A stretch of 64,000 bases of DNA from Candidatus Latescibacterota bacterium. GTDB taxonomy: Bacteria; Latescibacterota; UBA2968; UBA8231. Position numbers and translations under genes: made by a program. The notes beneath the pieces were generated by a model, which saw only the letters and a program-made list of their open reading frames with translations, did no database searches and was not told the DNA's origin. Within the stretch, counting starts at the first letter, position 1, and every line of letters begins with the position of its first letter. Below are positions 1 through 64,000 of the stretch, piece after piece. The stretch lies in the NCBI GenBank assembly GCA_965200315.1, contig OZ241362.1, forward strand, positions 3,680,001 to 3,744,000, written 5' to 3'.

Positions 1-1698
1 TTCCTTTCGGCCGATGGCGTCGAGGAGATTCGCCTGCGCTACGACTTTGACAGCCCGGCCTTTGTCAACCGCGCTTCGGGCACCAAAGAAGAAATCAAAA
101 AGGTCGAGTTTCGCCTCGTGCTGGGCAACGACTATCAGGTTTGGGTCACCTCCGACAGCCAGCTCAACGCCGGTGGCGAGTCCGTGCTCTTGCTCGTTGC
201 CCAAGCCGAGGGCAATGTCCGAGACAACACCAATTTGCAGATCGTCAGTTTCGACTACGGCCTGCCGACTTCCACCCAGATCTGGGGAGCAACCCTAGAG
301 CTGCAACAGGTCCTCGGCTTCGACTTCTACGGCGAGTACGACCTGAACTACAACTACACCAAGTACCCCAATGTAGTCGCCAAAACCCACACCACCTTCT
401 CGGGCATCCGCGGCGACCGCGCCGCGGCCGCGTGGATGATGAACCTCTCGCGGGTCGCGTTTCCCTTCTTCTTCTTTGGCGAGGCATACAGCATGGACCC
501 TCGCTATTCCACCCGCACGTTCACCGCGCAAGGCGATGGCTTTATCGACTACGAGGACGAACGCATCCACGTCGTCGAACTGGTCGAGGACAACGACGAC
601 CAAGACGAATTTCCCGATACCGTGCGCAAGGACTGGCAGACCGGCGATCCGAGCGTCTTCCCCGGCTGGGACGAGAACAACGACTTCATCTCGGATTTCA
701 ACCAGAACGACAACCGCTTCTTGAGCAACCTCATCCCAGACTACGAGGAGCCATTCCTGCGCCACAACGTCGATCGGCCCGAATTCCTCTTCGGCATCGA
801 CCTGAACAACAACCTGTGGGTCGATCGCTTTGAAAACGACGAACTGCCCGACTATCCCTACAAGAGGGATCACCAAGGGTACAACGTTTACGGCGGCTTC
901 CACTTCACCCCCGAGCTGCGGCTGATGGTCGGCGTCTTGCGCGAGGATCTCATTTCTTCCAACCAAAAAAACCACGCCAATTACGTCCTACTGACCCTCG
1001 ACCGCGACACCCCTGATTGGGGTCGCTTCCGCGTCTTTGAGATGCTCAAATCCACTACCGACGACATTCCCGACGACCTCTTGCAGTGGCTGCCCAACGC
1101 CAATATCCGCACCGGTGAACCAACCAAAGTCGAGGATCCTCTCATCGCGCGCGACGCTTGGATCAACAGCCTGTGGGTCGGCCACGACTACAAGCTGGGC
1201 GGCCTGCTGACGGCCAATTACCTCAAATACGACTTGTATCACCAGCGGCTCAGCGCCAATGAGCGCGCGCTGTTGGGCCTGCGCGAGCGCGATTTTTTCT
1301 TTGGCCTAATCAACAAAATCAGCTACCGCTTCGACTTTGGGCACCTGTGGCTGGAGCCGCGCTGGAAAAGCGAGTACCGCCGCCAGAGCCGCGACCTGAT
1401 TTCGGCTGATGAACGCACCGAACTGGCCGAGATAGGCGGCTTCGTCCTCGGTTTTCCCCTGCTCAGCCACACGACCCTGCTGAGCGGGCTAGAGATGACC
1501 TTCCTCAACGACATGAAGCGCGACTCCAACGACTTCAACGGCCTAGTCTGGGCCTTGCAGTTGTCCAATATCTCCGATTATCTCGGCTACAAAGTCACGA
1601 CCCACGCGGGCATGAAAATCGACCGCCGCCAGCCCCGAGGCGAGGACGCCGTGATTATCAATCAGATCTTTATTTCCATCTACGCGGGCTTGCAATAA
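1..1698 (+). CDS. Large hypothetical, probably outer-membrane protein (5' end outside window)
   Basis: Frame is open from base 1 to 1698. Ca-binding-like DxNxN motifs (DENNDFISD, DLNNNLWVD). Amphipathic beta-strand-like C-terminal third ending IFISIYAGLQ. Confidence 0.7.
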   Translation, partial: FLSADGVEEIRLRYDFDSPAFVNRASGTKEEIKKVEFRLVLGNDYQVWVTSDSQLNAGGESVLLLVAQAEGNVRDNTNLQIVSFDYGLPTSTQIWGATLELQQVLGFDFYGEYDLNYNYTKYPNVVAKTHTTFSGIRGDRAAAAWMMNLSRVAFPFFFFGEAYSMDPRYSTRTFTAQGDGFIDYEDERIHVVELVEDNDDQDEFPDTVRKDWQTGDPSVFPGWDENNDFISDFNQNDNRFLSNLIPDYEEPFLRHNVDRPEFLFGIDLNNNLWVDRFENDELPDYPYKRDHQGYNVYGGFHFTPELRLMVGVLREDLISSNQKNHANYVLLTLDRDTPDWGRFRVFEMLKSTTDDIPDDLLQWLPNANIRTGEPTKVEDPLIARDAWINSLWVGHDYKLGGLLTANYLKYDLYHQRLSANERALLGLRERDFFFGLINKISYRFDFGHLWLEPRWKSEYRRQSRDLISADERTELAEIGGFVLGFPLLSHTTLLSGLEMTFLNDMKRDSNDFNGLVWALQLSNISDYLGYKVTTHAGMKIDRRQPRGEDAVIINQIFISIYAGLQ

Positions 1699-1711
1699 GC
1701 GTACAGCACCA

Positions 1712-3955
1712 ATGGCTAGACGCTGGATGTTTATGGGGGTGGTGGCCGTTTTCGCGCTCGCCTTCTCTGTGCGCCTGTACTACCTCCACGAAATACGCGT
1801 CAGCCCGCTTTTCACCGCGCCCGTCGTCGATGCCCGCACCTATACCGAGGAGGCTCGCTACCTCAGCGAAATCTCCTTTGCGGGTCGGCCCGCACCCTTT
1901 TGGCAACCGCCGCTCTACCCAGTTCTGCTCGGCGTCCTCTTTGCCTTCGCCGGAGACGACCTCTACCTGCCGCGACTCATCCAAGCCGTCATTGGCGCAC
2001 TCGTCTGCGTCCTCATCTGCCTGTTGGGATACCGGGGCTTTGGCGCGGGGGTCGGGCTCGGGGCGGGTTTTGCCGCAGCGTTATACGGTCCCCTCATCTA
2101 CTTTGGCGGCGAGTTGCTGCCAACCCTGCTGGCCTGTTGCCTCAACTTGCTCGTGCTGCTGCTCGCAGTCGGCACGGGCGGTTGGGCGCGCTGGCTAGCA
2201 GCCGGCGTGCTGCTGGGCCTGTCCGCGCTCGCCGTGGCCAACGTGCTGCTCTGTGCGCCGGTGCTGTTGGGCTATCTCTACTGGCGGCAGCGACAGCTTC
2301 GCCCGCCCGCTTTTCTGCTTTTGGGCTGCGCGCTGGTCATCGCGCCGGTCGCGTATCGCAACTGGGCGGTCGGCGGCGATAGCGTGCTCATCTCGCACAA
2401 CGCGGGCATCAACTTTTACATCGGCAACAACGCCGACTACGAACAAACGACCCGCATCCGCCCGGGACGGGATTGGGTCGAGCTGGTGGAAATGCCCGAG
2501 CGCCGCGCCGGCATTGAGCAGCCTTCGGCCAAGTCGCGCTATTTTTTTGCCCAATCTTGGCAATACATAACCTCCGAGCCGCTCGATTTCTTGGGCTTGC
2601 TGGCTTACAAGGGATATCTGTTCCTGCGCGGCGACGAAATCCCGCGCAATCGCGACCTCTACTTCGCCCGCAACGACTCCTCGCTTTTGTCGATCCTGCT
2701 GTGGAAAAAGGGGCTGGCGTTTCCCTTCGGCTTGGTCGCGCCGCTGGCTCTTTTGGGACTTTTTGTTTTTCTCCGTTCCCCCGAGCCTCCCGAGGGGCGC
2801 TTGCTGGTGCTCTTTGTGGTTTGCTATGCACTTTCCGTGGTTCTGTTTTTCGTCACCGCACGCTATCGCCTGCCAGCCGTGCCGGTGCTGTTGCTGTTTG
2901 CAGCTTATGGGGTACGCTTCCTGTGGCACCGGACTTCGGTGAGCTCAGTCGAGTCGTCGAAGCCTTGGCCCGCGTTCGCCGCGGTTGCCGCGCTCTTGAT
3001 CTTTTGCAATGTGGCCACGGGCGCGATGGACCGAGAGGGCAATGCCCACGAGCACTACTATCTCGGCTATGCCTACGAGCAACGGGACATGCCGGCCCAC
3101 GCTGCCCGCCACTACCGCCGCGCCATTGACCGCGACCCTACCTTCGCCGAACCACTCCTTGCACTCGCGGCACTCCACGGCGAGGCCGAGCGCTACGGCA
3201 AGGCCATCGACCTCTATCGGTGCTATCTTAAAACGCAGCCCCACGACGCGGACGTGCGCTTTCTCCTCGGCCACACCGCACTGCTCGCTCGGCGCTACGA
3301 CGAGGCTGCGGCCGCGTACGACGAGGTCGCAGCAGCGCGGCCCAATTGGGCGGCCGCGCACGGCGGCCTCGGCTACGCCCTCCTGATGGCAGACCAACCC
3401 CAACGCGCCGCCCGAGCTTATAGCCGTACGCTCGAACTAAACCCAGACTCGACGCTCGTGCGCTATCAACTGGCCCGCCTGTACGCGGAGCAGGGACAAA
3501 ACCGCGCGGCCATCGCCGAGTTTGAGCAACTCGTGCAGCGCGAGCCGCACGTATCCGAATATCCAACCCGCCTCGCCGACTTGCTCATCCAACTCGAACA
3601 AGGGACGGGCATGGCCCTCGGGCAGACCGCCCGACTAGCGGAAGCCGAAAAACTCTTGCGCCGCGCCATCGCGCTCGGCTCTAAGGCCGCGCATCCCCAT
3701 TGGAGCTTGGGTATGCTCTACGCCTGCCAAGGGCGCTATGCAGAGGCCGTGCCCCTGTTTGAGCACTTGCTCCAGATCGCTCCGCGCGACTTTCAAGCCC
3801 ATCTATTCCTCGGGCACCTCTACCAACGCAGCGGACGCCAAGCCGATGCGGACGCTCAATTCGCGGCCTTTAGCCGCAGCCAGCGCGCCTACCGCATGGA
3901 AAAAGTGGCACGTCGGGAAATGGAAGCCCAGATCGAACAAATTTTCGGCGGTTGA
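1712..3955 (+). CDS. GT-C (family 39/PMT-like) membrane glycosyltransferase with C-terminal TPRs
   Basis: Many TM segments. VDARTY, PPLYP, GINFYIGNN and ARYRLP motifs. Several TPRs in the last ~300 aa. Confidence 0.8.
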   Translation: MARRWMFMGVVAVFALAFSVRLYYLHEIRVSPLFTAPVVDARTYTEEARYLSEISFAGRPAPFWQPPLYPVLLGVLFAFAGDDLYLPRLIQAVIGALVCVLICLLGYRGFGAGVGLGAGFAAALYGPLIYFGGELLPTLLACCLNLLVLLLAVGTGGWARWLAAGVLLGLSALAVANVLLCAPVLLGYLYWRQRQLRPPAFLLLGCALVIAPVAYRNWAVGGDSVLISHNAGINFYIGNNADYEQTTRIRPGRDWVELVEMPERRAGIEQPSAKSRYFFAQSWQYITSEPLDFLGLLAYKGYLFLRGDEIPRNRDLYFARNDSSLLSILLWKKGLAFPFGLVAPLALLGLFVFLRSPEPPEGRLLVLFVVCYALSVVLFFVTARYRLPAVPVLLLFAAYGVRFLWHRTSVSSVESSKPWPAFAAVAALLIFCNVATGAMDREGNAHEHYYLGYAYEQRDMPAHAARHYRRAIDRDPTFAEPLLALAALHGEAERYGKAIDLYRCYLKTQPHDADVRFLLGHTALLARRYDEAAAAYDEVAAARPNWAAAHGGLGYALLMADQPQRAARAYSRTLELNPDSTLVRYQLARLYAEQGQNRAAIAEFEQLVQREPHVSEYPTRLADLLIQLEQGTGMALGQTARLAEAEKLLRRAIALGSKAAHPHWSLGMLYACQGRYAEAVPLFEHLLQIAPRDFQAHLFLGHLYQRSGRQADADAQFAAFSRSQRAYRMEKVARREMEAQIEQIFGG

Positions 3956-3989
3956 TCCGCAGAAAGCGATTTCTCGATGCACAACGCGA

Positions 3990-4181
3990 GCCGCTGGGCC
4001 GTTTTCGGGCTGTTCTTTTTTTTGGAGCCTGCGCCTTCATCTATCAAATCACTTGGATGCGGCTCTTGATGCAGCAGCAAGTGACCGAGTGCGCCAAGCC
4101 CTCGCCGCTGATTCCACGGACGGACGCGTGTGGAACAACCTCGGCACGGCCTTTCTCAAGCAGCGGCAGTTCGCCGAGTAG
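3990..4181 (+). pseudogene. Remnants of a membrane/TPR gene (spermidine-synthase-like membrane N-terminus plus one TPR)
   Basis: LFFGACAFIYQITWMRLL in one frame, then RQALAADSTDGRVWNNLGTAFLKQRQFAE* in another frame. Confidence 0.45.
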
Positions 4182-4433
4182 ATGCCGGATCAACCGCCGC
4201 CGTCCTTCTGGGGTCAGGATCTCGGCCATGTCGCAGTCTAGTCTTACGCCGACGAATCCGACGAGTCCCTTGCTCAGTACGGCTTTGCTCCTCTTGGAGT
4301 GTTTCACCGCGTCTCCCAATAAACCCTTCCTAATGCTACGACTCACATCCTTAGAAGGGCCCCCCGCAACAAAAGCCACTTCGTTGATGGAAAGTTCGCG
4401 TTCTCCCAATGGTGTGATCTTCGCGTCATTCAT
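4180..4433 (-). pseudogene. Truncated HTH-like protein resembling the N-terminus of DUF433-type antitoxins
   Basis: RBS and ATG at 4433; LSINEVAFVAGGPSKDVSRSI...LTPEGRRRLIRHL. Below ~4180 the ORF (to 4044) is only the antisense of the TPR remnant. Confidence 0.4.
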
Positions 4434-4461
4434 ATTGCCCCCCTCTCGATCTCCAGCCGTT

Positions 4462-5839
4462 TTACCTTAGCTTGCGCTCTTCCTTTTCAATAATTTCCAG
4501 TTGCGCCTCTATTGCGGCGTAGTACTCGGTCAGCGGTTCCACGTTCATCAGCACATCAACACCTTGCTGCTGGCAGTTGGTGAATATAATCATACCACCT
4601 TCCGCCGGTTCCTCCACGTCCTGCACTGCTTCATCAAGGTCCGCATAGAAGGAGCGATAGTCTTTGCGCTCGGTCTTCAGTTTCCTAGACGCCATTCTGT
4701 AAAATGTGGTCTTTGCACTTGGAAATACCATTCGCTTGAAGAAGCCCTCCTCGGCGATACCCTCGGCCGCAACTGCTAGGTGCTGCTCAAAAAACGAGTC
4801 CATAGCACCTACGACATCATGGTATAGCTCTACAAATGCATCTCGAAACTCGGTAGCCAGATACTGAATATCCTCAATAGCTCGCCGAAGGTGGCGTTCC
4901 TTGAACCACCCGCTGATCCCCTTGCCAGTAAAGATGCCGACCAAACTACCTAGTACTGGTAGGACAACGGTTGATAGGCCACCGGGCACGGGTGCCAACG
5001 CTAGCCCCCAACCAAGACCAGCCGTGCTGCCGAGCCAACCACCCACACCGCTGGCAGCCGTGTCGAGCGCGGTATGTTCGGCCGCGGTCTTCATGTCTAT
5101 ATCGCCTTTGTGCAATTTATGGATATTCTTACCTGCGTTGATGACCAACGAAATGAAGGGGATGCTATCGATTCCATCTCCGAGGTCGGTAATCCCCTCA
5201 AAGGTATCTTCTGTGTAGTCAAACACTTCCTGAGACGAGAGTTCGGGAAGGACTACGACACGAGGATTATCGGGGAAGGCATCTGCCATTTCTCGATTTG
5301 TGATTACGTCAATATCTGGATGTTTGTCGAGGTGTTCTTGGATGTAGTAAGAGTTGTCTGTGATCTTAACATTATATGGTTTTCCTTCTACCATAAGGTC
5401 CAGTCCCTCGGCGGTGCCCGACTCTTGAATCTCGACGTTATAGCCGTACTCGCGAAGGTGCTCAGCCACCTTCGCCTCGCCGGTGTAGCCCTTGTATTTG
5501 TCAATCATCTGTCGCCAAGCTTTTTCCCCCGACTCGGACTTGATGATAAAACGTTTCATGAAGGCCATGAGATCGCCAAGATCGTCGAAGTCTTGTGCGT
5601 GGTGCAGATGGGCCATCCCCTTCAGAGCACTGGGATCCATTCGCATCGTGTTGTAGAGCACATCGAACGTGCTTACACCTGTCACGAAAGCTCCGTCCAC
5701 TCCTACATTCCCTTGCGACACGCTCCCGTAGCGAACCGTCAACTTGGAGCGTCTTGGTAAGAAAGGCCCGCTGGTGCCACCGACGAATGTATGAGACGAC
5801 GCCCACAACACCAGCTATCGAGATGAGTATGATTTCCAC
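4462..5839 (-). CDS. Membrane-anchored protein with PD-(D/E)XK-like motif and glycine-zipper hairpin; frameshift near 5712
   Basis: GTG at 5839 begins a TM segment (MEIILISIAGVVGVVSYIRRW) in one frame. The body (GYTGEAKV..GLDLMVEGKPYNVK; GVGGWLGSTAGLGWG..GSLVGIFTG) is in the adjacent frame. Lower GC than flanks. Confidence 0.6.
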
Positions 5840-5864
5840 AATAGCTTCTCTTTCGTTTTTTGCT

Positions 5865-6842
5865 TCACAACGCGGATTCGTTCAGCCGGTCGGCAAAATT
5901 TTGCACCGCCTTTGCGATGCGCGTCCGGCACTTCATGGCCGCGGCAAAGGCCCTCTTCTCTCGCTCGGAAGGGGTTCCGTCTTTCTCGTGGACAGCCTCG
6001 CGCAAATCGTTGAGCATCCGCACGGCCGCGACGCGGCCACTCGTCGCAAGTTGCCCGACCTGGGCCCGTTTGATTTCATCCGCCCACAACGCCAACGTTT
6101 GCACGAGGCACTGCCCAGCACGGACGCATTCGGCTGCCGAGACTGGCACCTCTGGATAGTCGCTTCTGTGATCGCGCCTCGTGTCGCCGTTCAACGCGCG
6201 CAGACGACCGGCCAAACGCTGGAGGTACTCTCGGCCCTGCTCGCTGGTCTGCTGGTTTTCAATCTGCTGCGCCAGCAGGATCATATCATGGGTTCTGTGC
6301 GGATGGATTCCCTGCCGGGCGAGTACGCCCTTGCCAACCCGCTCGGCAGCGTCTGCGGTCGCCGCGCCGAAACTATCGCAAGCCGTGCTTGTCAGCACCC
6401 AATCGCTTGTACTCGCGGCCACTTGTAGCTGCATGACGGCCTCCACCGCATGTCCCAGCGCCCCGGCCATCCACTTTTTGTAATCTTCCTCGGTCATCAC
6501 TAGACTTCCTTCGATCAGCGGCCTCTCCCAATGGCCTGCGAGCAAGGTTCCGTCACGGACGATTTCGCATTCGACCGCCCCGAGCGCGTTCGCACGCCGC
6601 CGAATGCGCTCGGCTGTCAGCACCGGAATATCGGCGTAGGCTAGGTCGAACAGCGGTAGGCCGTCCGGGCGCGGCCCGCTGCGGGCCGTGATAATCGCGA
6701 TATCCCAGTCGCTGTCCGGGCGGTGTTCGCCGCGGGCGCGAGAACCGAACAGCACGGCGGCCTGCGCGGCCGGCCACTGGCGCAGCGTTTCCTCGGCCGC
6801 ACGGCGGACGCGCGCTCGTTGCTGGGCTTCTGCGCTATCCAT
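5865..6842 (-). CDS. Fused minimal nucleotidyltransferase (MNT)-HEPN protein
   Basis: LFGSRARGEHRPDSDWDIA (MNT GS..DxD). AERVGKGVL..HPHRTHDM..RRDHRSDYP (HEPN-like). Confidence 0.75.
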   Translation of the reverse strand: MDSAEAQQRARVRRAAEETLRQWPAAQAAVLFGSRARGEHRPDSDWDIAIITARSGPRPDGLPLFDLAYADIPVLTAERIRRRANALGAVECEIVRDGTLLAGHWERPLIEGSLVMTEEDYKKWMAGALGHAVEAVMQLQVAASTSDWVLTSTACDSFGAATADAAERVGKGVLARQGIHPHRTHDMILLAQQIENQQTSEQGREYLQRLAGRLRALNGDTRRDHRSDYPEVPVSAAECVRAGQCLVQTLALWADEIKRAQVGQLATSGRVAAVRMLNDLREAVHEKDGTPSEREKRAFAAAMKCRTRIAKAVQNFADRLNESAL

Positions 6843-6848
6843 GATTTC

Positions 6849-8939
6849 TCAATATGCCACTCCGACGACGCGGCTCTGCTCGGCGTCACCCGAATCCCCG
6901 GAGACAAAGACGCGGGCCACGTACAGGCCCGGAGGAACCGGCTGGCCTTGGTCGTCGCGGCCGTCCCACGCTTTGTCTGTGTAGCGGCCATTGGCCTCTT
7001 CGCCGGCAAAGAGAACGCGCACGCGCTGGCCGCTCAAGTCGTAGAGCGCGACCTCAACTGGTCGCGGGGTGCTCAGTGCCAGCAGGCTATAGTGGATGAT
7101 CGCCTCGTCGTTGATGCCGTCGCCATTGGGGGTAAAGGGATTGGGCGCGGCCTGCACTTGGCCCAATAGCTGCCCTTCGGCCAACACGGACGGGCTGAGC
7201 ACCGTGGTACCGGAAAAGGCGTCCTCGTCGCCAGTGCCCAAAAAGGCCACATTGCCCGGGTCGATGACTTGGGCGGCGCCCGGCTCGGTCGTCAGTCGCA
7301 CCGCAGCCGTGAAGTTGGTGCTGTACGTCAGCACGTTGGTCTGGAAGCGGATATGCACCTGAGTCTGGTCGTCGGTCACCACGGGGAAGCGCACGGCAAA
7401 GCGGTCGTCGGCAACCTCGGCAATGGCGAACTCCTCGCTGGCCGCGTCGAGGCTGTCGAATTGGTGCTCAGCCACAACCGCGCCAGCACCATCCATAATC
7501 TGCACTGCGTCGATGCTCGACACCCGCGCTGGCGTGTCGATCTCAATGGTGTCGAAGCCGCGCAGGCTGTCTGCACCCATAGCGGCGCGCGTGGCAAAGG
7601 TAAAGGGCACTTCCTCAGACACCTGTACCTCGCGTGGAAAGACCTCGCCGACCAAAGCGTCGGCAAACGGCGGCGTCAGCAAGTCGAAGCTCAGCGACTT
7701 GATCGCCCGCGCGGCCTCTAGGTCGCTGCTGTTAAAAACCACCTCAAACTGCATGTAGCGACGCGGGCTGGGCGAGACAATGGGCAGGCCCGGGCCGTTG
7801 GCCGCGTCAGCCGGATACGGCGTACTGAAGGGACTCCAATTGATCAGGTCGTCGGTCACGGCCCCGGCCATCCACTCGCGGCCGGCCGCGTCGGTAATGG
7901 GCGTCTGACCGGCCTTTTGGGGAAATTTTCGATACTCGGCTAGGCCCATCTCCTCCCCGGGGTTTTCCAGCGAAAACGGGATGTCCTCGGCGTCTTGCTT
8001 GCCGCGCAGCCGGCGGGTGTACACAAAGGGCGAGGTGTCTGTGCCGGTGCGCGTGCGGATCTGCGCGCTGGAGAAGCGCGGATCGCCCAACACCTCTTCC
8101 CCCCAGCGCAAAGTGCCCCACACGGCGGGTTGCCCGGCGTCGAAGATGTCCGACACGTACAGGGCCCGCGACAGAAAACCCTTGCCGAAAACCTCGATCT
8201 CGTCGATCTCAAAATCTACCGGCGAAGTAGCCCGCAAGCGCAGATGCTGGACATAGCGCGGTGGGTCGAGCGGCACGTCGATAACCGCGACTTGGTTGTC
8301 GGTTTCGGCAATGAGCGACCTCCAGATAGGCGTGTTTTCGCTGGTCAGGTTCAGGCCGTCGTTGGTAAATAGCTCATACGCCCGCAGGTAGTCGTTTTGG
8401 AAGGGGGTTGAAGGCGAAGACACGACCGTATTGCGCGGATAGATGCGGATGCGCTCCACCCCAAAGCGCGCTCCTAAATTGAGCAGCACTAGGATGCCGA
8501 GAGAATTCTGATTCTTGCGCTCAAAGGCCAACAGCTCTCCGCCCGGCTCGTCCGAGAGCAGTTCCTTTAACATCATCTCCAAGTCGAGCGGCTTGAACGT
8601 GCCGCTAAAGTCGAAGACATTGGGCGAATCGATGTTGCCGCCGCGCTCAATGGTGCCGACGGCCACGTTGTCCCCTTCGGCAATGCGCAGGGGTAGGATG
8701 CTGTGGGGAAAGTCGTCGCGGGCGAATTCGATTAAGTCGCCGGGTGCGTTGCCCACTAACAGGTTGTTGGGGTCTAAGGGCGAGCGATGCTCGGCGTCAA
8801 TGGTGGTGACGACAGCCTCGCCTTCGCCCTGCCAGTCCAAATCGCCGCCCTCCCCAATCGAGACCGCGTCGAGAGCCAAACTTCCCCGCGGCAGCCACAG
8901 CAATAAGACGAGGCCGACCGCGGCACAATGCGCTTTCAT
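6849..8939 (-). CDS. Secreted protein with C-terminal FlgD-Ig/T9SS-CTD-like domain
   Basis: GGAGG RBS before ATG 8939 and a signal peptide. C-terminus NPFTPNGDGINDE..YDLSGQRVRVL..WDGRDDQGQPVPPGLY..VGVAY. Confidence 0.8.
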   Translation of the reverse strand: MKAHCAAVGLVLLLWLPRGSLALDAVSIGEGGDLDWQGEGEAVVTTIDAEHRSPLDPNNLLVGNAPGDLIEFARDDFPHSILPLRIAEGDNVAVGTIERGGNIDSPNVFDFSGTFKPLDLEMMLKELLSDEPGGELLAFERKNQNSLGILVLLNLGARFGVERIRIYPRNTVVSSPSTPFQNDYLRAYELFTNDGLNLTSENTPIWRSLIAETDNQVAVIDVPLDPPRYVQHLRLRATSPVDFEIDEIEVFGKGFLSRALYVSDIFDAGQPAVWGTLRWGEEVLGDPRFSSAQIRTRTGTDTSPFVYTRRLRGKQDAEDIPFSLENPGEEMGLAEYRKFPQKAGQTPITDAAGREWMAGAVTDDLINWSPFSTPYPADAANGPGLPIVSPSPRRYMQFEVVFNSSDLEAARAIKSLSFDLLTPPFADALVGEVFPREVQVSEEVPFTFATRAAMGADSLRGFDTIEIDTPARVSSIDAVQIMDGAGAVVAEHQFDSLDAASEEFAIAEVADDRFAVRFPVVTDDQTQVHIRFQTNVLTYSTNFTAAVRLTTEPGAAQVIDPGNVAFLGTGDEDAFSGTTVLSPSVLAEGQLLGQVQAAPNPFTPNGDGINDEAIIHYSLLALSTPRPVEVALYDLSGQRVRVLFAGEEANGRYTDKAWDGRDDQGQPVPPGLYVARVFVSGDSGDAEQSRVVGVAY

Positions 8940-9104
8940 AAAAACCTCCGTGCCATTTGCCGCATAAAACAACCAAAGTACAGGTATAAATCAAGTTCAT
9001 CCGAACTTGCTAAACCGCCCACTTCTTTTTTTATATAGCAACCCGGAATGCTTCTTGTGCGTCCATCTGCGGATTATCTTGTATGTAAATAAGGAAGAGA
9101 CCCC

Positions 9105-11225
9105 ATGCAGCGCATTATTGCTTCGTGTTTCCTGCTCGTCCTGTCTATCGCGCCGGCGCACAGCCGCGGCGAGTTTCGCGTCGGGGGAGACGACGGCAAC
9201 CCTTGGCCCAGCCTGCTGTCTGAAGAAGGATCTGGCGAGTACTGGCTCTTTGATCCCGAAGGGCAGCGCGTGAGCTCCGCACCTGTGGGCGGCACGCCGC
9301 ACGGCGCGGCCGCCGACACCCTCATCGACTTTGCCGACAACGCCATCGGGCCGCGCTTCATTGACCCAGCGGTCAACCTAACCTTGATCGACCCCAATGC
9401 CTCGGACATCAACACTCTGCTGCCGTACACTGGAGGACAGATTCAGACGACCGACGGCTGCTCGGCCCGCGACGACCAAATCCGCGCCGTGAAAAAGCAA
9501 TTCGACGGCGATTTCACCACAGCCCACTTCCGCCGCTTCACTCCAGGCCAAGGCATCTTCAGCGGCGGCACATTCATCGCCGGAGTCACCGGCGAAGGCT
9601 GGAAAAACTCCGTGGTCATAGACTTTCGCGCCGCTGTGCCGGTCAACCGCATCCGCTTTCTTCCCCGCCTCGGCCAAGAGGACGACCTATTGCTCATTGA
9701 GGAGCTCACGGCACCCCAGCCTCCGCTGGAGGCCTTTGGCGAAGACAGCTTCGCCGCCAATTTCCTCGCCTGGTACGAGTTGCGCAAAGGCGACAACACC
9801 GTGCGCTTTGCCAACAGCCCCTGCGACCGAGTCAGCCTCGTCACTAAGGGCCTGCGCTGGGTCCGCAACCAAGACCCCGCGCTTATCGTAATCGAATCCA
9901 ACCGCGAAAATCTCGATCCCGTAGTAGAACTGCGCTTCCCCACCGAGTCGATCCGCTACATCACTGCCCAAGCCTTTCCCCTGCGCGACTGGGAGGTCGC
10001 CGAATTTGAGGTGTACGGCGAGGGCTTTGTCGAAGAGACCGTCCTCGTCACCCAGATCCTCGACTTTGGCCAGTCGATTAACTGGGGCAAAATTCGCTGG
10101 GACGCCGACGTGCCCGCAGGCACCCGCATTGAGGTCCGCACCCGCACTGGCAACTCGCCCGATCCCAGCCTCTACTTCGACGAAAATATCAACGGCGACA
10201 TCCGCCCCATCACCTTGGCTGCCTACGAAAAACTCGATCCGTCCGGCCGCTTGCCCACCGTGTACGACACTGACAACTGGAGTTTCTGGTCGCCGCCCTA
10301 CGACTTTGCCGCGGGCTTGCGCGACAGCGACGCGCCGGCCGAGGCGTGGCGCGACGGCACACCGCTTTTGTCGCCCGGGCCGAGCCGCTACATCCAGCTC
10401 GCCTTTCGCCTGTTTTCTACCTTTACCACTGCGCCCCGCATCCGCTCATTCACGCTCCAATTCGGCAATGCACCGGCTGCCCGCGAAATCCTCGGCGAAG
10501 TGTGGCCCATTGCCGTCGATTCCTTCGCGCCCACGGAATTTACGTACGTCGTCCGGCCGGAATTCAGCGTCGACGACACCGGCTTCGACCGGTTAGAAAT
10601 CCTCACCCACGCCCACGCCCGCGCCGTCGCTGCGGTCAAGCGCGACGGCACCGAACTCGACTTGACCGACTTCGTCCCCGATATCCAAGCCGACCGCCTC
10701 GTGGTCTCCTTCCCCCGTCTGCAAGGCGAGGACGATAGCTTCAAACAGCTCGAAGTAAGTTTTGTGGTGCCGGTCTTGCGCTTTGGCACCGAGTTTTCGG
10801 GTTGGGTCTTCGACAGCAACGATCCCGACCAGATCAAACAGCAAGTTCGCCCGGGCAACGCCACCTTTCGCTTTTCGGGCGATGCCCTCGCCATCAATAC
10901 GCCTGTCGGCGGCCGGCTCCTCGTCGATATTGCGGTGACGTCCAACCCACTTACGCCGAATGGCGACGGGCTGAACGAGACCGTGGAAATTGCCTACAAG
11001 CTGCGCGAAGTTACGGCTAGTCGCCCGGTGCGCCTGGCGATCTACAACCTCGCCGGCCAGCTCGTGGTCGAATTGCCGCCCATCACCGCTCGCAGCGGCG
11101 AATTCGCCCATCGCTGGGACGGCCGCAACGCGGCTCGGCAACTCGTGCCTCCGGGCACCTATATCTGGCGACTGCAACTAGAAGAGAAAGAGGAACGCGC
11201 CGGCATCCTCGCGGTCGCGTATTGA
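9105..11225 (+). CDS. Secreted protein, paralog of 6849-8939, with C-terminal FlgD-Ig/CTD-like domain
   Basis: Signal peptide. Shared motifs EVY/FGxGF, RTRTG, WSxxS, SPxPxRY. Tail NPLTPNGDGLNE..WDGRN..VPPGTY..LAVAY. Confidence 0.8.
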   Translation: MQRIIASCFLLVLSIAPAHSRGEFRVGGDDGNPWPSLLSEEGSGEYWLFDPEGQRVSSAPVGGTPHGAAADTLIDFADNAIGPRFIDPAVNLTLIDPNASDINTLLPYTGGQIQTTDGCSARDDQIRAVKKQFDGDFTTAHFRRFTPGQGIFSGGTFIAGVTGEGWKNSVVIDFRAAVPVNRIRFLPRLGQEDDLLLIEELTAPQPPLEAFGEDSFAANFLAWYELRKGDNTVRFANSPCDRVSLVTKGLRWVRNQDPALIVIESNRENLDPVVELRFPTESIRYITAQAFPLRDWEVAEFEVYGEGFVEETVLVTQILDFGQSINWGKIRWDADVPAGTRIEVRTRTGNSPDPSLYFDENINGDIRPITLAAYEKLDPSGRLPTVYDTDNWSFWSPPYDFAAGLRDSDAPAEAWRDGTPLLSPGPSRYIQLAFRLFSTFTTAPRIRSFTLQFGNAPAAREILGEVWPIAVDSFAPTEFTYVVRPEFSVDDTGFDRLEILTHAHARAVAAVKRDGTELDLTDFVPDIQADRLVVSFPRLQGEDDSFKQLEVSFVVPVLRFGTEFSGWVFDSNDPDQIKQQVRPGNATFRFSGDALAINTPVGGRLLVDIAVTSNPLTPNGDGLNETVEIAYKLREVTASRPVRLAIYNLAGQLVVELPPITARSGEFAHRWDGRNAARQLVPPGTYIWRLQLEEKEERAGILAVAY

Positions 11226-11572
11226 CAAATGCTGTGGGTGCGCCACGATTTAGCAGGGGTAGTGCGCTGACAGAAAAGCAGGAACCCATACGCTTTATTG
11301 GTTGTAGATTAGCAAACGTCGTGTTGGCGGACGAAGAGGGCAATGCTCATCTCTATGTCCGCGATATTAGTGAGTACCTGCGCCCGTATCTTTCCCAGAT
11401 TCAAGTTGAGCTGTGGGGTCCTCCCCTTCCTGATCTACCCCAGCAAGGTAAATCTGAATTCGGCATTCTAACCACAAGCTCTCCCGCTTGGCAACCTGTC
11501 GTCCCTTCTACTACTGCCACGAGCGTCGAGTCCCAGTCGTGGGGACGGATCAAATCGCTGCTTTCCCATTAA
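11222..11572 (+). pseudogene. C-terminal fragment of a secreted protein with WGxIK tail
   Basis: No convincing start or signal peptide; ends TATSVESQSWGRIKSLLSH. Confidence 0.5.
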
Positions 11573-11609
11573 TCGCGTCTCGTCTGTAAACCTACAGGCA
11601 CCAGCGTAG

Positions 11610-11650
11610 CAGAAGCCCCCAGCCCTACATCAGGGCGGGGGCTTCTGTTT
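11610..11650 (+). terminator. Intrinsic terminator
   Basis: CAGAAGCCCCC..GGGGGCTTCTG stem followed by TTT. Confidence 0.65.
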
Positions 11651-11710
11651 GCCGATCTGGGCACTCAGGTATATAACTACCATTTTTTTTGTAGAAACGC
11701 GAGGAATCAC

Positions 11711-11740
11711 TTGACACCTAAGTGTTTTTTTTTTTAGACT
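11711..11740 (+). promoter_or_regulatory. Sigma70 promoter with T11 tract in the spacer
   Basis: TTGACA (11711)-18 bp-TAGACT (11735); T run at 11725-11735. Confidence 0.65.
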
Positions 11741-11817
11741 TACGCCATCTTTGAGCTTGGGCATAGACCCTTTATTTACACCGCATTTCTCACTTCTTCC
11801 TTAGGAGGATTTTCTCT

Positions 11818-12720
11818 ATGAAAGAGCGGAGCAAATTCGTCTTAGCAGCAGCTTTGGTCATGGGCTTTTGCGGCACGTCCTTTGGCCATGCGCCTCCCGG
11901 CGAGCTCTATTTCGCCGTGCAGTTCCCCGACAATCTCGTCCCCACCATGGACGGCGATCTGTCGGATTGGGACGTCGTGCCGATCGATCCGTACACCATT
12001 CGCAACGACCGCCTCTATTCGCCGGTGGCCGACATCCAGCCCGTGGGCCGTGGCGAAATCGATGTCAGCGATATCAACATCCGCCACCTCATCGGCTGGA
12101 ACGACAACGCGAATAAGCTCTACTACATGACCGAGGTCTTCGACAATGTCCACAACTTGGACCGCGAAAATCCCTCGGCCTTCTGGCAGGACGACGCCTG
12201 GGAAGTAGAGGTCAACCCGGACCACACGCCGACCGAAGAGCACAACCAAGAAGGCGAGCCGGCCAACAACTTTAGCTACAAGTGGGCCGTGCCTCCGGTG
12301 GAAGGTGCCTATCAGTTCTACCGCCCGGTGCGGGCACTGGAGTGGTTCGTGGATGGCAGCGACTTCATCACTTTCGGCTGGGGCTACGACGGCGAGCAGT
12401 TCGGCGAGAGCACCTATTACTACGAATTGGCCATCACGCCGATCACCTCAATGCCCAACGACGAATCGGCCACCCCAGAGCAAGCTGTGATCTTCGACCT
12501 CGCGGAAAACGAGATCATCCACACGTCTGTAACTGTGGGCGACTTCGACGAGGCGTGCACCGAGTGTGTGCTCGAAAGCTATCAGGGTTTCTGGACCATG
12601 TCGCCGGAAAGCTGCTGCACAGCGACCAACGACGTGGTGCTGGCCGAGATGGAGCCCTCGCTGGCGTCCATGACCGCCGTTGAGGACGTGAGCTGGGGCC
12701 AGATCAAGGCCGCTTACTAA
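11818..12720 (+). CDS. Secreted acidic protein (CBM9/DOMON-like) with WGxIK tail
   Basis: AGGAGG RBS, signal peptide, PTMDGDLSDW motif; ends TAVEDVSWGQIKAAY. Confidence 0.75.
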   Translation: MKERSKFVLAAALVMGFCGTSFGHAPPGELYFAVQFPDNLVPTMDGDLSDWDVVPIDPYTIRNDRLYSPVADIQPVGRGEIDVSDINIRHLIGWNDNANKLYYMTEVFDNVHNLDRENPSAFWQDDAWEVEVNPDHTPTEEHNQEGEPANNFSYKWAVPPVEGAYQFYRPVRALEWFVDGSDFITFGWGYDGEQFGESTYYYELAITPITSMPNDESATPEQAVIFDLAENEIIHTSVTVGDFDEACTECVLESYQGFWTMSPESCCTATNDVVLAEMEPSLASMTAVEDVSWGQIKAAY

Positions 12721-12749
12721 CAGCTACGACAGCGTCTTCAGGGTATGCG

Positions 12750-12789
12750 AAACGCCCTGCTTCCTTCGGGGAGCAGGGCGTTTGTGTTG
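12750..12789 (+). terminator. Intrinsic terminator
   Basis: AAACGCCCTGCTTCC-TTCG-GGGAGCAGGGCGTTT. Confidence 0.8.
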
Positions 12790-12842
12790 AGAGCAATCTG
12801 TAGCTACGGAAGGGCGTACTTGAGAATGATCTGAACGGCCAC

Positions 12843-13574
12843 TTAAGCGCCGAGCATCTCCTTCATCTTAGCGGCCACCCAATCAATGGCCACATCGGCC
12901 ATCACCCGCCCCTTTTTGGGCGTGGCCAAGTCGCGGCCCGCCTCAAAGTAAACCGGGTCGCGCGGCGCGTAGCTCTCGCTCTGGATCTGGAGATTGGCCC
13001 CCTCGTAATCGACCCCCTTCCACTGCACGTTTTCGGGAAATGCCGCCATGGCAAACGACGTCTCAAACTCGGCCGCATGCGCCGGGCAGTCCCCGGACTC
13101 CAACACCTCGGCGACCAACTCCTCCGAATACGCCGCCCAATACGAATAAAACTGCACGTCCATGTCCAGCCGCTTGCTGAACTCCTCGACTTGGCCGCCC
13201 AAAGGGCCGTTGCCGGCGTGGCCATTGCATATTAGGACGTGCTCAATCCCGTGCCGCTTGAGCGATTCGCACACGTCGTAGGCCACGGCAAAAAAGGTCT
13301 CTGGCCGCAGGCTCAAGGTGCCGGGGAACTCCATCCAGTGCTCGGATATGCCGATGGATAGAGGCGTGGCCACCACCACTTGCGGATAGAGCTGTAAGGC
13401 CGCTTGGTGCGCCACATGCGCCGCACTCGCAGTATCGTGCTCCATCGCCAAGTGCTCGTTGTGCTGCTCGGTGCTACCAGTCGGCAAAATCGCCCCTTTG
13501 ATCAGGCCCTGTTCCAGCCGCTCGCGCACGTGGCGGCGCGTCAATTTCCACAGCCGTACTTCTTCGACGATCAT
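12843..13574 (-). CDS. Creatininase/mycofactocin peptidase family amidohydrolase
   Basis: PTGSTEQHNEHL, GISEHW, NGHAGN, HAAEFETS. Confidence 0.85.
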   Translation of the reverse strand: MIVEEVRLWKLTRRHVRERLEQGLIKGAILPTGSTEQHNEHLAMEHDTASAAHVAHQAALQLYPQVVVATPLSIGISEHWMEFPGTLSLRPETFFAVAYDVCESLKRHGIEHVLICNGHAGNGPLGGQVEEFSKRLDMDVQFYSYWAAYSEELVAEVLESGDCPAHAAEFETSFAMAAFPENVQWKGVDYEGANLQIQSESYAPRDPVYFEAGRDLATPKKGRVMADVAIDWVAAKMKEMLGA

Positions 13575-13594
13575 TGGTTTTCTCCTTTGTCGCG

Positions 13595-13623
13595 TTGACG
13601 GGTATATTCGGAGGCCCTATCAT
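13595..13623 (+). promoter_or_regulatory. Sigma70 promoter
   Basis: TTGACG-17 bp-TATCAT upstream of 13688. Confidence 0.6.
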
Positions 13624-13687
13624 GCACAATTAATTGGCCGCCGACAACTCTTTGTCCGTCTCCTATTCTTAAAAGCAGAGGAATCCC

Positions 13688-14602
13688 ATGCACATCGCTT
13701 GCTGTTTTTTGCTCTTAGCCGCCCTGCCACTAGCCGCCCAAACCGACCAGTACGAAGGCTTTACTGGTTTTTGGCTCAAAAACGACCGCGCCGAAGCCTT
13801 TGCCATCGCCACGCCTTATCCGCGAGTCCTCGCCTTTCGCCTCAAAGGCGGCGAAAACCCCCTCCATGTCTCCCGCGAATACGAATACATCGGTGTGCGA
13901 TCGTGGTTTTTTGAGCCGACCCAGATTCCCGAATCCGGGCTACCGGCCCTGCAACCGGCCACCGCTGAGAAGACCGGCGCACGCTCCGTGCGCCTCACCG
14001 CCGCCCCAGACGACAGCTCGGGTTTGCGCTTGACTATGGAGGTTGCACTTGACGCCGAACGACCAATGCTCCACATCCGCCACGGTTTCAAAAACATGCG
14101 CGACAAACCGCGCCGCATCGCCTGCTGGGCCCTCAACGTCATCCGCCCCGATGCAGGAGTAGGCGTCACCCCGTGGCGCACAGAGGCCCGCCGCAGTCTG
14201 CTATTCTGGCCGAACACCGACCCGGACGAGGACGGCATCTACTTAGGGCCTAGAGCACTGGCGTTGGATTATCGAATAAAGCCGCAAAACGGCTGGCAAA
14301 AGGTCGGCACCAACAGCGACGCTGGCTGGGTCGCTTTCGTCTGGAACGAGACCGCGCTCAAATCCACCGTCGCCCACGTTGCCGAGGCCGAATACCCGGA
14401 AGACGGCGGCACGGTGACCATGTTCAATTCCACGCCTGAAGTGTTCGACGGCAAGCCGCGCTTTGGTGAAATCGAAAACGTCGGCCCGTTAAGCGAGTTG
14501 ATGCCGGGGGACACTTTGTGGATGGAACAAGAGCTGGAGTTGGTTACCGGAATTGAGGGCGACGACCCGGAAAGCTGGGTCGAAGTGTTAGGGGGCCCAT
14601 AG
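13688..14602 (+). CDS. Secreted hypothetical protein (mutarotase-like fold suspected)
   Basis: Signal peptide; YPRVLAF, ACWALN, YPEDG, EIENVGPL motifs. Confidence 0.65.
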   Translation: MHIACCFLLLAALPLAAQTDQYEGFTGFWLKNDRAEAFAIATPYPRVLAFRLKGGENPLHVSREYEYIGVRSWFFEPTQIPESGLPALQPATAEKTGARSVRLTAAPDDSSGLRLTMEVALDAERPMLHIRHGFKNMRDKPRRIACWALNVIRPDAGVGVTPWRTEARRSLLFWPNTDPDEDGIYLGPRALALDYRIKPQNGWQKVGTNSDAGWVAFVWNETALKSTVAHVAEAEYPEDGGTVTMFNSTPEVFDGKPRFGEIENVGPLSELMPGDTLWMEQELELVTGIEGDDPESWVEVLGGP

Positions 14603-14747
14603 CGGCCTAACCCGAGAAAATCAGGCCGTACGGCTTAGAGACGCGGACCAATGTTGGGTGGAGATGCTAGCGGAAGAACAATAGAGTTAGGCCCTTACTA
14701 CGCGACCCCCTCTGGCCCGCCTGCCTGCTTGAGATGCGCCCATGCCT

Positions 14748-16223
14748 TCACGCCCGCCACAAGTCGAGCTGCGGCCGGTCGGCGATTTGCATTAGCGACC
14801 CATCCGCCGCAAAAGGCATCCGCCCGCCAATGCAGTAGGTACACAAGTCCTGCTCGCGCAGACCGGCGCGGGCAAAAGCTTTGTGCATGCCCTCCCGCGA
14901 CAAGTACACCACCGGCATCTCTATAAGCTCGGCGAGCTCCTCCGGCGTGCGACCGCGCGCGATAAACTCCTCGCCCGACGGCGGATTCGGCGGCATATCC
15001 ACCCCAAAGACGCATCCCCTCGGCACGCCATCATCGCCAACGATGCCAATCGGCGGCGTGTAACTGACCAAATAGGCCCGTTTGACCCCGGCCTCCTTGT
15101 ACAGCAAGTCGCGGGTGCGCTTGGAGTTGTTGCCGCGCACAATGCTGTCGTCAATAAGGATCACGGTTTTGCCCTTGAGCTTTTGCGTCATGCCCGGCAA
15201 AAGATGCAGATTCTGGCCGATGGACGCCCTGCGCTCTTCTGCGGTAGAACCCTGAAATGAGCGCTCGCCGCGCATCTTGTACAACACTCGTTCAAAGGGC
15301 AACCCCGCCTGCTTGGCGTACGCACGTGCCGCCACTTCTGGACAGCGCGGCAGGTACGTCACCAAATCGGCATCGGCCGGGCAAAATTCCTCGCTCAGCA
15401 CTTCCCCGAGGGACTCGCGGATGCGGCGTACGCTAACGCCGTTGATGATCGAGTCGAGGTCGGTGATGTAGTTCCACTCAAAGAAGCAATAGGCCAAATC
15501 CGGCTCGACGATGATGTCCTTGCTGTAGTCGCCTTCGGGCGTGAGATAGTAAATCGCCCCGGGCTCCATATCCTCGACGTATTCGCCGCCGTTTTTGCGA
15601 AACGCGATGTCCTCGGAGGCGATCCCGTACTTGCCGTCCTTCCACCCTAAGACGCCGGGCTTGATGCCCGTGTGGTCGCGCATGGCGATCACGGTGCGCT
15701 CGCGCTTGTCGGCGATGGCAATGGTGTAGGCCCCGGGGACCTCCTTGAGGAAATTGTGTCGGCCTTGTGCGCGGTATAGGTGCAGCAGGCCCACGGTGTC
15801 GCAGTTCAAATGCAGAGGAAGAGGAATCGCGTCTTGAAAGAAGACCGGATCGACTTGGCCATTGTGGACCGCCGCTATATCGCAGTCCCAGACCAAGATG
15901 TGATTCTCGCGGTTTTCGACCGTGCCTCCGAGAACGTGCGGGTGAGCCTCCTCGAGAATTTTGTCCTTGGAGCCGCGGGTGGCATAGCGCACATGGGCCA
16001 TGTACGTGTGGTAGTTGGGGCTGTGAAAAATTTTGTGCAAATCGGTTACGTCGAAGCGCGAGACCCCTCCCTTCCACTTGATCACGTCGATGCGGCCATC
16101 GCCTACTGCGGCGATGCCGGCGGCCTCTCGCCCTCGATGTTGCAGCGAGTGGATGAAGCGATAGGCGTCGTGCAAGGTGTGGGCTACGGTCAAACCGCAG
16201 TTGTGGCGAACGACTTCGGCCAT
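14748..16223 (-). CDS. purF: Amidophosphoribosyltransferase (divergent)
   Basis: Ntn Cys after a short propeptide (HNCG), LQHRGREAAG, HVRYAT, HNGQ, PRT motif IDDSIVRG, Fe-S Cys (CFFE, CVFG, CTYC). Confidence 0.85.
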   Translation of the reverse strand: MAEVVRHNCGLTVAHTLHDAYRFIHSLQHRGREAAGIAAVGDGRIDVIKWKGGVSRFDVTDLHKIFHSPNYHTYMAHVRYATRGSKDKILEEAHPHVLGGTVENRENHILVWDCDIAAVHNGQVDPVFFQDAIPLPLHLNCDTVGLLHLYRAQGRHNFLKEVPGAYTIAIADKRERTVIAMRDHTGIKPGVLGWKDGKYGIASEDIAFRKNGGEYVEDMEPGAIYYLTPEGDYSKDIIVEPDLAYCFFEWNYITDLDSIINGVSVRRIRESLGEVLSEEFCPADADLVTYLPRCPEVAARAYAKQAGLPFERVLYKMRGERSFQGSTAEERRASIGQNLHLLPGMTQKLKGKTVILIDDSIVRGNNSKRTRDLLYKEAGVKRAYLVSYTPPIGIVGDDGVPRGCVFGVDMPPNPPSGEEFIARGRTPEELAELIEMPVVYLSREGMHKAFARAGLREQDLCTYCIGGRMPFAADGSLMQIADRPQLDLWRA

Positions 16224-16303
16224 AGACGTATCTCACGGAAAAACGTAAAGGGAATGCAACGGAAAAAGTACGGGCGACCGCGCCACACGGCAAGGCCGCG
16301 ACA

Positions 16304-17674
16304 CTACATCGCCAGAATCAGCTCTTGTGCCAACAGCAACTCAACCGTCTGGGCAAACGCCGTGGTCGCCTCTTCGACATCTTGAGCCGTGTGCGCCGAC
16401 GAGAGTACGCCGCCGGTGGAGCTCATGTTATCGACCCCATAAAAGCGCAGACTGCGCTGGTACTCTTCGAGCAGCTTCCCCGGCATCCCCTTGAGCCGCT
16501 CGGCCTCGGTCGTGTGCAAGCCCGCCCGGCCGTGGGCCTTTTGTACGCGCTGGGGATCGGTTTCAAAATAGACGTGGAAGGTCGAACACACCCCGTACAC
16601 GTATCCAGCGATACCTCGGCACTCCAGTACTTCGTCCCAAGCGGTGCGCAGCTCAGCGGCGCGGGCATTGGCTTGGTCTATCGGCTCGCCCGTGGCTATG
16701 CGCTCGAGCACGGAGATCCCGGCCGCGGCCGAAAGCGGTGCCCCGTTAAAAGTCCCTTGGTGCGCCACGCGCGGGCGGGCATCGTCCGTCACGTCGAAGA
16801 GCTCCATAATGTCCGCCCGTCCCACCACAGCCCCGCCGGGCATGCCACCGGCGACCACCTTGGCAAAACAAGACAGGTCCGGCCGCAGCCCGTAGAGCAC
16901 TTGCGCACCGCCCGGACTGAAGCGGAAGCCGGTGACGACCTCGTCGAAAATCAGCACTACCCCGCGCTCTCTGGTCATCGTTTGCAGATCGCGCAAAAAC
17001 TCCGCTGCCAAAGGTACTCGGCCCCACGACCCTCCCGATGGCTCGATAATCGCCGCCGCAATATCGCCCTCTGCGTCGAGAACATCGGCTACGTGGTCCG
17101 CATCTCCCGCCGGTACGCAGACCACGTGCTCGCGCACCTGCGGCGGGATGCCCAACGAACCGTCCGCGTCAAAGGGCGGCTGCACGCCGCGCATCACGTC
17201 GTCGTGCCACCCGTGGAAGTGGCCGGCAAAGCGCAGTATTTTGCGGCGGCCGGTAAACGCCCGCGCCAAGCGCAGCGCCAGCAGGGTCGCCTCCGTCCCC
17301 GAATTGACCAAGCGCACGCGCTCGGCCGAAGGGACCAGTGCCTGTATGCGCTCGGCCCACTCGATGTGCAGTGGATGGTCGTTGCCAAAGTGCGTCCCGC
17401 ACCCCACCGCCTCGGCGATGGCTGCTACGACTTCGGCGGGCGCGTGCCCCAAAAGCAGAGCACCATTGCCGAGCAGGAAGTCGATGTACTCGTTGCCATC
17501 GACATCCCACTTGCGGCCGCCAGCCCCCCGCTCGATGTAGAGCGGCACTGGCGTTGCATAGCGCAGGTCGTGTCCCACCTTGCCGCCGAGCACCTTGCAG
17601 GCGCGGTCAAAGTACTCCTGAGACCGAGGGCGCGCCGCTTTGTAGGCCGCGTATATTTCGCTGTGCATCGCCAT
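16304..17674 (-). CDS. Class III PLP aminotransferase (glutamate-1-semialdehyde aminomutase-like)
   Basis: WDVDGNEYID, NSGTEAT, FHGWHD, IFDEVVTGFR, FAKVVAGGMP. Start taken at ATG 17674 after AGAAAGG. Confidence 0.85.
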   Translation of the reverse strand: MAMHSEIYAAYKAARPRSQEYFDRACKVLGGKVGHDLRYATPVPLYIERGAGGRKWDVDGNEYIDFLLGNGALLLGHAPAEVVAAIAEAVGCGTHFGNDHPLHIEWAERIQALVPSAERVRLVNSGTEATLLALRLARAFTGRRKILRFAGHFHGWHDDVMRGVQPPFDADGSLGIPPQVREHVVCVPAGDADHVADVLDAEGDIAAAIIEPSGGSWGRVPLAAEFLRDLQTMTRERGVVLIFDEVVTGFRFSPGGAQVLYGLRPDLSCFAKVVAGGMPGGAVVGRADIMELFDVTDDARPRVAHQGTFNGAPLSAAAGISVLERIATGEPIDQANARAAELRTAWDEVLECRGIAGYVYGVCSTFHVYFETDPQRVQKAHGRAGLHTTEAERLKGMPGKLLEEYQRSLRFYGVDNMSSTGGVLSSAHTAQDVEEATTAFAQTVELLLAQELILAM

Positions 17675-17685
17675 AGCCTTTCTAT

Positions 17686-18435
17686 CTACGACCGGCCGCC
17701 GCAGGCGGTAATTGTCTGTCCGGTGACAAAACTGGACTCTTCGGACAACAAAAAGCGCACCACCGACGCCATCTCGGCCGGATCGGCCATCCGTCCCAGC
17801 GGAGTGCTGGCGATGAGCTCGGCGACTTGGCCGGGGTTGGCCGAGCGCGCCAGCTCGGTATCCGTCAGCCCCGGCGCTAGGCAGTTGATCCGCACGTTGT
17901 GCTCGGCAAATGCTTGAGCGCATTGCCGGGTGAAGGCGATAACGGCTGCCTTCGTGGTGGCGTAGTGGATCATGTTCGGCTTGAGCAGCCAAGCGGCCAG
18001 CGAGGAGATATTGACGATCCGCCCAAAGCGGCGCGCGATCATCTCGTCCTTGACGGCCCAAGTAGTCAAAAACGGCCCGTGGACATTGACCGCAAACATC
18101 CTTTCCCACTCGGCAAAGCCGAACTCGCCGTGTTCTTGGGTATAGGCGATCCCGGCGTTGTTGACCAGCAATTCGACCGGCCCGAATGCCACGCGCACTT
18201 GAGCGACCATCCGCTCGACTTCTACCGGCTGCGACACGTCGGCTTGGACGGCCATGCCCTCGGTGCCGCACGCCTCGACCTCCGCCAAGCTCTCCTGCGC
18301 GGCCTCGGCGTTGTGTTGGTAGTTGATGGCGACCTTGGCTCCGTGTTCAGCCAGCATCTGGACGATGGCGCGGCCGATGCCGCGACTGCCGCCCGTTACC
18401 AAGGCGGTGCGCCCGGCAAAAATCGCGGTGGTCAT
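17686..18435 (-). CDS. SDR oxidoreductase (FabG-like)
   Basis: TGGSRGIG, NNAG, YATTK. Confidence 0.9.
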   Translation of the reverse strand: MTTAIFAGRTALVTGGSRGIGRAIVQMLAEHGAKVAINYQHNAEAAQESLAEVEACGTEGMAVQADVSQPVEVERMVAQVRVAFGPVELLVNNAGIAYTQEHGEFGFAEWERMFAVNVHGPFLTTWAVKDEMIARRFGRIVNISSLAAWLLKPNMIHYATTKAAVIAFTRQCAQAFAEHNVRINCLAPGLTDTELARSANPGQVAELIASTPLGRMADPAEMASVVRFLLSEESSFVTGQTITACGGRS

Positions 18436-18477
18436 GTGTGTTGGCTTTCGTTGTTGGGAGAAATTTTGATGATAGCG

Positions 18478-18511
18478 CAAAAAGGGGCCGGGAGCAATCC
18501 CGACCCCTCTT
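18478..18511 (-). terminator. Intrinsic terminator
   Basis: Minus strand AGGGGTCGGGA-TTGC-TCCCGGCCCCTTTTT. Confidence 0.7.
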
Positions 18512-18623
18512 CTCGAACTTAGGCTAGTCTGGTGCTTTGGTGCTCTCCGCGATTTTGGCGACGATCTCTTGAGTATCGTGCAATACGCTCAGCCGTTCCG
18601 CGATCTGCCCCTGTGCATGTATT

Positions 18624-18663
18624 AAAAAAAGCGGCCACACCCTTTATGGATGCAGCCGCTTTG
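18624..18663 (-). terminator. Intrinsic terminator of the PII gene
   Basis: Minus strand AAAGCGGCTGCATCC..GGGTGTGGCCGCTTTTTTT. Confidence 0.75.
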
Positions 18664-18684
18664 GAAGAGCTTCTGTGGCCGGCT

Positions 18685-19023
18685 CTAAATAGCCGCGTCG
18701 CCGGTTTCGCCGGTGCGGATTCGCACTACCTCATCCACCGACAGCATGAAAATTTTGCCGTCGCCAATACGGCCCGTCCGCGCCGCCTCGCGCACTGCAC
18801 CCAAGCACTGCTCGGCAAGATCGTCCCGCACCACCACCTCGACCTTGAGTTTGGGAGTAAAATCGACGACATACTCGGCACCGCGATATATCTCCTTATG
18901 ACCTTTTTGGCGGCCAAAACCCTTGACTTCGCTAACCGTTATGCCTTGGACACCCAAGCCGCTCAACGCCTCCTTGATAGCGTCTAGCGCGTTGGGCCTC
19001 ACTACGCACATTAGCATTTTCAT
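18685..19023 (-). CDS. glnB: Nitrogen regulatory protein P-II
   Basis: VKGFGRQKG, YRGAEY, TGRIGDGKIF, RIRTGE. glnB versus glnK cannot be distinguished. Confidence 0.92.
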   Translation of the reverse strand: MKMLMCVVRPNALDAIKEALSGLGVQGITVSEVKGFGRQKGHKEIYRGAEYVVDFTPKLKVEVVVRDDLAEQCLGAVREAARTGRIGDGKIFMLSVDEVVRIRTGETGDAAI

Positions 19024-19168
19024 ATCGCCATCTCCTCGCGTGTTGATGCCTAAGAAAAGTAGGTCGCCGCGCTCTCTGGCGCAATGGTCGGAATCGCTTT
19101 AGACTTTCTTACTTTTTGATTATTAGCCGCCCCAAGCGGCGCACCTGTTTCTACGTGGTATAATTTTG

Positions 19169-21130
19169 ATGAATGGAGTTCAGGCCGGATGCCTGCTAGT
19201 GCTCGTGGCCCTAGTGGGATGCGGCCGAGAAAGTCAAGCGGCACCCCCAGCGGCCGAGGGCGATATCCCGCGCACCGCGTGGCCCGAAAGCTGGTTCCAC
19301 CCCCCGCGCACGGCCTCGGAAGTCGGCTTGACGACCTTCCATCAGTCGCCCATGCTCGACGAACTCGTGGCCACCGGCGAGTTGCCACCGGTGGAGGAGC
19401 GGCTCCCCGACGACCCGATTGTCGTCGAGCCAATCGACGGGATTGGGACCTATGGGGGCACCGCACGGCTGTTCCTCGCCGGCGAACAGCTCCTCAACGT
19501 GCCCGAAGGAACCCTGCGCCCGGGCCCGCAACTCCAGCTAACCCTGCCCAACTTTGCCGAGCGGGTCGAGTACCACAACGACGCGCAGACCCTGACGGTG
19601 GCCCTCCGACCCGGGCACAAGTGGTCCGACGGCCACCAAGTGACGGCCGACGACTTTGTCTTTTGGTTCGATCGCGTCCAGATGAACAAAAGCCTCACCC
19701 CCGTGGTGTCGCCCCGCTTTAAGGGGGCCCACATAGAAAAGCACGGCCCCCACCTTTTTAGCTATCACTTTCCCCAGCCGATGCCGCTCTTTGTCAAGCA
19801 CCTCGCCCACAACAGCTCGCATCTGTCGGCACCAGCGCACTTTATGCGCCGCTATCATCCCGATTTTACCGACGCGGAGCAGCTAGAGCGCGAAGCAGCC
19901 GAGCTCGGCCTGCAAGACTGGCGCACCTATTTTCAAGCCGTTGTCAGCACGCGCGACCTAATGGTCTTTCACAAGCCGGTACAGACCGCTTACGTGGTGG
20001 TCAGCAAGACTTCGACGCGCGTCCGCTATCGCCGCAACCCCTATTACCCCAAGGTAGACCCTGCTGGCAATCAACTGCCCTATATAGATTACCTCGAAGT
20101 CCAGCGGGTTGACAGCCCCGAGATCATGGCAGCTAAGGCCGCCACCGGGCAGGTCGATTTTGCCGGGCGGCAGTTTAAGACCGCTGACATCCCACTGTTT
20201 AAGCGCTTTGAGCAAGACAACGACTACGAGACGTACCTCTGGCCTCGTCCATACGGCTCGGACGTCACCTTCATGCTCAATATGACTCACCCGGACGAGC
20301 GGCTCAGGCAGATTTTTCAGGACGTGCGCTTTCGCCGCGCCCTCTCGCTGGCCATCAACCGCGCAGAGATCAACGACATCGCCTATTACGGGCAGGGGGT
20401 CCCACGCCAGTTGACGGTCGTATCTTCGAGCCGCTACTTTGAGCCTTCCTTTGCCGCGGCTTGGGCCGAGCACGATCCGCAACGCGCGCGCGCCTTGCTC
20501 GACGAGATGGGGCTGGTTGACCGCAACGGCGACGGCCGGCGCGAGCATCCCGATGGCCGCCCCCTCGAAATCACTCTGGAGTACACGATCGGGGAGACGC
20601 CAAAGCAAGTCACTGTGGACTTGGCAACCGCCCACTGGCGCGAAGTGGGGCTGCACATCAACCGCAAGCAAATAAGCGGCGCGCTGCAAGGCATTCGCAC
20701 TCGCGGCGGGGTCATGGACATGAGCATCTGGCACGCCGATCGCAACGCCGATATCCTCTTTCCCATCGAGCCTTTTTGGTATGTGCCCATGCACGTGGGG
20801 CAGGAGGTGACCCAGTGGCCGGAGTGGTCGCGGTGGTATCGGTCAGACGGAGCGCGCGGCTGGATGCCGCCCGACAAGGTCCGGGACCTAATCGCTTGGT
20901 GGGAGGTGCTCCGCCGCACATCAGACCTGCAAGAGCGCATCGCCATGGGCAAGAAAATTCTCCACAGCCAAGCCGAAAACCTGTGGGCGCTCGGCGTCAT
21001 CGGCCTAGGGCCACATCCCGTCATCGTTAACAACCGGCTGCGCAATGTCCCTCGTCAGGGCTATTGGGGGTGGGATTCGCGCTGGTCTTGGCCCTACTAT
21101 CCAGAGACTTGGTATTTGCAAAAAGACTGA
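19169..21130 (+). CDS. ABC transporter substrate-binding lipoprotein (family 5)
   Basis: Lipobox LVGC; GELPPVEERLP, KWSDG, RNPYYPKVD, FRRALSLAINR. Confidence 0.9.
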   Translation: MNGVQAGCLLVLVALVGCGRESQAAPPAAEGDIPRTAWPESWFHPPRTASEVGLTTFHQSPMLDELVATGELPPVEERLPDDPIVVEPIDGIGTYGGTARLFLAGEQLLNVPEGTLRPGPQLQLTLPNFAERVEYHNDAQTLTVALRPGHKWSDGHQVTADDFVFWFDRVQMNKSLTPVVSPRFKGAHIEKHGPHLFSYHFPQPMPLFVKHLAHNSSHLSAPAHFMRRYHPDFTDAEQLEREAAELGLQDWRTYFQAVVSTRDLMVFHKPVQTAYVVVSKTSTRVRYRRNPYYPKVDPAGNQLPYIDYLEVQRVDSPEIMAAKAATGQVDFAGRQFKTADIPLFKRFEQDNDYETYLWPRPYGSDVTFMLNMTHPDERLRQIFQDVRFRRALSLAINRAEINDIAYYGQGVPRQLTVVSSSRYFEPSFAAAWAEHDPQRARALLDEMGLVDRNGDGRREHPDGRPLEITLEYTIGETPKQVTVDLATAHWREVGLHINRKQISGALQGIRTRGGVMDMSIWHADRNADILFPIEPFWYVPMHVGQEVTQWPEWSRWYRSDGARGWMPPDKVRDLIAWWEVLRRTSDLQERIAMGKKILHSQAENLWALGVIGLGPHPVIVNNRLRNVPRQGYWGWDSRWSWPYYPETWYLQKD

Positions 21131-21133
21131 GCC

Positions 21134-22117
21134 ATGATCAACTACATCATCCGCCGCGTCCTGATTATGATCCCCACCCTGCTAGCCGTTTCGGTGCTGG
21201 TCTTCGTCGTCATCCAGTTGCCGCCCGGGGACATCATCACGTCGCGCCTGCAAGAGCTACAGGCCGAGGGCCAAGACATCTCCGAGGAACAGATCGCCGC
21301 TCTGCGCGCCCGCTACCACCTCGACGACCCGATGTTTATCCAATACTTCAAGTGGATGGGTGGCTTCCTCCAAGGCGACATGGGCTATTCAGTGATGTAC
21401 GGCCAGTCGGTCAACAACCTGATCTGGGAGCGGCTTGGCTACACCTTGCTGATCACCTCGACCGCGACCTTGTTGACTTGGCTGGTGGCCTTCCCGGTGG
21501 GCATCTACTCGGCCCTGCGCCAGTACTCGGTGCTCGACTACACGGCAACCCTCGCGGCCTTCGTCGGCTTGGCGACGCCCAACTTCCTGCTCGCGCTGGT
21601 TTTGATGTACCTCGGCTACGAGTGGTTTGGGATCGCCGTAGGCGGGTTGTTTTCCCCCGAGTACGCGAGTGCGCCGTGGAGCTTGGCCAAGCTCGGCGAT
21701 TTACTTGGGCATCTGTGGATCCCGGCCGTGGTCGTCGGCACGGCCGGCATGGCCGGGCTAATGAGGATTATGCGCGCCAATCTCCTCGACGAGCTGGGCA
21801 AGCCCTACGTAACCACGGCGCTGGCCAAGGGCCTTGGTCCGGTCCGCTTGGTGATTAAGTACCCGTTGCGCATTGCCATCAATCCCTTTATCAGCACGGT
21901 CGGCTGGATGCTGCCGCACCTGATCTCCGGCTCGGCCATCACCAGCGTGGTGTTGAGCTTGCCGACGACCGGCCCCCTGCTGCTCGACTCCCTCCGCAAT
22001 CAAGACATGTACTTGGCGGGCAGTTTCCTGCTCATGCTCAGCGTCCTGACGGTGATCGGCACCCTGCTGTCGGACATTCTCTTGGCCATTGCCGACCCGC
22101 GCATCCGCTATGAGTGA
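21134..22117 (+). CDS. ABC permease (OppB/DppB-like)
   Basis: YIIRR..IPTL, EAA-like loop YVTTALAKGL, ends DPRIRY. Confidence 0.9.
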   Translation: MINYIIRRVLIMIPTLLAVSVLVFVVIQLPPGDIITSRLQELQAEGQDISEEQIAALRARYHLDDPMFIQYFKWMGGFLQGDMGYSVMYGQSVNNLIWERLGYTLLITSTATLLTWLVAFPVGIYSALRQYSVLDYTATLAAFVGLATPNFLLALVLMYLGYEWFGIAVGGLFSPEYASAPWSLAKLGDLLGHLWIPAVVVGTAGMAGLMRIMRANLLDELGKPYVTTALAKGLGPVRLVIKYPLRIAINPFISTVGWMLPHLISGSAITSVVLSLPTTGPLLLDSLRNQDMYLAGSFLLMLSVLTVIGTLLSDILLAIADPRIRYE

Positions 22118-23216
22118 AGATCGCCCCACAACCCAACTAGCCGACGCCTCGCAGTGGCGGCTGATGTGGATGCGCTTCCGCCGCCATCGGTTGGCCTTAG
22201 CCGGCAGCGCAGTGCTGATTGCGCTCTACGGCCTCGCGGCCCTGTGCGAATTTGTCTCGCCCTACCAGCCCGACCAGCGCCACGCTCAATACGTCCTCTG
22301 TCCGCCGCAGGAGATCCGCTTTTTCGACGGCGAGGGGCGCTTTCACTGGCGTCCCTTTGTCCACGGCGTGCGGCAAGACACGGCCGCTGGCCCGTGGCAG
22401 CGCGAATATCTCGTCGATACCAAGACCGTGTATCCGATCCGCTTTTTCGCACGCGGCCCGGCCTACGAGTTTTGGGGGCTTTTCAACGCGGACTTGCACT
22501 TGTTCAGCGCGGGCAGCGGGCCGTTGTTCCTCTTTGGCACCGACGATCTGGGCCGCGATCTGTTCAGCCGAATTATACATGGGGCGCGCATCTCGCTCAC
22601 CATTGGGCTAATCGGCGTGGCCCTGACCTTCCTCATCGGCATTCTGCTGGGGGGATTGGCTGGTTATTACAGCGGTTGGGTCGATGTGGTGGTGCAGCGG
22701 ATGATCGAGGTCCTGATGGCCGTGCCGCAGTTACCGCTGTGGATGGCGTTGAGCGCGGCGCTGCCAGCGCACTGGCCGCCGCTGCATATTTACTTCGGCG
22801 TCACCATCATCCTCTCGCTGATGGGCTGGACTGGGTTGGCGCGGGTGGTGCGCGGCCGCTTTCTGTCGCTGCGCGACGAGGATTTCGTGGTCGCCGCTCG
22901 CCTGTCGGGCACCAGCGAGTTGAAAATCATTTTCAAACACCTGCTGCCGTCGTTCCTCAGCCACGTGATCACGTCGGCTACCCTAGCGGTGCCGGGCATG
23001 ATCCTCGGCGAGACCGCGCTGAGTTTTTTGGGGATCGGGCTGCGGGCACCCGTGGTTAGCTGGGGGGTGCTGCTGCAAAAGGCGCAGAATTTTCAGGCCG
23101 TGGCCATGGCACCGTGGCTCTTGCTGCCCGGGCTTTTCGTGGTCATCGCGGTCTTGGCCTTCAACGTGGTCGGCGATGGGATGCGCGACGCGGCCGATCC
23201 GTATGCGAGCCGGTGA
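22110..23216 (+). CDS. ABC permease (OppC/DppC-like)
   Basis: FGTDDLGRD, ETALSFLGIG, GDGMRDAADP; ATG 22110 overlaps the previous stop. Confidence 0.9.
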   Translation: MSEDRPTTQLADASQWRLMWMRFRRHRLALAGSAVLIALYGLAALCEFVSPYQPDQRHAQYVLCPPQEIRFFDGEGRFHWRPFVHGVRQDTAAGPWQREYLVDTKTVYPIRFFARGPAYEFWGLFNADLHLFSAGSGPLFLFGTDDLGRDLFSRIIHGARISLTIGLIGVALTFLIGILLGGLAGYYSGWVDVVVQRMIEVLMAVPQLPLWMALSAALPAHWPPLHIYFGVTIILSLMGWTGLARVVRGRFLSLRDEDFVVAARLSGTSELKIIFKHLLPSFLSHVITSATLAVPGMILGETALSFLGIGLRAPVVSWGVLLQKAQNFQAVAMAPWLLLPGLFVVIAVLAFNVVGDGMRDAADPYASR

Positions 23217-23353
23217 CACGCTTTTGGGCCGCACAAAGTACTGTTTAACGGGAGCGGCGGCGTATGAAAAAACGCCGGGGTTTCTTTATATTCTGATGGT
23301 AGAATTTCACTTGGTATGTCCCTACGTTTGAACCCAATTCAGTTAGGTATGCC

Positions 23354-24117
23354 ATGTTTACTGTAAGCGATTTTCGAGATTTGGTCCAACTCTTAGACGA
23401 GCATCCTGATTGGCGAGAGGAGATGCGACGCTTGGTCTTGACGGACGAAGTGTTGTCGCTTCCCAGTGCAGTCCGTGAACTGGTTGAAGCGCAGCATCGG
23501 ACCGAGGCCCGCATGGATCAGCTAACCGAGCGCATGGATCAGCTAACCGAGCGCGTGGATCAGCTAACCGAGCGCATGGATCAGCTAACCGAGCGCGTGA
23601 ATCAGCTAAGCTAACCGAGCGCATGGATCAGCTAACCGAGCGCATGGATCAGCTAACCGAGGCCCTGACGAAGGTCTCCAGTGACGTCGATTGGCTCAAA
23701 GGCGACCAACTCGAGCGGAGATACCGGGAACGAGGACCGGCCTACTTCGCTCCTCTGATTCGTCATGCCCATGTACTGTCATCGGACGAATGGGTCTCCT
23801 TGGTCGAAGGTGCGCTGGATCAGGAACAAATCTCGGAGCAAGAAGCGGATGACCTTTTGCAAACAGATGCAATCGTGCGCGGCCGGCGGCGGGAAGATGG
23901 CGCAGAGGTTTATCTGGTGGTGGAAGTGTCTTGGGGGGTCGGTATTTCCGATGTCCAACGAGCCTCGGAGCGCGCCGCCATGCTGGCGAGAATCGGCAAA
24001 ACCACCCTTCCGGTAGTCGCGGGTTCTTGGGTGACCCCCGATGCACAAGAACCCGCTCGCATCATGGGGGTCTGGCAGGTTACCAATGGCCGGGTAACGG
24101 ACCCGAAAGCCGCTTGA
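23354..24117 (+). pseudogene. Heptad-repeat coiled-coil protein with PD-(D/E)XK-like C-domain, frameshifted inside the repeat
   Basis: ORFs 23354-23614 and 23623-24117 join if a 5-bp duplication (GCTAA) is removed; DAIVRG..LVVEVS motif. Confidence 0.75.
23510..23661 (+). repeat. 7 x 21-bp tandem repeat (CGCATGGATCAGCTAACCGAG, RMDQLTE)
   Basis: Directly visible; unit 5 is 26 bp. Confidence 0.95.
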
Positions 24118-24125
24118 AGCCGGCA

Positions 24126-24170
24126 CTACCGACGCAAGCTGGACGAGCGCGGGATCGGCCTCGCCGCGCT
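24126..24170 (+). repeat. Degenerate copy of an internal segment of the ABC ATPase gene (32760-32804)
   Basis: 40/45 identical by manual alignment. Confidence 0.85.
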
Positions 24171-24218
24171 TTAGGCTGCCCGCAGTCTAGCCTAAACCGG
24201 ATCCTGTGAGCGATTACA

Positions 24219-27200
24219 GTGCCGCGCATTTTCGACAACATTAAACAAAAGCTCCAGCCAGCCCTGGCGGAAACCATGAAGGTCGCCGACCGGGCCGACT
24301 TCTGCGTGGGCTACTTCAACCTCTACGGCTGGCAAGCCATCGACAAATACGTCGAACAGTGGGCTGGTGGCGACGGTCATTGCTGCCGTCTGCTGGTCGG
24401 CATGCAGCGGCTGCCCCATGAAGAGCTTCGCATTGCGCGAAGTTTTTCGGCCAGTGAAGAACAGCTAGACAACCAGACCGCGTTGCGGCTGAAACGCAGG
24501 CTGGCAGAAGAGTTTCGCGAGCAATTGACGATCGGCACCCCCAGCAACGCGGACGAGGCGGGCCTTCGCCGACTAGCGCGACAACTCGACGCAAAGAAGG
24601 TGGTGGTCAAGCTGTTTCTCCGGCACCCGCTTCACGCCAAGCTCTATCTGTTATTCCGCCCAGATCCGATCAATCCAATCGTCGGCTATTTGGGCAGCAG
24701 CAATCTCACTCAAGCGGGGTTATCTGGTCAGGGTGAACTCAACGTAGATGTGCTGGAACTCGACGCCTGTCAGAAACTGGCCCAATGGTTTGCAGAGCGG
24801 TGGAATGACCGTTGGTGCATCGATATATCGCAGGAACTGCTCGAAATTATTAATGAGAGTTGGGCGCGAGAAAAACCAATTCCGCCGTACCATATCTACG
24901 TTAAGATGGCCTACCACCTATCACAGGAAGCACGAGCCGGCCTGAACGAGTTTCGGATCCCCGCAGACTTCGGCAACAAACTGCTCGACTTCCAGATAGC
25001 TGCGGTAAAAATTGCAGCCCATCTCCTGAACAAACGCGGCGGCGTCATCATCGGCGATGTGGTCGGGCTGGGCAAAACGCTCATGGCAACCGCTTTGGCG
25101 CGGATATTTGAAGATGATCTCGGCCTTGAGACCTTAATCATCTGCCCGAAGAATCTCGTCCCAATGTGGGAGGATTATCGCCAGCAGTACCGCCTGCGCG
25201 CCCGCGTCCTGTCGATCAGCCGCGTGATCGACCAATTGCCCAACATGCGCCGGTACCGACTGGTACTCATCGACGAGAGCCACAATCTGAGAAATCGCGA
25301 GGGTAAGAGATACCGTGCCATCCAAGAATACATCACGGAAAACGACAGCAAATGCATCCTGCTGTCGGCGACCCCATACAACAAGACCTACCTAGATTTA
25401 TCTAGCCAACTTCGCCTCTTTGTAGCCGATGATGCCGATCTCGGCATTCGCCCGGAACGCTTGCTTAAAGAGATAGGTGAAACCGAATTCGTGCGCCGGC
25501 ACCAAGCTCCGGTTCGATCGCTAGCGGCATTTGAAAAATCTGAATATGCCGACGACTGGCGGGAGCTGATGCGCCTGTATCTCGTGCGTCGAACTCGCAG
25601 CTTCATCCAACGCAACTATGCTGCCACCGACCAAGCCAATGGGCGAAAATTTTTGACCTTTGAAAACGGTACGCGCTCCTACTTCCCAGCCCGAGTCCCC
25701 AAGACGCTTAGGTTTGATATAGACGAACAATACGCCCGGCTATTTGCAGACCACGTCGTTGAAGCCATAAATGGCTTGGAACTCCCGCGCTACGGGCTGG
25801 GCAATTATGTCAAGTCATCATCGCCCACGCCCCCTACCGATACGGAAACAAAAATTCTAGACGACTTGTCGCGGGCCGGTAAGCGCCTGATGGGCTTTTG
25901 TCGCACCAACCTGTTTAAGCGTCTGGAGAGCAGCGGCCATGCCTTTTTGCTGTCGGTTGAACGACACGTGCTCAGAAACTTCATTTTTCTCCACGCCATT
26001 GATAATGATCTGCCGCTTCCCATCGGAACGACCGATGCCGGGCTCTTGGATACGCAATCCTTCGACCGCGATGCTGATGAGGGGGTCGGGGACTTTTTCG
26101 ATACGGGAGATGAAGACGATGGCGAAGGGTCCAACGGAGCGACCTCACTGAGAACGGAGGCCGATTTCCGCCAGCGAGCCGCCGAGGTCTATGCGCTCTA
26201 TGCTAATCGCTACAAGAGGCGCTTCCGCTGGCTGTCGCCACGCCACTTCGTCGCGGATCTCGGCAGTGCCTTAAAGGCGGACGCCAAAGCACTTCTCAAC
26301 CTCCTAGCCCAATTCGGCGAGTGGCAAGCGGCCAAAGACGCCAAGCTGAATGCACTGGAAGAACTGCTGAGGAGCAACCATGCGGACCGCAAAGTTCTGG
26401 TCTTTACCCAATTTGCCGACACGGTGCATTATCTAGAAAAAGAGTTGCGGGCGCGCGGAGTGTCGAACATGGCCGCCGCGACTGGAGACACGCCGGACGT
26501 GACGCAACTTGCTTGGCACTTTAGCCCGAGGAGCAATGAAAAAGACAACCTAGGCCAAGAACTGCGGATCCTGATTGCGACCGACGTGCTCAGCGAAGGG
26601 CAGAACCTGCAAGACTGCGCCGTCGTAGTGAATTACGACCTGCCGTGGGCCATTACCCGCTTGATTCAACGGGCCGGTCGCGTTGACCGCATCGGCCAGC
26701 AGGCGCATGACATCCTGTGCTATTCCTTTCTCCCAGCCGATGGAATCGAACGCCTTATTCGGCTGCGGGAGCGCGTCCGAGCACGCCTCGACCAAAACGC
26801 CGAAGTGGTAGGGACCGACGAGGCATTCTTTGAGAATGAGGACCAACAGGCCGTGCTCGATCTCTACAACGAGAAGGCCGGCATTCTCGATGGCGACGAC
26901 GATACCGAAGTTGATCTCTCATCCTACGCCTACCAAATCTGGAAAAACGCAACCGAGGCCGACCCACCGCTCAGAAAGAAAATTGAGGACTTGCCGTCTG
27001 TGGTATATTCCGCGAAAGCCTACTGTGAACGACCAGCGCAACCGGAAGGGGCACTCGTTTATATGCGTACCGCACAAGGAAACGATGCCTTGGTTTGGAT
27101 CGACCGCGATGGCAACAGCGTTACCGAGAGTCAATTTGAGATCCTGCGGACTGCCGAATGCTCGCCCAACGCGCCAGCCGTACCGCGTCATGGCACCCAT

Positions 27201-27578
27201 CACGATCTAGTGAGCAAGGCCGTAGAGTACATTGCCCGTGAGGAAAAACAGGTCGGCGGCCAGCTTGGGAGGCCGTCTGGTGCGCGGTTTCGCACCTACG
27301 AGCGGCTCAAGAATCACGCCGAACGGATCGAGGGGACCCTGTTCGATACTGAGCCTTTGCGCCGGGCCATTGACGACATCTATCGCTATCCCTTGCGCCA
27401 AGCTGCGCTGGATACCCTGAACCGGCAGTTGCACAGCGGGATTTCCGCTGAGGCACTTGCCGAGTTGGTCGTCACGCTCCGGGAGGAAGATCGGCTCTGC
27501 GTCGTCCACGAAGAAGATGAACGCCAAGAACCGAGCATTGTCTGTTCGTTGGGTCTAATTAAACAGGGCGGGGACTGA
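24219..27578 (+). CDS. PLD-nuclease + SNF2-like SF2 helicase
   Basis: LHAKLY..GSSNLT (PLD), GDVVGLGKT, LIDESHN, SATP, SEGQNLQ, QRAGRVDRIG. Confidence 0.9.
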   Translation: MPRIFDNIKQKLQPALAETMKVADRADFCVGYFNLYGWQAIDKYVEQWAGGDGHCCRLLVGMQRLPHEELRIARSFSASEEQLDNQTALRLKRRLAEEFREQLTIGTPSNADEAGLRRLARQLDAKKVVVKLFLRHPLHAKLYLLFRPDPINPIVGYLGSSNLTQAGLSGQGELNVDVLELDACQKLAQWFAERWNDRWCIDISQELLEIINESWAREKPIPPYHIYVKMAYHLSQEARAGLNEFRIPADFGNKLLDFQIAAVKIAAHLLNKRGGVIIGDVVGLGKTLMATALARIFEDDLGLETLIICPKNLVPMWEDYRQQYRLRARVLSISRVIDQLPNMRRYRLVLIDESHNLRNREGKRYRAIQEYITENDSKCILLSATPYNKTYLDLSSQLRLFVADDADLGIRPERLLKEIGETEFVRRHQAPVRSLAAFEKSEYADDWRELMRLYLVRRTRSFIQRNYAATDQANGRKFLTFENGTRSYFPARVPKTLRFDIDEQYARLFADHVVEAINGLELPRYGLGNYVKSSSPTPPTDTETKILDDLSRAGKRLMGFCRTNLFKRLESSGHAFLLSVERHVLRNFIFLHAIDNDLPLPIGTTDAGLLDTQSFDRDADEGVGDFFDTGDEDDGEGSNGATSLRTEADFRQRAAEVYALYANRYKRRFRWLSPRHFVADLGSALKADAKALLNLLAQFGEWQAAKDAKLNALEELLRSNHADRKVLVFTQFADTVHYLEKELRARGVSNMAAATGDTPDVTQLAWHFSPRSNEKDNLGQELRILIATDVLSEGQNLQDCAVVVNYDLPWAITRLIQRAGRVDRIGQQAHDILCYSFLPADGIERLIRLRERVRARLDQNAEVVGTDEAFFENEDQQAVLDLYNEKAGILDGDDDTEVDLSSYAYQIWKNATEADPPLRKKIEDLPSVVYSAKAYCERPAQPEGALVYMRTAQGNDALVWIDRDGNSVTESQFEILRTAECSPNAPAVPRHGTHHDLVSKAVEYIAREEKQVGGQLGRPSGARFRTYERLKNHAERIEGTLFDTEPLRRAIDDIYRYPLRQAALDTLNRQLHSGISAEALAELVVTLREEDRLCVVHEEDERQEPSIVCSLGLIKQGGD

Positions 27579-27666
27579 ATCTCGTTATACTATATATTAT
27601 TGCAAATGCGATACATTACCCGCCTTTAAGATGCTAATAACGAACAGCTAATCCGGGATATTCCCA

Positions 27667-30600
27667 ATGCCAACACACCTCAATCGCACGAAAATCAGAG
27701 AATATCTAGCGGACTTCGACCTCGAATCCCTGTTCATTGAGGAGCTTGGCTGGGATCGGGGCGGCACAAACATAGAAGTTCCCCTCGACAACGCGACATA
27801 CGATCTCCAAGCCGTCGCCCACAAGCGCGGCATGGTTGTTTATCAGTATGTAGCAAATGACGACGCCTTCCCGAACTATCCCACTCGCCAGAAGATCGAG
27901 AGGGATGTTGCCAAGACCGTCCGCGAACACATCATCGTTTACGCCTCAGCGGACAAGAGCACGTACTATTGGCAATGGGTGAAGCGCGAACCCGGCCAGC
28001 CCGACCGCTCGCGCTCGCATATCTACCGAAGAGGACAAGCGGGCGAAGCATTGATTCAGAAGTTGGAGCAGATCGTCTTCGCGCTAGACGAGGAAGCCGA
28101 CCTGACCATTGTCGATGTATCGGGGCGGGTGCGTGCAGCCTTTGATGTCGAGAAGGTCACAAAGGAATTCTACGACCGCTTCAAGAGAGAACATCTAGCC
28201 TTTCTCGCTTTCATCGAAGGCATTGAGAACGTAGCCGACCGCGAATGGTACGCCTCGCTGATGCTCAACCGGATGATGTTCATCTACTTCATTCAGAAGC
28301 GCGGCTTTCTCGACGGCGATACGAATTATCTGCAAAATCGCTTGCGGAAAGTACGCGAGCAGCGGGGCAACGGAAACTTTCTCGGCTTCTACCGCCTGTT
28401 TCTTCTGCGGCTGTTTCACGAAGGGCTGGGGCAACCAGAGGCCGACCGCGACCCTGAACTGGCGGCGTTGATCGGCAAGGTTCCGTATCTCAACGGAGGC
28501 TTGTTTGAAGTCCACGATCTAGAGCGGGACAACGAAGATCTCCACATCCCGGACGAGGCATTTCAGCAGATATTCGACTTTTTCGACGCCTACCAGTGGC
28601 ATCTCGACGACCGGCCGCTTCGCAATGACAACGAGATCAACCCCGACGTCCTCGGCTATATCTTCGAGAAGTACATCAACCAGAAGCAGATGGGGGCCTA
28701 CTATACCAAGGAGGACATTACTGGCTACATCAGCCGCAACACCATTATTCCCTTTCTGTTTGACCAAGCAAAGAAGGAGTGCGCCATCGCCTTCAAGCCC
28801 GACGGCGGGGTGTGGGAGCTATTAGCCGACGATCCAGATCGGTATTTCTACGAGGCTGTTCGGCACGGCATTACCTACGACATCCATAAAGGGGAAACTC
28901 TCACGGCAAAGCGCGAGCTGCCGCCTGAGATAGCGGTTGGCCTGCAAGACGTGTCCAAGCGCGGCGACTGGAACAAGGCGGCCCCGCCGGCCTATGCCCT
29001 GCCGACCGAGACTTGGCGCGAGCATATCGCCCGTCGCCAACGCTACGAAGAGGTCCGGGCCAAGCTCGCTGCCGGCGAGGTCGCGTCGATTAACGAGCTG
29101 ATCACGTACAATCTGGACATTGAGAAATTCGCCAAAGACGTGATTGCTGGTAGCGAGGGTTCCGAACTCATTCGCGCCTTCTGGCAGGCGATTACTCAGG
29201 TCTCCATTCTCGATCCCACCTGCGGTTCGGGTGCCTTCTTGTTTGCCGCGCTCAACATCTTGGAGCCGATATACACGGCCTGCTTAGAGGCCATGCAGGG
29301 GTTTCTAGACGATCTGGAAAGTTCGCGACGTAAGCATCGTCCAGAGAAACTGAAGAACTTCCGCGAGGTGCTGGGTAAGGTCGCCAGCCACGCCAGTGAG
29401 CGGTACTTCACGCTCAAGTCCATCATCGTCAACAACCTCTATGGCGTGGACATCATGGAAGAAGCGGTGGAAATCTGCAAACTACGACTCTTCCTGAAGT
29501 TGGTCGCGCAGTTGGAGCGTTACGAGCAGATCGAGCCGTTGCCCGACGTTGACTTCAATGTCCGCGCCGGTAATACGCTCGTGGGGTTTACGACGCTCGC
29601 GGAAATACAGGAGGCGTTTGTCTCCACCCCGGATGGCCAGCGAAGAATGATCTATGCCGAAGACGAAGCTAAGCTGAAGCGGATTGAAGAGGACGCCGAG
29701 GTCGCCGACCGGGCCTTTCGTCAGTTTCGCAAGATGCAGACCGAGCACGAGATGGATGCGGGTGCGTTCGCCAGTGCCAAGACGGAATTGCGAAAGCGAC
29801 TCAATGATTTGCGCGCCGAATTGGATCAGTATTTGGCTGGTGATTATGGCGTCGAGAGTGAGGATGAACGAGCGTACCGGAAATGGCGTGAAAGCCACCA
29901 GCCATTTCACTGGTTCGTCGAGTTTTATGGGATTATGAGAAGCGGCGGGTTTGACGTGATTGTCGGGAATCCGCCGTATGTTTCAACTATAAAAATACGA
30001 AAATTCTATGATGTAAGGCACTTGAGCTGTAATAGATGTCCTGACATTTACGCATGGGTATTAGAACGCAGTCAGGTCTTGCTTCGTATGAATGGTAGAT
30101 GCGGCGTGATTGTGCCTCTAAGCCTCGGGTTCAGTTCCGCTTTTGATTCGTGTCGCCGCCTTTTATTCTCTGGATACAGCCAAAATTGGTTCTCGTCGTT
30201 TGGCCGTATCCCGTCAGCCTTGTTCAGCTTTGATGTTCGAGTCAGGAATATCATTCACCTTGCACTTAAGTCGAAAGGGCTAAAAAGCACCCAAACTACC
30301 CGACTGCACCGCTGGTCTGCTGATGCACGTCCGACATTACTAGAAATACTGGAATACGTATCATTTAACCCCATTCTTTGGAAAAATAGAATACCAAAGC
30401 CGAATAGCCGATCACTCGCAAATTCTTTTGAGAGACTTCTTTCCTTCGAGAATCGAAAAGTTGAAGGGATACTCGCACGTCGCCCGACTCGACATGTATT
30501 ACATTTTAAGAAAACGTCCTACAACTGGCTGAACTTCTGTAGTGAGATGCCAGCATGTTATAATGAGAAAGGGCAAACTATTCCACATACACAGTTTGGC

Positions 30601-31005
30601 CATCTATACTTCAAAGACTCTATAACGTACCAGCTTGCTATGTTATTAGCAAATGGAAAGCTCATGCTGACTTTTTGGCTCATGATTGGCGACGATTTCC
30701 ACGTGACTCAATGGAACTTTACCGACTTTCCAACTAATTTTGAATGTCTATCAGAACAACAAACCGCTGATCTTCTCAGAATTTTTCCACGTTTGAAATT
30801 CGCCATGAAAGAGAATACTCAATTTAAGTTAAACGCAGGTAAAAAAGTTGGTAACTACAATGTAGCTAAGTGTCGTCTTATTACGGATATAAGCGATAAA
30901 ATTTTTTGCGAATCAATTGGACTCTGCGACGTATGGGAGGATATTGAACTCTACTATGCTCAAGCTGTACGGACAGATTTCAGTTTGAACGAAGAGGACA
31001 ACTGA
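27667..31005 (+). CDS. Gamma-class (Eco57I/IIG-like) N6-adenine DNA methyltransferase with C-terminal TRD
   Basis: YLNGGLF, GAYYT, LDPTCGSGAF (motif I) before GNPPY (motif IV); AT-rich C-terminus. Confidence 0.9.
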   Translation: MPTHLNRTKIREYLADFDLESLFIEELGWDRGGTNIEVPLDNATYDLQAVAHKRGMVVYQYVANDDAFPNYPTRQKIERDVAKTVREHIIVYASADKSTYYWQWVKREPGQPDRSRSHIYRRGQAGEALIQKLEQIVFALDEEADLTIVDVSGRVRAAFDVEKVTKEFYDRFKREHLAFLAFIEGIENVADREWYASLMLNRMMFIYFIQKRGFLDGDTNYLQNRLRKVREQRGNGNFLGFYRLFLLRLFHEGLGQPEADRDPELAALIGKVPYLNGGLFEVHDLERDNEDLHIPDEAFQQIFDFFDAYQWHLDDRPLRNDNEINPDVLGYIFEKYINQKQMGAYYTKEDITGYISRNTIIPFLFDQAKKECAIAFKPDGGVWELLADDPDRYFYEAVRHGITYDIHKGETLTAKRELPPEIAVGLQDVSKRGDWNKAAPPAYALPTETWREHIARRQRYEEVRAKLAAGEVASINELITYNLDIEKFAKDVIAGSEGSELIRAFWQAITQVSILDPTCGSGAFLFAALNILEPIYTACLEAMQGFLDDLESSRRKHRPEKLKNFREVLGKVASHASERYFTLKSIIVNNLYGVDIMEEAVEICKLRLFLKLVAQLERYEQIEPLPDVDFNVRAGNTLVGFTTLAEIQEAFVSTPDGQRRMIYAEDEAKLKRIEEDAEVADRAFRQFRKMQTEHEMDAGAFASAKTELRKRLNDLRAELDQYLAGDYGVESEDERAYRKWRESHQPFHWFVEFYGIMRSGGFDVIVGNPPYVSTIKIRKFYDVRHLSCNRCPDIYAWVLERSQVLLRMNGRCGVIVPLSLGFSSAFDSCRRLLFSGYSQNWFSSFGRIPSALFSFDVRVRNIIHLALKSKGLKSTQTTRLHRWSADARPTLLEILEYVSFNPILWKNRIPKPNSRSLANSFERLLSFENRKVEGILARRPTRHVLHFKKTSYNWLNFCSEMPACYNEKGQTIPHTQFGHLYFKDSITYQLAMLLANGKLMLTFWLMIGDDFHVTQWNFTDFPTNFECLSEQQTADLLRIFPRLKFAMKENTQFKLNAGKKVGNYNVAKCRLITDISDKIFCESIGLCDVWEDIELYYAQAVRTDFSLNEEDN

Positions 31006-31223
31006 TGAATACCAATTCTACAACTCTACCGACGAATAGTTCAGACTGCATAGATTACGCCGTCAAGTGTCGCATGGGACGAAAAACCTCTTACGAAGCA
31101 AATACTAACGACCTTTTCAAGCTAGCAGCAAAGGTCTATGAGGGCATCTCCGATACTGACCTGAACGACATGGAAGAAATTATTCATGATCGTCGCAATT
31201 TTTTTGGAGATAAAAACCAATAA
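31005..31223 (+). pseudogene. Chimeric remnant: old methyltransferase C-terminus plus antitoxin-like tail
   Basis: FYNSTDE*/DCIDYAVKCRMGR followed by LAAKVYEGISDTDLNDMEEIIHDRRNFFG. Confidence 0.5.
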
Positions 31224-31327
31224 TGGCTCTACAAGGAAGGTATTTAAACTGCTATGATACACCCTCCTATACATTGGGATATGCACCATCAAGAAACGAA
31301 TGACACTCTTGGAGATGTAACCCATAG

Positions 31328-31489
31328 ATGAAAGACAAGACTAAGCAAAACCTAGAAGATATTGTCTCACGTCTTCTAACCGTTGATCCCTATAGAATCG
31401 TACTTTTTGGATCCCTTGCTACAGGCATGGATAGAGAAGACAGCGATATAGAACGTTCAGGAAGGACACTGCATGAGAAGCCAAACTAA
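31328..31489 (+). pseudogene. Truncated MNT nucleotidyltransferase
   Basis: Manual translation MKDKTKQNLEDIVSRLLTVDPYRIVLFGSLATGMDREDSDI, then similarity is lost. Confidence 0.65.
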
Positions 31490-32072
31490 AGCGTGGCTAG
31501 ATTTGGCTGGAAGCTCGCCTGAGTTCACGTTTAAGGGCAACCTCGGCATACTCGACAGCATCCTAATTGGCTTCTTCTGCTCTGTGCGTTGCCCGGGCGA
31601 CGCAATCCTCAAGACCTACGATCTGGCACGAATACTACGAGACACCGACGCGGCGATTGTCGGCGGTTTTCAGTCGCCTATGGAAAAGGAGTGCCTAGAC
31701 TTGCTGTTGCGCGGCTCGGCGTCGATCGTAGTTTGTCCGGCGCGCGGGCTTAGCCAAATGCGGATTCCGAAAAGCTGGAAGGAGCCGTTGGCCGAAGATC
31801 GTTTGCTGATCTTGTCCTTTTTCGCCGACCGCATTCGCCGCCCCACCACAGCAATTGCCGCCCAGCGCAATGCCCACATCGCCGCGCTCGCCGACCGCAT
31901 TCTTATTGCCCATGCCGAAAAGGGCGGCAAAACTGAGGCATTGTGCAAGAAAGTGCTCACTCAAGGAAAACCAGTGTTTGCCATAGAATCCCCATATAAC
32001 GAGCATCTGGTGGCTCTAGGCATTGTGCCGGTCCAAGTGGAAGATTTTGCACTTTTGGTTATGGATAAGTGA
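31473..32072 (+). CDS. Short DprA/SMF-like (SLOG) protein
   Basis: GNLGIL, FFCSVRCPG, GGFQSPME, AAQRN..ADRILIAHAEKGGKT. Confidence 0.75.
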   Translation: MRSQTKAWLDLAGSSPEFTFKGNLGILDSILIGFFCSVRCPGDAILKTYDLARILRDTDAAIVGGFQSPMEKECLDLLLRGSASIVVCPARGLSQMRIPKSWKEPLAEDRLLILSFFADRIRRPTTAIAAQRNAHIAALADRILIAHAEKGGKTEALCKKVLTQGKPVFAIESPYNEHLVALGIVPVQVEDFALLVMDK

Positions 32073-32344
32073 GTGCCATGCCTGCCGAATGGGTAGAACT
32101 GGAATGTACCAAACACGCAGTTCATGCGATGGCCGAGCGAATGATCCCTATGGAGTGGGTCAAACTAGCAGTAGCCGAACCAGCGTTGCGTATGCCCGAT
32201 CCAAACGACCCCGAAGTAGAGCGTTTTTTTTGTGCTATCCCAGAACGGGGCAACCGAATATTGCGCGTCGCTGTCAACACTCGCGTTGCATCTTGGCGAG
32301 TAGTAAGCGTATTTTTTGACCGAAACATGAAAGGAAAATTATGA
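32069..32344 (+). CDS. DUF4258-like putative toxin
   Basis: TKHAVHAMAERMI..RILRVAVN..VVSVFFDR. Confidence 0.7.
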   Translation: MSAMPAEWVELECTKHAVHAMAERMIPMEWVKLAVAEPALRMPDPNDPEVERFFCAIPERGNRILRVAVNTRVASWRVVSVFFDRNMKGKL

Positions 32345-32541
32345 AACTGCATGTCGATAAAAAAGCCGATGCGCTCTATCTGCGCCTCGATGATTCTACC
32401 ATCGTCGAGTCCGAAGAGGTCTCGCCGGGAGTGGTGCTCGACTACAACGAATCGAACGAAGTAGTGGGCGTGGAAATGCTATATCTGTCGAAACGCTCAT
32501 CCGATCTAAATCTCTCCGCCTTGCAATTTGAAACCGCTTAG
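32341..32541 (+). CDS. DUF2283-like putative antitoxin
   Basis: DKKADALYLRL..ESEEV..VLDY..VVGVEML; 4-bp overlap with the previous gene. Confidence 0.8.
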   Translation: MKLHVDKKADALYLRLDDSTIVESEEVSPGVVLDYNESNEVVGVEMLYLSKRSSDLNLSALQFETA

Positions 32542-32547
32542 CTACTT

Positions 32548-33555
32548 ATGAACCCTCCCCTCCTCGACGTCCACGACCTAAGCGTGCGCATCACCCGCGA
32601 CGAGGGCGTGGTGCGGCCGCTCAACGGCGTCAGCTTCCGCATCAACACCGGCCAAGCCGTGGGCATCGTCGGCGAAAGCGGCTGCGGCAAGACCATGACC
32701 TCCAACGCCTTGCTGCAGATTTTGCCGCCGGCAGCCGAGATTACCAGCGGCCACATCCGCTACCGCCGCAAGCTGGACGAGCAAGAGATCGACCTCGCCG
32801 CGCTCGACGCACACAGCGACGAGATGCATCAGATCCGGGGCGGCGACATCTCCATGATCTTCCAAGAGCCAATGACCGCGTTCTCGCCGGTGCATACCAT
32901 CGGCAACCAAATCGCCGAGATGATCCAGCTCCACGACTCGCTATCCTCAGAAGCAACGCGACAGCGGGTCGCCGAGCTGCTGCACTTAGTCGGCATCCCC
33001 GATCCGCAGGACCGCGCCGACGACTACCCCTTCCAGCTTTCGGGCGGCATGCGCCAGCGGGCGATGATTGCCATGGCCCTAGCGAGCAATCCGCGGCTCT
33101 TGATCGCCGACGAGCCAACCACGGCACTCGACGTGACCGTGCAAGCGCGGGTGCTCAAGCTGATCCAGCGACTCCAGCGCGAGTTGGGACTGGCGCTCAT
33201 GCTAATCACCCACGATCTAGGCGTGATCGCGCACACGGTCGAATACGTCTATGTGATGTATATGGGGCGAATCGTCGAAGAGGGGCCGGTGGCCGCAATT
33301 TTCGACAGCCCGGCGCATCCCTATACCGCGGCCCTGTTGCAATCCATCCCCAGCTTGACGGGCAAACGCCGGCACATCGATCCAATTGAGGGCAGCGTCC
33401 CCAGCGCGTACGCCCTGCCCGAAGGGTGCCCCTTCCACACCCGCTGTACGCCAAAGGTCGGCCCCATTTGCGAGCAGCAAATGCCCGCGTCGGCAGAAGT
33501 GGGGCCACATCACCACACCCGTTGTTTCATCCACACCGAAGCAGGAGGGGACTAG
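32548..33555 (+). CDS. ABC ATPase (OppD/DppD-like)
   Basis: GESGCGKT, LSGGMRQR, ADEPTT, HPYT, Cys-rich tail. Confidence 0.92.
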   Translation: MNPPLLDVHDLSVRITRDEGVVRPLNGVSFRINTGQAVGIVGESGCGKTMTSNALLQILPPAAEITSGHIRYRRKLDEQEIDLAALDAHSDEMHQIRGGDISMIFQEPMTAFSPVHTIGNQIAEMIQLHDSLSSEATRQRVAELLHLVGIPDPQDRADDYPFQLSGGMRQRAMIAMALASNPRLLIADEPTTALDVTVQARVLKLIQRLQRELGLALMLITHDLGVIAHTVEYVYVMYMGRIVEEGPVAAIFDSPAHPYTAALLQSIPSLTGKRRHIDPIEGSVPSAYALPEGCPFHTRCTPKVGPICEQQMPASAEVGPHHHTRCFIHTEAGGD

Positions 33556-33559
33556 CCCA

Positions 33560-34573
33560 ATGTCCACAGGGGCCACAGACGTCCTCCTCCAAGTGCGAGG
33601 GTTAAAAAAGCACTTTCCCGTACACCGGGGGCTTTTACAGCGACAGACGGGTTGGGTGAAGGCCGTAGATGGTGTGAGCTTTGCGCTTGCCCAAGGCAAA
33701 ATTTTGGGGCTGGTCGGCGAGAGCGGCTGCGGCAAGACCACTACCGGGCGGATGATTCTCCGCGCCCTAGACCCGACCGCCGGGGAGATCCTCTTTCGCC
33801 AACAGGACGGGCAGGTCGTCGATATGGCCCAGCTCGGCCGGCGCGAAGTCGTCCAAGCCCGCCGGCAGATGCAGATGATCTTCCAAGACCCGTACTCGTC
33901 CCTAAATCCGCGAATGCCCGTGCGCGACCTAATCGCCGAGCCGCTCCGGTCTTATGGCTGGCCAGCGCGCGACAGTCACGAGCGCGTGGGCGAGCTGATG
34001 GAGCGCGTAGGGCTCGACCCCAGATATGCGCGCCGCTATCCGCACGCCTTCTCGGGCGGCCAGCGGCAGCGCATCGGCATTGCCCGCGCCTTGGCCTTGA
34101 GCCCGTCGCTCATCGTCGCCGACGAGCCAGTCTCCGCGCTCGACGTCAGCGTACAAGCGCAAATTCTCAACTTGCTCCGCCAATTGCAGACCGACCTCGA
34201 CCTCACCTTGCTGTTTATCGCCCACGACCTGAGCGTGGTGCGCTATCTCTGCGATGAAGTGGCCGTCATGTACCAAGGCCGAATCGTCGAACAGGCTGCA
34301 ACAGAAACCCTCTTTACCCAACCGCAGCACCCCTATACGGCCATGCTGCTAGAGGCCGCGCCCGCGCCCGATCCCCACGCCTCGTGGATGGAGGCCGACG
34401 AAGACGCCAGCGAGGTGGGTGAGCCGACATCGGCCGACGGCCAAGGGTGCGCGTTCGCACCGCGCTGCCGCTACCAAAGCGACCTGTGCAGCCAGCAGAT
34501 GCCCGCGCTGGAGGGCGAGTCGCATCTGGCCGCCTGCCACCACAAAGACGAGTTAGAACTGCAGGGAGTGTAG
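33560..34573 (+). CDS. ABC ATPase (OppF/DppF-like)
   Basis: GESGCGKT, FSGGQRQR, ADEPVS, HPYT. Confidence 0.92.
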   Translation: MSTGATDVLLQVRGLKKHFPVHRGLLQRQTGWVKAVDGVSFALAQGKILGLVGESGCGKTTTGRMILRALDPTAGEILFRQQDGQVVDMAQLGRREVVQARRQMQMIFQDPYSSLNPRMPVRDLIAEPLRSYGWPARDSHERVGELMERVGLDPRYARRYPHAFSGGQRQRIGIARALALSPSLIVADEPVSALDVSVQAQILNLLRQLQTDLDLTLLFIAHDLSVVRYLCDEVAVMYQGRIVEQAATETLFTQPQHPYTAMLLEAAPAPDPHASWMEADEDASEVGEPTSADGQGCAFAPRCRYQSDLCSQQMPALEGESHLAACHHKDELELQGV

Positions 34574-34605
34574 CTACATCCACCCTCATGGAGGAGAACG
34601 TCTGC

Positions 34606-35859
34606 ATGGTCCAGTTTGGGGATCACCTGCGGCAAACTCGCCTCGAAAGCGGATTGACCCAAGCCGATGTGGCGAACCGCCTTGGGGTCTCGAAAGGGTA
34701 CATCTCCCGCCTCGAAAGTGGCAAGGCTCGACCCGCCGAAGCGACAGTCCGACGCCTAGCCCAAATCTGTGAGATCGATCCGGATCCGCTCCTCATCTTG
34801 GCCGATTACCTGCCCTCCGACCTTCGAGAAATTCTATCGCAGCATCCTGCCGAAGCGTCGGCGATCCTGCGCGGCACCTTTGGGCGTACCGACCATCCGC
34901 AAGATGCACCTCCTACTGTCGCCGAGTCCCAAGCGCTCTACCAGACCGACGAAGCTTCATATCAACTCATTCAAGAAGATTGCTTCGCATGGATGGAGCA
35001 CCGCCCCCCCAACAGCGTCCACGCCATCGTCACCGACCCGCCCTACGGCCTGAAAGAGTACACCACTCAGGAAAAGGACAAACTCCGGCGCGGACGGGGT
35101 GGCGTTTGGCGCATCCCCCCAGCTTTGGACGGCTGCGTCCGCCAGCCCCTGCCTCGATTCACTGTCCTCAGTAACGGCGACAAGCAGCAGCTTGCCGCAT
35201 TCTTTGGGCAATGGGGCGAACGGGCATTGCAAGTGCTTGTGCCGGGGGGGCATGTTTTCATCGCCGCCAACCCCCTGCTGTCGCACTTGGTCTATGCGGC
35301 CCTCGTCGAAAGCGGCTTTGAGAAGCGCGGCGAAATCATCCGCCTAGTGCAGACGCTGCGGGGCGGCGATCGTCCTAAGAATGCACACGACGAATTTGCG
35401 GACGTCACCGTTATGCCTCGCTCCGGTTGGGAGCCTTGGGGCCTATTTCGCAAGCCGTGCGAGGGGCGTGTACAGGACAACCTGCGCGTGTGGAAGACGG
35501 GCGGACTGAGGCGGATCAGTGCCGAGCGTCCTTTCGGCGACGTCATTCGCAGTGCGCCCACTCGGCCAGCGGAACGCGACATCGCGCCGCATCCTTCCCT
35601 TAAGCCGCAGAGCTTTATGCGCCAAATCGTGCGCGCAGCGCTGCCGTTGGGTGAGGGAGTAGTTCTTGACCCCTTCATGGGCGGAGGTTCGACCATCGCT
35701 GCCGCGTGTGCAGTGGGTTATGAGAGTATTGGCATTGAAAGCGACCCAGCGTTTTTCGAGATCGCCAAAGCCGCAATTCCGCAATTGGCCGCGCTGGAGG
35801 TCAACGGAGAAAGCAAGCTGGTTCCGAAAGCCGAGCGGCAGCCGAACCTATTTGGCTAA
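34606..35859 (+). CDS. XRE-HTH fused beta-class (N4C/N6A) DNA methyltransferase
   Basis: GGAGGAG RBS; LTQADVANRLGVSKGYISRLESG; TDPPY before LDPFMGGGST. Confidence 0.88.
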   Translation: MVQFGDHLRQTRLESGLTQADVANRLGVSKGYISRLESGKARPAEATVRRLAQICEIDPDPLLILADYLPSDLREILSQHPAEASAILRGTFGRTDHPQDAPPTVAESQALYQTDEASYQLIQEDCFAWMEHRPPNSVHAIVTDPPYGLKEYTTQEKDKLRRGRGGVWRIPPALDGCVRQPLPRFTVLSNGDKQQLAAFFGQWGERALQVLVPGGHVFIAANPLLSHLVYAALVESGFEKRGEIIRLVQTLRGGDRPKNAHDEFADVTVMPRSGWEPWGLFRKPCEGRVQDNLRVWKTGGLRRISAERPFGDVIRSAPTRPAERDIAPHPSLKPQSFMRQIVRAALPLGEGVVLDPFMGGGSTIAAACAVGYESIGIESDPAFFEIAKAAIPQLAALEVNGESKLVPKAERQPNLFG

Positions 35860-35865
35860 AGACGC

Positions 35866-36500
35866 TTACGGCTCGGCGAGGATGGCTCGATGGCGACCAA
35901 CGCCGACGTTGGGCAGCCGGTAGAGGAAATTGTTCCGTAGCTTCTCGACACCAGCAGCCGTTATGGACGCCGTGGGCGTCCGGCGCGAATCACCGGTGCG
36001 GCCTGAGAATGACCAATCCGCTTCGTCGAGCTTGGCGCAGAGAATTTCGAGGAATGTCAGCGGAGTAGAAGCCCCTTCTTCCTGAGTGCCAATCGCATAG
36101 CGAAATACCATTAGCCAGCAGTCCTCCGGGTTATGCCCCTGCCAGCCACCGCGCCGGATAGACGACTTAATTTCAATACCCTCGTCTCCTTTTAACACTA
36201 GATTCGATGCGTAATGGCCTTTCGGCAGCAGGTCGGGATGCCCTCCCACCTTCGCATTCGCCGCCAGCGTTTCAGCAGCGCGGGCGATATTTTTTACGAG
36301 AAACTCAGAGAGCATACCAGATAACGAGTTGCCCAGCAGCAATTCCTCCAATGGACAAAAGCCGCTGCTTGCGAGGAAGTCGTTCAATCCGTGCAACAGT
36401 CGGTACGTCTCCGCCACCGCCTGTTCTATGTCTTCTACTTTGAGTCCGTAGGGAGGACGACACGGCGATTCACGTAGCGGGCGTTAAGCGTTCCCGCATC
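35866..36500 (-). pseudogene. Type II-like PD-(D/E)XK restriction endonuclease, 5' end frameshifted and fused to the upstream gene
   Basis: HPDLLP..GIEIKSS; convergent with the MTase. N-terminal LNARYVNRRVVL and PYGLKVEDIEQAV are in different frames at ~36452. The intact ORF is 35866-36417. Confidence 0.65.
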
Positions 36501-37316
36501 GTCGTTTTTCGCCGTGCGATAGGGGGCAGGATCAAATCCCGGATACCGCGTCGCCATCCCCGCGATAAATTCTTCCGTCCACAGCGGGTCGCCCGGCGGC
36601 GGGAAGCCCAGCAGTTCGCGCTGGCGCGGCGTGGCTTCAGCCATGAAGCGATTCACGGCGGCACCTTGGGCACCACTCTTATACGTGAAGGTGCGACCGC
36701 CGTCCCAAGGGCGGTCCTTGCGGGTAAAGCCCACCCACATGACCGGGCGGTGGCCCGCTGGCGCAATGAAATCGGAGGCGGCGTGGCGGGTGAAGACGCT
36801 GTAGAGGCACACCGAGCCGCCGGGGACGATCATCGGCACGGCTTCCGCGTCGGAGTGGCCCTTGGGCACCATGCGGATCGGTGCCATACCTTCCTCGACG
36901 TCGTCGAAGCAGTAGAAACAGACCAAGTTCATAAAGTCGTCGGGCTCGATGATCGGCCCCAGCGTGTTGTTGCCGTAGTCGATGTGGAAATTGGTGCCGT
37001 ATTCCTCGCCGGCGTATTTCATGCCCAAGTGCCCCTCGCAGAGCCGAATCTCGCGTGTGCCCAAGACGCGCTCGGCCGCGTCGATCAGATCGGGATGGAC
37101 GGTGACGTGATTGAGGCCGGAGTGGTCCCAAGGGAAGACTCTTTGCTGGGGGGTGTCGTTGCGGCAGTCGTTGGCTAGGTATTGGTCGTAGGACGGCGCA
37201 AAATGAGTGAAGAAGCCGTCGAGCGCGGCCTGCTGCTCGTCTTTGGTAAGGAAGTTCTCGACGATCAGGAAGCCCTGTTCTTTGTACGTAGCGAGTTGGG
37301 CGTCGGTGATGTGCAT
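36435..37316 (-). CDS. Phytanoyl-CoA dioxygenase (PhyH) family protein
   Basis: YKEQGFLIVENFL, FHID (HxD), VPKGH, TRHAA. Confidence 0.8.
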   Translation of the reverse strand: MHITDAQLATYKEQGFLIVENFLTKDEQQAALDGFFTHFAPSYDQYLANDCRNDTPQQRVFPWDHSGLNHVTVHPDLIDAAERVLGTREIRLCEGHLGMKYAGEEYGTNFHIDYGNNTLGPIIEPDDFMNLVCFYCFDDVEEGMAPIRMVPKGHSDAEAVPMIVPGGSVCLYSVFTRHAASDFIAPAGHRPVMWVGFTRKDRPWDGGRTFTYKSGAQGAAVNRFMAEATPRQRELLGFPPPGDPLWTEEFIAGMATRYPGFDPAPYRTAKNDDAGTLNARYVNRRVVLPTDSK

Positions 37317-37322
37317 TTGCTA

Positions 37323-38234
37323 TCACTTGTCGGCGTAGATCCCCACAATGCGCTGCAATAGGTCTAGGGCCTGCCCGCGCTCTCGCTGGAAGGCGTTGCG
37401 ACCGATGATGGAGCCAAAGCCGCCGCCATCGCGGATGCCGGTGATCTCTTCGATAATTTCTTCTTCGCCCTTGGCCGGGCCGCCAGAAAAGATCACCACG
37501 CGCCGCCTGTTGAACGCCGATTGCACCACGTGGCTCACGCACTCGGCCAAGTTGTTAGCTGGCACATCTGCATACGCCTTGCGCGCCTCGTCTTGCTCAA
37601 TGTGAGCCGTAGGCGGTTTGACCTTGATGATATGGGCCCCTAGCTGGGCGGCGATCTGGGCGGCGTACGCGGTGACATCGAGCGCAGTCTCTCCGTCCTT
37701 GCTCAAGTCCGTGCCGCGCGGATAAGACCAAACCACCACCACCAAACCGTGCCGCTTGGCCTCTTCGGCTAGGGCTTGCAGCTTCTCGTACATCTCCTGC
37801 CGCAGAGCCGAACCCGGATAGACCGTGTAGCCGATGCCAACGCAACCCAAGCGCAGAGCGGCAGCGATGGAGCCGGTGAGCGACTGGGTGGGGTCTGCGT
37901 CGGAGTGGAGGTTTTCGCGGTTGTTGAGCTTGAGAATCAGCGGCAAATCGCCGGCGTAGTCGCGCGCGCCGGCTTCGAGGAACCCGAGTGGGGCGGCGTA
38001 TGCAGTGAGGCCAGCGTCAATGGCCAACTCAAAGTGATAGCGCGGATCGTAGGCCGGCGGGTTGGGAGCGAAGCTGCGCCCGGGGCCGTGCTCGACTCCC
38101 TGGTCTACGGGCAGAATGACCAGCTTACCGGTGCCGCCGAGTGCGCCGTGGTTGAGCAAGTGCGCCAAGTTGGTCAAAGTACCGGGATTGTCGCTGCCAT
38201 ACCAACTTAGAATTTCGCGGATGCGCTCTTGCAT
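37323..38234 (-). CDS. fbaB: Class I fructose-bisphosphate aldolase (DhnA type)
   Basis: ILPVDQGVEHGP, WSYPRG, AHIIKVK, FSGG, IIGRNAFQR. Confidence 0.9.
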   Translation of the reverse strand: MQERIREILSWYGSDNPGTLTNLAHLLNHGALGGTGKLVILPVDQGVEHGPGRSFAPNPPAYDPRYHFELAIDAGLTAYAAPLGFLEAGARDYAGDLPLILKLNNRENLHSDADPTQSLTGSIAAALRLGCVGIGYTVYPGSALRQEMYEKLQALAEEAKRHGLVVVVWSYPRGTDLSKDGETALDVTAYAAQIAAQLGAHIIKVKPPTAHIEQDEARKAYADVPANNLAECVSHVVQSAFNRRRVVIFSGGPAKGEEEIIEEITGIRDGGGFGSIIGRNAFQRERGQALDLLQRIVGIYADK

Positions 38235-38271
38235 TTTGTACCTTTCTCGCATGTAATGAGTAGGAATTGAC

Positions 38272-38317
38272 AAAAAGAAAAGCTCCTCTAGCGCGCAAAG
38301 CGCGCTAGAGGAGCTTG
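38272..38317 (-). terminator. Intrinsic terminator after tRNA
   Basis: Perfect stem AAGCTCCTCTAGCGCGC-AAA-GCGCGCTAGAGGAGCTT with T-rich tail on the minus strand. Confidence 0.85.
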
Positions 38318-38323
38318 ACAAAA

Positions 38324-38400
38324 TGGCGGGGACGACGAGACTCGAACTCGCGACCTTCGGCGTGACAGGCCGACGTTCTAACCAACTGAACTACGCCCCC
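38324..38400 (-). tRNA. tRNA-Asp(GTC)
   Basis: GGGGGCGTAGTTCAGTTGGTTAGAACGTCGGCCTGTCACGCCGAAGGTCGCGAGTTCGAGTCTCGTCGTCCCCGCCA; 77 nt, encoded CCA. Confidence 0.97.
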
Positions 38401-38439
38401 ATTGCTTGAAGTGAAAGGTAAGAGCCAGACTAGATAATG

Positions 38440-38973
38440 TCAATGGACGACCGATGCTTTGGCCTGTGCAGCGCTCTCTTTTTTTAACCGCTTGAGCGCC
38501 CCGCGCATGAGCTGGCGCTTGAGCGGACTGAGGTGGTCGATGAAGAGCTTGCCGTCGAGGTGGTCGATTTCGTGCTGGAGGGCGCGGGCGTAAAAGCCCT
38601 CGCCCGAGGTCTTGAACGGCTGGCCATTGAGGCCAATGGCCTCGACTTCGACCCAAGCGTAGCGCTTGACATCGCCGTACAGGTCGGGAAAGCTCAGACA
38701 ACCCTCCTCGCCGATTTGCTCGCCCTCGTGGCCCGTGATCTTGGGGTTGATTAAGGCCACCGGCTGGTAGTTGGGCTGATGGGCGGTCACATCGATGACG
38801 CAGACCCGTTTGAGGACGCCAATCTGCGGGGCGGCAAGTCCGACCCCCTCTGCGGCGCGCATGGAGTCGAAGAGGTCGGCGACGAGGGCGCGGATGGCGT
38901 CGTCCGCCACGGCAACTGGAGCACACATCTGGCGGAGGCACTGCGCTCCGAACAGCGCGATTTCGCGTTTCAT
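38440..38973 (-). CDS. def: Peptide deformylase
   Basis: GVGLAAPQ, EGCLS, QHEIDHL. Confidence 0.95.
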   Translation of the reverse strand: MKREIALFGAQCLRQMCAPVAVADDAIRALVADLFDSMRAAEGVGLAAPQIGVLKRVCVIDVTAHQPNYQPVALINPKITGHEGEQIGEEGCLSFPDLYGDVKRYAWVEVEAIGLNGQPFKTSGEGFYARALQHEIDHLDGKLFIDHLSPLKRQLMRGALKRLKKESAAQAKASVVH

Positions 38974-40019
38974 GCGTCCAAGGGCTCTAATTCGAGGGCA
39001 ATATAGCGCAGGCCCAGTTCTGCGAGCGCAGCCACTAAAGCCGAGCGCAACCGGATTTCAGCGAGGCGGGCGATGGCTGCTGCGGGCAAGCGCAGCACGA
39101 GCATCTGGTCGCGCTGCTCGTATGCAGCCGGCAGCAGCGAATGCGCTGCGAGCAGCGGATTGACCCGCGCAAAGAGCGGCTCGTCGGCACCGGAATCGGC
39201 GATGGTGATCAGCGCCTCGTTCATGCTGCCGGAGCGAAAGCCGCACAGATCAACGGCAGCTTGCAAATAGCCAATTTCCCGCAAGTGATCCAGCAAAGAC
39301 CGACGCGCATCCGAGTCGCCCAGCAGGCGCGTCAAGTCCTCAGCGGGCAACTCAATGCGCGACAGCGTCTCGTGGTGGCGGGCGCGAACCTGACCAAAGC
39401 CACAGACCTCGCGTAGATAGGACTCGGCGCGGTCAATTTGGCGCAGGCCCTCGGCGGTAACGGGTGTGCCGTAGGGGAAGCGCGACGAGAGGCAAGCCAT
39501 GGCCGGGCGGTCCCATACCACCAGTCCCCAGCGTTTGGCTAGGGCACGCACATCGTCCTTGGTCAGGCCCGCTTCGGCTAAGGGCGCGTGTACGCCGCGC
39601 TCGCGGGCGGCCGCAGCCCCGGGGCGGAAATCGCCGATGTCGTCGGCGTTTTGGCCGTAGAGGATGTAAGCGATATTGAGCCTGCGCGCTAGCTGCTCCA
39701 TCTGGGTGAACAGCTCTTGCTTGCAGTAGTAGCAGCGGTTGGGCGCGTTTTTGGCGTAGTCGGGGTTGTCCAACTCGCGGGTCTTGACCACCTCGTGGCG
39801 GATGCCGAACTCGCGGGTGATCTCGGCAGCCTTCTCCAACTCGCCGGTGGCATAGCTCTCAGAGTCCGCGGTGACGCAGATAGCCCCCTCGCCCAACACC
39901 CGCTGGGCTACCACTGCCAGCGTGGCGCTATCGACCCCGCCCGAATAGCCGACCAGCACCTGTCCCATCGGGCGCAGAATTTCTTCGAGATGCGCTAGTT
40001 TTTCGTCGAGGGAAAGCAC
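38970..40019 (-). CDS. larE: LarE-family ATP-dependent sulfur insertase with C-terminal extension
   Basis: PP-loop SGGVDS, RCYYCK, DFRPG, ACLSSRFPYG, GFRSGSMN. Confidence 0.85.
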   Translation of the reverse strand: MLSLDEKLAHLEEILRPMGQVLVGYSGGVDSATLAVVAQRVLGEGAICVTADSESYATGELEKAAEITREFGIRHEVVKTRELDNPDYAKNAPNRCYYCKQELFTQMEQLARRLNIAYILYGQNADDIGDFRPGAAAARERGVHAPLAEAGLTKDDVRALAKRWGLVVWDRPAMACLSSRFPYGTPVTAEGLRQIDRAESYLREVCGFGQVRARHHETLSRIELPAEDLTRLLGDSDARRSLLDHLREIGYLQAAVDLCGFRSGSMNEALITIADSGADEPLFARVNPLLAAHSLLPAAYEQRDQMLVLRLPAAAIARLAEIRLRSALVAALAELGLRYIALELEPLDA

Positions 40020-40024
40020 GGCGC

Positions 40025-41473
40025 TCAGAAAGGGGATTTTTCCGTGGACACAGCGCAGGGCATGATCGCAGCGTCGACCATGCCGTGCAGGATCTTTTTG
40101 TCGGCCGGGAACACTAGGGCTTGGATGCCGCACAGACGCGGCGCATCGCCGACGATGTAGTAATAAGGACGCAGCATCACCCGGCCCCGCATGGGCACGA
40201 CCTCGTCGCGGTCAAAGTCGTAGTAGCGCACAGTGCGACGGGCAGCCTTGTGGAATTCCTGCAAGATATAGGGCTGATGCGCAAAACGATCGAGGGCCTC
40301 TTGCACGCGCTCGGCCCATTCGGCTTCGGACAGATCGTGGCCGATGGACACGCCCTTGCTCTCATACGCTATGTTGGAAAAACCCGAGGGCTTGAGCACC
40401 AGTTCGCGCTGCTTTTTGGTTAGGTGCTTCAACTGCTGCCAGTCGTTGACGGGCTGGCCGCCAATGTCGAGGCCGGGAATGATGGCGTGGGGGGGCAGCG
40501 GCCGCGCATCGACAATCCACGAGCGCGGGATCAGACTGTCCAAGGCGGCAAAAGGCTCCTTGCCCAAGGCGCGGCGCCAATAGGATTTGAGCGCGGGGTG
40601 GTGGTAGAACGCCAGCCAGAGTTTTTCTTCTAGGTACGCCTTCGGCGGCGGGGTCAAGCACAGGGCGTTTTTCTTGGTGAAATAGGTAAAAAGCTCGGCC
40701 TTGGGGATGTTTTTGAGATCGAACAGTTCAAAGAAGCGATAGGCCGCGTCAATGCGCCAAGGGGCCGGCTCGTCAGCACCTTGGAGGAAGAGGCCATTTT
40801 CGTCAAAGCGGGCCTCGCGCGGGTGAGCACTGCGGGCCGGTTTGCCAGCCGCCTGCAAGCACTCGACCAGCCATTCCATTTCTCGGCGATAGGCTTCGGA
40901 TTCGTCCGAGACAAAGAGGGCGAAACGCGGCTCATCTACCTTGGCAACAGCGGCAATGGCTTCGTAGAATGGGTCGATCAGGCCGCGGGCACCGCCGATG
41001 ATGGCGTGGCCAAGATCGGCATAAACCTCCGATACTTGGGCGGTGAAGCCCATGCCGCCGGGGATGGCGTCTAGTTCGACTAGCTTGAAGCCGTCCTCGG
41101 TAAGCAGGAGATCCGGACGGATGACCAAGGGCAACTGGGACTTGATGCGATTCCAGAGGCCCATTTCGCGCACGGCACTCGGTTTGCCCAAATCCAAGTA
41201 CTCGCGAATCCAAGGCGGCTCGACGCCTTTGGCGCTCTGGTGGTAAAGCTGATTGGAGGCTCTGTAAAACTGATGGAGGACGCCGCCGAGTTGGTCTAGG
41301 TAGCGGTGTTGCGCCGGCGAAAGCCAGAACGGCTCCGGGGCAATGCGCCACGGCAGATTACTGTCCGGGTGTAAATGGGTGCGGTCGCCTTCAAAAAGGC
41401 CGCCGGCAGGACAGTGGGCGTTGATGTGGAGGCAGAGCGCTTTGAGATCGGATGCGGTGCTGGGCAGGGACAT
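40025..41473 (-). CDS. ATP-grasp-like (Gsp synthase/circularly permuted type) protein
   Basis: IRPDLL..VELDAIPGG, EEKL, LVLKPSGFS, YILQEF. Confidence 0.6.
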   Translation of the reverse strand: MSLPSTASDLKALCLHINAHCPAGGLFEGDRTHLHPDSNLPWRIAPEPFWLSPAQHRYLDQLGGVLHQFYRASNQLYHQSAKGVEPPWIREYLDLGKPSAVREMGLWNRIKSQLPLVIRPDLLLTEDGFKLVELDAIPGGMGFTAQVSEVYADLGHAIIGGARGLIDPFYEAIAAVAKVDEPRFALFVSDESEAYRREMEWLVECLQAAGKPARSAHPREARFDENGLFLQGADEPAPWRIDAAYRFFELFDLKNIPKAELFTYFTKKNALCLTPPPKAYLEEKLWLAFYHHPALKSYWRRALGKEPFAALDSLIPRSWIVDARPLPPHAIIPGLDIGGQPVNDWQQLKHLTKKQRELVLKPSGFSNIAYESKGVSIGHDLSEAEWAERVQEALDRFAHQPYILQEFHKAARRTVRYYDFDRDEVVPMRGRVMLRPYYYIVGDAPRLCGIQALVFPADKKILHGMVDAAIMPCAVSTEKSPF

Positions 41474-41607
41474 CGAATAGGCTCTCTAATGTGATGTATG
41501 CACACCAATTTAGGATAAATGGTACGCTAGGTCAACGACGGGCCTGTTGACCTTTGGCAAGATCGAGCCCGCACCGCATATTTGCTCAAGCGACGAAGGA
41601 GCGCGAT

Positions 41608-42441
41608 ATGGAGCTAATAGGCAGGCGTTGCCTAGTAACCGGCGGTGGGCGCGGCATTGGCCGGGCCATTGCCTTGGCCTTGGCGCGGGAAGGGGCGCAC
41701 GTGGCAATTTTAGCCCGCACCGGATCAGAGCTAGACGAGACAGCCGCGCTTTTGGCAGACCAAGGCCAAAAAACAGCGTTGAAACTACCGGCGGATGTGG
41801 GGCGGCGCGAGGAAGTAGATGCGGCCATTGAGCGCGTACTCGCAGCTTGGGGTGGGGTCGATGTACTGGTCAACAACGCGGGAATTCAGGGGCCTATCGG
41901 TAGGGTGGAAGAGGTCGATCCAGAGGCTTGGATGCAGGTAGTGCAGGTCAACCTCGGCGGCTGTTTCTACTGCACCCGCAAGGTCTTGCCGGCCATGATC
42001 GCCCAGCACTACGGCAAGATCATCAACCTCTCGGGCGGCGGCGCGGTGGGGCCGCGGCCCTTCTTTAGTGCGTATAGTGCCTCCAAAGCCGCAGTCGTGC
42101 GCTTTAGCGAAAACTTGGCCGGAGAAGTGGCCGAACACGGCATTGACGTCAACGCCATGGCCCCTGGAGCGGTCAACACGCGGATGCTCGACCAACGACT
42201 AGCGGCCGGCGCGTCCGTAAGCGCAGAGGAACGGGAGCGAGATCAGCACCTGTTGCGCGAGGGCCACGCTACGGGCGAGCGAGCAGCCGCGCTGGCAGTC
42301 TATCTGGCCTCGGCGCGCTCAGACGGGCTGACGGGGCGGCTGCTATCCGCAGTTTGGGATCCGTGGGAAACCCTCGATGTCGAGGCGATTGTGGCCACAG
42401 AGACCTTTGCCGTGCGGCGCGTACCGCGGCAGGAGGACTGA
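41608..42441 (+). CDS. SDR oxidoreductase
   Basis: TGGGRGIG, NNAG, YSASK. Confidence 0.9.
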   Translation: MELIGRRCLVTGGGRGIGRAIALALAREGAHVAILARTGSELDETAALLADQGQKTALKLPADVGRREEVDAAIERVLAAWGGVDVLVNNAGIQGPIGRVEEVDPEAWMQVVQVNLGGCFYCTRKVLPAMIAQHYGKIINLSGGGAVGPRPFFSAYSASKAAVVRFSENLAGEVAEHGIDVNAMAPGAVNTRMLDQRLAAGASVSAEERERDQHLLREGHATGERAAALAVYLASARSDGLTGRLLSAVWDPWETLDVEAIVATETFAVRRVPRQED

Positions 42442-43461
42442 GTGTACAAGGTCGGGATCGTCGGAGCGGGTCGCATGGGGCGGCGGCGAGCGGCCACGGC
42501 TAACGCCCATCCTGAGTCCGCAGTAACCCTGATCTACGACGAGTACGCGCCAGCCGCGGCCGAATTGGCCGCCGAATGCGGGGCCGCAGTCGCCGCTTCG
42601 CAGGAGGAGCTAATCACAGCCGATCTCGACATTGCGGTGGTCGCGACGACGCACGACGCCTTGGCTCCCATCAGCACCGCCGCCCTCTTGGCCGACAAAC
42701 ACGTCTTGTGCGAAAAGCCGCTGGGACGCAACCCCCAAGAAGCCCGGCAGGCCGTCGCCGCGGCCGAGCAAAGCGGGCGCGTACTCAAGGTCGGCTACAA
42801 CCACCGCTATCACCCTGCCATCCAAAAGCTACACGAAGTCTGCACGGCGGGCGGGATCGGTCCGCTGCTGAGCATCCGGGCGCACTATGGCCACGGCGGG
42901 CGGCCCGGCTACGACCGCGAGTGGCGGACCGATCCCGAAAAGGCGGGCGGCGGCGAGCTTTTAGACCAAGGGGCGCATCTAATCGACTTGGCCAAGTGGC
43001 TCTTGGGGGACTTTGCCGAAGTCACAGGCTATGCCGAGACCCACTTCTGGGACGCGCCCGTGGAGGACAACGCCTACGGTCTCTTTCGCACGGCCACCGG
43101 GCAGATCGCCTCGCTACACGCGAGCTGGACGCAGTGGAAAAACCTCTTCAGTTTCGAGGTTTTCGGACGCGACGGCTATGTCTCCGCCGCGGGCTTGGGG
43201 GGATTCTACGGGCCGGAACGCGCCATCGTGGGGCGGCGCAATCCCCAAGGCGGCGCACCCGACAGCGAGCATTTTGACTACCCGGATGAGGATCGCTCGT
43301 GGGAGCTGGAATGGGCCGATTTTTTGCGCGGTCTAGCCGGCGCGGGCACCCCTTATTCGCTTGGACGGGAGGCTTTGGAGACTATCGAGTGGATTGACCG
43401 ACTCTACCGGGCTGCTGCCGAGAGGCGCTCCGTACGGCGGGAAGAATCGCTAACCATATAG
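42442..43461 (+). CDS. Gfo/Idh/MocA oxidoreductase
   Basis: GIVGAGRMG, LCEKP, GYNHRY, GGELLDQGAH. Confidence 0.9.
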   Translation: MYKVGIVGAGRMGRRRAATANAHPESAVTLIYDEYAPAAAELAAECGAAVAASQEELITADLDIAVVATTHDALAPISTAALLADKHVLCEKPLGRNPQEARQAVAAAEQSGRVLKVGYNHRYHPAIQKLHEVCTAGGIGPLLSIRAHYGHGGRPGYDREWRTDPEKAGGGELLDQGAHLIDLAKWLLGDFAEVTGYAETHFWDAPVEDNAYGLFRTATGQIASLHASWTQWKNLFSFEVFGRDGYVSAAGLGGFYGPERAIVGRRNPQGGAPDSEHFDYPDEDRSWELEWADFLRGLAGAGTPYSLGREALETIEWIDRLYRAAAERRSVRREESLTI

Positions 43462-43483
43462 AAAAAAACGAGTTGCGAACAGT

Positions 43484-43522
43484 GTAGTCGCCGCGCCACT
43501 AGGTGTGGCGATTATTTTTTTT
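43484..43522 (+). terminator. Intrinsic terminator
   Basis: AGTCGCCGCGCC..GGTGTGGCGATT followed by a T run. Confidence 0.6.
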
Positions 43523-43697
43523 CGCACATGTCATTTTTTTAAAATTTTTGTGCAAAAATTTCTTACCATATAGATAGCTAGACGATAAACACTACTCTTT
43601 TGTCTATAGAAAGGAAGGGAAACCCTTTTAGACGAAGTGAAGAACCCTAAACCCATTATTCCGCATCTCAGATACCCTTAACCCCGCAGGAAGTGCT

Positions 43698-43949
43698 ATG
43701 AGAACAGATCAGGATACTGCCCAAGTGGAACGCATTGCGATGGCTTATAGACGCCTTGCTAACGCTATGATTCTCAGTACTTTACGCGAAATATCCAAGA
43801 TGGATGAGGTCGTGATAACCCCAGATGGCACCCCGGAGATGGCCTTTGTCGAAAGCTCTAGGATCGATCCTTGGTGCGAACTGGCTGGCCTCGAACCCGA
43901 AGTCGTGCGCAAGGCCGCTAAACGGCTGATAGAGGAACGAGCTTTTTAG
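43698..43949 (+). CDS. Small hypothetical protein (phage-type motif LANAMI..WCELAGLEP)
   Basis: AGGA RBS, stand-alone ORF with its own terminator. Confidence 0.65.
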   Translation: MRTDQDTAQVERIAMAYRRLANAMILSTLREISKMDEVVITPDGTPEMAFVESSRIDPWCELAGLEPEVVRKAAKRLIEERAF

Positions 43950-43968
43950 CATCGCACAGCACAAACCA

Positions 43969-44010
43969 ACAAAAAAGCTCCGGGACGAACACTCCCGGAG
44001 CTTTTTGTTT
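43969..44010. terminator. Bidirectional terminator
   Basis: AAAAAAGCTCCGGGA..TCCCGGAGCTTTTT between convergent genes. Confidence 0.85.
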
Positions 44011-46017
44011 TTAGTAGCCAGCGCGAAGCGTGGCGCTCGCGGCGTGGTCGAGGAGGCCGCGCACCACTTTTTCAGCATCGCGGTGACGTAGGTCCTCAAA
44101 GCGCAAGGCCCAGACGTGATCCCGGTACGCCATGTTGCGCAGTTCAATGAGGACTTTGACGTCAGCGGGGTTGTTGCGCAAGACCCCCAGCCCTTGCCCG
44201 CGGACGCGGGCACCAGCCCCTAAGGCCGGGAGCAGGGAGCGAGCGAACTGGCGCGAGACGCGATCTACGCGCCCACTCCTGCTGCTTTTGTAGTATAGAA
44301 CCAGTGGCACCTCTGGAGCCTTGGGGGAGCTATCGGCGTGGAGAGAAAGAAAGATGCGCCGGCCCCGTGGCGCATTGGCAAAGGCCTGACGGGCAATGCG
44401 CACACGAGTCGAAAGATTGCTGCCGCGCGGCCAAGCACTGAGCTTGTTGGTCTGGTTGTAAGCGGCTAGGTTGTACACTTCGTTTTTTTCGTTGACAAAA
44501 GTCTGGGTCGGCGGATCGTTTTGGCGGATTAGGTGGTTGGGGCTGAGTAGGGTCATGGTGACTTGGGCCCCGTGCAAGCGCGCTAAAACATAGACCCGTA
44601 GCGCGATGTCGAAGACGTACTCGTCCTCTACTACATAGAGCCTGTTGCCATTGCCGTCGCGGGTGCGAACCACTGCGCCCGGGTCCAGCCCGCCGTGCCC
44701 TGGATCGAGGACGATGTGCCATCCTTCCAACCGAGAGCTCAAGTGCCCCATGAGTCCAACCTTGATTTCAAATTCTCGCCACAGGCGCACTGCTTGGCGA
44801 TACGTCTGACGCGGCGAGCTTGGATGGCCCTCGTAATAGGTCTTGCTCTTCTGGCGCGCATTGCGGGGCCGAGAAAAGTAGTAAGGGCCATTGTCGGATG
44901 CGATTTTTGGCGTGTCAGCGCGGCGGATCTGTAGGTCGTCCCAATTGATCTCAGACAATTCTACCCAGCGCATTGGCCGCACCTTGAGCCGGTCGCCTGG
45001 ATGGATGACGGCGTTTCTCTTCAATTTGTTGATGCGGGTGATTTCGGCCACGCTCATCTGGTGCAGCCGGGCGATCTGCGCGAGGTAATCGCCCCGTTTC
45101 ACCACGTACGTGGCCAGCCGCGGGCCGCTCGCGGGCGCAGCACTCGGTTCGAGTTTCCAGTCGGAGTAGAGCTTGAGCTCTTGGCCTGGGTAGATGCGGT
45201 TTGACCGGAGACCGTTGAGTACCTTGAGGCGATAGACGCTGATGCCGTATGCGCGGGCAATCTCCCACAGCGCGTCCCCGCGCTCCACGATGTGTACCGT
45301 GCTCGCCGCGTCTTTGAGTCGCAGCTTCTGGCCGATGAGAATCCGGTCGCCATCAAGCGCGTTGAGGCGCTGCAATTGGCTGACCGAGACTCGATAGCGC
45401 CGGGCAATCTCAGTCAGGTTTTCGCCTTCTTGCACCACATGGACGGCTTCCTCTAACCGCGAAGCGCGCAGGCGGAGCTTTTGCCCGGGCCGAATGAGGT
45501 CGCTTTTGAGCTTGTTGAGCTGGCGCAGGAAACTCAAGCCCACGTCAAATCGCAGGGCGATTTTCGACAGGGTATCGCCCGGGCGAACCGTGTATTCGCG
45601 CAGCTCTTCATCTGGGTCGTCAATCGAGGCACTCCGAACGGGCGTGGCCGTTTGCAAGTAGAGCTTCTGCCCGACGTGGATGACGTTCCTATTGAGGCGG
45701 TTGAGTGCCTTGAGCTTATAGACCGGGACGGCGAACTGCCGAGCTATTTTCGAGAGCGTGTCGCCGCGCCGGACGCGATACCAATCGCCGCTTTTTACTG
45801 GCGGACCAACTTTGAGACTCTGGCCAGCGTATATCCTATTGCTGCGGAGCTTGTTCCAGCGCTTGATTTGCCTCTGCGAGGTTCGGTAGCGCGCAGCAAT
45901 CTCAGAGAGCGTATCCCCTCGTTTGACCGCGTGGACGATTGGACTCCTGCGCTCGGCGGCGTCCAGTGCAAAAGCACACAAGAGCAGCGCCACCAAGATG
46001 TAAATCGGGCGCGACAT
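44011..46017 (-). CDS. 6x LysM + N-acetylmuramoyl-L-alanine amidase (Amidase_3)
   Basis: Signal peptide, six VxxGD/ExLxxIA repeats, LDPGHGG..E..SLHAD..IEL. Confidence 0.88.
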   Translation of the reverse strand: MSRPIYILVALLLCAFALDAAERRSPIVHAVKRGDTLSEIAARYRTSQRQIKRWNKLRSNRIYAGQSLKVGPPVKSGDWYRVRRGDTLSKIARQFAVPVYKLKALNRLNRNVIHVGQKLYLQTATPVRSASIDDPDEELREYTVRPGDTLSKIALRFDVGLSFLRQLNKLKSDLIRPGQKLRLRASRLEEAVHVVQEGENLTEIARRYRVSVSQLQRLNALDGDRILIGQKLRLKDAASTVHIVERGDALWEIARAYGISVYRLKVLNGLRSNRIYPGQELKLYSDWKLEPSAAPASGPRLATYVVKRGDYLAQIARLHQMSVAEITRINKLKRNAVIHPGDRLKVRPMRWVELSEINWDDLQIRRADTPKIASDNGPYYFSRPRNARQKSKTYYEGHPSSPRQTYRQAVRLWREFEIKVGLMGHLSSRLEGWHIVLDPGHGGLDPGAVVRTRDGNGNRLYVVEDEYVFDIALRVYVLARLHGAQVTMTLLSPNHLIRQNDPPTQTFVNEKNEVYNLAAYNQTNKLSAWPRGSNLSTRVRIARQAFANAPRGRRIFLSLHADSSPKAPEVPLVLYYKSSRSGRVDRVSRQFARSLLPALGAGARVRGQGLGVLRNNPADVKVLIELRNMAYRDHVWALRFEDLRHRDAEKVVRGLLDHAASATLRAGY

Positions 46018-46142
46018 GGACTAACTATTAATTGGAAAACAAGGGAAGGGGTTTTGCAGGGGTTTTGCAAGTATAAGGTCATTAAGGCTATTGCGCAAAG
46101 ACTACTTGTTGGCCACAGAGGAGCAACCTATACTTCGCCTCC

Positions 46143-47543
46143 ATGAATGAAGCTAAGCTGCCTTCGGTAGATCAGATGCTCAAGCAGGTCGCCGACCTCT
46201 CGCAAGAGTACGATCGCGCCTATGTCGTCGAGCAGGTGCGCCGCTGTATTGCGGATGTGCGTTGCCAAGTGCGAGCGGGCACTGTAGATGAGGAGCGGGC
46301 GGCCTTGGATGTGCGGATCGAGCGGGCCGTACGCCACTGTATCGAGCGAGATGCTGCGCCCCGGCTGCACCGCATTGTCAATGCTACCGGCGTGGTGCTG
46401 CACACCGGATTGGGCCGGGCGCCGCTGCCCCAAGCGGCCCAAGAGGCCGTCGCACGGGTGGCCACTGGCTATTGCAACCTCGAATTTGAGCTGGAGTCGG
46501 GCAAACGCGGCGAGCGCGTTGCACACGTCGAAACTCTTATATGCTCGGCGACCGCTGCGGAAGCTGCTGCCGTGGTCAACAACAACGCCGCCGCCGTGCT
46601 CCTGCTGCTCGACACCTTGGCGCGGGGCCGAGAAGTGGTGGTCTCGCGGGGGCAACAAGTCGAGATCGGCGGCTCATTCCGCCTGCCCGAGATCATCGCG
46701 GCCAGCGGGGCCAAACTGCGCGAGGTCGGCACGACGAACCGCACGCACTTGCGCGACTACGAGCGCGCCGTCGGCCCGGAAACCGGTGCTATTTTAGTGG
46801 TGCATCCGAGCAATTACAGGGTGCAGGGCTTTACCGCCGAGGTGGACCTAAAGGACTTGGCCGCTCTGAGTCAGCGTGCGGAAGTGCCGCTGGTCCACGA
46901 CTTAGGGAGTGGTGCCTTGGTCGATCTGGAGCAGTGGGGGCTGCCACCCGAGCCGGTGGTTTCCTCCAGTCTCAAGGCCGGAGCGGCCGTGGTCAGCTTT
47001 AGCGGCGATAAAGTGCTGGGCGGGCCGCAAGCCGGTATCATCGCCGGCCAGCGTCCCTATGTAGAGCAGGTGCGCCAAAATCCGCTCATGCGCGCCCTGC
47101 GCTGCGACAAGCTGATTTACGCTGCACTCGAAGCGGTATTATCGCTCTATCGCCTACCGCCGGATAAGCTAACACAGGCCCTGCCAACACTGGCCATGCT
47201 GCGGGCAACGGTTGAGACGCTGGAAGAGCGCGCTCAGAGGCTGGTGTCCCTTTTGCCCGAGGAAGTCTGCCGCGCCCTGCGCCCCGAAGTGGTCGAATCG
47301 CTAGCGCAAGCCGGCAGCGGGTCCTTGCCCCTAGCCGAGATTACCAGCCGGGCCGTGGCCCTCCAGCCAAGCGCGGTCCGGGTCGAGCCGCTAGGTCGCC
47401 AACTCAGGCGACAGGGCGTAGTCGGTCGCATCGCCCGCGAGCGGCTCCTGCTCGACATGCGCACCGTGCATGACGACGAGGTGGAATGGATCGCCCAAGC
47501 ATTGTTGCACGTTGCTGCGCAGCAAAAACTGCGCTGTTGCTAG
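46143..47543 (+). CDS. selA: L-seryl-tRNA(Sec) selenium transferase
   Basis: NATGVVLHTGLGRA, VNNNAAA, EIGGSFRLP, FSGDKVLGGPQAG. Confidence 0.95.
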   Translation: MNEAKLPSVDQMLKQVADLSQEYDRAYVVEQVRRCIADVRCQVRAGTVDEERAALDVRIERAVRHCIERDAAPRLHRIVNATGVVLHTGLGRAPLPQAAQEAVARVATGYCNLEFELESGKRGERVAHVETLICSATAAEAAAVVNNNAAAVLLLLDTLARGREVVVSRGQQVEIGGSFRLPEIIAASGAKLREVGTTNRTHLRDYERAVGPETGAILVVHPSNYRVQGFTAEVDLKDLAALSQRAEVPLVHDLGSGALVDLEQWGLPPEPVVSSSLKAGAAVVSFSGDKVLGGPQAGIIAGQRPYVEQVRQNPLMRALRCDKLIYAALEAVLSLYRLPPDKLTQALPTLAMLRATVETLEERAQRLVSLLPEEVCRALRPEVVESLAQAGSGSLPLAEITSRAVALQPSAVRVEPLGRQLRRQGVVGRIARERLLLDMRTVHDDEVEWIAQALLHVAAQQKLRCC

Positions 47544-47935
47544 CCGCTTGGCTGCTCAGCGGCTGCGGCGGCAAAGACCCCACCGCACCGCTTGCACCTG
47601 CGCCCTCCGAACCGGCCGGCCGGGCCGGTACCATCGCGGTCGCCAACCACACCGCTTACGATCTCGAAGTGGCGTATCTCAACGAGACTGATGAGGACGC
47701 GCCGCGGATCGTGCGCACCCACGTACCGGCCGGCCAGCGCACGGAGGTTTCGGGCGGGGTGCTGCCAGCAGATCTAGAGGTGGAATTCGACTTGGTACTC
47801 GTTCCAAGCACGGCAGACGGGATTCGGGTGCGGCGCAAGATTCGGGTCGCGATTGACGGCGATTGGATCTTAAATGTGCGCTTGGCGGACGAATCCGATC
47901 CCTTCAGCCTAGAAGTTACCAGCGCACCTCCATAG
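47486..47935 (+). CDS. Hypothetical lipoprotein (start uncertain)
   Basis: Lipobox LLSGC followed by a Pro-rich linker. Confidence 0.6.
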   Translation: MDRPSIVARCCAAKTALLLAAWLLSGCGGKDPTAPLAPAPSEPAGRAGTIAVANHTAYDLEVAYLNETDEDAPRIVRTHVPAGQRTEVSGGVLPADLEVEFDLVLVPSTADGIRVRRKIRVAIDGDWILNVRLADESDPFSLEVTSAPP

Positions 47936-48106
47936 GCTTCATAGAGCGCGCAATATTTTCGCTTGCTTTATCGCGGGGTGGGTTTTACGTTTGATAACCC
48001 CACGATGAATTTCAGCACTTTCCCCTTGCATAATTTCACAAGAGTAGCTCCTGATAGTCTATAGTTGTGCTGCTCGTTTTGGCACAGCTATGAGGATCAA
48101 AAACCT

Positions 48107-49078
48107 ATGGTGTTGGACATCCGCGATTTGCGCCAACAGGTTGCGCCAGTCGCCGAAACATCGCTAGACCAATTGCTCCACGGCGAACAGGCCCAAGTGC
48201 TCAGCGCGGACGATTTGGAGCAACTCTTGACCATCGCCGAGGACTCGGGCGACAGCCGACGGCTAACGGCCATCGACATCTTGAATCAGCACCGCTCTTG
48301 GCTGTCTTCGCTACGCCTGCTGCGCCGAATCGTGCGGTTGGCGCATAAGGAACTCGATTCCCGACCAGCCGCGACCTTGGTGCAAGCACTGCGCCAATGC
48401 GACGAAGTCGCCCAATTTCTAACCAGCAAAGAGCGTGCGGTCGCTCGCGAAGCAGCACGAGGTGTGCCGATCAGCCGTCAGACCCTCGCCCCGATCACTG
48501 AGGCACTAGCGGCGGGCCTTCCAGCCGACATCACGACCTTATTACTCGACAAAATTCGCCGCACTCATCCATCTATGGTGCCCTATGCAGTCGATTGCCT
48601 CCTCAAGTGCGACCCCAATGAGAGCCTCTTGCGTGCGTTCTTGGCGCACTTACCGCAGATACCGCTCTTCGCGCTCTTTGTCGAGGCCGGGCTGCCTCAG
48701 ACCACCCGCGTCTGGCAACGGGCAGCGCGGATAGCCGCTGAAATTCTCCAAGAGGCCCCATCGGCCAAGCTGCTGCGCCACCTGCTCAGCAAGTGCGGCG
48801 AGGACGCAGCTTTCGCCCGCAACCACACCCGCTTCCTGCACCGAATCGCCCAACGCGCCGACACGTCGTCGGACGCCGATTTAATCGGCCACTTTGAGCG
48901 GCTCACTTCCGGTGCCTCCGAAGACAAGGTCGCTCGCCTAGCACAACTATTAGTCGGGTTAAGTGGGAGACTCGACGGCCAAGCAGGGCAGCAAGCGGCA
49001 GCTCTGCTAGAAAATTGGAAATCTCGCTCGGCTTCGCTCAAACTCAAGATCTATCACTTAGAGCAAGGCATCCGCTGA
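48107..49078 (+). CDS. Hypothetical alpha-helical (HEAT-like) protein
   Basis: GAGGA RBS, Leu/Ala-rich helical ORF. Confidence 0.6.
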   Translation: MVLDIRDLRQQVAPVAETSLDQLLHGEQAQVLSADDLEQLLTIAEDSGDSRRLTAIDILNQHRSWLSSLRLLRRIVRLAHKELDSRPAATLVQALRQCDEVAQFLTSKERAVAREAARGVPISRQTLAPITEALAAGLPADITTLLLDKIRRTHPSMVPYAVDCLLKCDPNESLLRAFLAHLPQIPLFALFVEAGLPQTTRVWQRAARIAAEILQEAPSAKLLRHLLSKCGEDAAFARNHTRFLHRIAQRADTSSDADLIGHFERLTSGASEDKVARLAQLLVGLSGRLDGQAGQQAAALLENWKSRSASLKLKIYHLEQGIR

Positions 49079-49105
49079 GCACTTATTCCAATCCGAGTCT
49101 CCCCA

Positions 49106-49139
49106 AGGGCCGTTCGTCGACGGGCGAACGGCCTTTTTA
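49106..49139. terminator. Terminator between convergent genes
   Basis: AAGGGCCGTTCGTC..GGCGAACGGCCTTTTT. Confidence 0.75.
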
Positions 49140-50210
49140 TTTGTGTACGCGCCACAGCAACACCAAGGCCAAGACGGCGAACAACAGGTTGGCTATCCAC
49201 GCGCCTAGCCAAGGCGAGAGGATTTGATTCCAACCGAGGGCTTGGCCGGCCTTGACGCAACTGTAATAAACAAAGCAGATCAGGACCCCCAAGCCGAAGC
49301 TGTTGGCCAGACCGGCGCGGCGGGCGTTGGCACCGAGAATTGCGCCGAGGGCAATGATGATGAAGCTGGTCAGGGGAAAGGATATTTTCAGGTGCAAATC
49401 GACGCGCTGGCGCGCGGCGTCCTCTCCGTTGAGCGTGGCGCGGGCGATGTAGTCGGCCAGCTCGGCGTAGCTCATTTCCTCGGGGTCCTTCTGCTGGCGA
49501 GCAAAGTCGCTGGGAAGCAACGACAAGCTCGGCAAGGATAGGGTATCAAAGGAAGAAGTCGCCACGGCTTCGTCCGCGGCAAAGTGAAAGCGGCGGCCTT
49601 CAAAGAGCACCCACGTGCCCTCCCGCCACTCCATGCGCCGAGCCACCGTGCGCTCCAGCGGCGCGTTGTCGTGCAGCCGCTCCCAAGACACTTCGTCGGC
49701 GCGTTGCCGCCCCGCATCGTAGCTGCGGGCGTACAAGAACTGGTTGCCCGCATCTTGGAGCAGGACTTGGCGGCGAGACCCATCGCTGCGATGGTAGGAC
49801 TTAATCTCATCGCTGATTTGATTGTACCGATAGGTCGCAGACGGCACCACCCAATCGGTAAAGAAAAAGGCCGCGACCGCAACGGCGAGCGCACACGCCA
49901 AGACCGGGGCCAGTAGGCGATACAGACTAATGCCAGTAGCCTTCATGGCGGTGATTTCGTTTTGGCGCGCCAAGCTAGTAAAAGAAAAAAGCGCGGCGAG
50001 CAGCGCGGCGATGGGCAGGGTCAAGATGAGCCAGTACGGGAGCCGATAGACATAGTAGAGTAAGATCTGCTTGGGACGAGCTTTAAAGTCGATAAACGTG
50101 TCGATGTTTTCGGTGAGGTCGATAATCACCGCAATGAGCAGCAGACTGACCACGGCCATCCCCAGACACAACAGAAAGCGGCGCGTCAGATAGAGGTCGA
50201 GGGTGCGCAT
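49137..50210 (-). CDS. lptG: LPS export permease LptG-like
   Basis: LDLYL, NEITAMKATGIS, KISFP, AWIANLLF. Confidence 0.85.
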   Translation of the reverse strand: MRTLDLYLTRRFLLCLGMAVVSLLLIAVIIDLTENIDTFIDFKARPKQILLYYVYRLPYWLILTLPIAALLAALFSFTSLARQNEITAMKATGISLYRLLAPVLACALAVAVAAFFFTDWVVPSATYRYNQISDEIKSYHRSDGSRRQVLLQDAGNQFLYARSYDAGRQRADEVSWERLHDNAPLERTVARRMEWREGTWVLFEGRRFHFAADEAVATSSFDTLSLPSLSLLPSDFARQQKDPEEMSYAELADYIARATLNGEDAARQRVDLHLKISFPLTSFIIIALGAILGANARRAGLANSFGLGVLICFVYYSCVKAGQALGWNQILSPWLGAWIANLLFAVLALVLLWRVHK

Positions 50211-50211
50211 C

Positions 50212-51510
50212 TCAGGCTTCTTTCGTCCCTCGGCGGCCAGCGCGGTCGTACGCGACCACCCGCAACAGCCCCCATCCGACGAGAGCCAAAACCCCATTGG
50301 GTGCCCACATCGCCAACGGCGGTGGAATATAGCCGCGGTCGGCCAACTCCTCGCCGCCGATGAGGAACATCCAGTAGATCCAAAAGAAGAACAGGCTGAT
50401 GCCGACAGAGACGGCCGCGCCGCGCCGGCGAATCAGCGCACCCAATGGGGCACCGACCAGCGCGAAGACCAAGCAAGCGGCCGGGATGGATAGCTTCTTG
50501 TGAATCTCGACCAAGTACTCGTTTATCCGCCCCGCGCGGCGGTCTATATGCCGCCACTGTCGGCGCAGGGACTCGACCACCTGTTCCCCTTCTCTCTCTA
50601 GCTCGCTGGCCGTAGAGTCGGCAAACTGGCTTTGGTGTAGTTCGAGGTAGCGTGCGGCAATCGAATCGAGGCGGCCGTAGGCGCGCTCTTGCTCGCGCCG
50701 CCGCTTTAGCACCAAGCGGTGCATGGACGCAATGTCTAGCTCGCGATCGCTGCGGTAGGACGAGGGGCGGTGTTCGTAGCGGCGGTGCTCATCCTTGATG
50801 TGCAGCACTTGACGGGCAAAAGTGCCGAAGAAAAAGCGTTCCTCTTGGCCGGCTTCGACGCGCTGGACATGGCCCTCCTCCAGTTCCAAGCGGATGTAAG
50901 CCCCATCGCCCAACAGCGCGAGGCGGCCCCTAGGGGCGTGGACAATCACCGGCGGCCCGGGGCGCGAGGCGTCGTAGAGTGTGATGCCGGCCAGTTCGTT
51001 AGTCTCCGGGTCAATCTGGCGGATCAGTACGTGATAATCGCCCAAGTCGGGTATGAAGACCCCTTCCTTTTCCCGCAGCACCAAGGCCGCTTTGGTCCGT
51101 TGCAAGCTCGATGACAGAACGCGGGCTTGGTGGTTCCAGTCCGGGAGAATCTGGTCGTTAAAAAGGACCATCAACAAGGTCAGCAAAAAAGCGGCTACCA
51201 GCACCGGCCGCAGGAGCAGCCAAAAGCTCACCCCGCAGGCTTTGGCCGCGATGATTTCCCCGTCGGCAGCGAGGCGGGCAAAGGCCATGATCACGGCGAT
51301 GAGTACGGCCATGGGCACGGCTAGCGCCACGATCCAAGCCAAGTTGAAGAGCAAAAGTTGGAGTGCCGCCAAGAGAGTTAGTCCCTTGCTCAACACTTGG
51401 TCCATCGTCTGCAATACGACGTCGATTAGCAAGATGAAGAGGATCAGCACAAAGCCGAGCGCAAAGGGCCAACCGTGCTCTTTGAGCACATAGCGGGACA
51501 GGGTCGTCAT
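50212..51510 (-). CDS. lptF: LPS export permease LptF-like
   Basis: LSRYVLKE, DGEIIAAKACGVS, EIHKKLSIP, MWAPN. Confidence 0.85.
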   Translation of the reverse strand: MTTLSRYVLKEHGWPFALGFVLILFILLIDVVLQTMDQVLSKGLTLLAALQLLLFNLAWIVALAVPMAVLIAVIMAFARLAADGEIIAAKACGVSFWLLLRPVLVAAFLLTLLMVLFNDQILPDWNHQARVLSSSLQRTKAALVLREKEGVFIPDLGDYHVLIRQIDPETNELAGITLYDASRPGPPVIVHAPRGRLALLGDGAYIRLELEEGHVQRVEAGQEERFFFGTFARQVLHIKDEHRRYEHRPSSYRSDRELDIASMHRLVLKRRREQERAYGRLDSIAARYLELHQSQFADSTASELEREGEQVVESLRRQWRHIDRRAGRINEYLVEIHKKLSIPAACLVFALVGAPLGALIRRRGAAVSVGISLFFFWIYWMFLIGGEELADRGYIPPPLAMWAPNGVLALVGWGLLRVVAYDRAGRRGTKEA

Positions 51511-51681
51511 GGGTCGAAAGGGTTACGGGGCTGTGGCGCTCAGCACTCAAGGCACCTTGTTGCAAGCGGCGCGCACTCGGACGAGCACGGGCCTAGTTCC
51601 CTCAAATATAACGACTTAGGCCGCCGTCTAAAAAATCACCCCCCACGCTGTGCAATAGGAATGATTTTTGCAAGAGCTTCC

Positions 51682-51710
51682 TTGAAATAATTGCAGCCAC
51701 GTGCTATGTT
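51682..51710 (+). promoter_or_regulatory. Sigma70 promoter for sprA leader
   Basis: TTGAAA-17 bp-TATGTT with extended -10 TG. Confidence 0.6.
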
Positions 51711-51716
51711 TTCAGG

Positions 51717-52008
51717 TAGTTGCCCGCTTCGTCTGGGCAGCGTCCCCCTGTTTTTGGGTTTGGAGACCGCCTATCGCGTTTGGTTAATACAGAAGCCGCT
51801 CGGCGCATTGCTTTGGCTGTGGCCGAATCATCAGTGAAGGCTTCTGAGTCGTTTCCGCTAAACCTCAATTGAAATTGAAAGACTGCTCTTTAATTGAGAC
51901 TGACGAGCAGCACGCCGAGCGCATTCGGCTATAGCTCGCTATTTGACGCCGCCAGCTCCTGCCCTTTAGGGGCTTGCGAGCACGTCAAACGATAGGCGTC
52001 GATAGGTG
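51717..52008 (+). ncRNA. Candidate structured cis-regulatory leader RNA
   Basis: Closing helix 51768-51776/51990-51998 enclosing four stems; see findings. Confidence 0.55.
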
Positions 52009-55000
52009 TGAATTTAGAGGTGTTTCTCCGCTTTTCCCGCCAAGCGTTTTCCTCGTGGCTGTGTGTTTGCTTGCTCTCGGTAGTGTCGTACGCCGAGCCT
52101 AGTCTGCACTTCGAGCCGCTATATGGCCTGCTTTCCCAGCGCTTTGCAGTCCCTAGCCAAACTGCCTTTGGGGCTGGCCAACCGCTCTTGCCCGCCCCCG
52201 ACCGTGCGCCGATCTCATACCAAGCCGCAGTGGACTCCATGGGAGTGGCCCACTACGGCCGCCGCGTCAGTGGATTCCCCGAGGGACCAACGGTCGCCGT
52301 GGCTCTAGACGACTATCTCCGCATAGAATACCAAGCTAAGCACCGACAACTTTGGCGCCAGCAAATCCGCCGCGACTTTCGCAGCACAGCTTCCAAGCAG
52401 CGCCAGCGCAGGGGCAGCCGCTTTGAGTGGACTGTGCCCTTTTCCGCGCCCAAGCCCCTGCGGCGCTTTATCGGCGACGAAGGCCCCAGCCTCGCACTCA
52501 ATGGTTCGCGCACCATCATCATTTCTGGCAAGAGCGAGTGGACCGACGGCGAGGTACAGACCTCGTTTGGACGCAGTTCCAAGTTCCCCTCGCTGGGCAT
52601 CGAACAGGAATCCGATTTCACGGTAGAAGGCAAAGTCGGCGAGCTGATCAACATACGCATCGACCAAGACACCCAAAACTTCGGCTCGGCCGTTGGCTCC
52701 AATTTGGGCGATCAGCTATCCAACCAGATCAAGCTCGATTACGAAGGCGAGGAAGATTCCATATTCCAAGAGGTGCAGGCCGGCAACACCACCCTAGAGC
52801 TGCCCAATACGCGCTTCGTCGGCTTCCGGCAGAAAAACAAGGGGCTCTTTGGCATCCGCGCTAAAGGACACGTCGGGCCGCTGACCTTTACGACCGTAGC
52901 CAGCCACGAAAAGAGCAAATCCAACCGCCAGACCTTCAAGGGCGGAGCGGCCATCGACACCCTCCAACTCAAAGACTACCAATACATCCGCAACACGTAT
53001 TTCTTCTTGCACGAGTTCTACCGAGCCCACCTCCCCGACTTCCGCCGGCTGTTGAACGGAGCGCAGTTTGGCCCGGAAAACTTTGTCGATATCAGCCGCC
53101 TCGAAGTCTATATCAACGACTTCAATACGCGAAATGACGCCGAACTGTTCGCCAAGCCCGGTGTTGCGTGGGTCGATCCGTCCGATTCCCTCTCCACCAT
53201 CGAATGCTTTGACGCGGCGGGCAATCTTCTGCGCAACAGCGGCTGCTTTGAGGAGGGGACCTGGCACCGGCTCGACCCGGACGACGACTACTCGGTCGTG
53301 GCCGAGGCGGGTTATATCATCCTCAACAGGCCCGTATCCGATCCCTATGCCATGGCCGTGCATTTCAAAACCAATGCGCCGGACTTCGACGGTACGCTCC
53401 AACAAGAGACGACGCGGCTCAAAGCCGGCGCAGAATCCGACTCCTTGTACCTGAAGCTGATCAAAGCCCGCAATCCCCGCCCGGGTTTTCCCACTTGGGA
53501 TCTAGAGTGGAAAAACGTGTACCGCATTGCCTCTGGGTTTTCCACTGGCCGCCGCTTCGATCCCAAGACTTTGCAGATCGATATCGCCAAGGAAGTGCCC
53601 GGCCAAGAGGACCAACTTTCTCAGCAGGGTCGCTCCTATTTGCAGATTTTGGGTTTGGACGAGCGCGGCAAAGACCCCGGTAGCGCGTCCGACCGCGTCA
53701 TCGACGCCGACTACATAGGGCTGGACGACATCCGCGGGCACTTGATTTTCCCCGACCAGCGGCCCTTTGATCCGCGCTCCAACAAATATCGCGGCCTACT
53801 CGACGAACCCGTCTCCGCCATCTACGACGAGCAGCAGCAGCGCGCCCAGATCGAGGCCAGCCGCTACAAAATCCTCGTCCGCGCCGCCTCCTCGGAGCAG
53901 CGCATCCGGCTGGGTGGTATCTTCGGCGGCGTCCGGCCCGAGACCGTCGAGGTCCAGCTAAACGGCCGATCCTTGACGCGAGACACCGACTACCGAGTTG
54001 ATTACACGGGCGGCGTGACGTTTATCGGCTCGGTCGCTCAGGAAGTGGCCGACCCCGGCGCGGACTTGGAAATCTCCTTTGAATCCGAGGACGTCTTCAA
54101 TATCGGCAGTCAGCAAAAGACCCTGTTGGGCCTGCGCACCGAGTACGAGTTCTGGGGTGGCGACGGGCGCATGGGCAGCACCATGATCTACAACAACGAG
54201 CGTTCGAGCGACCGGCGGGTGCGGGTGGGCAATGAGCCGACGCGCACGGTGATCTGGAACCTCGACTTGCGCGCCCGGCGCGAAGTGCCAATCCTCACCC
54301 GCGTCGTCGATATGCTACCGCTGGTCAAGACGGCCGTTCCCTCGGAAGTCACCCTTGACGCCGAAATCGCGCAAAGCCGCCCCAATCTCAATACCAAGGG
54401 ACGCGGCTACATCGACGATTTTGAAGACAGCGAGCGGCCCATTTCCCTAGTTGTCAACCGCACGCGCTGGGCACCTGCTAGCGCACCGGCTGGTGCGCGC
54501 TTCGGCGCGGAAAATCGCGCACATTTCATCTGGTACAATCCCTACAACGGGGTGCTGCGCACCGACATCTGGCCCAACCAAGAAGAGCAAATCGAAGCCC
54601 AAAACCGGCGCACCGACATCCTAGCCCTAGAGCTACTGCCGCGCCTCGAAGCCGCCGAGTCTTGGGGCGGAGTCTCCCTCGCCTTTTCGACTGTCAACGA
54701 CTTGTCCGAGTCCAAGTTCCTAGAGGTATGGGTCCGCGGCCAAGAGGGCACTTTGCACGTGAACTTGGGCGACCAAATAAACGAGGACTACATCGCCAAT
54801 GGCCGCCTCGACACCGAAGACGAGCCTTTCCCCGGGCAAGCCGCAGGGGATGGGTTGGTGTCGCGCGAGGAAGACGTGGGCATCGACGGCCGCAACGACG
54901 AAGCCGAGTTGAACCTCTACTTGCGGCTGCAAGACGCTGCGTTCGACACCACCCGCTCCCTAGCCGAGCGGAAGCAAGCCTTTGCCGCGCTCTACCCAGA

Positions 55001-58000
55001 CCCCGATCCCCTGCGCCCCAACCGCTCGCCCGACGACCCCGAAGGAGACAACTGGAAATACGACGCTCAGCACAAGAACGATTACAGCCACATCAACGGA
55101 ACCGAGAACAACAAAAAAGATGTCGAAAGCGGCGATCGCCCGGACACCGAAGATCTCAACAACAATGGCGTACTCGACCGACGCAACAACTACTACCACT
55201 ACGAAATCGACCTGTCGTCGAGCCATTACGAGATTGCCGGGACCCAAAACAAGGGCTGGCGGCAGCTCCGCGTGCCCCTGTTCGGCCCCCACGTCGAGCG
55301 CGTGGGCTTGCCCGACTCCACCCGCATCGAATACGCGCGCCTGATGCTTTCAAGCGAGCCACGGGCGGACTCAGCAGACACCGTGCGAACCGAGATCGCG
55401 CTCGTGGAAATCGTGGGCAACAAGTGGCAGGAAGACGAAGTAGTGCAGCTCGATGATCGCTTCCCGCTCGGCGACCGCGAGGCTCTCGACGTCACGGTCA
55501 TCGGCACCGACAAAAGCCAGAGCTACCGGCCGCCACCCGGCGTGAAGATCCGCCGCAACGTGCAGTCGCGCACCCGCGAACGCGAGCAGTCCCTCGTGCT
55601 GGCCTACGAAAACCTAGAGCCTGGTCACCAGATGTCGGCAACTCGAATCCTGACCCGCTCTGCCAATTACACCAACTACGAGCGGCTGCGCATGTACGTC
55701 TATGGCGATTCGAGCGGGACCATTGAATACGCCCACGGCGATTCGAGCGACTTGGTGCTCTTCGTGCGCTTTGGCGTGGATTCGACCAACTACTACGAGA
55801 CCATCAGCCCCATTTTTCCGGGTTGGACAGGGGGGCGCAAGGGCTGGAAGGGCAATCAAGTAGATGTGGATCTGCCGGTCATCTCCCAACTCAAGGCCCT
55901 GCTGCAATCCGGGCAGGCCGATACCACCACGGGCGAGTTCTATTACACCTATCGGGTAATTGACTCGCGCGGGGCACCGCTAGACGGCAAGAGCTTGATC
56001 TCTCAACGCGAGTTGGATGTGCTGCACACGGCGGGCTACGACCCCCAAGTCGAGCGCTTTTCCCTAGACCAAGTCTTTGCGCGGTCGGGCCTGCGCAGCG
56101 GCGAGCAAGCCATTTATCGGGTGCGCGGCAACCCGTCAATGCAGTCGATCAAGCAACTGAGCATTGGCCTGCGCAACCGCGCCGCAAACCGTGCGTACAG
56201 CGGCCGCATCTTCCTCAATGAGTTGCGCCTCGACGAGGCGCGCAACGATCCCGGGCTGGCCGCGTACGCCCAGATCAACACCAAGCTAGCCGACTTTGCC
56301 AACCTCGGCGGCAACGTGCTCTGGCGGCAGGAAAACTTCCGCAGCTTTACCGGCCAAGGCGGCAACAGTACAGACCGCGAAGCCGCGCTGTCGGTATCCA
56401 CCAACGCGCAAAAGCTCCTGCCGAGTAGCTGGGGATTTTTGATCCCGACCAAGGTAAATATCAGTCGCTCGACCAGCTTGCCGCGCTTCGGCCCCGGCTC
56501 GGACGTGGAACTGACCGCCGAAGAGAAGCTAGAGCAACAAGCCGTTCACTCCAAAGAATTCTACGACGTGTCCATCAGCCGGCGGCAGGGCAAAAACTTC
56601 TTCCTGCGCTGGACCCTCGACCAGATGAATCTACGGCTGTCTCATTCGCGCGAACACAGTTCGGACCCGGTGCGCCCGATCAACGAGCGCGAGGCCCAGA
56701 CGATGAACTTCAACTACAGCATGCCCCTGCCCAAACCAGAACTGCGGATCATGAACTGGCTGCCGACGTTCATGCCCAAGGGCTGGACGCGGATGAAGTT
56801 CCGCCCGCTGCCGACGAGCCTGACCTACGCGGTCAACGGCAGCCGACGCACCTCGCGGCTGCTGCGCCGCGGCGACGACCAGCCGACCGCACAGGAGGAC
56901 TTTACGCTCGTCGAAACCTATGCTTCTAAGCTCAATCCGCTCTCCGGTCTATCGGCCAACTACAACCTCAAAATCGACCGAGACTTGCGCAAAAAATTCG
57001 TCCCCGACAAGCGCAGCTTTGGGCGCGAGGTCGGGCGCAGACAAACAGCCGACTTGGGCTTTTCGCTGCGCTTAGTCTCGTGGCTGGACCAAAACTACAC
57101 CTTCAAGGCCAATTACGAAGAGCAAAATGATCCAGCGCAGCGGCGCGGAGCAGCCCCGATCGATTCGATCAGCGGCCTGCCGTTCAATACCCTTGAAATT
57201 CGCAACCAGAACGACCTGTCCGTACGCCTCAATTTCAAAATCCCAACCCTGCTCAAGACCTTGGGCCAGTCCCCGGCACAAAGCCGCAAGGCGCAACAGC
57301 GCGACGACCGAGACCGCAATCGAAACCGAAACATGCCAACCGCGAAGGAAGGCCAAGACGAACAGAAGCAAAGCAAAGACGACAACAAGAAAAACCAAGA
57401 CGAAGAAGAGCAAAGCAAAGCAAAGCCGCCGCAAGGCCCCAATATCCTCCTCCGCCTCGCTGGATGGACTGGCCGCCTCGTCGAGCCGGTCAACGCGAGT
57501 TGGCGGCGCAACACCAACTCGCGCCACTTCAATTTGCTGCACCGGCCCTCGCTTTCCTATCAACTCGGCCTTGAAGACACACTGCGGGTGCGGCAAGTGT
57601 CCCAAGGGCTGACCCACCAAGACAATTGGGCCCACACGTCCTCGTTTGAGACTGGCTCGGGGATGAGGTTGCCCTTTGGCATTAGCATCAAAGTCAACTC
57701 TAAGGAGCAGACCACACAGCGCAGCGGTGCTTCGCAGCAACGGCTGCGCTTGCGCAACGAGCGGACCTACCCGCGCGTGAGTCTTAGCTGGGGACGAGCC
57801 GACCGGATTCCGTTGATAAAGCGAGCGATCAACAGCGCACAGGTAAACGCGAGTTTTGAAACTTCGGAGGCCAGCGAGGGCGCGGGCAGCCTCGAGCCCG
57901 GACGCCTGCTCTCCGAGGAGACCAAGACCGAGTTTAGGGCGTCGTGGAATGGCCGTTGGCGCTGGGGACCGACCACGACCATCGAGCGCGTGCTCTCCAC

Positions 58001-58400
58001 CTCGGAGAGCCGCGATTTTGAACCAACTACTGGGGGAAGCGGCGGCGAGCAGCCCCTGCGCGGCACCCGCGACCGAGAGCAGGTGACCACCACCTTCAAG
58101 ATCACCCATAACCTCAAGTCGCGGCGACTGCCCCTAATAGGCCGGCTCAAAAGCGACGTCACCCTCAATTTAGAACAGAAGTTTGAAGGAGAAACGCGCT
58201 CCATCGCCACCGGCAACGAAGAACGCTTCACCAATGGCAAAGAGAACCGCTGGCGCACTCAGTTGTCCATGACCTACAATTTCAGCACGAATTTCCGCGG
58301 CGAGGGGCGGATTCGCATCGAAAACAACAAGGACCACCTCAGAGACAAGACGCGAAAAATCCGCGAAGTGCGGCTTTCGGGCACATTTTTCCTCCGCTAA
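52008..58400 (+). CDS. sprA: SprA/Sov-like type IX secretion outer-membrane translocon
   Basis: 2130 aa. NQIKLDYEGEEDSIFQEVQAGN..KGLFGI, TWDLEWKNVY, YIDDFE, PDTEDLNNNG, REQSL, NELRL; aromatic barrel end SGTFFLR. Confidence 0.85.
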   Translation: MNLEVFLRFSRQAFSSWLCVCLLSVVSYAEPSLHFEPLYGLLSQRFAVPSQTAFGAGQPLLPAPDRAPISYQAAVDSMGVAHYGRRVSGFPEGPTVAVALDDYLRIEYQAKHRQLWRQQIRRDFRSTASKQRQRRGSRFEWTVPFSAPKPLRRFIGDEGPSLALNGSRTIIISGKSEWTDGEVQTSFGRSSKFPSLGIEQESDFTVEGKVGELINIRIDQDTQNFGSAVGSNLGDQLSNQIKLDYEGEEDSIFQEVQAGNTTLELPNTRFVGFRQKNKGLFGIRAKGHVGPLTFTTVASHEKSKSNRQTFKGGAAIDTLQLKDYQYIRNTYFFLHEFYRAHLPDFRRLLNGAQFGPENFVDISRLEVYINDFNTRNDAELFAKPGVAWVDPSDSLSTIECFDAAGNLLRNSGCFEEGTWHRLDPDDDYSVVAEAGYIILNRPVSDPYAMAVHFKTNAPDFDGTLQQETTRLKAGAESDSLYLKLIKARNPRPGFPTWDLEWKNVYRIASGFSTGRRFDPKTLQIDIAKEVPGQEDQLSQQGRSYLQILGLDERGKDPGSASDRVIDADYIGLDDIRGHLIFPDQRPFDPRSNKYRGLLDEPVSAIYDEQQQRAQIEASRYKILVRAASSEQRIRLGGIFGGVRPETVEVQLNGRSLTRDTDYRVDYTGGVTFIGSVAQEVADPGADLEISFESEDVFNIGSQQKTLLGLRTEYEFWGGDGRMGSTMIYNNERSSDRRVRVGNEPTRTVIWNLDLRARREVPILTRVVDMLPLVKTAVPSEVTLDAEIAQSRPNLNTKGRGYIDDFEDSERPISLVVNRTRWAPASAPAGARFGAENRAHFIWYNPYNGVLRTDIWPNQEEQIEAQNRRTDILALELLPRLEAAESWGGVSLAFSTVNDLSESKFLEVWVRGQEGTLHVNLGDQINEDYIANGRLDTEDEPFPGQAAGDGLVSREEDVGIDGRNDEAELNLYLRLQDAAFDTTRSLAERKQAFAALYPDPDPLRPNRSPDDPEGDNWKYDAQHKNDYSHINGTENNKKDVESGDRPDTEDLNNNGVLDRRNNYYHYEIDLSSSHYEIAGTQNKGWRQLRVPLFGPHVERVGLPDSTRIEYARLMLSSEPRADSADTVRTEIALVEIVGNKWQEDEVVQLDDRFPLGDREALDVTVIGTDKSQSYRPPPGVKIRRNVQSRTREREQSLVLAYENLEPGHQMSATRILTRSANYTNYERLRMYVYGDSSGTIEYAHGDSSDLVLFVRFGVDSTNYYETISPIFPGWTGGRKGWKGNQVDVDLPVISQLKALLQSGQADTTTGEFYYTYRVIDSRGAPLDGKSLISQRELDVLHTAGYDPQVERFSLDQVFARSGLRSGEQAIYRVRGNPSMQSIKQLSIGLRNRAANRAYSGRIFLNELRLDEARNDPGLAAYAQINTKLADFANLGGNVLWRQENFRSFTGQGGNSTDREAALSVSTNAQKLLPSSWGFLIPTKVNISRSTSLPRFGPGSDVELTAEEKLEQQAVHSKEFYDVSISRRQGKNFFLRWTLDQMNLRLSHSREHSSDPVRPINEREAQTMNFNYSMPLPKPELRIMNWLPTFMPKGWTRMKFRPLPTSLTYAVNGSRRTSRLLRRGDDQPTAQEDFTLVETYASKLNPLSGLSANYNLKIDRDLRKKFVPDKRSFGREVGRRQTADLGFSLRLVSWLDQNYTFKANYEEQNDPAQRRGAAPIDSISGLPFNTLEIRNQNDLSVRLNFKIPTLLKTLGQSPAQSRKAQQRDDRDRNRNRNMPTAKEGQDEQKQSKDDNKKNQDEEEQSKAKPPQGPNILLRLAGWTGRLVEPVNASWRRNTNSRHFNLLHRPSLSYQLGLEDTLRVRQVSQGLTHQDNWAHTSSFETGSGMRLPFGISIKVNSKEQTTQRSGASQQRLRLRNERTYPRVSLSWGRADRIPLIKRAINSAQVNASFETSEASEGAGSLEPGRLLSEETKTEFRASWNGRWRWGPTTTIERVLSTSESRDFEPTTGGSGGEQPLRGTRDREQVTTTFKITHNLKSRRLPLIGRLKSDVTLNLEQKFEGETRSIATGNEERFTNGKENRWRTQLSMTYNFSTNFRGEGRIRIENNKDHLRDKTRKIREVRLSGTFFLR

Positions 58401-58435
58401 ATCATATTGCCCGGCGCGGCTGTGGGAGGTATTAT

Positions 58436-58801
58436 TTGTTTAATCAACGCGAGCAACGCGCACTCATTGGCCTGACAGCGGCTTTGCTCATCGGGATGCT
58501 CGTCGCCATCGGCGATTGGTATCGTCCCTCGCAGTCAGAGGAATTCAGCGTCGTGCCACGCGCAGTCGCTCCGCCGCCACCGCGCCAAGTGGCAGCCGCC
58601 GAGCAGGGGCCGCTATCGCTCAATTCGGCTACGGTAGAAGAATTAGTCGCACTGCCGGCAATCGGCCCCAAGATCGCCGAGCGGATCGTCGCCTTCCGCC
58701 GCGAGCGCGGTCCTTTTACACGGCTAGAGCAACTAACCGAAGTCAATGGCATCGGTGCAAAGACGCTAGAAAAGCTCCGTCCTTTGATCACAGTGGAGTA
58801 G
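58436..58801 (+). CDS. comEA: ComEA-like helix-hairpin-helix DNA receptor
   Basis: N-terminal TM; LNSATVEELVALPAIGPKIAERIV..GPF..VNGIGAKT. Confidence 0.88.
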   Translation: MFNQREQRALIGLTAALLIGMLVAIGDWYRPSQSEEFSVVPRAVAPPPPRQVAAAEQGPLSLNSATVEELVALPAIGPKIAERIVAFRRERGPFTRLEQLTEVNGIGAKTLEKLRPLITVE

Positions 58802-58824
58802 AGACCACTTTGTAGAAGAAGGGA

Positions 58825-59718
58825 TTGAGATTGTTTGGATTTGGCAGGACAAAGGCCACTGGGATTCACATCAGCGGCCAGACCATGCGCATCGCCGCCC
58901 TAGACGCTGACCGCACTGGCGTCCGGCCGCTAGTCTTGACAGCCGAGGAGTTGGAGCGCCCCTTCGACCCGGTGGCTCTGAGCGACGAGCAGCAGCGACA
59001 AGAGCTAGCCACCAAGTTAGCCGCGCTCGCGGCGACCTATAACTTCGACTATAGCACGGCCTGTTTCTCGCTAGACCGGCGCTTGGGTCTCATTCAGCGT
59101 CGGCCCCTCGTGTCGGGGACTGAGCGCGAAAACCGCCAACAACTCCTGTGGGAAGCCGAGCAGCTTTTGACCGAAGACGCGAAGGCGTTTAGCTGTGATT
59201 TTGTGCTGACCTCCGAGTGGGGCTTTGTGGTGGCGGCGCGCCACCGCGCACTCAATGGCTACCGAGTCCTAGGCAAGGCCACAGCAGCCGGTCGGCTCGA
59301 CGTGGATCTAGTGCCTTTTGCCCTGTACAACGCCAGCGAATGCGCCAATCTGCTCGCCAAAGATACATTCTCGCTCCTGCTCTACGCGGATGTGAGCGAG
59401 GCTTGGCTCCTGCTAATAGCGGAGGGCGAGCTGTATGCACTGACCAGTTGCTGCTGGGAGCAAGAGGATGACGCGCCCGCAGCCTTAGAAGGCGCAGCGC
59501 GCAAACTGCTAAGTGCGGGCGGCAACAGCCCCCAACGCCTGTGGGGCGCCGGCTTCGTGTATTGGAGCGAGGGCTTAGCCGCGCATTTAGGGATGCCACA
59601 TTCAATCCTCGACCCACTCGCCGCCGTCAAACCCAAGCTGCTCGGCAGCACTCCGCCCGCACAGCGATCCGAGTATGCCATTGCCGTCGGGCTAGCTCAG
59701 CGGGGGTTGGTGCGGTGA
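58825..59718 (+). CDS. Divergent PilM-like protein
   Basis: TGIHIS N-terminus, WEAEQ, VDLVPFALYN, ends YAIAVGLAQRG. Confidence 0.65.
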   Translation: MRLFGFGRTKATGIHISGQTMRIAALDADRTGVRPLVLTAEELERPFDPVALSDEQQRQELATKLAALAATYNFDYSTACFSLDRRLGLIQRRPLVSGTERENRQQLLWEAEQLLTEDAKAFSCDFVLTSEWGFVVAARHRALNGYRVLGKATAAGRLDVDLVPFALYNASECANLLAKDTFSLLLYADVSEAWLLLIAEGELYALTSCCWEQEDDAPAALEGAARKLLSAGGNSPQRLWGAGFVYWSEGLAAHLGMPHSILDPLAAVKPKLLGSTPPAQRSEYAIAVGLAQRGLVR

Positions 59719-60668
59719 TCCGCGTCGAGCTTCTCGGTCGCCAACGCCAAGGGCGGTCGCCTTGGTCCAAAGCCTTGCTTTCGCTCCTAGTCGTCTGTGG
59801 CGGACTATACGGCACCCACCACTTCTTTCCCGCGCTGCCCGGGTCGTTTTTTAGCGCGAGTTCTGCCCTTATTGCCGCGGCGCAGCAAGAGATCGCACCT
59901 CCGCAAGAGACCATCCCAAGCTCCGAAGAGGTGATCTCTAGACCGGTGGAAGAAACCGCCTCCAAGCCTGCGGCGCAGCCAGAGACCGCCCACAGCTCTA
60001 CGGCAGAAGCGACTCCGAGTCCTGAGCAAGAGACCGCATCAAGCCCCGTGGTCCAGCAAGAAGCAACACCCCGTCCCAACCCAACGCCGTCCCAGCGCAG
60101 CACGGCCTGCCACCAAGTTATGTGGGTTGACGAACAGGTTCCCACCGGAATTCGCGTGGCTTCGCTGAATTGCAACTCAATCGGGGAATACTGGCTGGAG
60201 GGGACCAGCTCCTCGTACAAAACACTGCGCGAGTTTAGGCTGCGCTTGCAGGCATTGCCATCGCGGGTATCGTTTTCAATTTGGCGGGAGGAGCACACGC
60301 TGCGCTTTTCATTTCAAGGCCGCTTTCCCGAGCGAGATACCCCTCCACTCGCGGTCCTCTCGTCCAACCAAGCAGAGCAATTTTTGGGCAAAGTGGCCCG
60401 CTGGGCCGGCGCCAGTGGCCTAGACAGCCTGTCGTTCGAAGAGCCCATCCATAAGTCCTTGTCGCCGCTGCGTACGCACCAGCGGCAAAAATTGCGCGGC
60501 ATTGGCTCCCCTCAGCAGATCGACTCCTTCTTGCAGCAGTTGCAACAAGCCGAGGCGGCCGCGACTCTCGGCGAGGTTTTGCTCGTGCCCGTCAAAAGCG
60601 ACGAGCGCGGCTGGGTCAAAGCACGGCTCTATGCGGCCGTGGACATTATTGTGGACACCCCCCGATGA
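59715..60668 (+). CDS. PilN-like membrane protein
   Basis: Starts VIRVELL (cf. INLL), single TM, Pro/Glu linker; GTG overlaps the pilM-like stop. Confidence 0.5.
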   Translation: MIRVELLGRQRQGRSPWSKALLSLLVVCGGLYGTHHFFPALPGSFFSASSALIAAAQQEIAPPQETIPSSEEVISRPVEETASKPAAQPETAHSSTAEATPSPEQETASSPVVQQEATPRPNPTPSQRSTACHQVMWVDEQVPTGIRVASLNCNSIGEYWLEGTSSSYKTLREFRLRLQALPSRVSFSIWREEHTLRFSFQGRFPERDTPPLAVLSSNQAEQFLGKVARWAGASGLDSLSFEEPIHKSLSPLRTHQRQKLRGIGSPQQIDSFLQQLQQAEAAATLGEVLLVPVKSDERGWVKARLYAAVDIIVDTPR

Positions 60669-61159
60669 ACGCCTTGGCAGATACAGCCATCTACCCCGGC
60701 AGCTTCGACCCCATCACCTTTGGCCACCTGAACATTCTGGAGCGGGCCTTGGACATCTTCTCCCAAGTCACCCTACTGGTGGCGATCAATCCCAACAAAG
60801 AGCCGCTCTTTTCGCTGGAGGAGAGCCGGGCGATGATCTCCGAGGCCATTAGCCACTGGCCCCAAGCCAAGGTCGATTTCCACGACGGCCTGACCGTTGA
60901 CTATGCTCAGCAGCACAACATCCGCACGGCCGTGCGGGGCCTGCGGGCGGTGACCGACTTCGAGCACGAGTTTGCCATGGCCCTGACCAACCGCTCGCTG
61001 TGGCCAGAGTTCGACACAGTTTTTCTAATGACCAAGGCCGAGTATATGTACCTCAGTTCGTCGGTCGTGCGCCAAGTGGCGCAAATGGGCGGGCAGTTGA
61101 ACCAGTTCGTGCCGCCTTGTATCGAGTGCTGCCTGCGGGAGAAATTCCACAATGCCTGA
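60665..61159 (+). CDS. coaD: Phosphopantetheine adenylyltransferase
   Basis: YPGSFDPITFGH, VRGLRAVTDFEHE, LSSSVVR. Confidence 0.95.
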   Translation: MNALADTAIYPGSFDPITFGHLNILERALDIFSQVTLLVAINPNKEPLFSLEESRAMISEAISHWPQAKVDFHDGLTVDYAQQHNIRTAVRGLRAVTDFEHEFAMALTNRSLWPEFDTVFLMTKAEYMYLSSSVVRQVAQMGGQLNQFVPPCIECCLREKFHNA

Positions 61160-62228
61160 GTCCCGCCGCGAAGTGCAGGCACTGCTCGCGCTGAGCCAAG
61201 CGGAGCGGCCCAAGCGCGTACGGTACTTGCTCGCCCATTTTGGCTCGGCGCAAGAAGCGCTCGCGGCCGCAGACTGGACCGCAGCCGTAGGGGCCAGGGC
61301 GCCCGAACAGCGGCCCACGCAGGCCGACTTTGCTTGGGCTGCCGAGCAATGGCAACGGCTCTGCGCAGCCGGCGGTCGTTGTCTAGTCATAGGAGAGGCG
61401 GGCTATCCCCAACTGCTGGGCCAAATCGCCGCGCCGCCACCCGTGCTGTTTGCGCTGGGGCCAGACGACTTGGTCCCTCCCTCTGTAGCTATCGTCGGCT
61501 CGCGCAAGGCATCGGATAGTGGCAAGCTAATCGCCGCCGAACTAGCCCGCGGGCTAGTGGCCCAAGGCATCTGCATCGTCAGCGGCTTGGCTTTCGGCAT
61601 TGACGCGGCCGCCCACCAAGCCGCGCTAGCAGCCGGCGGGCGCACCATTGCCGTGTTGGGCTGCGGGGCCGACGTGCCCTATCCCCGCACTCACACCCCA
61701 CTCTACCGCCAAATCCGCGAGCGCGGGGCCATCGTCTCCGAGTTTGCTTGGGGAGCGCAGCCGGAGCGGGGGGCCTTCCCGCGCCGCAACCGCATCATCA
61801 GCGGGCTGAGCTTGGGGGTGATCATTGTCGAGGCCCCGCAAAAGAGCGGGGCATTGATTACGGGCCAACACGCGCTGGAGCAAAACCGCGAGGTCTTTGC
61901 CGTGCCCGGGGACGTGCGCTCGGGCCGCAGCAGAGGCTGCCATCAGCTCATCAAAGATGGGGCCAAGCTAGTGGAGGATGTGGAGGACGTGCTAGAGGAA
62001 TTGACCATGTGGGCGTCGCCGGGGCTGCAACACGCACCCACACCCGCGCTTCCCCCGGATGAAGAAAGCGTCTATGCCCTGCTCTCGCGCCAACCCCGGC
62101 ACATCGACGAACTCTCCCAACACAGCACCCTGCCGCCCGCGACCCTGCTCGACGTGCTGCTGAGGTTGGAGCTCGACGGGCTAGTGGATCAGCTCGCGGG
62201 CAAGCGATTTTTGCGGCGAGCGGGGTAA
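61152..62228 (+). CDS. dprA: DNA-processing protein DprA
   Basis: AIVGSR, VSGLAFGID, FPRRNRIISGLS, SGALIT, winged-helix tail. Confidence 0.95.
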   Translation: MPESRREVQALLALSQAERPKRVRYLLAHFGSAQEALAAADWTAAVGARAPEQRPTQADFAWAAEQWQRLCAAGGRCLVIGEAGYPQLLGQIAAPPPVLFALGPDDLVPPSVAIVGSRKASDSGKLIAAELARGLVAQGICIVSGLAFGIDAAAHQAALAAGGRTIAVLGCGADVPYPRTHTPLYRQIRERGAIVSEFAWGAQPERGAFPRRNRIISGLSLGVIIVEAPQKSGALITGQHALEQNREVFAVPGDVRSGRSRGCHQLIKDGAKLVEDVEDVLEELTMWASPGLQHAPTPALPPDEESVYALLSRQPRHIDELSQHSTLPPATLLDVLLRLELDGLVDQLAGKRFLRRAG

Positions 62229-62253
62229 TCCAACACAATCGCCAACCGCTATA

Positions 62254-62400
62254 TCACCGCGGCGAGTCGTCCAAGTCCCCTATCTGCAAAGGTTCATCTC
62301 GGCGGGATTTGTCGCGAAAAAAAGGCCGCATCAAACGCCACAGCACGTATGCTGCGGCGATCACCGCAATGGCGACGGCCACTGGCGTTTGCCAGTCCAT
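62254..62400 (-). CDS. 48-aa FeoB-associated small membrane protein (absent from the ORF track)
   Basis: ATG 1 nt after the feoB stop; MDWQTPVAVAIAVIAAAYVLWRLMRPFF.. Confidence 0.7.
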   Translation of the reverse strand: MDWQTPVAVAIAVIAAAYVLWRLMRPFFRDKSRRDEPLQIGDLDDSPR

Positions 62401-62401
62401 C

Positions 62402-64000
62402 TCAAAAACCCAGCGCAGTGCCGGCCTGGTAGGTCGCCAGCGCGCCGAGATATGCGAGGGTCGTCATATAGCCAAAGCTGAATAGGGACCAGCCATAGGA
62501 GCCGGTCTCTTTTTTTATGACGACTAGGGTCGAGAGGCACTGGGCGCAGAGGGCGAAAAATACCATGATCGACAGGGCCACCGGCAGAGTATAAATCGGG
62601 CGGCCATCCGGCCACGTAGCGGCAGCGAGGGTCGTGCGCAAGCTCTCGGAGCCTTCGTCTTCGCCCGCGCCGAGGCTGTAGATGGTGCCCAAGGCCGAGA
62701 TGATGACTTCGCGCGCCGGGAAAGAGGCCAAGACCGCCATGCCAATGCGCCAGTCCCATCCCAAAGGACGCACCGCCGGCGCGACCCAATGCCCGGCTTG
62801 GCCGAGATAGCTGTTTTCTACCAGCTCAGCCGCTTGGTGCTTTTCCAAGGCCTCGAGGGCTTCGGGAGCGACCGCTTGGCGCTCGGCTTGGTCGCGCTCG
62901 ACTACGGCTTCCGAGCGCGGGAAATATGCCAGTGCCCACATCGCAATCGTCGTCGCCAAGATGAGGCTGCCAGCGCGGACGACAAAAGCCCGGCTGCTGT
63001 GGTACACGCGCAGCAGCACCGTGTGCAGGTCGGGCGTCTTGTAGGAAGGCAGCTCCAGCAGAAAGGGCGGAGGATCGCCCTTGAGCAAGGTCCGCTTGAG
63101 CAACCAAGCCACCGGGATGGCGACGAGTGCGCCGAGGCAATAGAAGGCGAACAGGGTCAGCGTCTGCAAGCCGATGATCCCACCCCACAGCGAGCGGTCT
63201 GGGACAAAGGTCCCGATAAAGAGCACGTACACCGGCAGGCGCGCCGAGCAGCTCATCAGCGGCGCGATCAAGATGGTGGCAAAACGGTCGCGCCGGTCTT
63301 CAATGGTGCGGGCGGCCATGATGCCCGGGACGGCGCAGGCAAAGCTGGACAGCAGAGGAATGAAGGCCGTGCCAGACAGCCCCACGCGGGTGAGCAGCCG
63401 ATCCATCAACAGCGCGGCGCGAGCCATGTAGCCGCTGTCTTCGAGTAGGGCGATAAAAAAGAACAAGATGGCGATCTGCGGCAGGAAGATGAGTACGCCG
63501 CCGACACCGGCGATGAGGCCATCGACGACGAGACTTTGTAGGGCCCCCGGGGGAATGAGCGCGGCCGCGCGGTCGCCGCAGGCGGCGAAGAGCGCGTCAA
63601 TCCCATCCATCAGTGGCCCCGACCACGTGTAAATGGCTTCAAACACCAAGAGGTTGACCAGCACAAAAATCGCCACGCCGAAGAGGCGGTGCGCGAGAAC
63701 GCGGTCGGCCCGATCCGAGCGCCGGCCTTCTAGGCGACTGGGCTGGTCAATAGCCTGCGCGAGCAGACCGTCGATCCAAGCATAGCGGGCGTTGCTTTCT
63801 AGCTCGGACAGATCATCCTCACCGGCCCTGCGCAGGCCGTGCAAGCGGTCCGCGACCCCATCACCTGCGGACGCCAACAAGCGGTGCTCGGCATAGCCGT
63901 CTTCATCAACTAGCGCACGCAGGGCTTCTACCGGAGAGAGCGGCCCGGGGACTGCGGCTTGCAACTCGGCAGTGGCGCGCTGGAGCTGGTCGGGCAAGGC
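62402..64000 (-). CDS. feoB: Ferrous iron transporter B (5' end outside window)
   Basis: GVGGVLIFLPQI, LEDSGYMARAA, FACAVP, MSCSARLPVY, ELPSY, LCAQCLST. Confidence 0.95.
   Translation of the reverse strand, partial: ALPDQLQRATAELQAAVPGPLSPVEALRALVDEDGYAEHRLLASAGDGVADRLHGLRRAGEDDLSELESNARYAWIDGLLAQAIDQPSRLEGRRSDRADRVLAHRLFGVAIFVLVNLLVFEAIYTWSGPLMDGIDALFAACGDRAAALIPPGALQSLVVDGLIAGVGGVLIFLPQIAILFFFIALLEDSGYMARAALLMDRLLTRVGLSGTAFIPLLSSFACAVPGIMAARTIEDRRDRFATILIAPLMSCSARLPVYVLFIGTFVPDRSLWGGIIGLQTLTLFAFYCLGALVAIPVAWLLKRTLLKGDPPPFLLELPSYKTPDLHTVLLRVYHSSRAFVVRAGSLILATTIAMWALAYFPRSEAVVERDQAERQAVAPEALEALEKHQAAELVENSYLGQAGHWVAPAVRPLGWDWRIGMAVLASFPAREVIISALGTIYSLGAGEDEGSESLRTTLAAATWPDGRPIYTLPVALSIMVFFALCAQCLSTLVVIKKETGSYGWSLFSFGYMTTLAYLGALATYQAGTALGF

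Follow-up and report, generated by a model that had tools for sequence, protein, structure and literature searches.

A conserved leader element of sprA in a family of Latescibacterota with the potential to fold back on the translation start

The window, a stretch of 64,000 nucleotides from Candidatus Latescibacterota bacterium (contig OZ241362.1 of assembly GCA_965200315.1), contains a long untranslated region upstream of sprA that a preliminary description had read as a large, multi-stem, switchable RNA. The question raised by this locus is whether a regulatory RNA is encoded there and, if so, which part of it does the work. Our preferred answer, to which we would give about an even chance, is that it is a new leader for translational control of sprA that acts by folding back on the start region, and that its functional core would be a short block (51762-51787) and not the multi-stem body. 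The leader is conserved, its block is linked to sprA in single copy, it has the potential to pair with the start region, and it is assembled together with the gene in RNA libraries. We infer formation of the helix in vivo, repression of translation by it and some means of lifting that repression. The features of the locus are as follows.

51682 to 51710, + strand: promoter-like site from a consensus scan, with a -35 hexamer, a 17-bp spacer and a TG-extended -10 hexamer
51719 to 51741, + strand: 5′-proximal hairpin, for which RNAalifold pairs columns 5-12 with 21-28
51742 to 51761, + strand: pyrimidine-rich linker, C/U-rich before the core in all lineages displayed
51762 to 51777, + strand: invariant 16-base block, with 12 of 16 positions invariant in 23 leaders from 9 genera
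51768 to 51782, + strand: 5′ strand of the conserved long-range helix (14 pairs)
51790 to 51846, + strand: stem 1, of 8 bp with an inner 5-bp helix, the first hairpin after the core
51862 to 51989, + strand: variable insert with stems 2, 3 and 4
51990 to 51998, + strand: copy 1 of a tandem 10-base repeat, the earlier-drawn 3′ closing strand, a perfect partner in this genome only
51993 to 52008, + strand: 3′ strand of the conserved long-range helix, holding the SD-like element 52004-52008
52020 to 52022, + strand: sprA start codon GTG, invariant in 24 of 24 sequences
52020 to 58400, + strand: sprA-like ORF, type IX secretion translocon (Pfam SprA_N, E = 2.5e-23)

The gene downstream of the leader is SprA, the type IX secretion translocon: the Pfam SprA_N domain scored 83.2 bits against a cut-off of 27 and spans residues 1022-1503 of the 2130-aa ORF. 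In type IX secretion, the outer membrane is crossed through SprA, a very large pore. The start region had been drawn at 52008, and the real start is at 52020; 4 of the 24 same-genus sequences have a non-start codon at 52008, and in 2 more the codon there is in the wrong frame. The SD-like element 52004-52008 is the sole one ahead of the true start and lies 12 nt before the GTG. The pairing of positions -20 to -4 relative to 52020 with the 16S tail was calculated at -9.1 kcal/mol, which is in the top 17% of 3117 long ORFs. Shine-Dalgarno sites are strongly used by this genome, as judged from the same ORFs, and therefore the burial of one such site should matter.

The promoter that had been placed about 300 nt upstream of sprA was recovered as the sigma-70-like match with a TG extension at 51682-51710, in a scan that returned 2 sites against 0.3 expected. 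The identity of this site was 0.92-0.96 within the genus and 0.80-0.89 in a divergent subgroup, and matching promoter boxes were also found upstream of the core in other genera. The proposed long leader is likewise co-assembled with sprA in RNA libraries from a single study in which DNA carry-over is possible: one contig starts at 51745, crosses the leader and reaches 53000 inside the gene, where the compared stretch stops, and another covers 51755-52019. No RNA contig from the four runs of this study covers 51658-51744, which is compatible with a transcription start near 51717 but is not evidence for it. A scan of 51400-52200 for a transcription attenuator found no terminator hairpin and U tract within the leader, the sole terminator-like site being at 52029-52046 within the ORF, with 1.1 expected by chance. 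There is no second copy of the leader region in the rest of the genome. A second, ECF-type promoter formed by the ends of the block was also considered and rejected, because the best-conserved bases would fall in its spacer and the RNA contigs begin upstream of it.

No known RNA motif had been recognized in the leader, and an Rfam scan agreed: across the window, only a tRNA at 38327 passed its gathering threshold. Relaxing the search to E = 10 in 51450-52150 gave only a chance match to CRISPR-DR25 (E = 6.1), whose 15.6 bits fall short of the threshold of 36, and 10 orthologous loci gave nothing relevant, only a chance match to a snoRNA (E = 0.23). Searches for CsrA (PF02599) and Hfq (PF17209) found 0 matches in this single-contig genome, which is 94.7% complete, while control genomes did match; a leader dependent on either protein was rejected because neither gene was found. 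The evidence here points to no ligand or protein for the leader.

The fold of the leader in this genome was predicted by running RNAfold on the + strand of 51700-52030. All of the helices previously listed are present, the minimum-energy fold shows the closing helix with four inner stems, and the hairpin given as 51721-51739 is also present and extends to 51719-51741. The two alternative closing pairings both exist, at -120.3 and -119.1 kcal/mol, 1.2 kcal/mol apart, and the preference for the + strand was upheld, in that G-U pairs and one-sided changes to G-U suit this strand only. An excess of stability over shuffled sequences was not found: the + strand had z = -1.27, with 8 of 100 shuffles equally good, and the minus strand had z = -2.48.

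A plain DNA search recovered the leader from all 30 same-genus genomes and from none of 30 others, and 24 full-length leaders from the genus, comprising 23 distinct sequences, were compared. Identity was 0.90-0.97 in the 5′ part and the start region, 0.70-0.83 in the DNA upstream of the promoter and 0.58-0.82 in the insert. The 9-bp closing helix as drawn was 75.4% paired and is specific to this genome, its pairs to 51770, 51771 and 51775 being standard in 1, 14 and 8 of the 23 sequences, respectively (the partner of 51770 is 51996). The helix 51768-51782/51993-52008, which is the one picked by RNAalifold (covariation term -0.9 kcal/mol), was paired in 98.4% of cells over the 23 distinct sequences, with changes that are G-U-compatible only. 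The upstream strand is thus able to bind the SD/start region as had been suggested, and the pairing once called alternative is the conserved one; bases 51994-51998, the last five of repeat copy 1, are part of it. A two-state switch with the closing helix is confined to this single genome. Covariation among the relatives' leaders was not above shuffles by any measure in the 24 leaders, with double changes in 2-3 pairs, and no covarying aptamer helices of the generic riboswitch kind were found in this set. The complementarity between 51797-51805 and 51913-51921 does exist and was 93.7% paired, with no double changes and no excess over shuffles; it was rejected as a second alternative pairing, which would also be impossible in species without the insert.

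The remaining structures differ in how well they are kept. The 8 pairs of stem 1 are all invariant in 23 of 23 sequences and are therefore uninformative on covariation. The 5′ hairpin shows C-G to U-G changes in 2, 3 and 5 sequences; in the predicted folds of other genera, hairpins of unrelated sequence are found at its position, and hairpins of different sequence come after the core. The insert contains indels of 6, 12, 13 and more bases, has a 6-base tandem duplication unique to this genome and is missing in 6 of 29 relatives, namely G019, G030 and four divergent species. In G019 and G030, which are natural deletions of stems 2-4, the conserved helix and stem 1 persist in the predicted folds. 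The idea of a large, multi-stem, riboswitch-like aptamer was not supported: its body is the least conserved part of the leader and is lost in those six relatives, and stems 2-4 would seem to be strain-specific filler for the most part. The conserved feature is one short, largely sequence-invariant block and not a set of covarying helices.

The 16-base block opens with an SD-like tetramer (51762-51765), followed 7 bases on by an AUC codon (51773-51775). A sequence model of the block gave exactly one match per genome in 58 of 76 genomes of the family, in 14 of 18 genera, and weak matches in 2 of 56 genomes outside the family. As evaluated by tblastn, sprA lies downstream at 10 of 11 loci found with the model and at 6 of 8 and 11 of 20 family loci found with the 16-base pattern, the loci without sprA being second pattern matches elsewhere, except for one at a contig end. 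The N-terminal 500 residues of SprA are 52-66% identical to those of this genome across the genera with tblastn figures, and the block is conserved between genera with unalignable flanks, including genomes that seem AT-rich at the loci read. In all genera, some 45-80 bp separate it from the -10 box upstream. This genome has 3 exact matches to the 16-base pattern, of which the other two are, by eye, apparently in coding sequence, and a phylum scan with this pattern gave no sign of a regulon, as none of the 22 loci retrieved from other families had sprA nearby. The helix does not account for why the 5′ half of the block is invariant. Two other roles were rejected for the block: an upstream ORF passing through it, for which the distance from an ATG in the -10 box is 0, 1 or 2 modulo 3 depending on the genus and in-frame stops occur, and pairing with 16S rRNA, for which the best energy of -23.0 kcal/mol was matched by 3 of 60 shuffles and needs genus-variable positions.

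The pairing between the core and the start region was also evaluated across lineages, with the start codons of other genera picked from ORF tables and with one locus (g5) that has no confirmed sprA. At least 8 core-to-start-region pairs were present in the whole-leader minimum-energy folds of 13 of 17 lineage representatives, whereas with a shuffled core at least 5 such pairs were present in 87 of 340 folds (26%). The helix was missing from the predicted folds of the divergent subgroup of this genus and of g18, g20 and g23. In most other genera, the bases equivalent to the conserved helix strand are predicted to pair directly with the ATG start codon. A lineage's own core and own start region paired at -16.3 kcal/mol, compared to -14.0 kcal/mol for cross-lineage combinations (permutation p = 0.0006 for 15 lineages, which are not independent); the same permutation on five control coding zones gave p = 0.58, 0.11, 0.17, 0.35 and 0.028, and the cross-lineage signal had p = 0.09 once four lineages were left out. 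When the core-to-start-region duplex was compared with zones in the coding region for 22 representatives, the empirical p was 0.012-0.03 for three same-genus leaders, both g3, one of two AT-rich g22 and one of five other g22, and 0.1-1.0 for the remaining 15. Chance complementarity is raised by the high G+C content and partial self-complementarity of the pairing segments. Taking the block model, the own-versus-cross permutation and the lineage folds together, the idea of translational control holds up in the family-wide comparison; as in fold-back leaders, there is an upstream segment complementary to the SD/start region in this genus and in 13 of the 17 lineage representatives.

In the mechanism that we favor, a 5′ untranslated leader of about 300 nt would be transcribed from the conserved sigma-70-type promoter, and the 3′ part of the core would pair over a long range with the sprA translation-initiation region. 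In this genus, the resulting helix would hide the sole SD-like element before the GTG and close a loop in which stem 1 is followed by an insert that evolves freely and here holds stems 2-4, and the likely effect is that sprA translation is held low or made conditional. In this genome, three substitutions have made the repeat copy 51990-51998 a perfect competitor, giving two near-isoenergetic folds, one with the ribosome-binding region free. It is a doubtful further step that the block is a dock for a factor (a ligand, protein, small RNA or 30S subunit) that decides the fold-back helix, with 51990-51998 as a decoy that makes the element bistable here.

We consider it unlikely that the leader is a true riboswitch or riboregulator, in which the block and its flanking hairpins would be recognized by a ligand, protein or small RNA and binding would set the fold-back helix. 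The invariance of 12 of 16 positions over 9 genera is more than a helix requires, the block is single-copy per genome and always with sprA, and no known RNA family matches, as such a sensor might have it. However, no covarying aptamer helices were found, the conserved part is contiguous instead of consisting of nucleotides dispersed in a fold, the flanking hairpins are free to vary in length, the single-contig genome gave no match for CsrA or Hfq, and the function of the gene suggests no ligand.

To the same small degree, we allow for a leader driven by the ribosome, in which the tetramer 51762-51765 would dock a 30S subunit, as a standby site, as a decoy or for a tiny frame from the AUC, thereby freeing the sprA start or protecting the 5′ end of the mRNA; the docked ribosome would cover the 5′ strand of the helix. 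The tetramer is invariant, its energy with the 16S tail is -6.4 kcal/mol (38th percentile, ordinary for a real site), and the SD tetramers of the 3117 long ORFs peak with the first base at -11, which is the spacing between the tetramer and the AUC. By eye, the frame from the AUC ends after 3-4 codons in several genera, but in other lineages its length is 6 codons to 20 or more. AUC is no normal start codon and no lineage has ATG in its place; g24 carries a codon there that is not near-cognate, one g22 genome carries AUA, and g16 has a spacer shortened by one base. The longer frame that crosses the block has no conserved start and contains in-frame stops, and control by a leader peptide would call for a conserved SD, start codon and frame, which were not found together. 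Furthermore, the tetramer is mostly paired in the predictions, with an unpaired probability of 0.00-0.46 compared to leader means of 0.37-0.45.

It is very unlikely that the block acts as a DNA-level operator, bound together with the copies of its 7-base heart by a transcription factor downstream of the promoter. In this genus, such copies are found inverted at 51770-51776 and direct at 51990-51996 and 52000-52006 and could aid looping, it is the sequence and not the pairs that is conserved, and the distance of about 45-80 bp from the -10 box is kept in all genera. However, the block is neither a palindrome nor a direct repeat, the other genera have no extra copies, the changes in the partner strand keep G-U pairing as expected for a + strand RNA, and the complementarity tracks the start codon as it alters between genera.

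Least probable of all is a long spacer with no regulatory structure, its 5′ conservation due to promoter-proximal constraint and short divergence and its complementarity to chance in G+C-rich sequence, which would fit the non-significant fold z-score, the absence of covariation within the genus, the many lineages that failed the zone test and the one control zone of five at p = 0.028, but not a block conserved among genera with unalignable flanks, in single copy and specific to sprA, or a helix in the minimum-energy folds of 13 of 17 lineages compared to 26% of shuffled-core folds.

The fold-back reading can be compared with known systems. In the rpoS mRNA of Escherichia coli, translation is kept low by a helix between the ribosome-binding region and a segment further upstream in the long 5′ UTR, and Hfq-dependent small RNAs open this helix. 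The upstream segment of the sprA leader is likewise predicted to pair with the ribosome-binding region of its own gene; in contrast to rpoS, with which it has no sequence or Rfam relation, its upstream strand lies within an invariant block opening with an SD-like tetramer, and an Hfq gene was not found here. The hok and tisB toxin mRNAs combine fold-back inhibition with ribosome standby sites and depend on an antisense RNA and on processing at the 3′ or 5′ end. The sprA leader shares with them a long-range pairing that would hide the start region, together with a possible waiting place for a 30S subunit further upstream, but no processing or antisense RNA was seen for it and its tetramer is not single-stranded in the predictions. 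The STAB-SD of Bacillus thuringiensis cryIIIA is a 5′ mRNA stabilizer that consists of an SD-like sequence without a start codon. The sprA leader is also long, with an SD-like element and no canonical start codon behind it, but its block is preceded by a hairpin, lies some 45 nt into the presumed transcript and has 12 further conserved bases after the tetramer. With the riboswitches in Rfam (lysine, cobalamin, T-box and others), it has in common the 5′ leader position and a possible competition of two pairings over the ribosome-binding region, but it matches no family and has no covarying aptamer helices.

Descriptions of how type IX secretion is regulated come from cultured Bacteroidota and concern transcription. 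Searches of literature text, exclusive of supplements, found no link between Latescibacterota and type IX secretion and none between sprA and T9SS and an untranslated region. The leader would add a candidate RNA motif for Latescibacterota, a phylum known from metagenomes only, and one short and well delimited enough for tests in vitro or in a heterologous reporter that need no culture of the organism. A family-wide, single-copy leader element able to hide the start would give a first indication that the SprA pore is controlled post-transcriptionally and, if it is true that the block docks a factor, the type IX secretion translocon would have its first dedicated riboregulator.

In the window, the intergenic region 51511-52019 separates two divergent genes, and the assembly around the window is a single contig of 5.36 Mb. 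The features of this locus are:

50212-51510, minus strand, LptF/LptG-type permease gene (ORF listing and domain search)
51682-51710, plus strand, sigma-70-like promoter with a TG extension, a consensus match that bears out the promoter proposed in the preliminary description
From 52020 (listed from 52008), plus strand, sprA-like ORF of 2130 aa (Pfam SprA_N domain), sprA being the gene for the type IX secretion (T9SS) outer-membrane pore

Upstream of the leader, the minus strand at 49137-51510 holds two neighbouring LptF/LptG-family permease genes. The minus strand also has a promoter-like site (51632 to 51605), which overlaps a block that is 0.97 identical in the genus (51600-51619) and probably serves the divergent gene at 50212-51510. 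The first ORF after sprA (58436-58801) matches Pfam HHH_3 (E = 1.9e-20) and encodes a small protein of the helix-hairpin-helix type, resembling ComEA; the next two ORFs (58825-59718 and 59541-60668) had no Pfam match.

All helices named in the preliminary description are present in the sequence at the coordinates given there, and RNAfold of 51700-52030 (plus strand) reproduced the overall fold, in which a hairpin is followed by a 9-bp closing helix enclosing four stems. It was found that 8 of 100 dinucleotide shuffles were as stable as the plus strand (z = -1.27), so that an excess of stability was not obtained, and the minus strand of the leader region gave z = -2.48; the predicted stability of the leader is therefore not unusual. 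An Rfam scan of the window at the gathering threshold gave no match for the leader, in agreement with the earlier view that it belongs to no known RNA family. The sole match in a permissive search of 51450-52150 was a chance CRISPR-repeat hit (E = 6), and ten orthologous loci had no Rfam match.

A plain DNA search recovered the leader from all 30 same-genus genomes, and 30 genomes of other genera in the class gave no match. The loci retrieved from 29 relatives comprised 23 full-length, 2 short, and 4 divergent leaders. In the same-genus profile, identity was 0.92-0.96 across the promoter and 51700-51800, 0.97 at 51840-51859, and 0.94-0.96 in the sprA start region, and it fell to 0.70-0.83 upstream of the promoter. 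The stretch 51860-51979, home of stems 2, 3, and 4, had an identity of 0.58-0.82 and many indels (of 6, 12, 13, and more bases), some of which removed one strand of stem 3 and left the other. A stretch of roughly 51862-51985 is missing from the leaders of relatives G019 and G030, as well as from the divergent subgroup of four relatives, which is about 67% identical. Pairs were counted in an alignment of 24 full-length leaders (23 distinct sequences), the six short or divergent loci being read separately. Stem 1 showed no variation in the 23 sequences. Among the 24 aligned leaders, only that of the window's genome has a 6-base tandem duplication (51869-51880), which falls in the loop and 5′ strand of stem 2. 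Because the resulting gap was aligned there, four stem 2 pairs had to be left uncounted in 22 sequences; stem 2 is nonetheless present in the predicted folds of relatives. A large, switchable multi-stem riboswitch is unsupported as originally drawn.

The proposed closing helix (51768-51776/51990-51998) is not a general feature, as it was 75.4% paired in the same-genus alignment: pair 51770-51996 was standard in 1, 51775-51991 in 8, and 51771-51995 in 14 of the 23 distinct sequences, with no compensating change in the 5′ strand. What had been described as an alternative pairing, 51768-51776/52000-52008, is the conserved one, and it is extended by 51777-51781/51994-51998. This long-range helix of 14 pairs was 98.4% paired in the 23 distinct sequences and was independently picked by RNAalifold. 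Eight pairs are invariant, five have one-sided changes, all via G-U, and one is off only through unpaired cells. Every wobble change is tolerated on the plus strand only, as had been argued. No whole-structure measure exceeded shuffles in the genus, and the RNAalifold covariation term was -0.9 kcal/mol; therefore, variation within the genus is too small to settle whether the structure exists. A second suggested alternative, 51797-51805/51913-51921, showed 93.7% pairing in the leaders that have both strands, and no double changes.

Only in the window's genome does the first repeat copy (51990-51998) compete for the 5′ strand with perfect complementarity, and the two enforced alternatives were nearly equal in predicted energy (-120.3 versus -119.1 kcal/mol). 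Pairing of this copy is predicted to free 52004-52008 from the long-range helix. Thus, the sequence does allow the suggested switch between two states on paper, but only in this genome. RNA-library contigs had zero base differences in the repeat-copy stretch.

The listed start at 52008 is a non-start codon in 4 of the 24 aligned leaders, and its frame is lost through 1-base deletions in 2 more, whereas the GTG at 52020 is invariant. The 16S rRNA tail of this genome is canonical, and Shine-Dalgarno tetramers upstream of 3117 long ORFs gave a sharp peak with the first base at -11. The only Shine-Dalgarno-like element before 52020 is 52004-52008; its pairing energy with the 16S tail is -9.1 kcal/mol (top 17% of ORFs), and it is embedded in the 3′ strand of the long-range helix. 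Shine-Dalgarno sites are used strongly, although no CsrA or Hfq homologue was found in this single-contig genome.

In the divergent subgroup (L028-L031, from G018, G015, G017, and G016), a 25-base insertion aligned at about 52044 supplies an in-frame ATG start; the predicted fold lacks the long-range helix, so the start region was remodelled there. Over its opening 60 bases (52020-52079), the sprA ORF had a DNA identity of 0.93-0.95, compared to 0.77-0.93 in the following coding stretches. A terminator-like hairpin with a U tract lies at 52029-52046, and RNAalifold predicted a G-U-rich hairpin spanning the start codon (about 52016 to 52033). RNA-level constraint inside this coding start is possible.

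A profile of the 5′ module located a 35-base core upstream of sprA in the loci of other genera, from which a 16-base pattern (51762-51777) was derived. The window's genome has three exact matches, the other two lying in apparent coding sequence (by eye, without ORF calls). Among 168 genomes of the phylum, the pattern adjoining sprA was confined to the window's family, and sprA was present at 0 of 22 fetched pattern loci from other families. A sequence-only covariance model from an alignment of 23 cores (9 genera) had exactly one match per genome in 58 of 76 family genomes (14 of 18 genera) and weak matches in 2 of 56 genomes outside the family, one being a locus already seen without sprA. Using tblastn, sprA was found downstream at 6 of 8 family pattern loci, 11 of 20 loci in a further set, and 10 of 11 model loci; the loci without it were second pattern matches elsewhere in the same genomes, except one cut by a contig end. 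In all genera inspected, promoter boxes are followed by a 5′ hairpin (its sequence unrelated between genera), a linker rich in pyrimidines, the core, and another hairpin, with about 60 to 250 nt between core and start codon. In the 23-core alignment, 12 of the 16 block positions are invariant, and a factor- or ligand-sensing element centred on this block is a rival, less likely reading of the leader.

In most genera, the sequence immediately 3′ of the invariant block is the reverse complement of that surrounding the start codon, giving potential helices of 7-12 bp whose differences between genera are G-U or two-sided. Duplex energies relative to shuffled cores gave z from +0.6 to -3.2. Against tiled coding zones, empirical p was 0.012-0.03 for three own-genus leaders, both leaders of lineage g3, and, in lineage g22, one of two AT-rich and one of five other leaders, and 0.1-1.0 in the remaining 15 of 22 representatives; a window-rank form looked better but picks the best among many overlapping windows. 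Whole-leader minimum-energy folds had at least 8 core/start-region pairs in 13 of 17 lineage representatives and 0-2 in four; after shuffling of the 20-base core, 87 of 340 folds had 5 or more pairs of this kind. Duplexes of own core and own start region were more stable, at -16.3 compared to -14.0 kcal/mol for combinations across lineages (permutation p = 0.0006, 15 lineages that share ancestry, with start codons outside the window's genus chosen by us from ORF tables). One of these, g5, has sprA unconfirmed by tblastn because its contig ends there. Five coding-region control zones gave p = 0.58, 0.11, 0.17, 0.35, and 0.028, and without four lineages the own-versus-cross result was p = 0.09. 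These computed tests are mixed but, on balance, positive.

A second rival is a ribosome-driven mechanism, because the block opens with an invariant Shine-Dalgarno-like tetramer (51762-51765) whose spacing to an AUC codon (51773-51775) is exactly the modal one of this genome. However, an upstream ORF from AUC is unsupported: the codon is never ATG in any lineage and is replaced in lineage g24 and one g22 genome, the spacer is 1 base shorter in lineage g16, and frame length varies from 3 to more than 20 codons (by eye). A longer frame that spans the block lacks a conserved start and is interrupted by in-frame stops. The tetramer is mostly paired in predicted folds, which counts against a simple standby site, and complementarity of the block to 16S rRNA was at chance level.

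Contigs assembled from four metatranscriptome runs, all of one study, span 51745-53000, 51755-52019, 51833-52831, and 51911-52352. Therefore, the leader from at least 51745 and sprA are on the same RNA-library contigs, which carry no 5′-end or strand information and may include DNA carry-over; a transcript start downstream of 51800, which would have argued against the leader, is not indicated.

The best-supported interpretation is a fold-back translational-control leader, preferred to the rivals already weighed and to a DNA operator or a leader without function. The conserved upstream segment would pair with the sprA ribosome-binding region, the long-range helix shutting a loop whose content evolves freely. 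The data show that the leader is conserved, is linked to sprA, and has the potential to pair in this way. We infer that this helix forms in vivo and represses sprA translation, and that some trigger exists.

The arrangement resembles the self-inhibitory rpoS leader or the fold-back and standby arrangements of toxin mRNAs; it matches no curated Rfam family. Literature searches, supplements not covered, returned no paper combining a Latescibacter* term with 'type IX secretion', or sprA, T9SS, and 'untranslated region', and a further search listed general type IX secretion papers only. We rate the sprA leader as a new and well-delimited motif that is particular to the gene of the type IX secretion pore within one family of an uncultured phylum.
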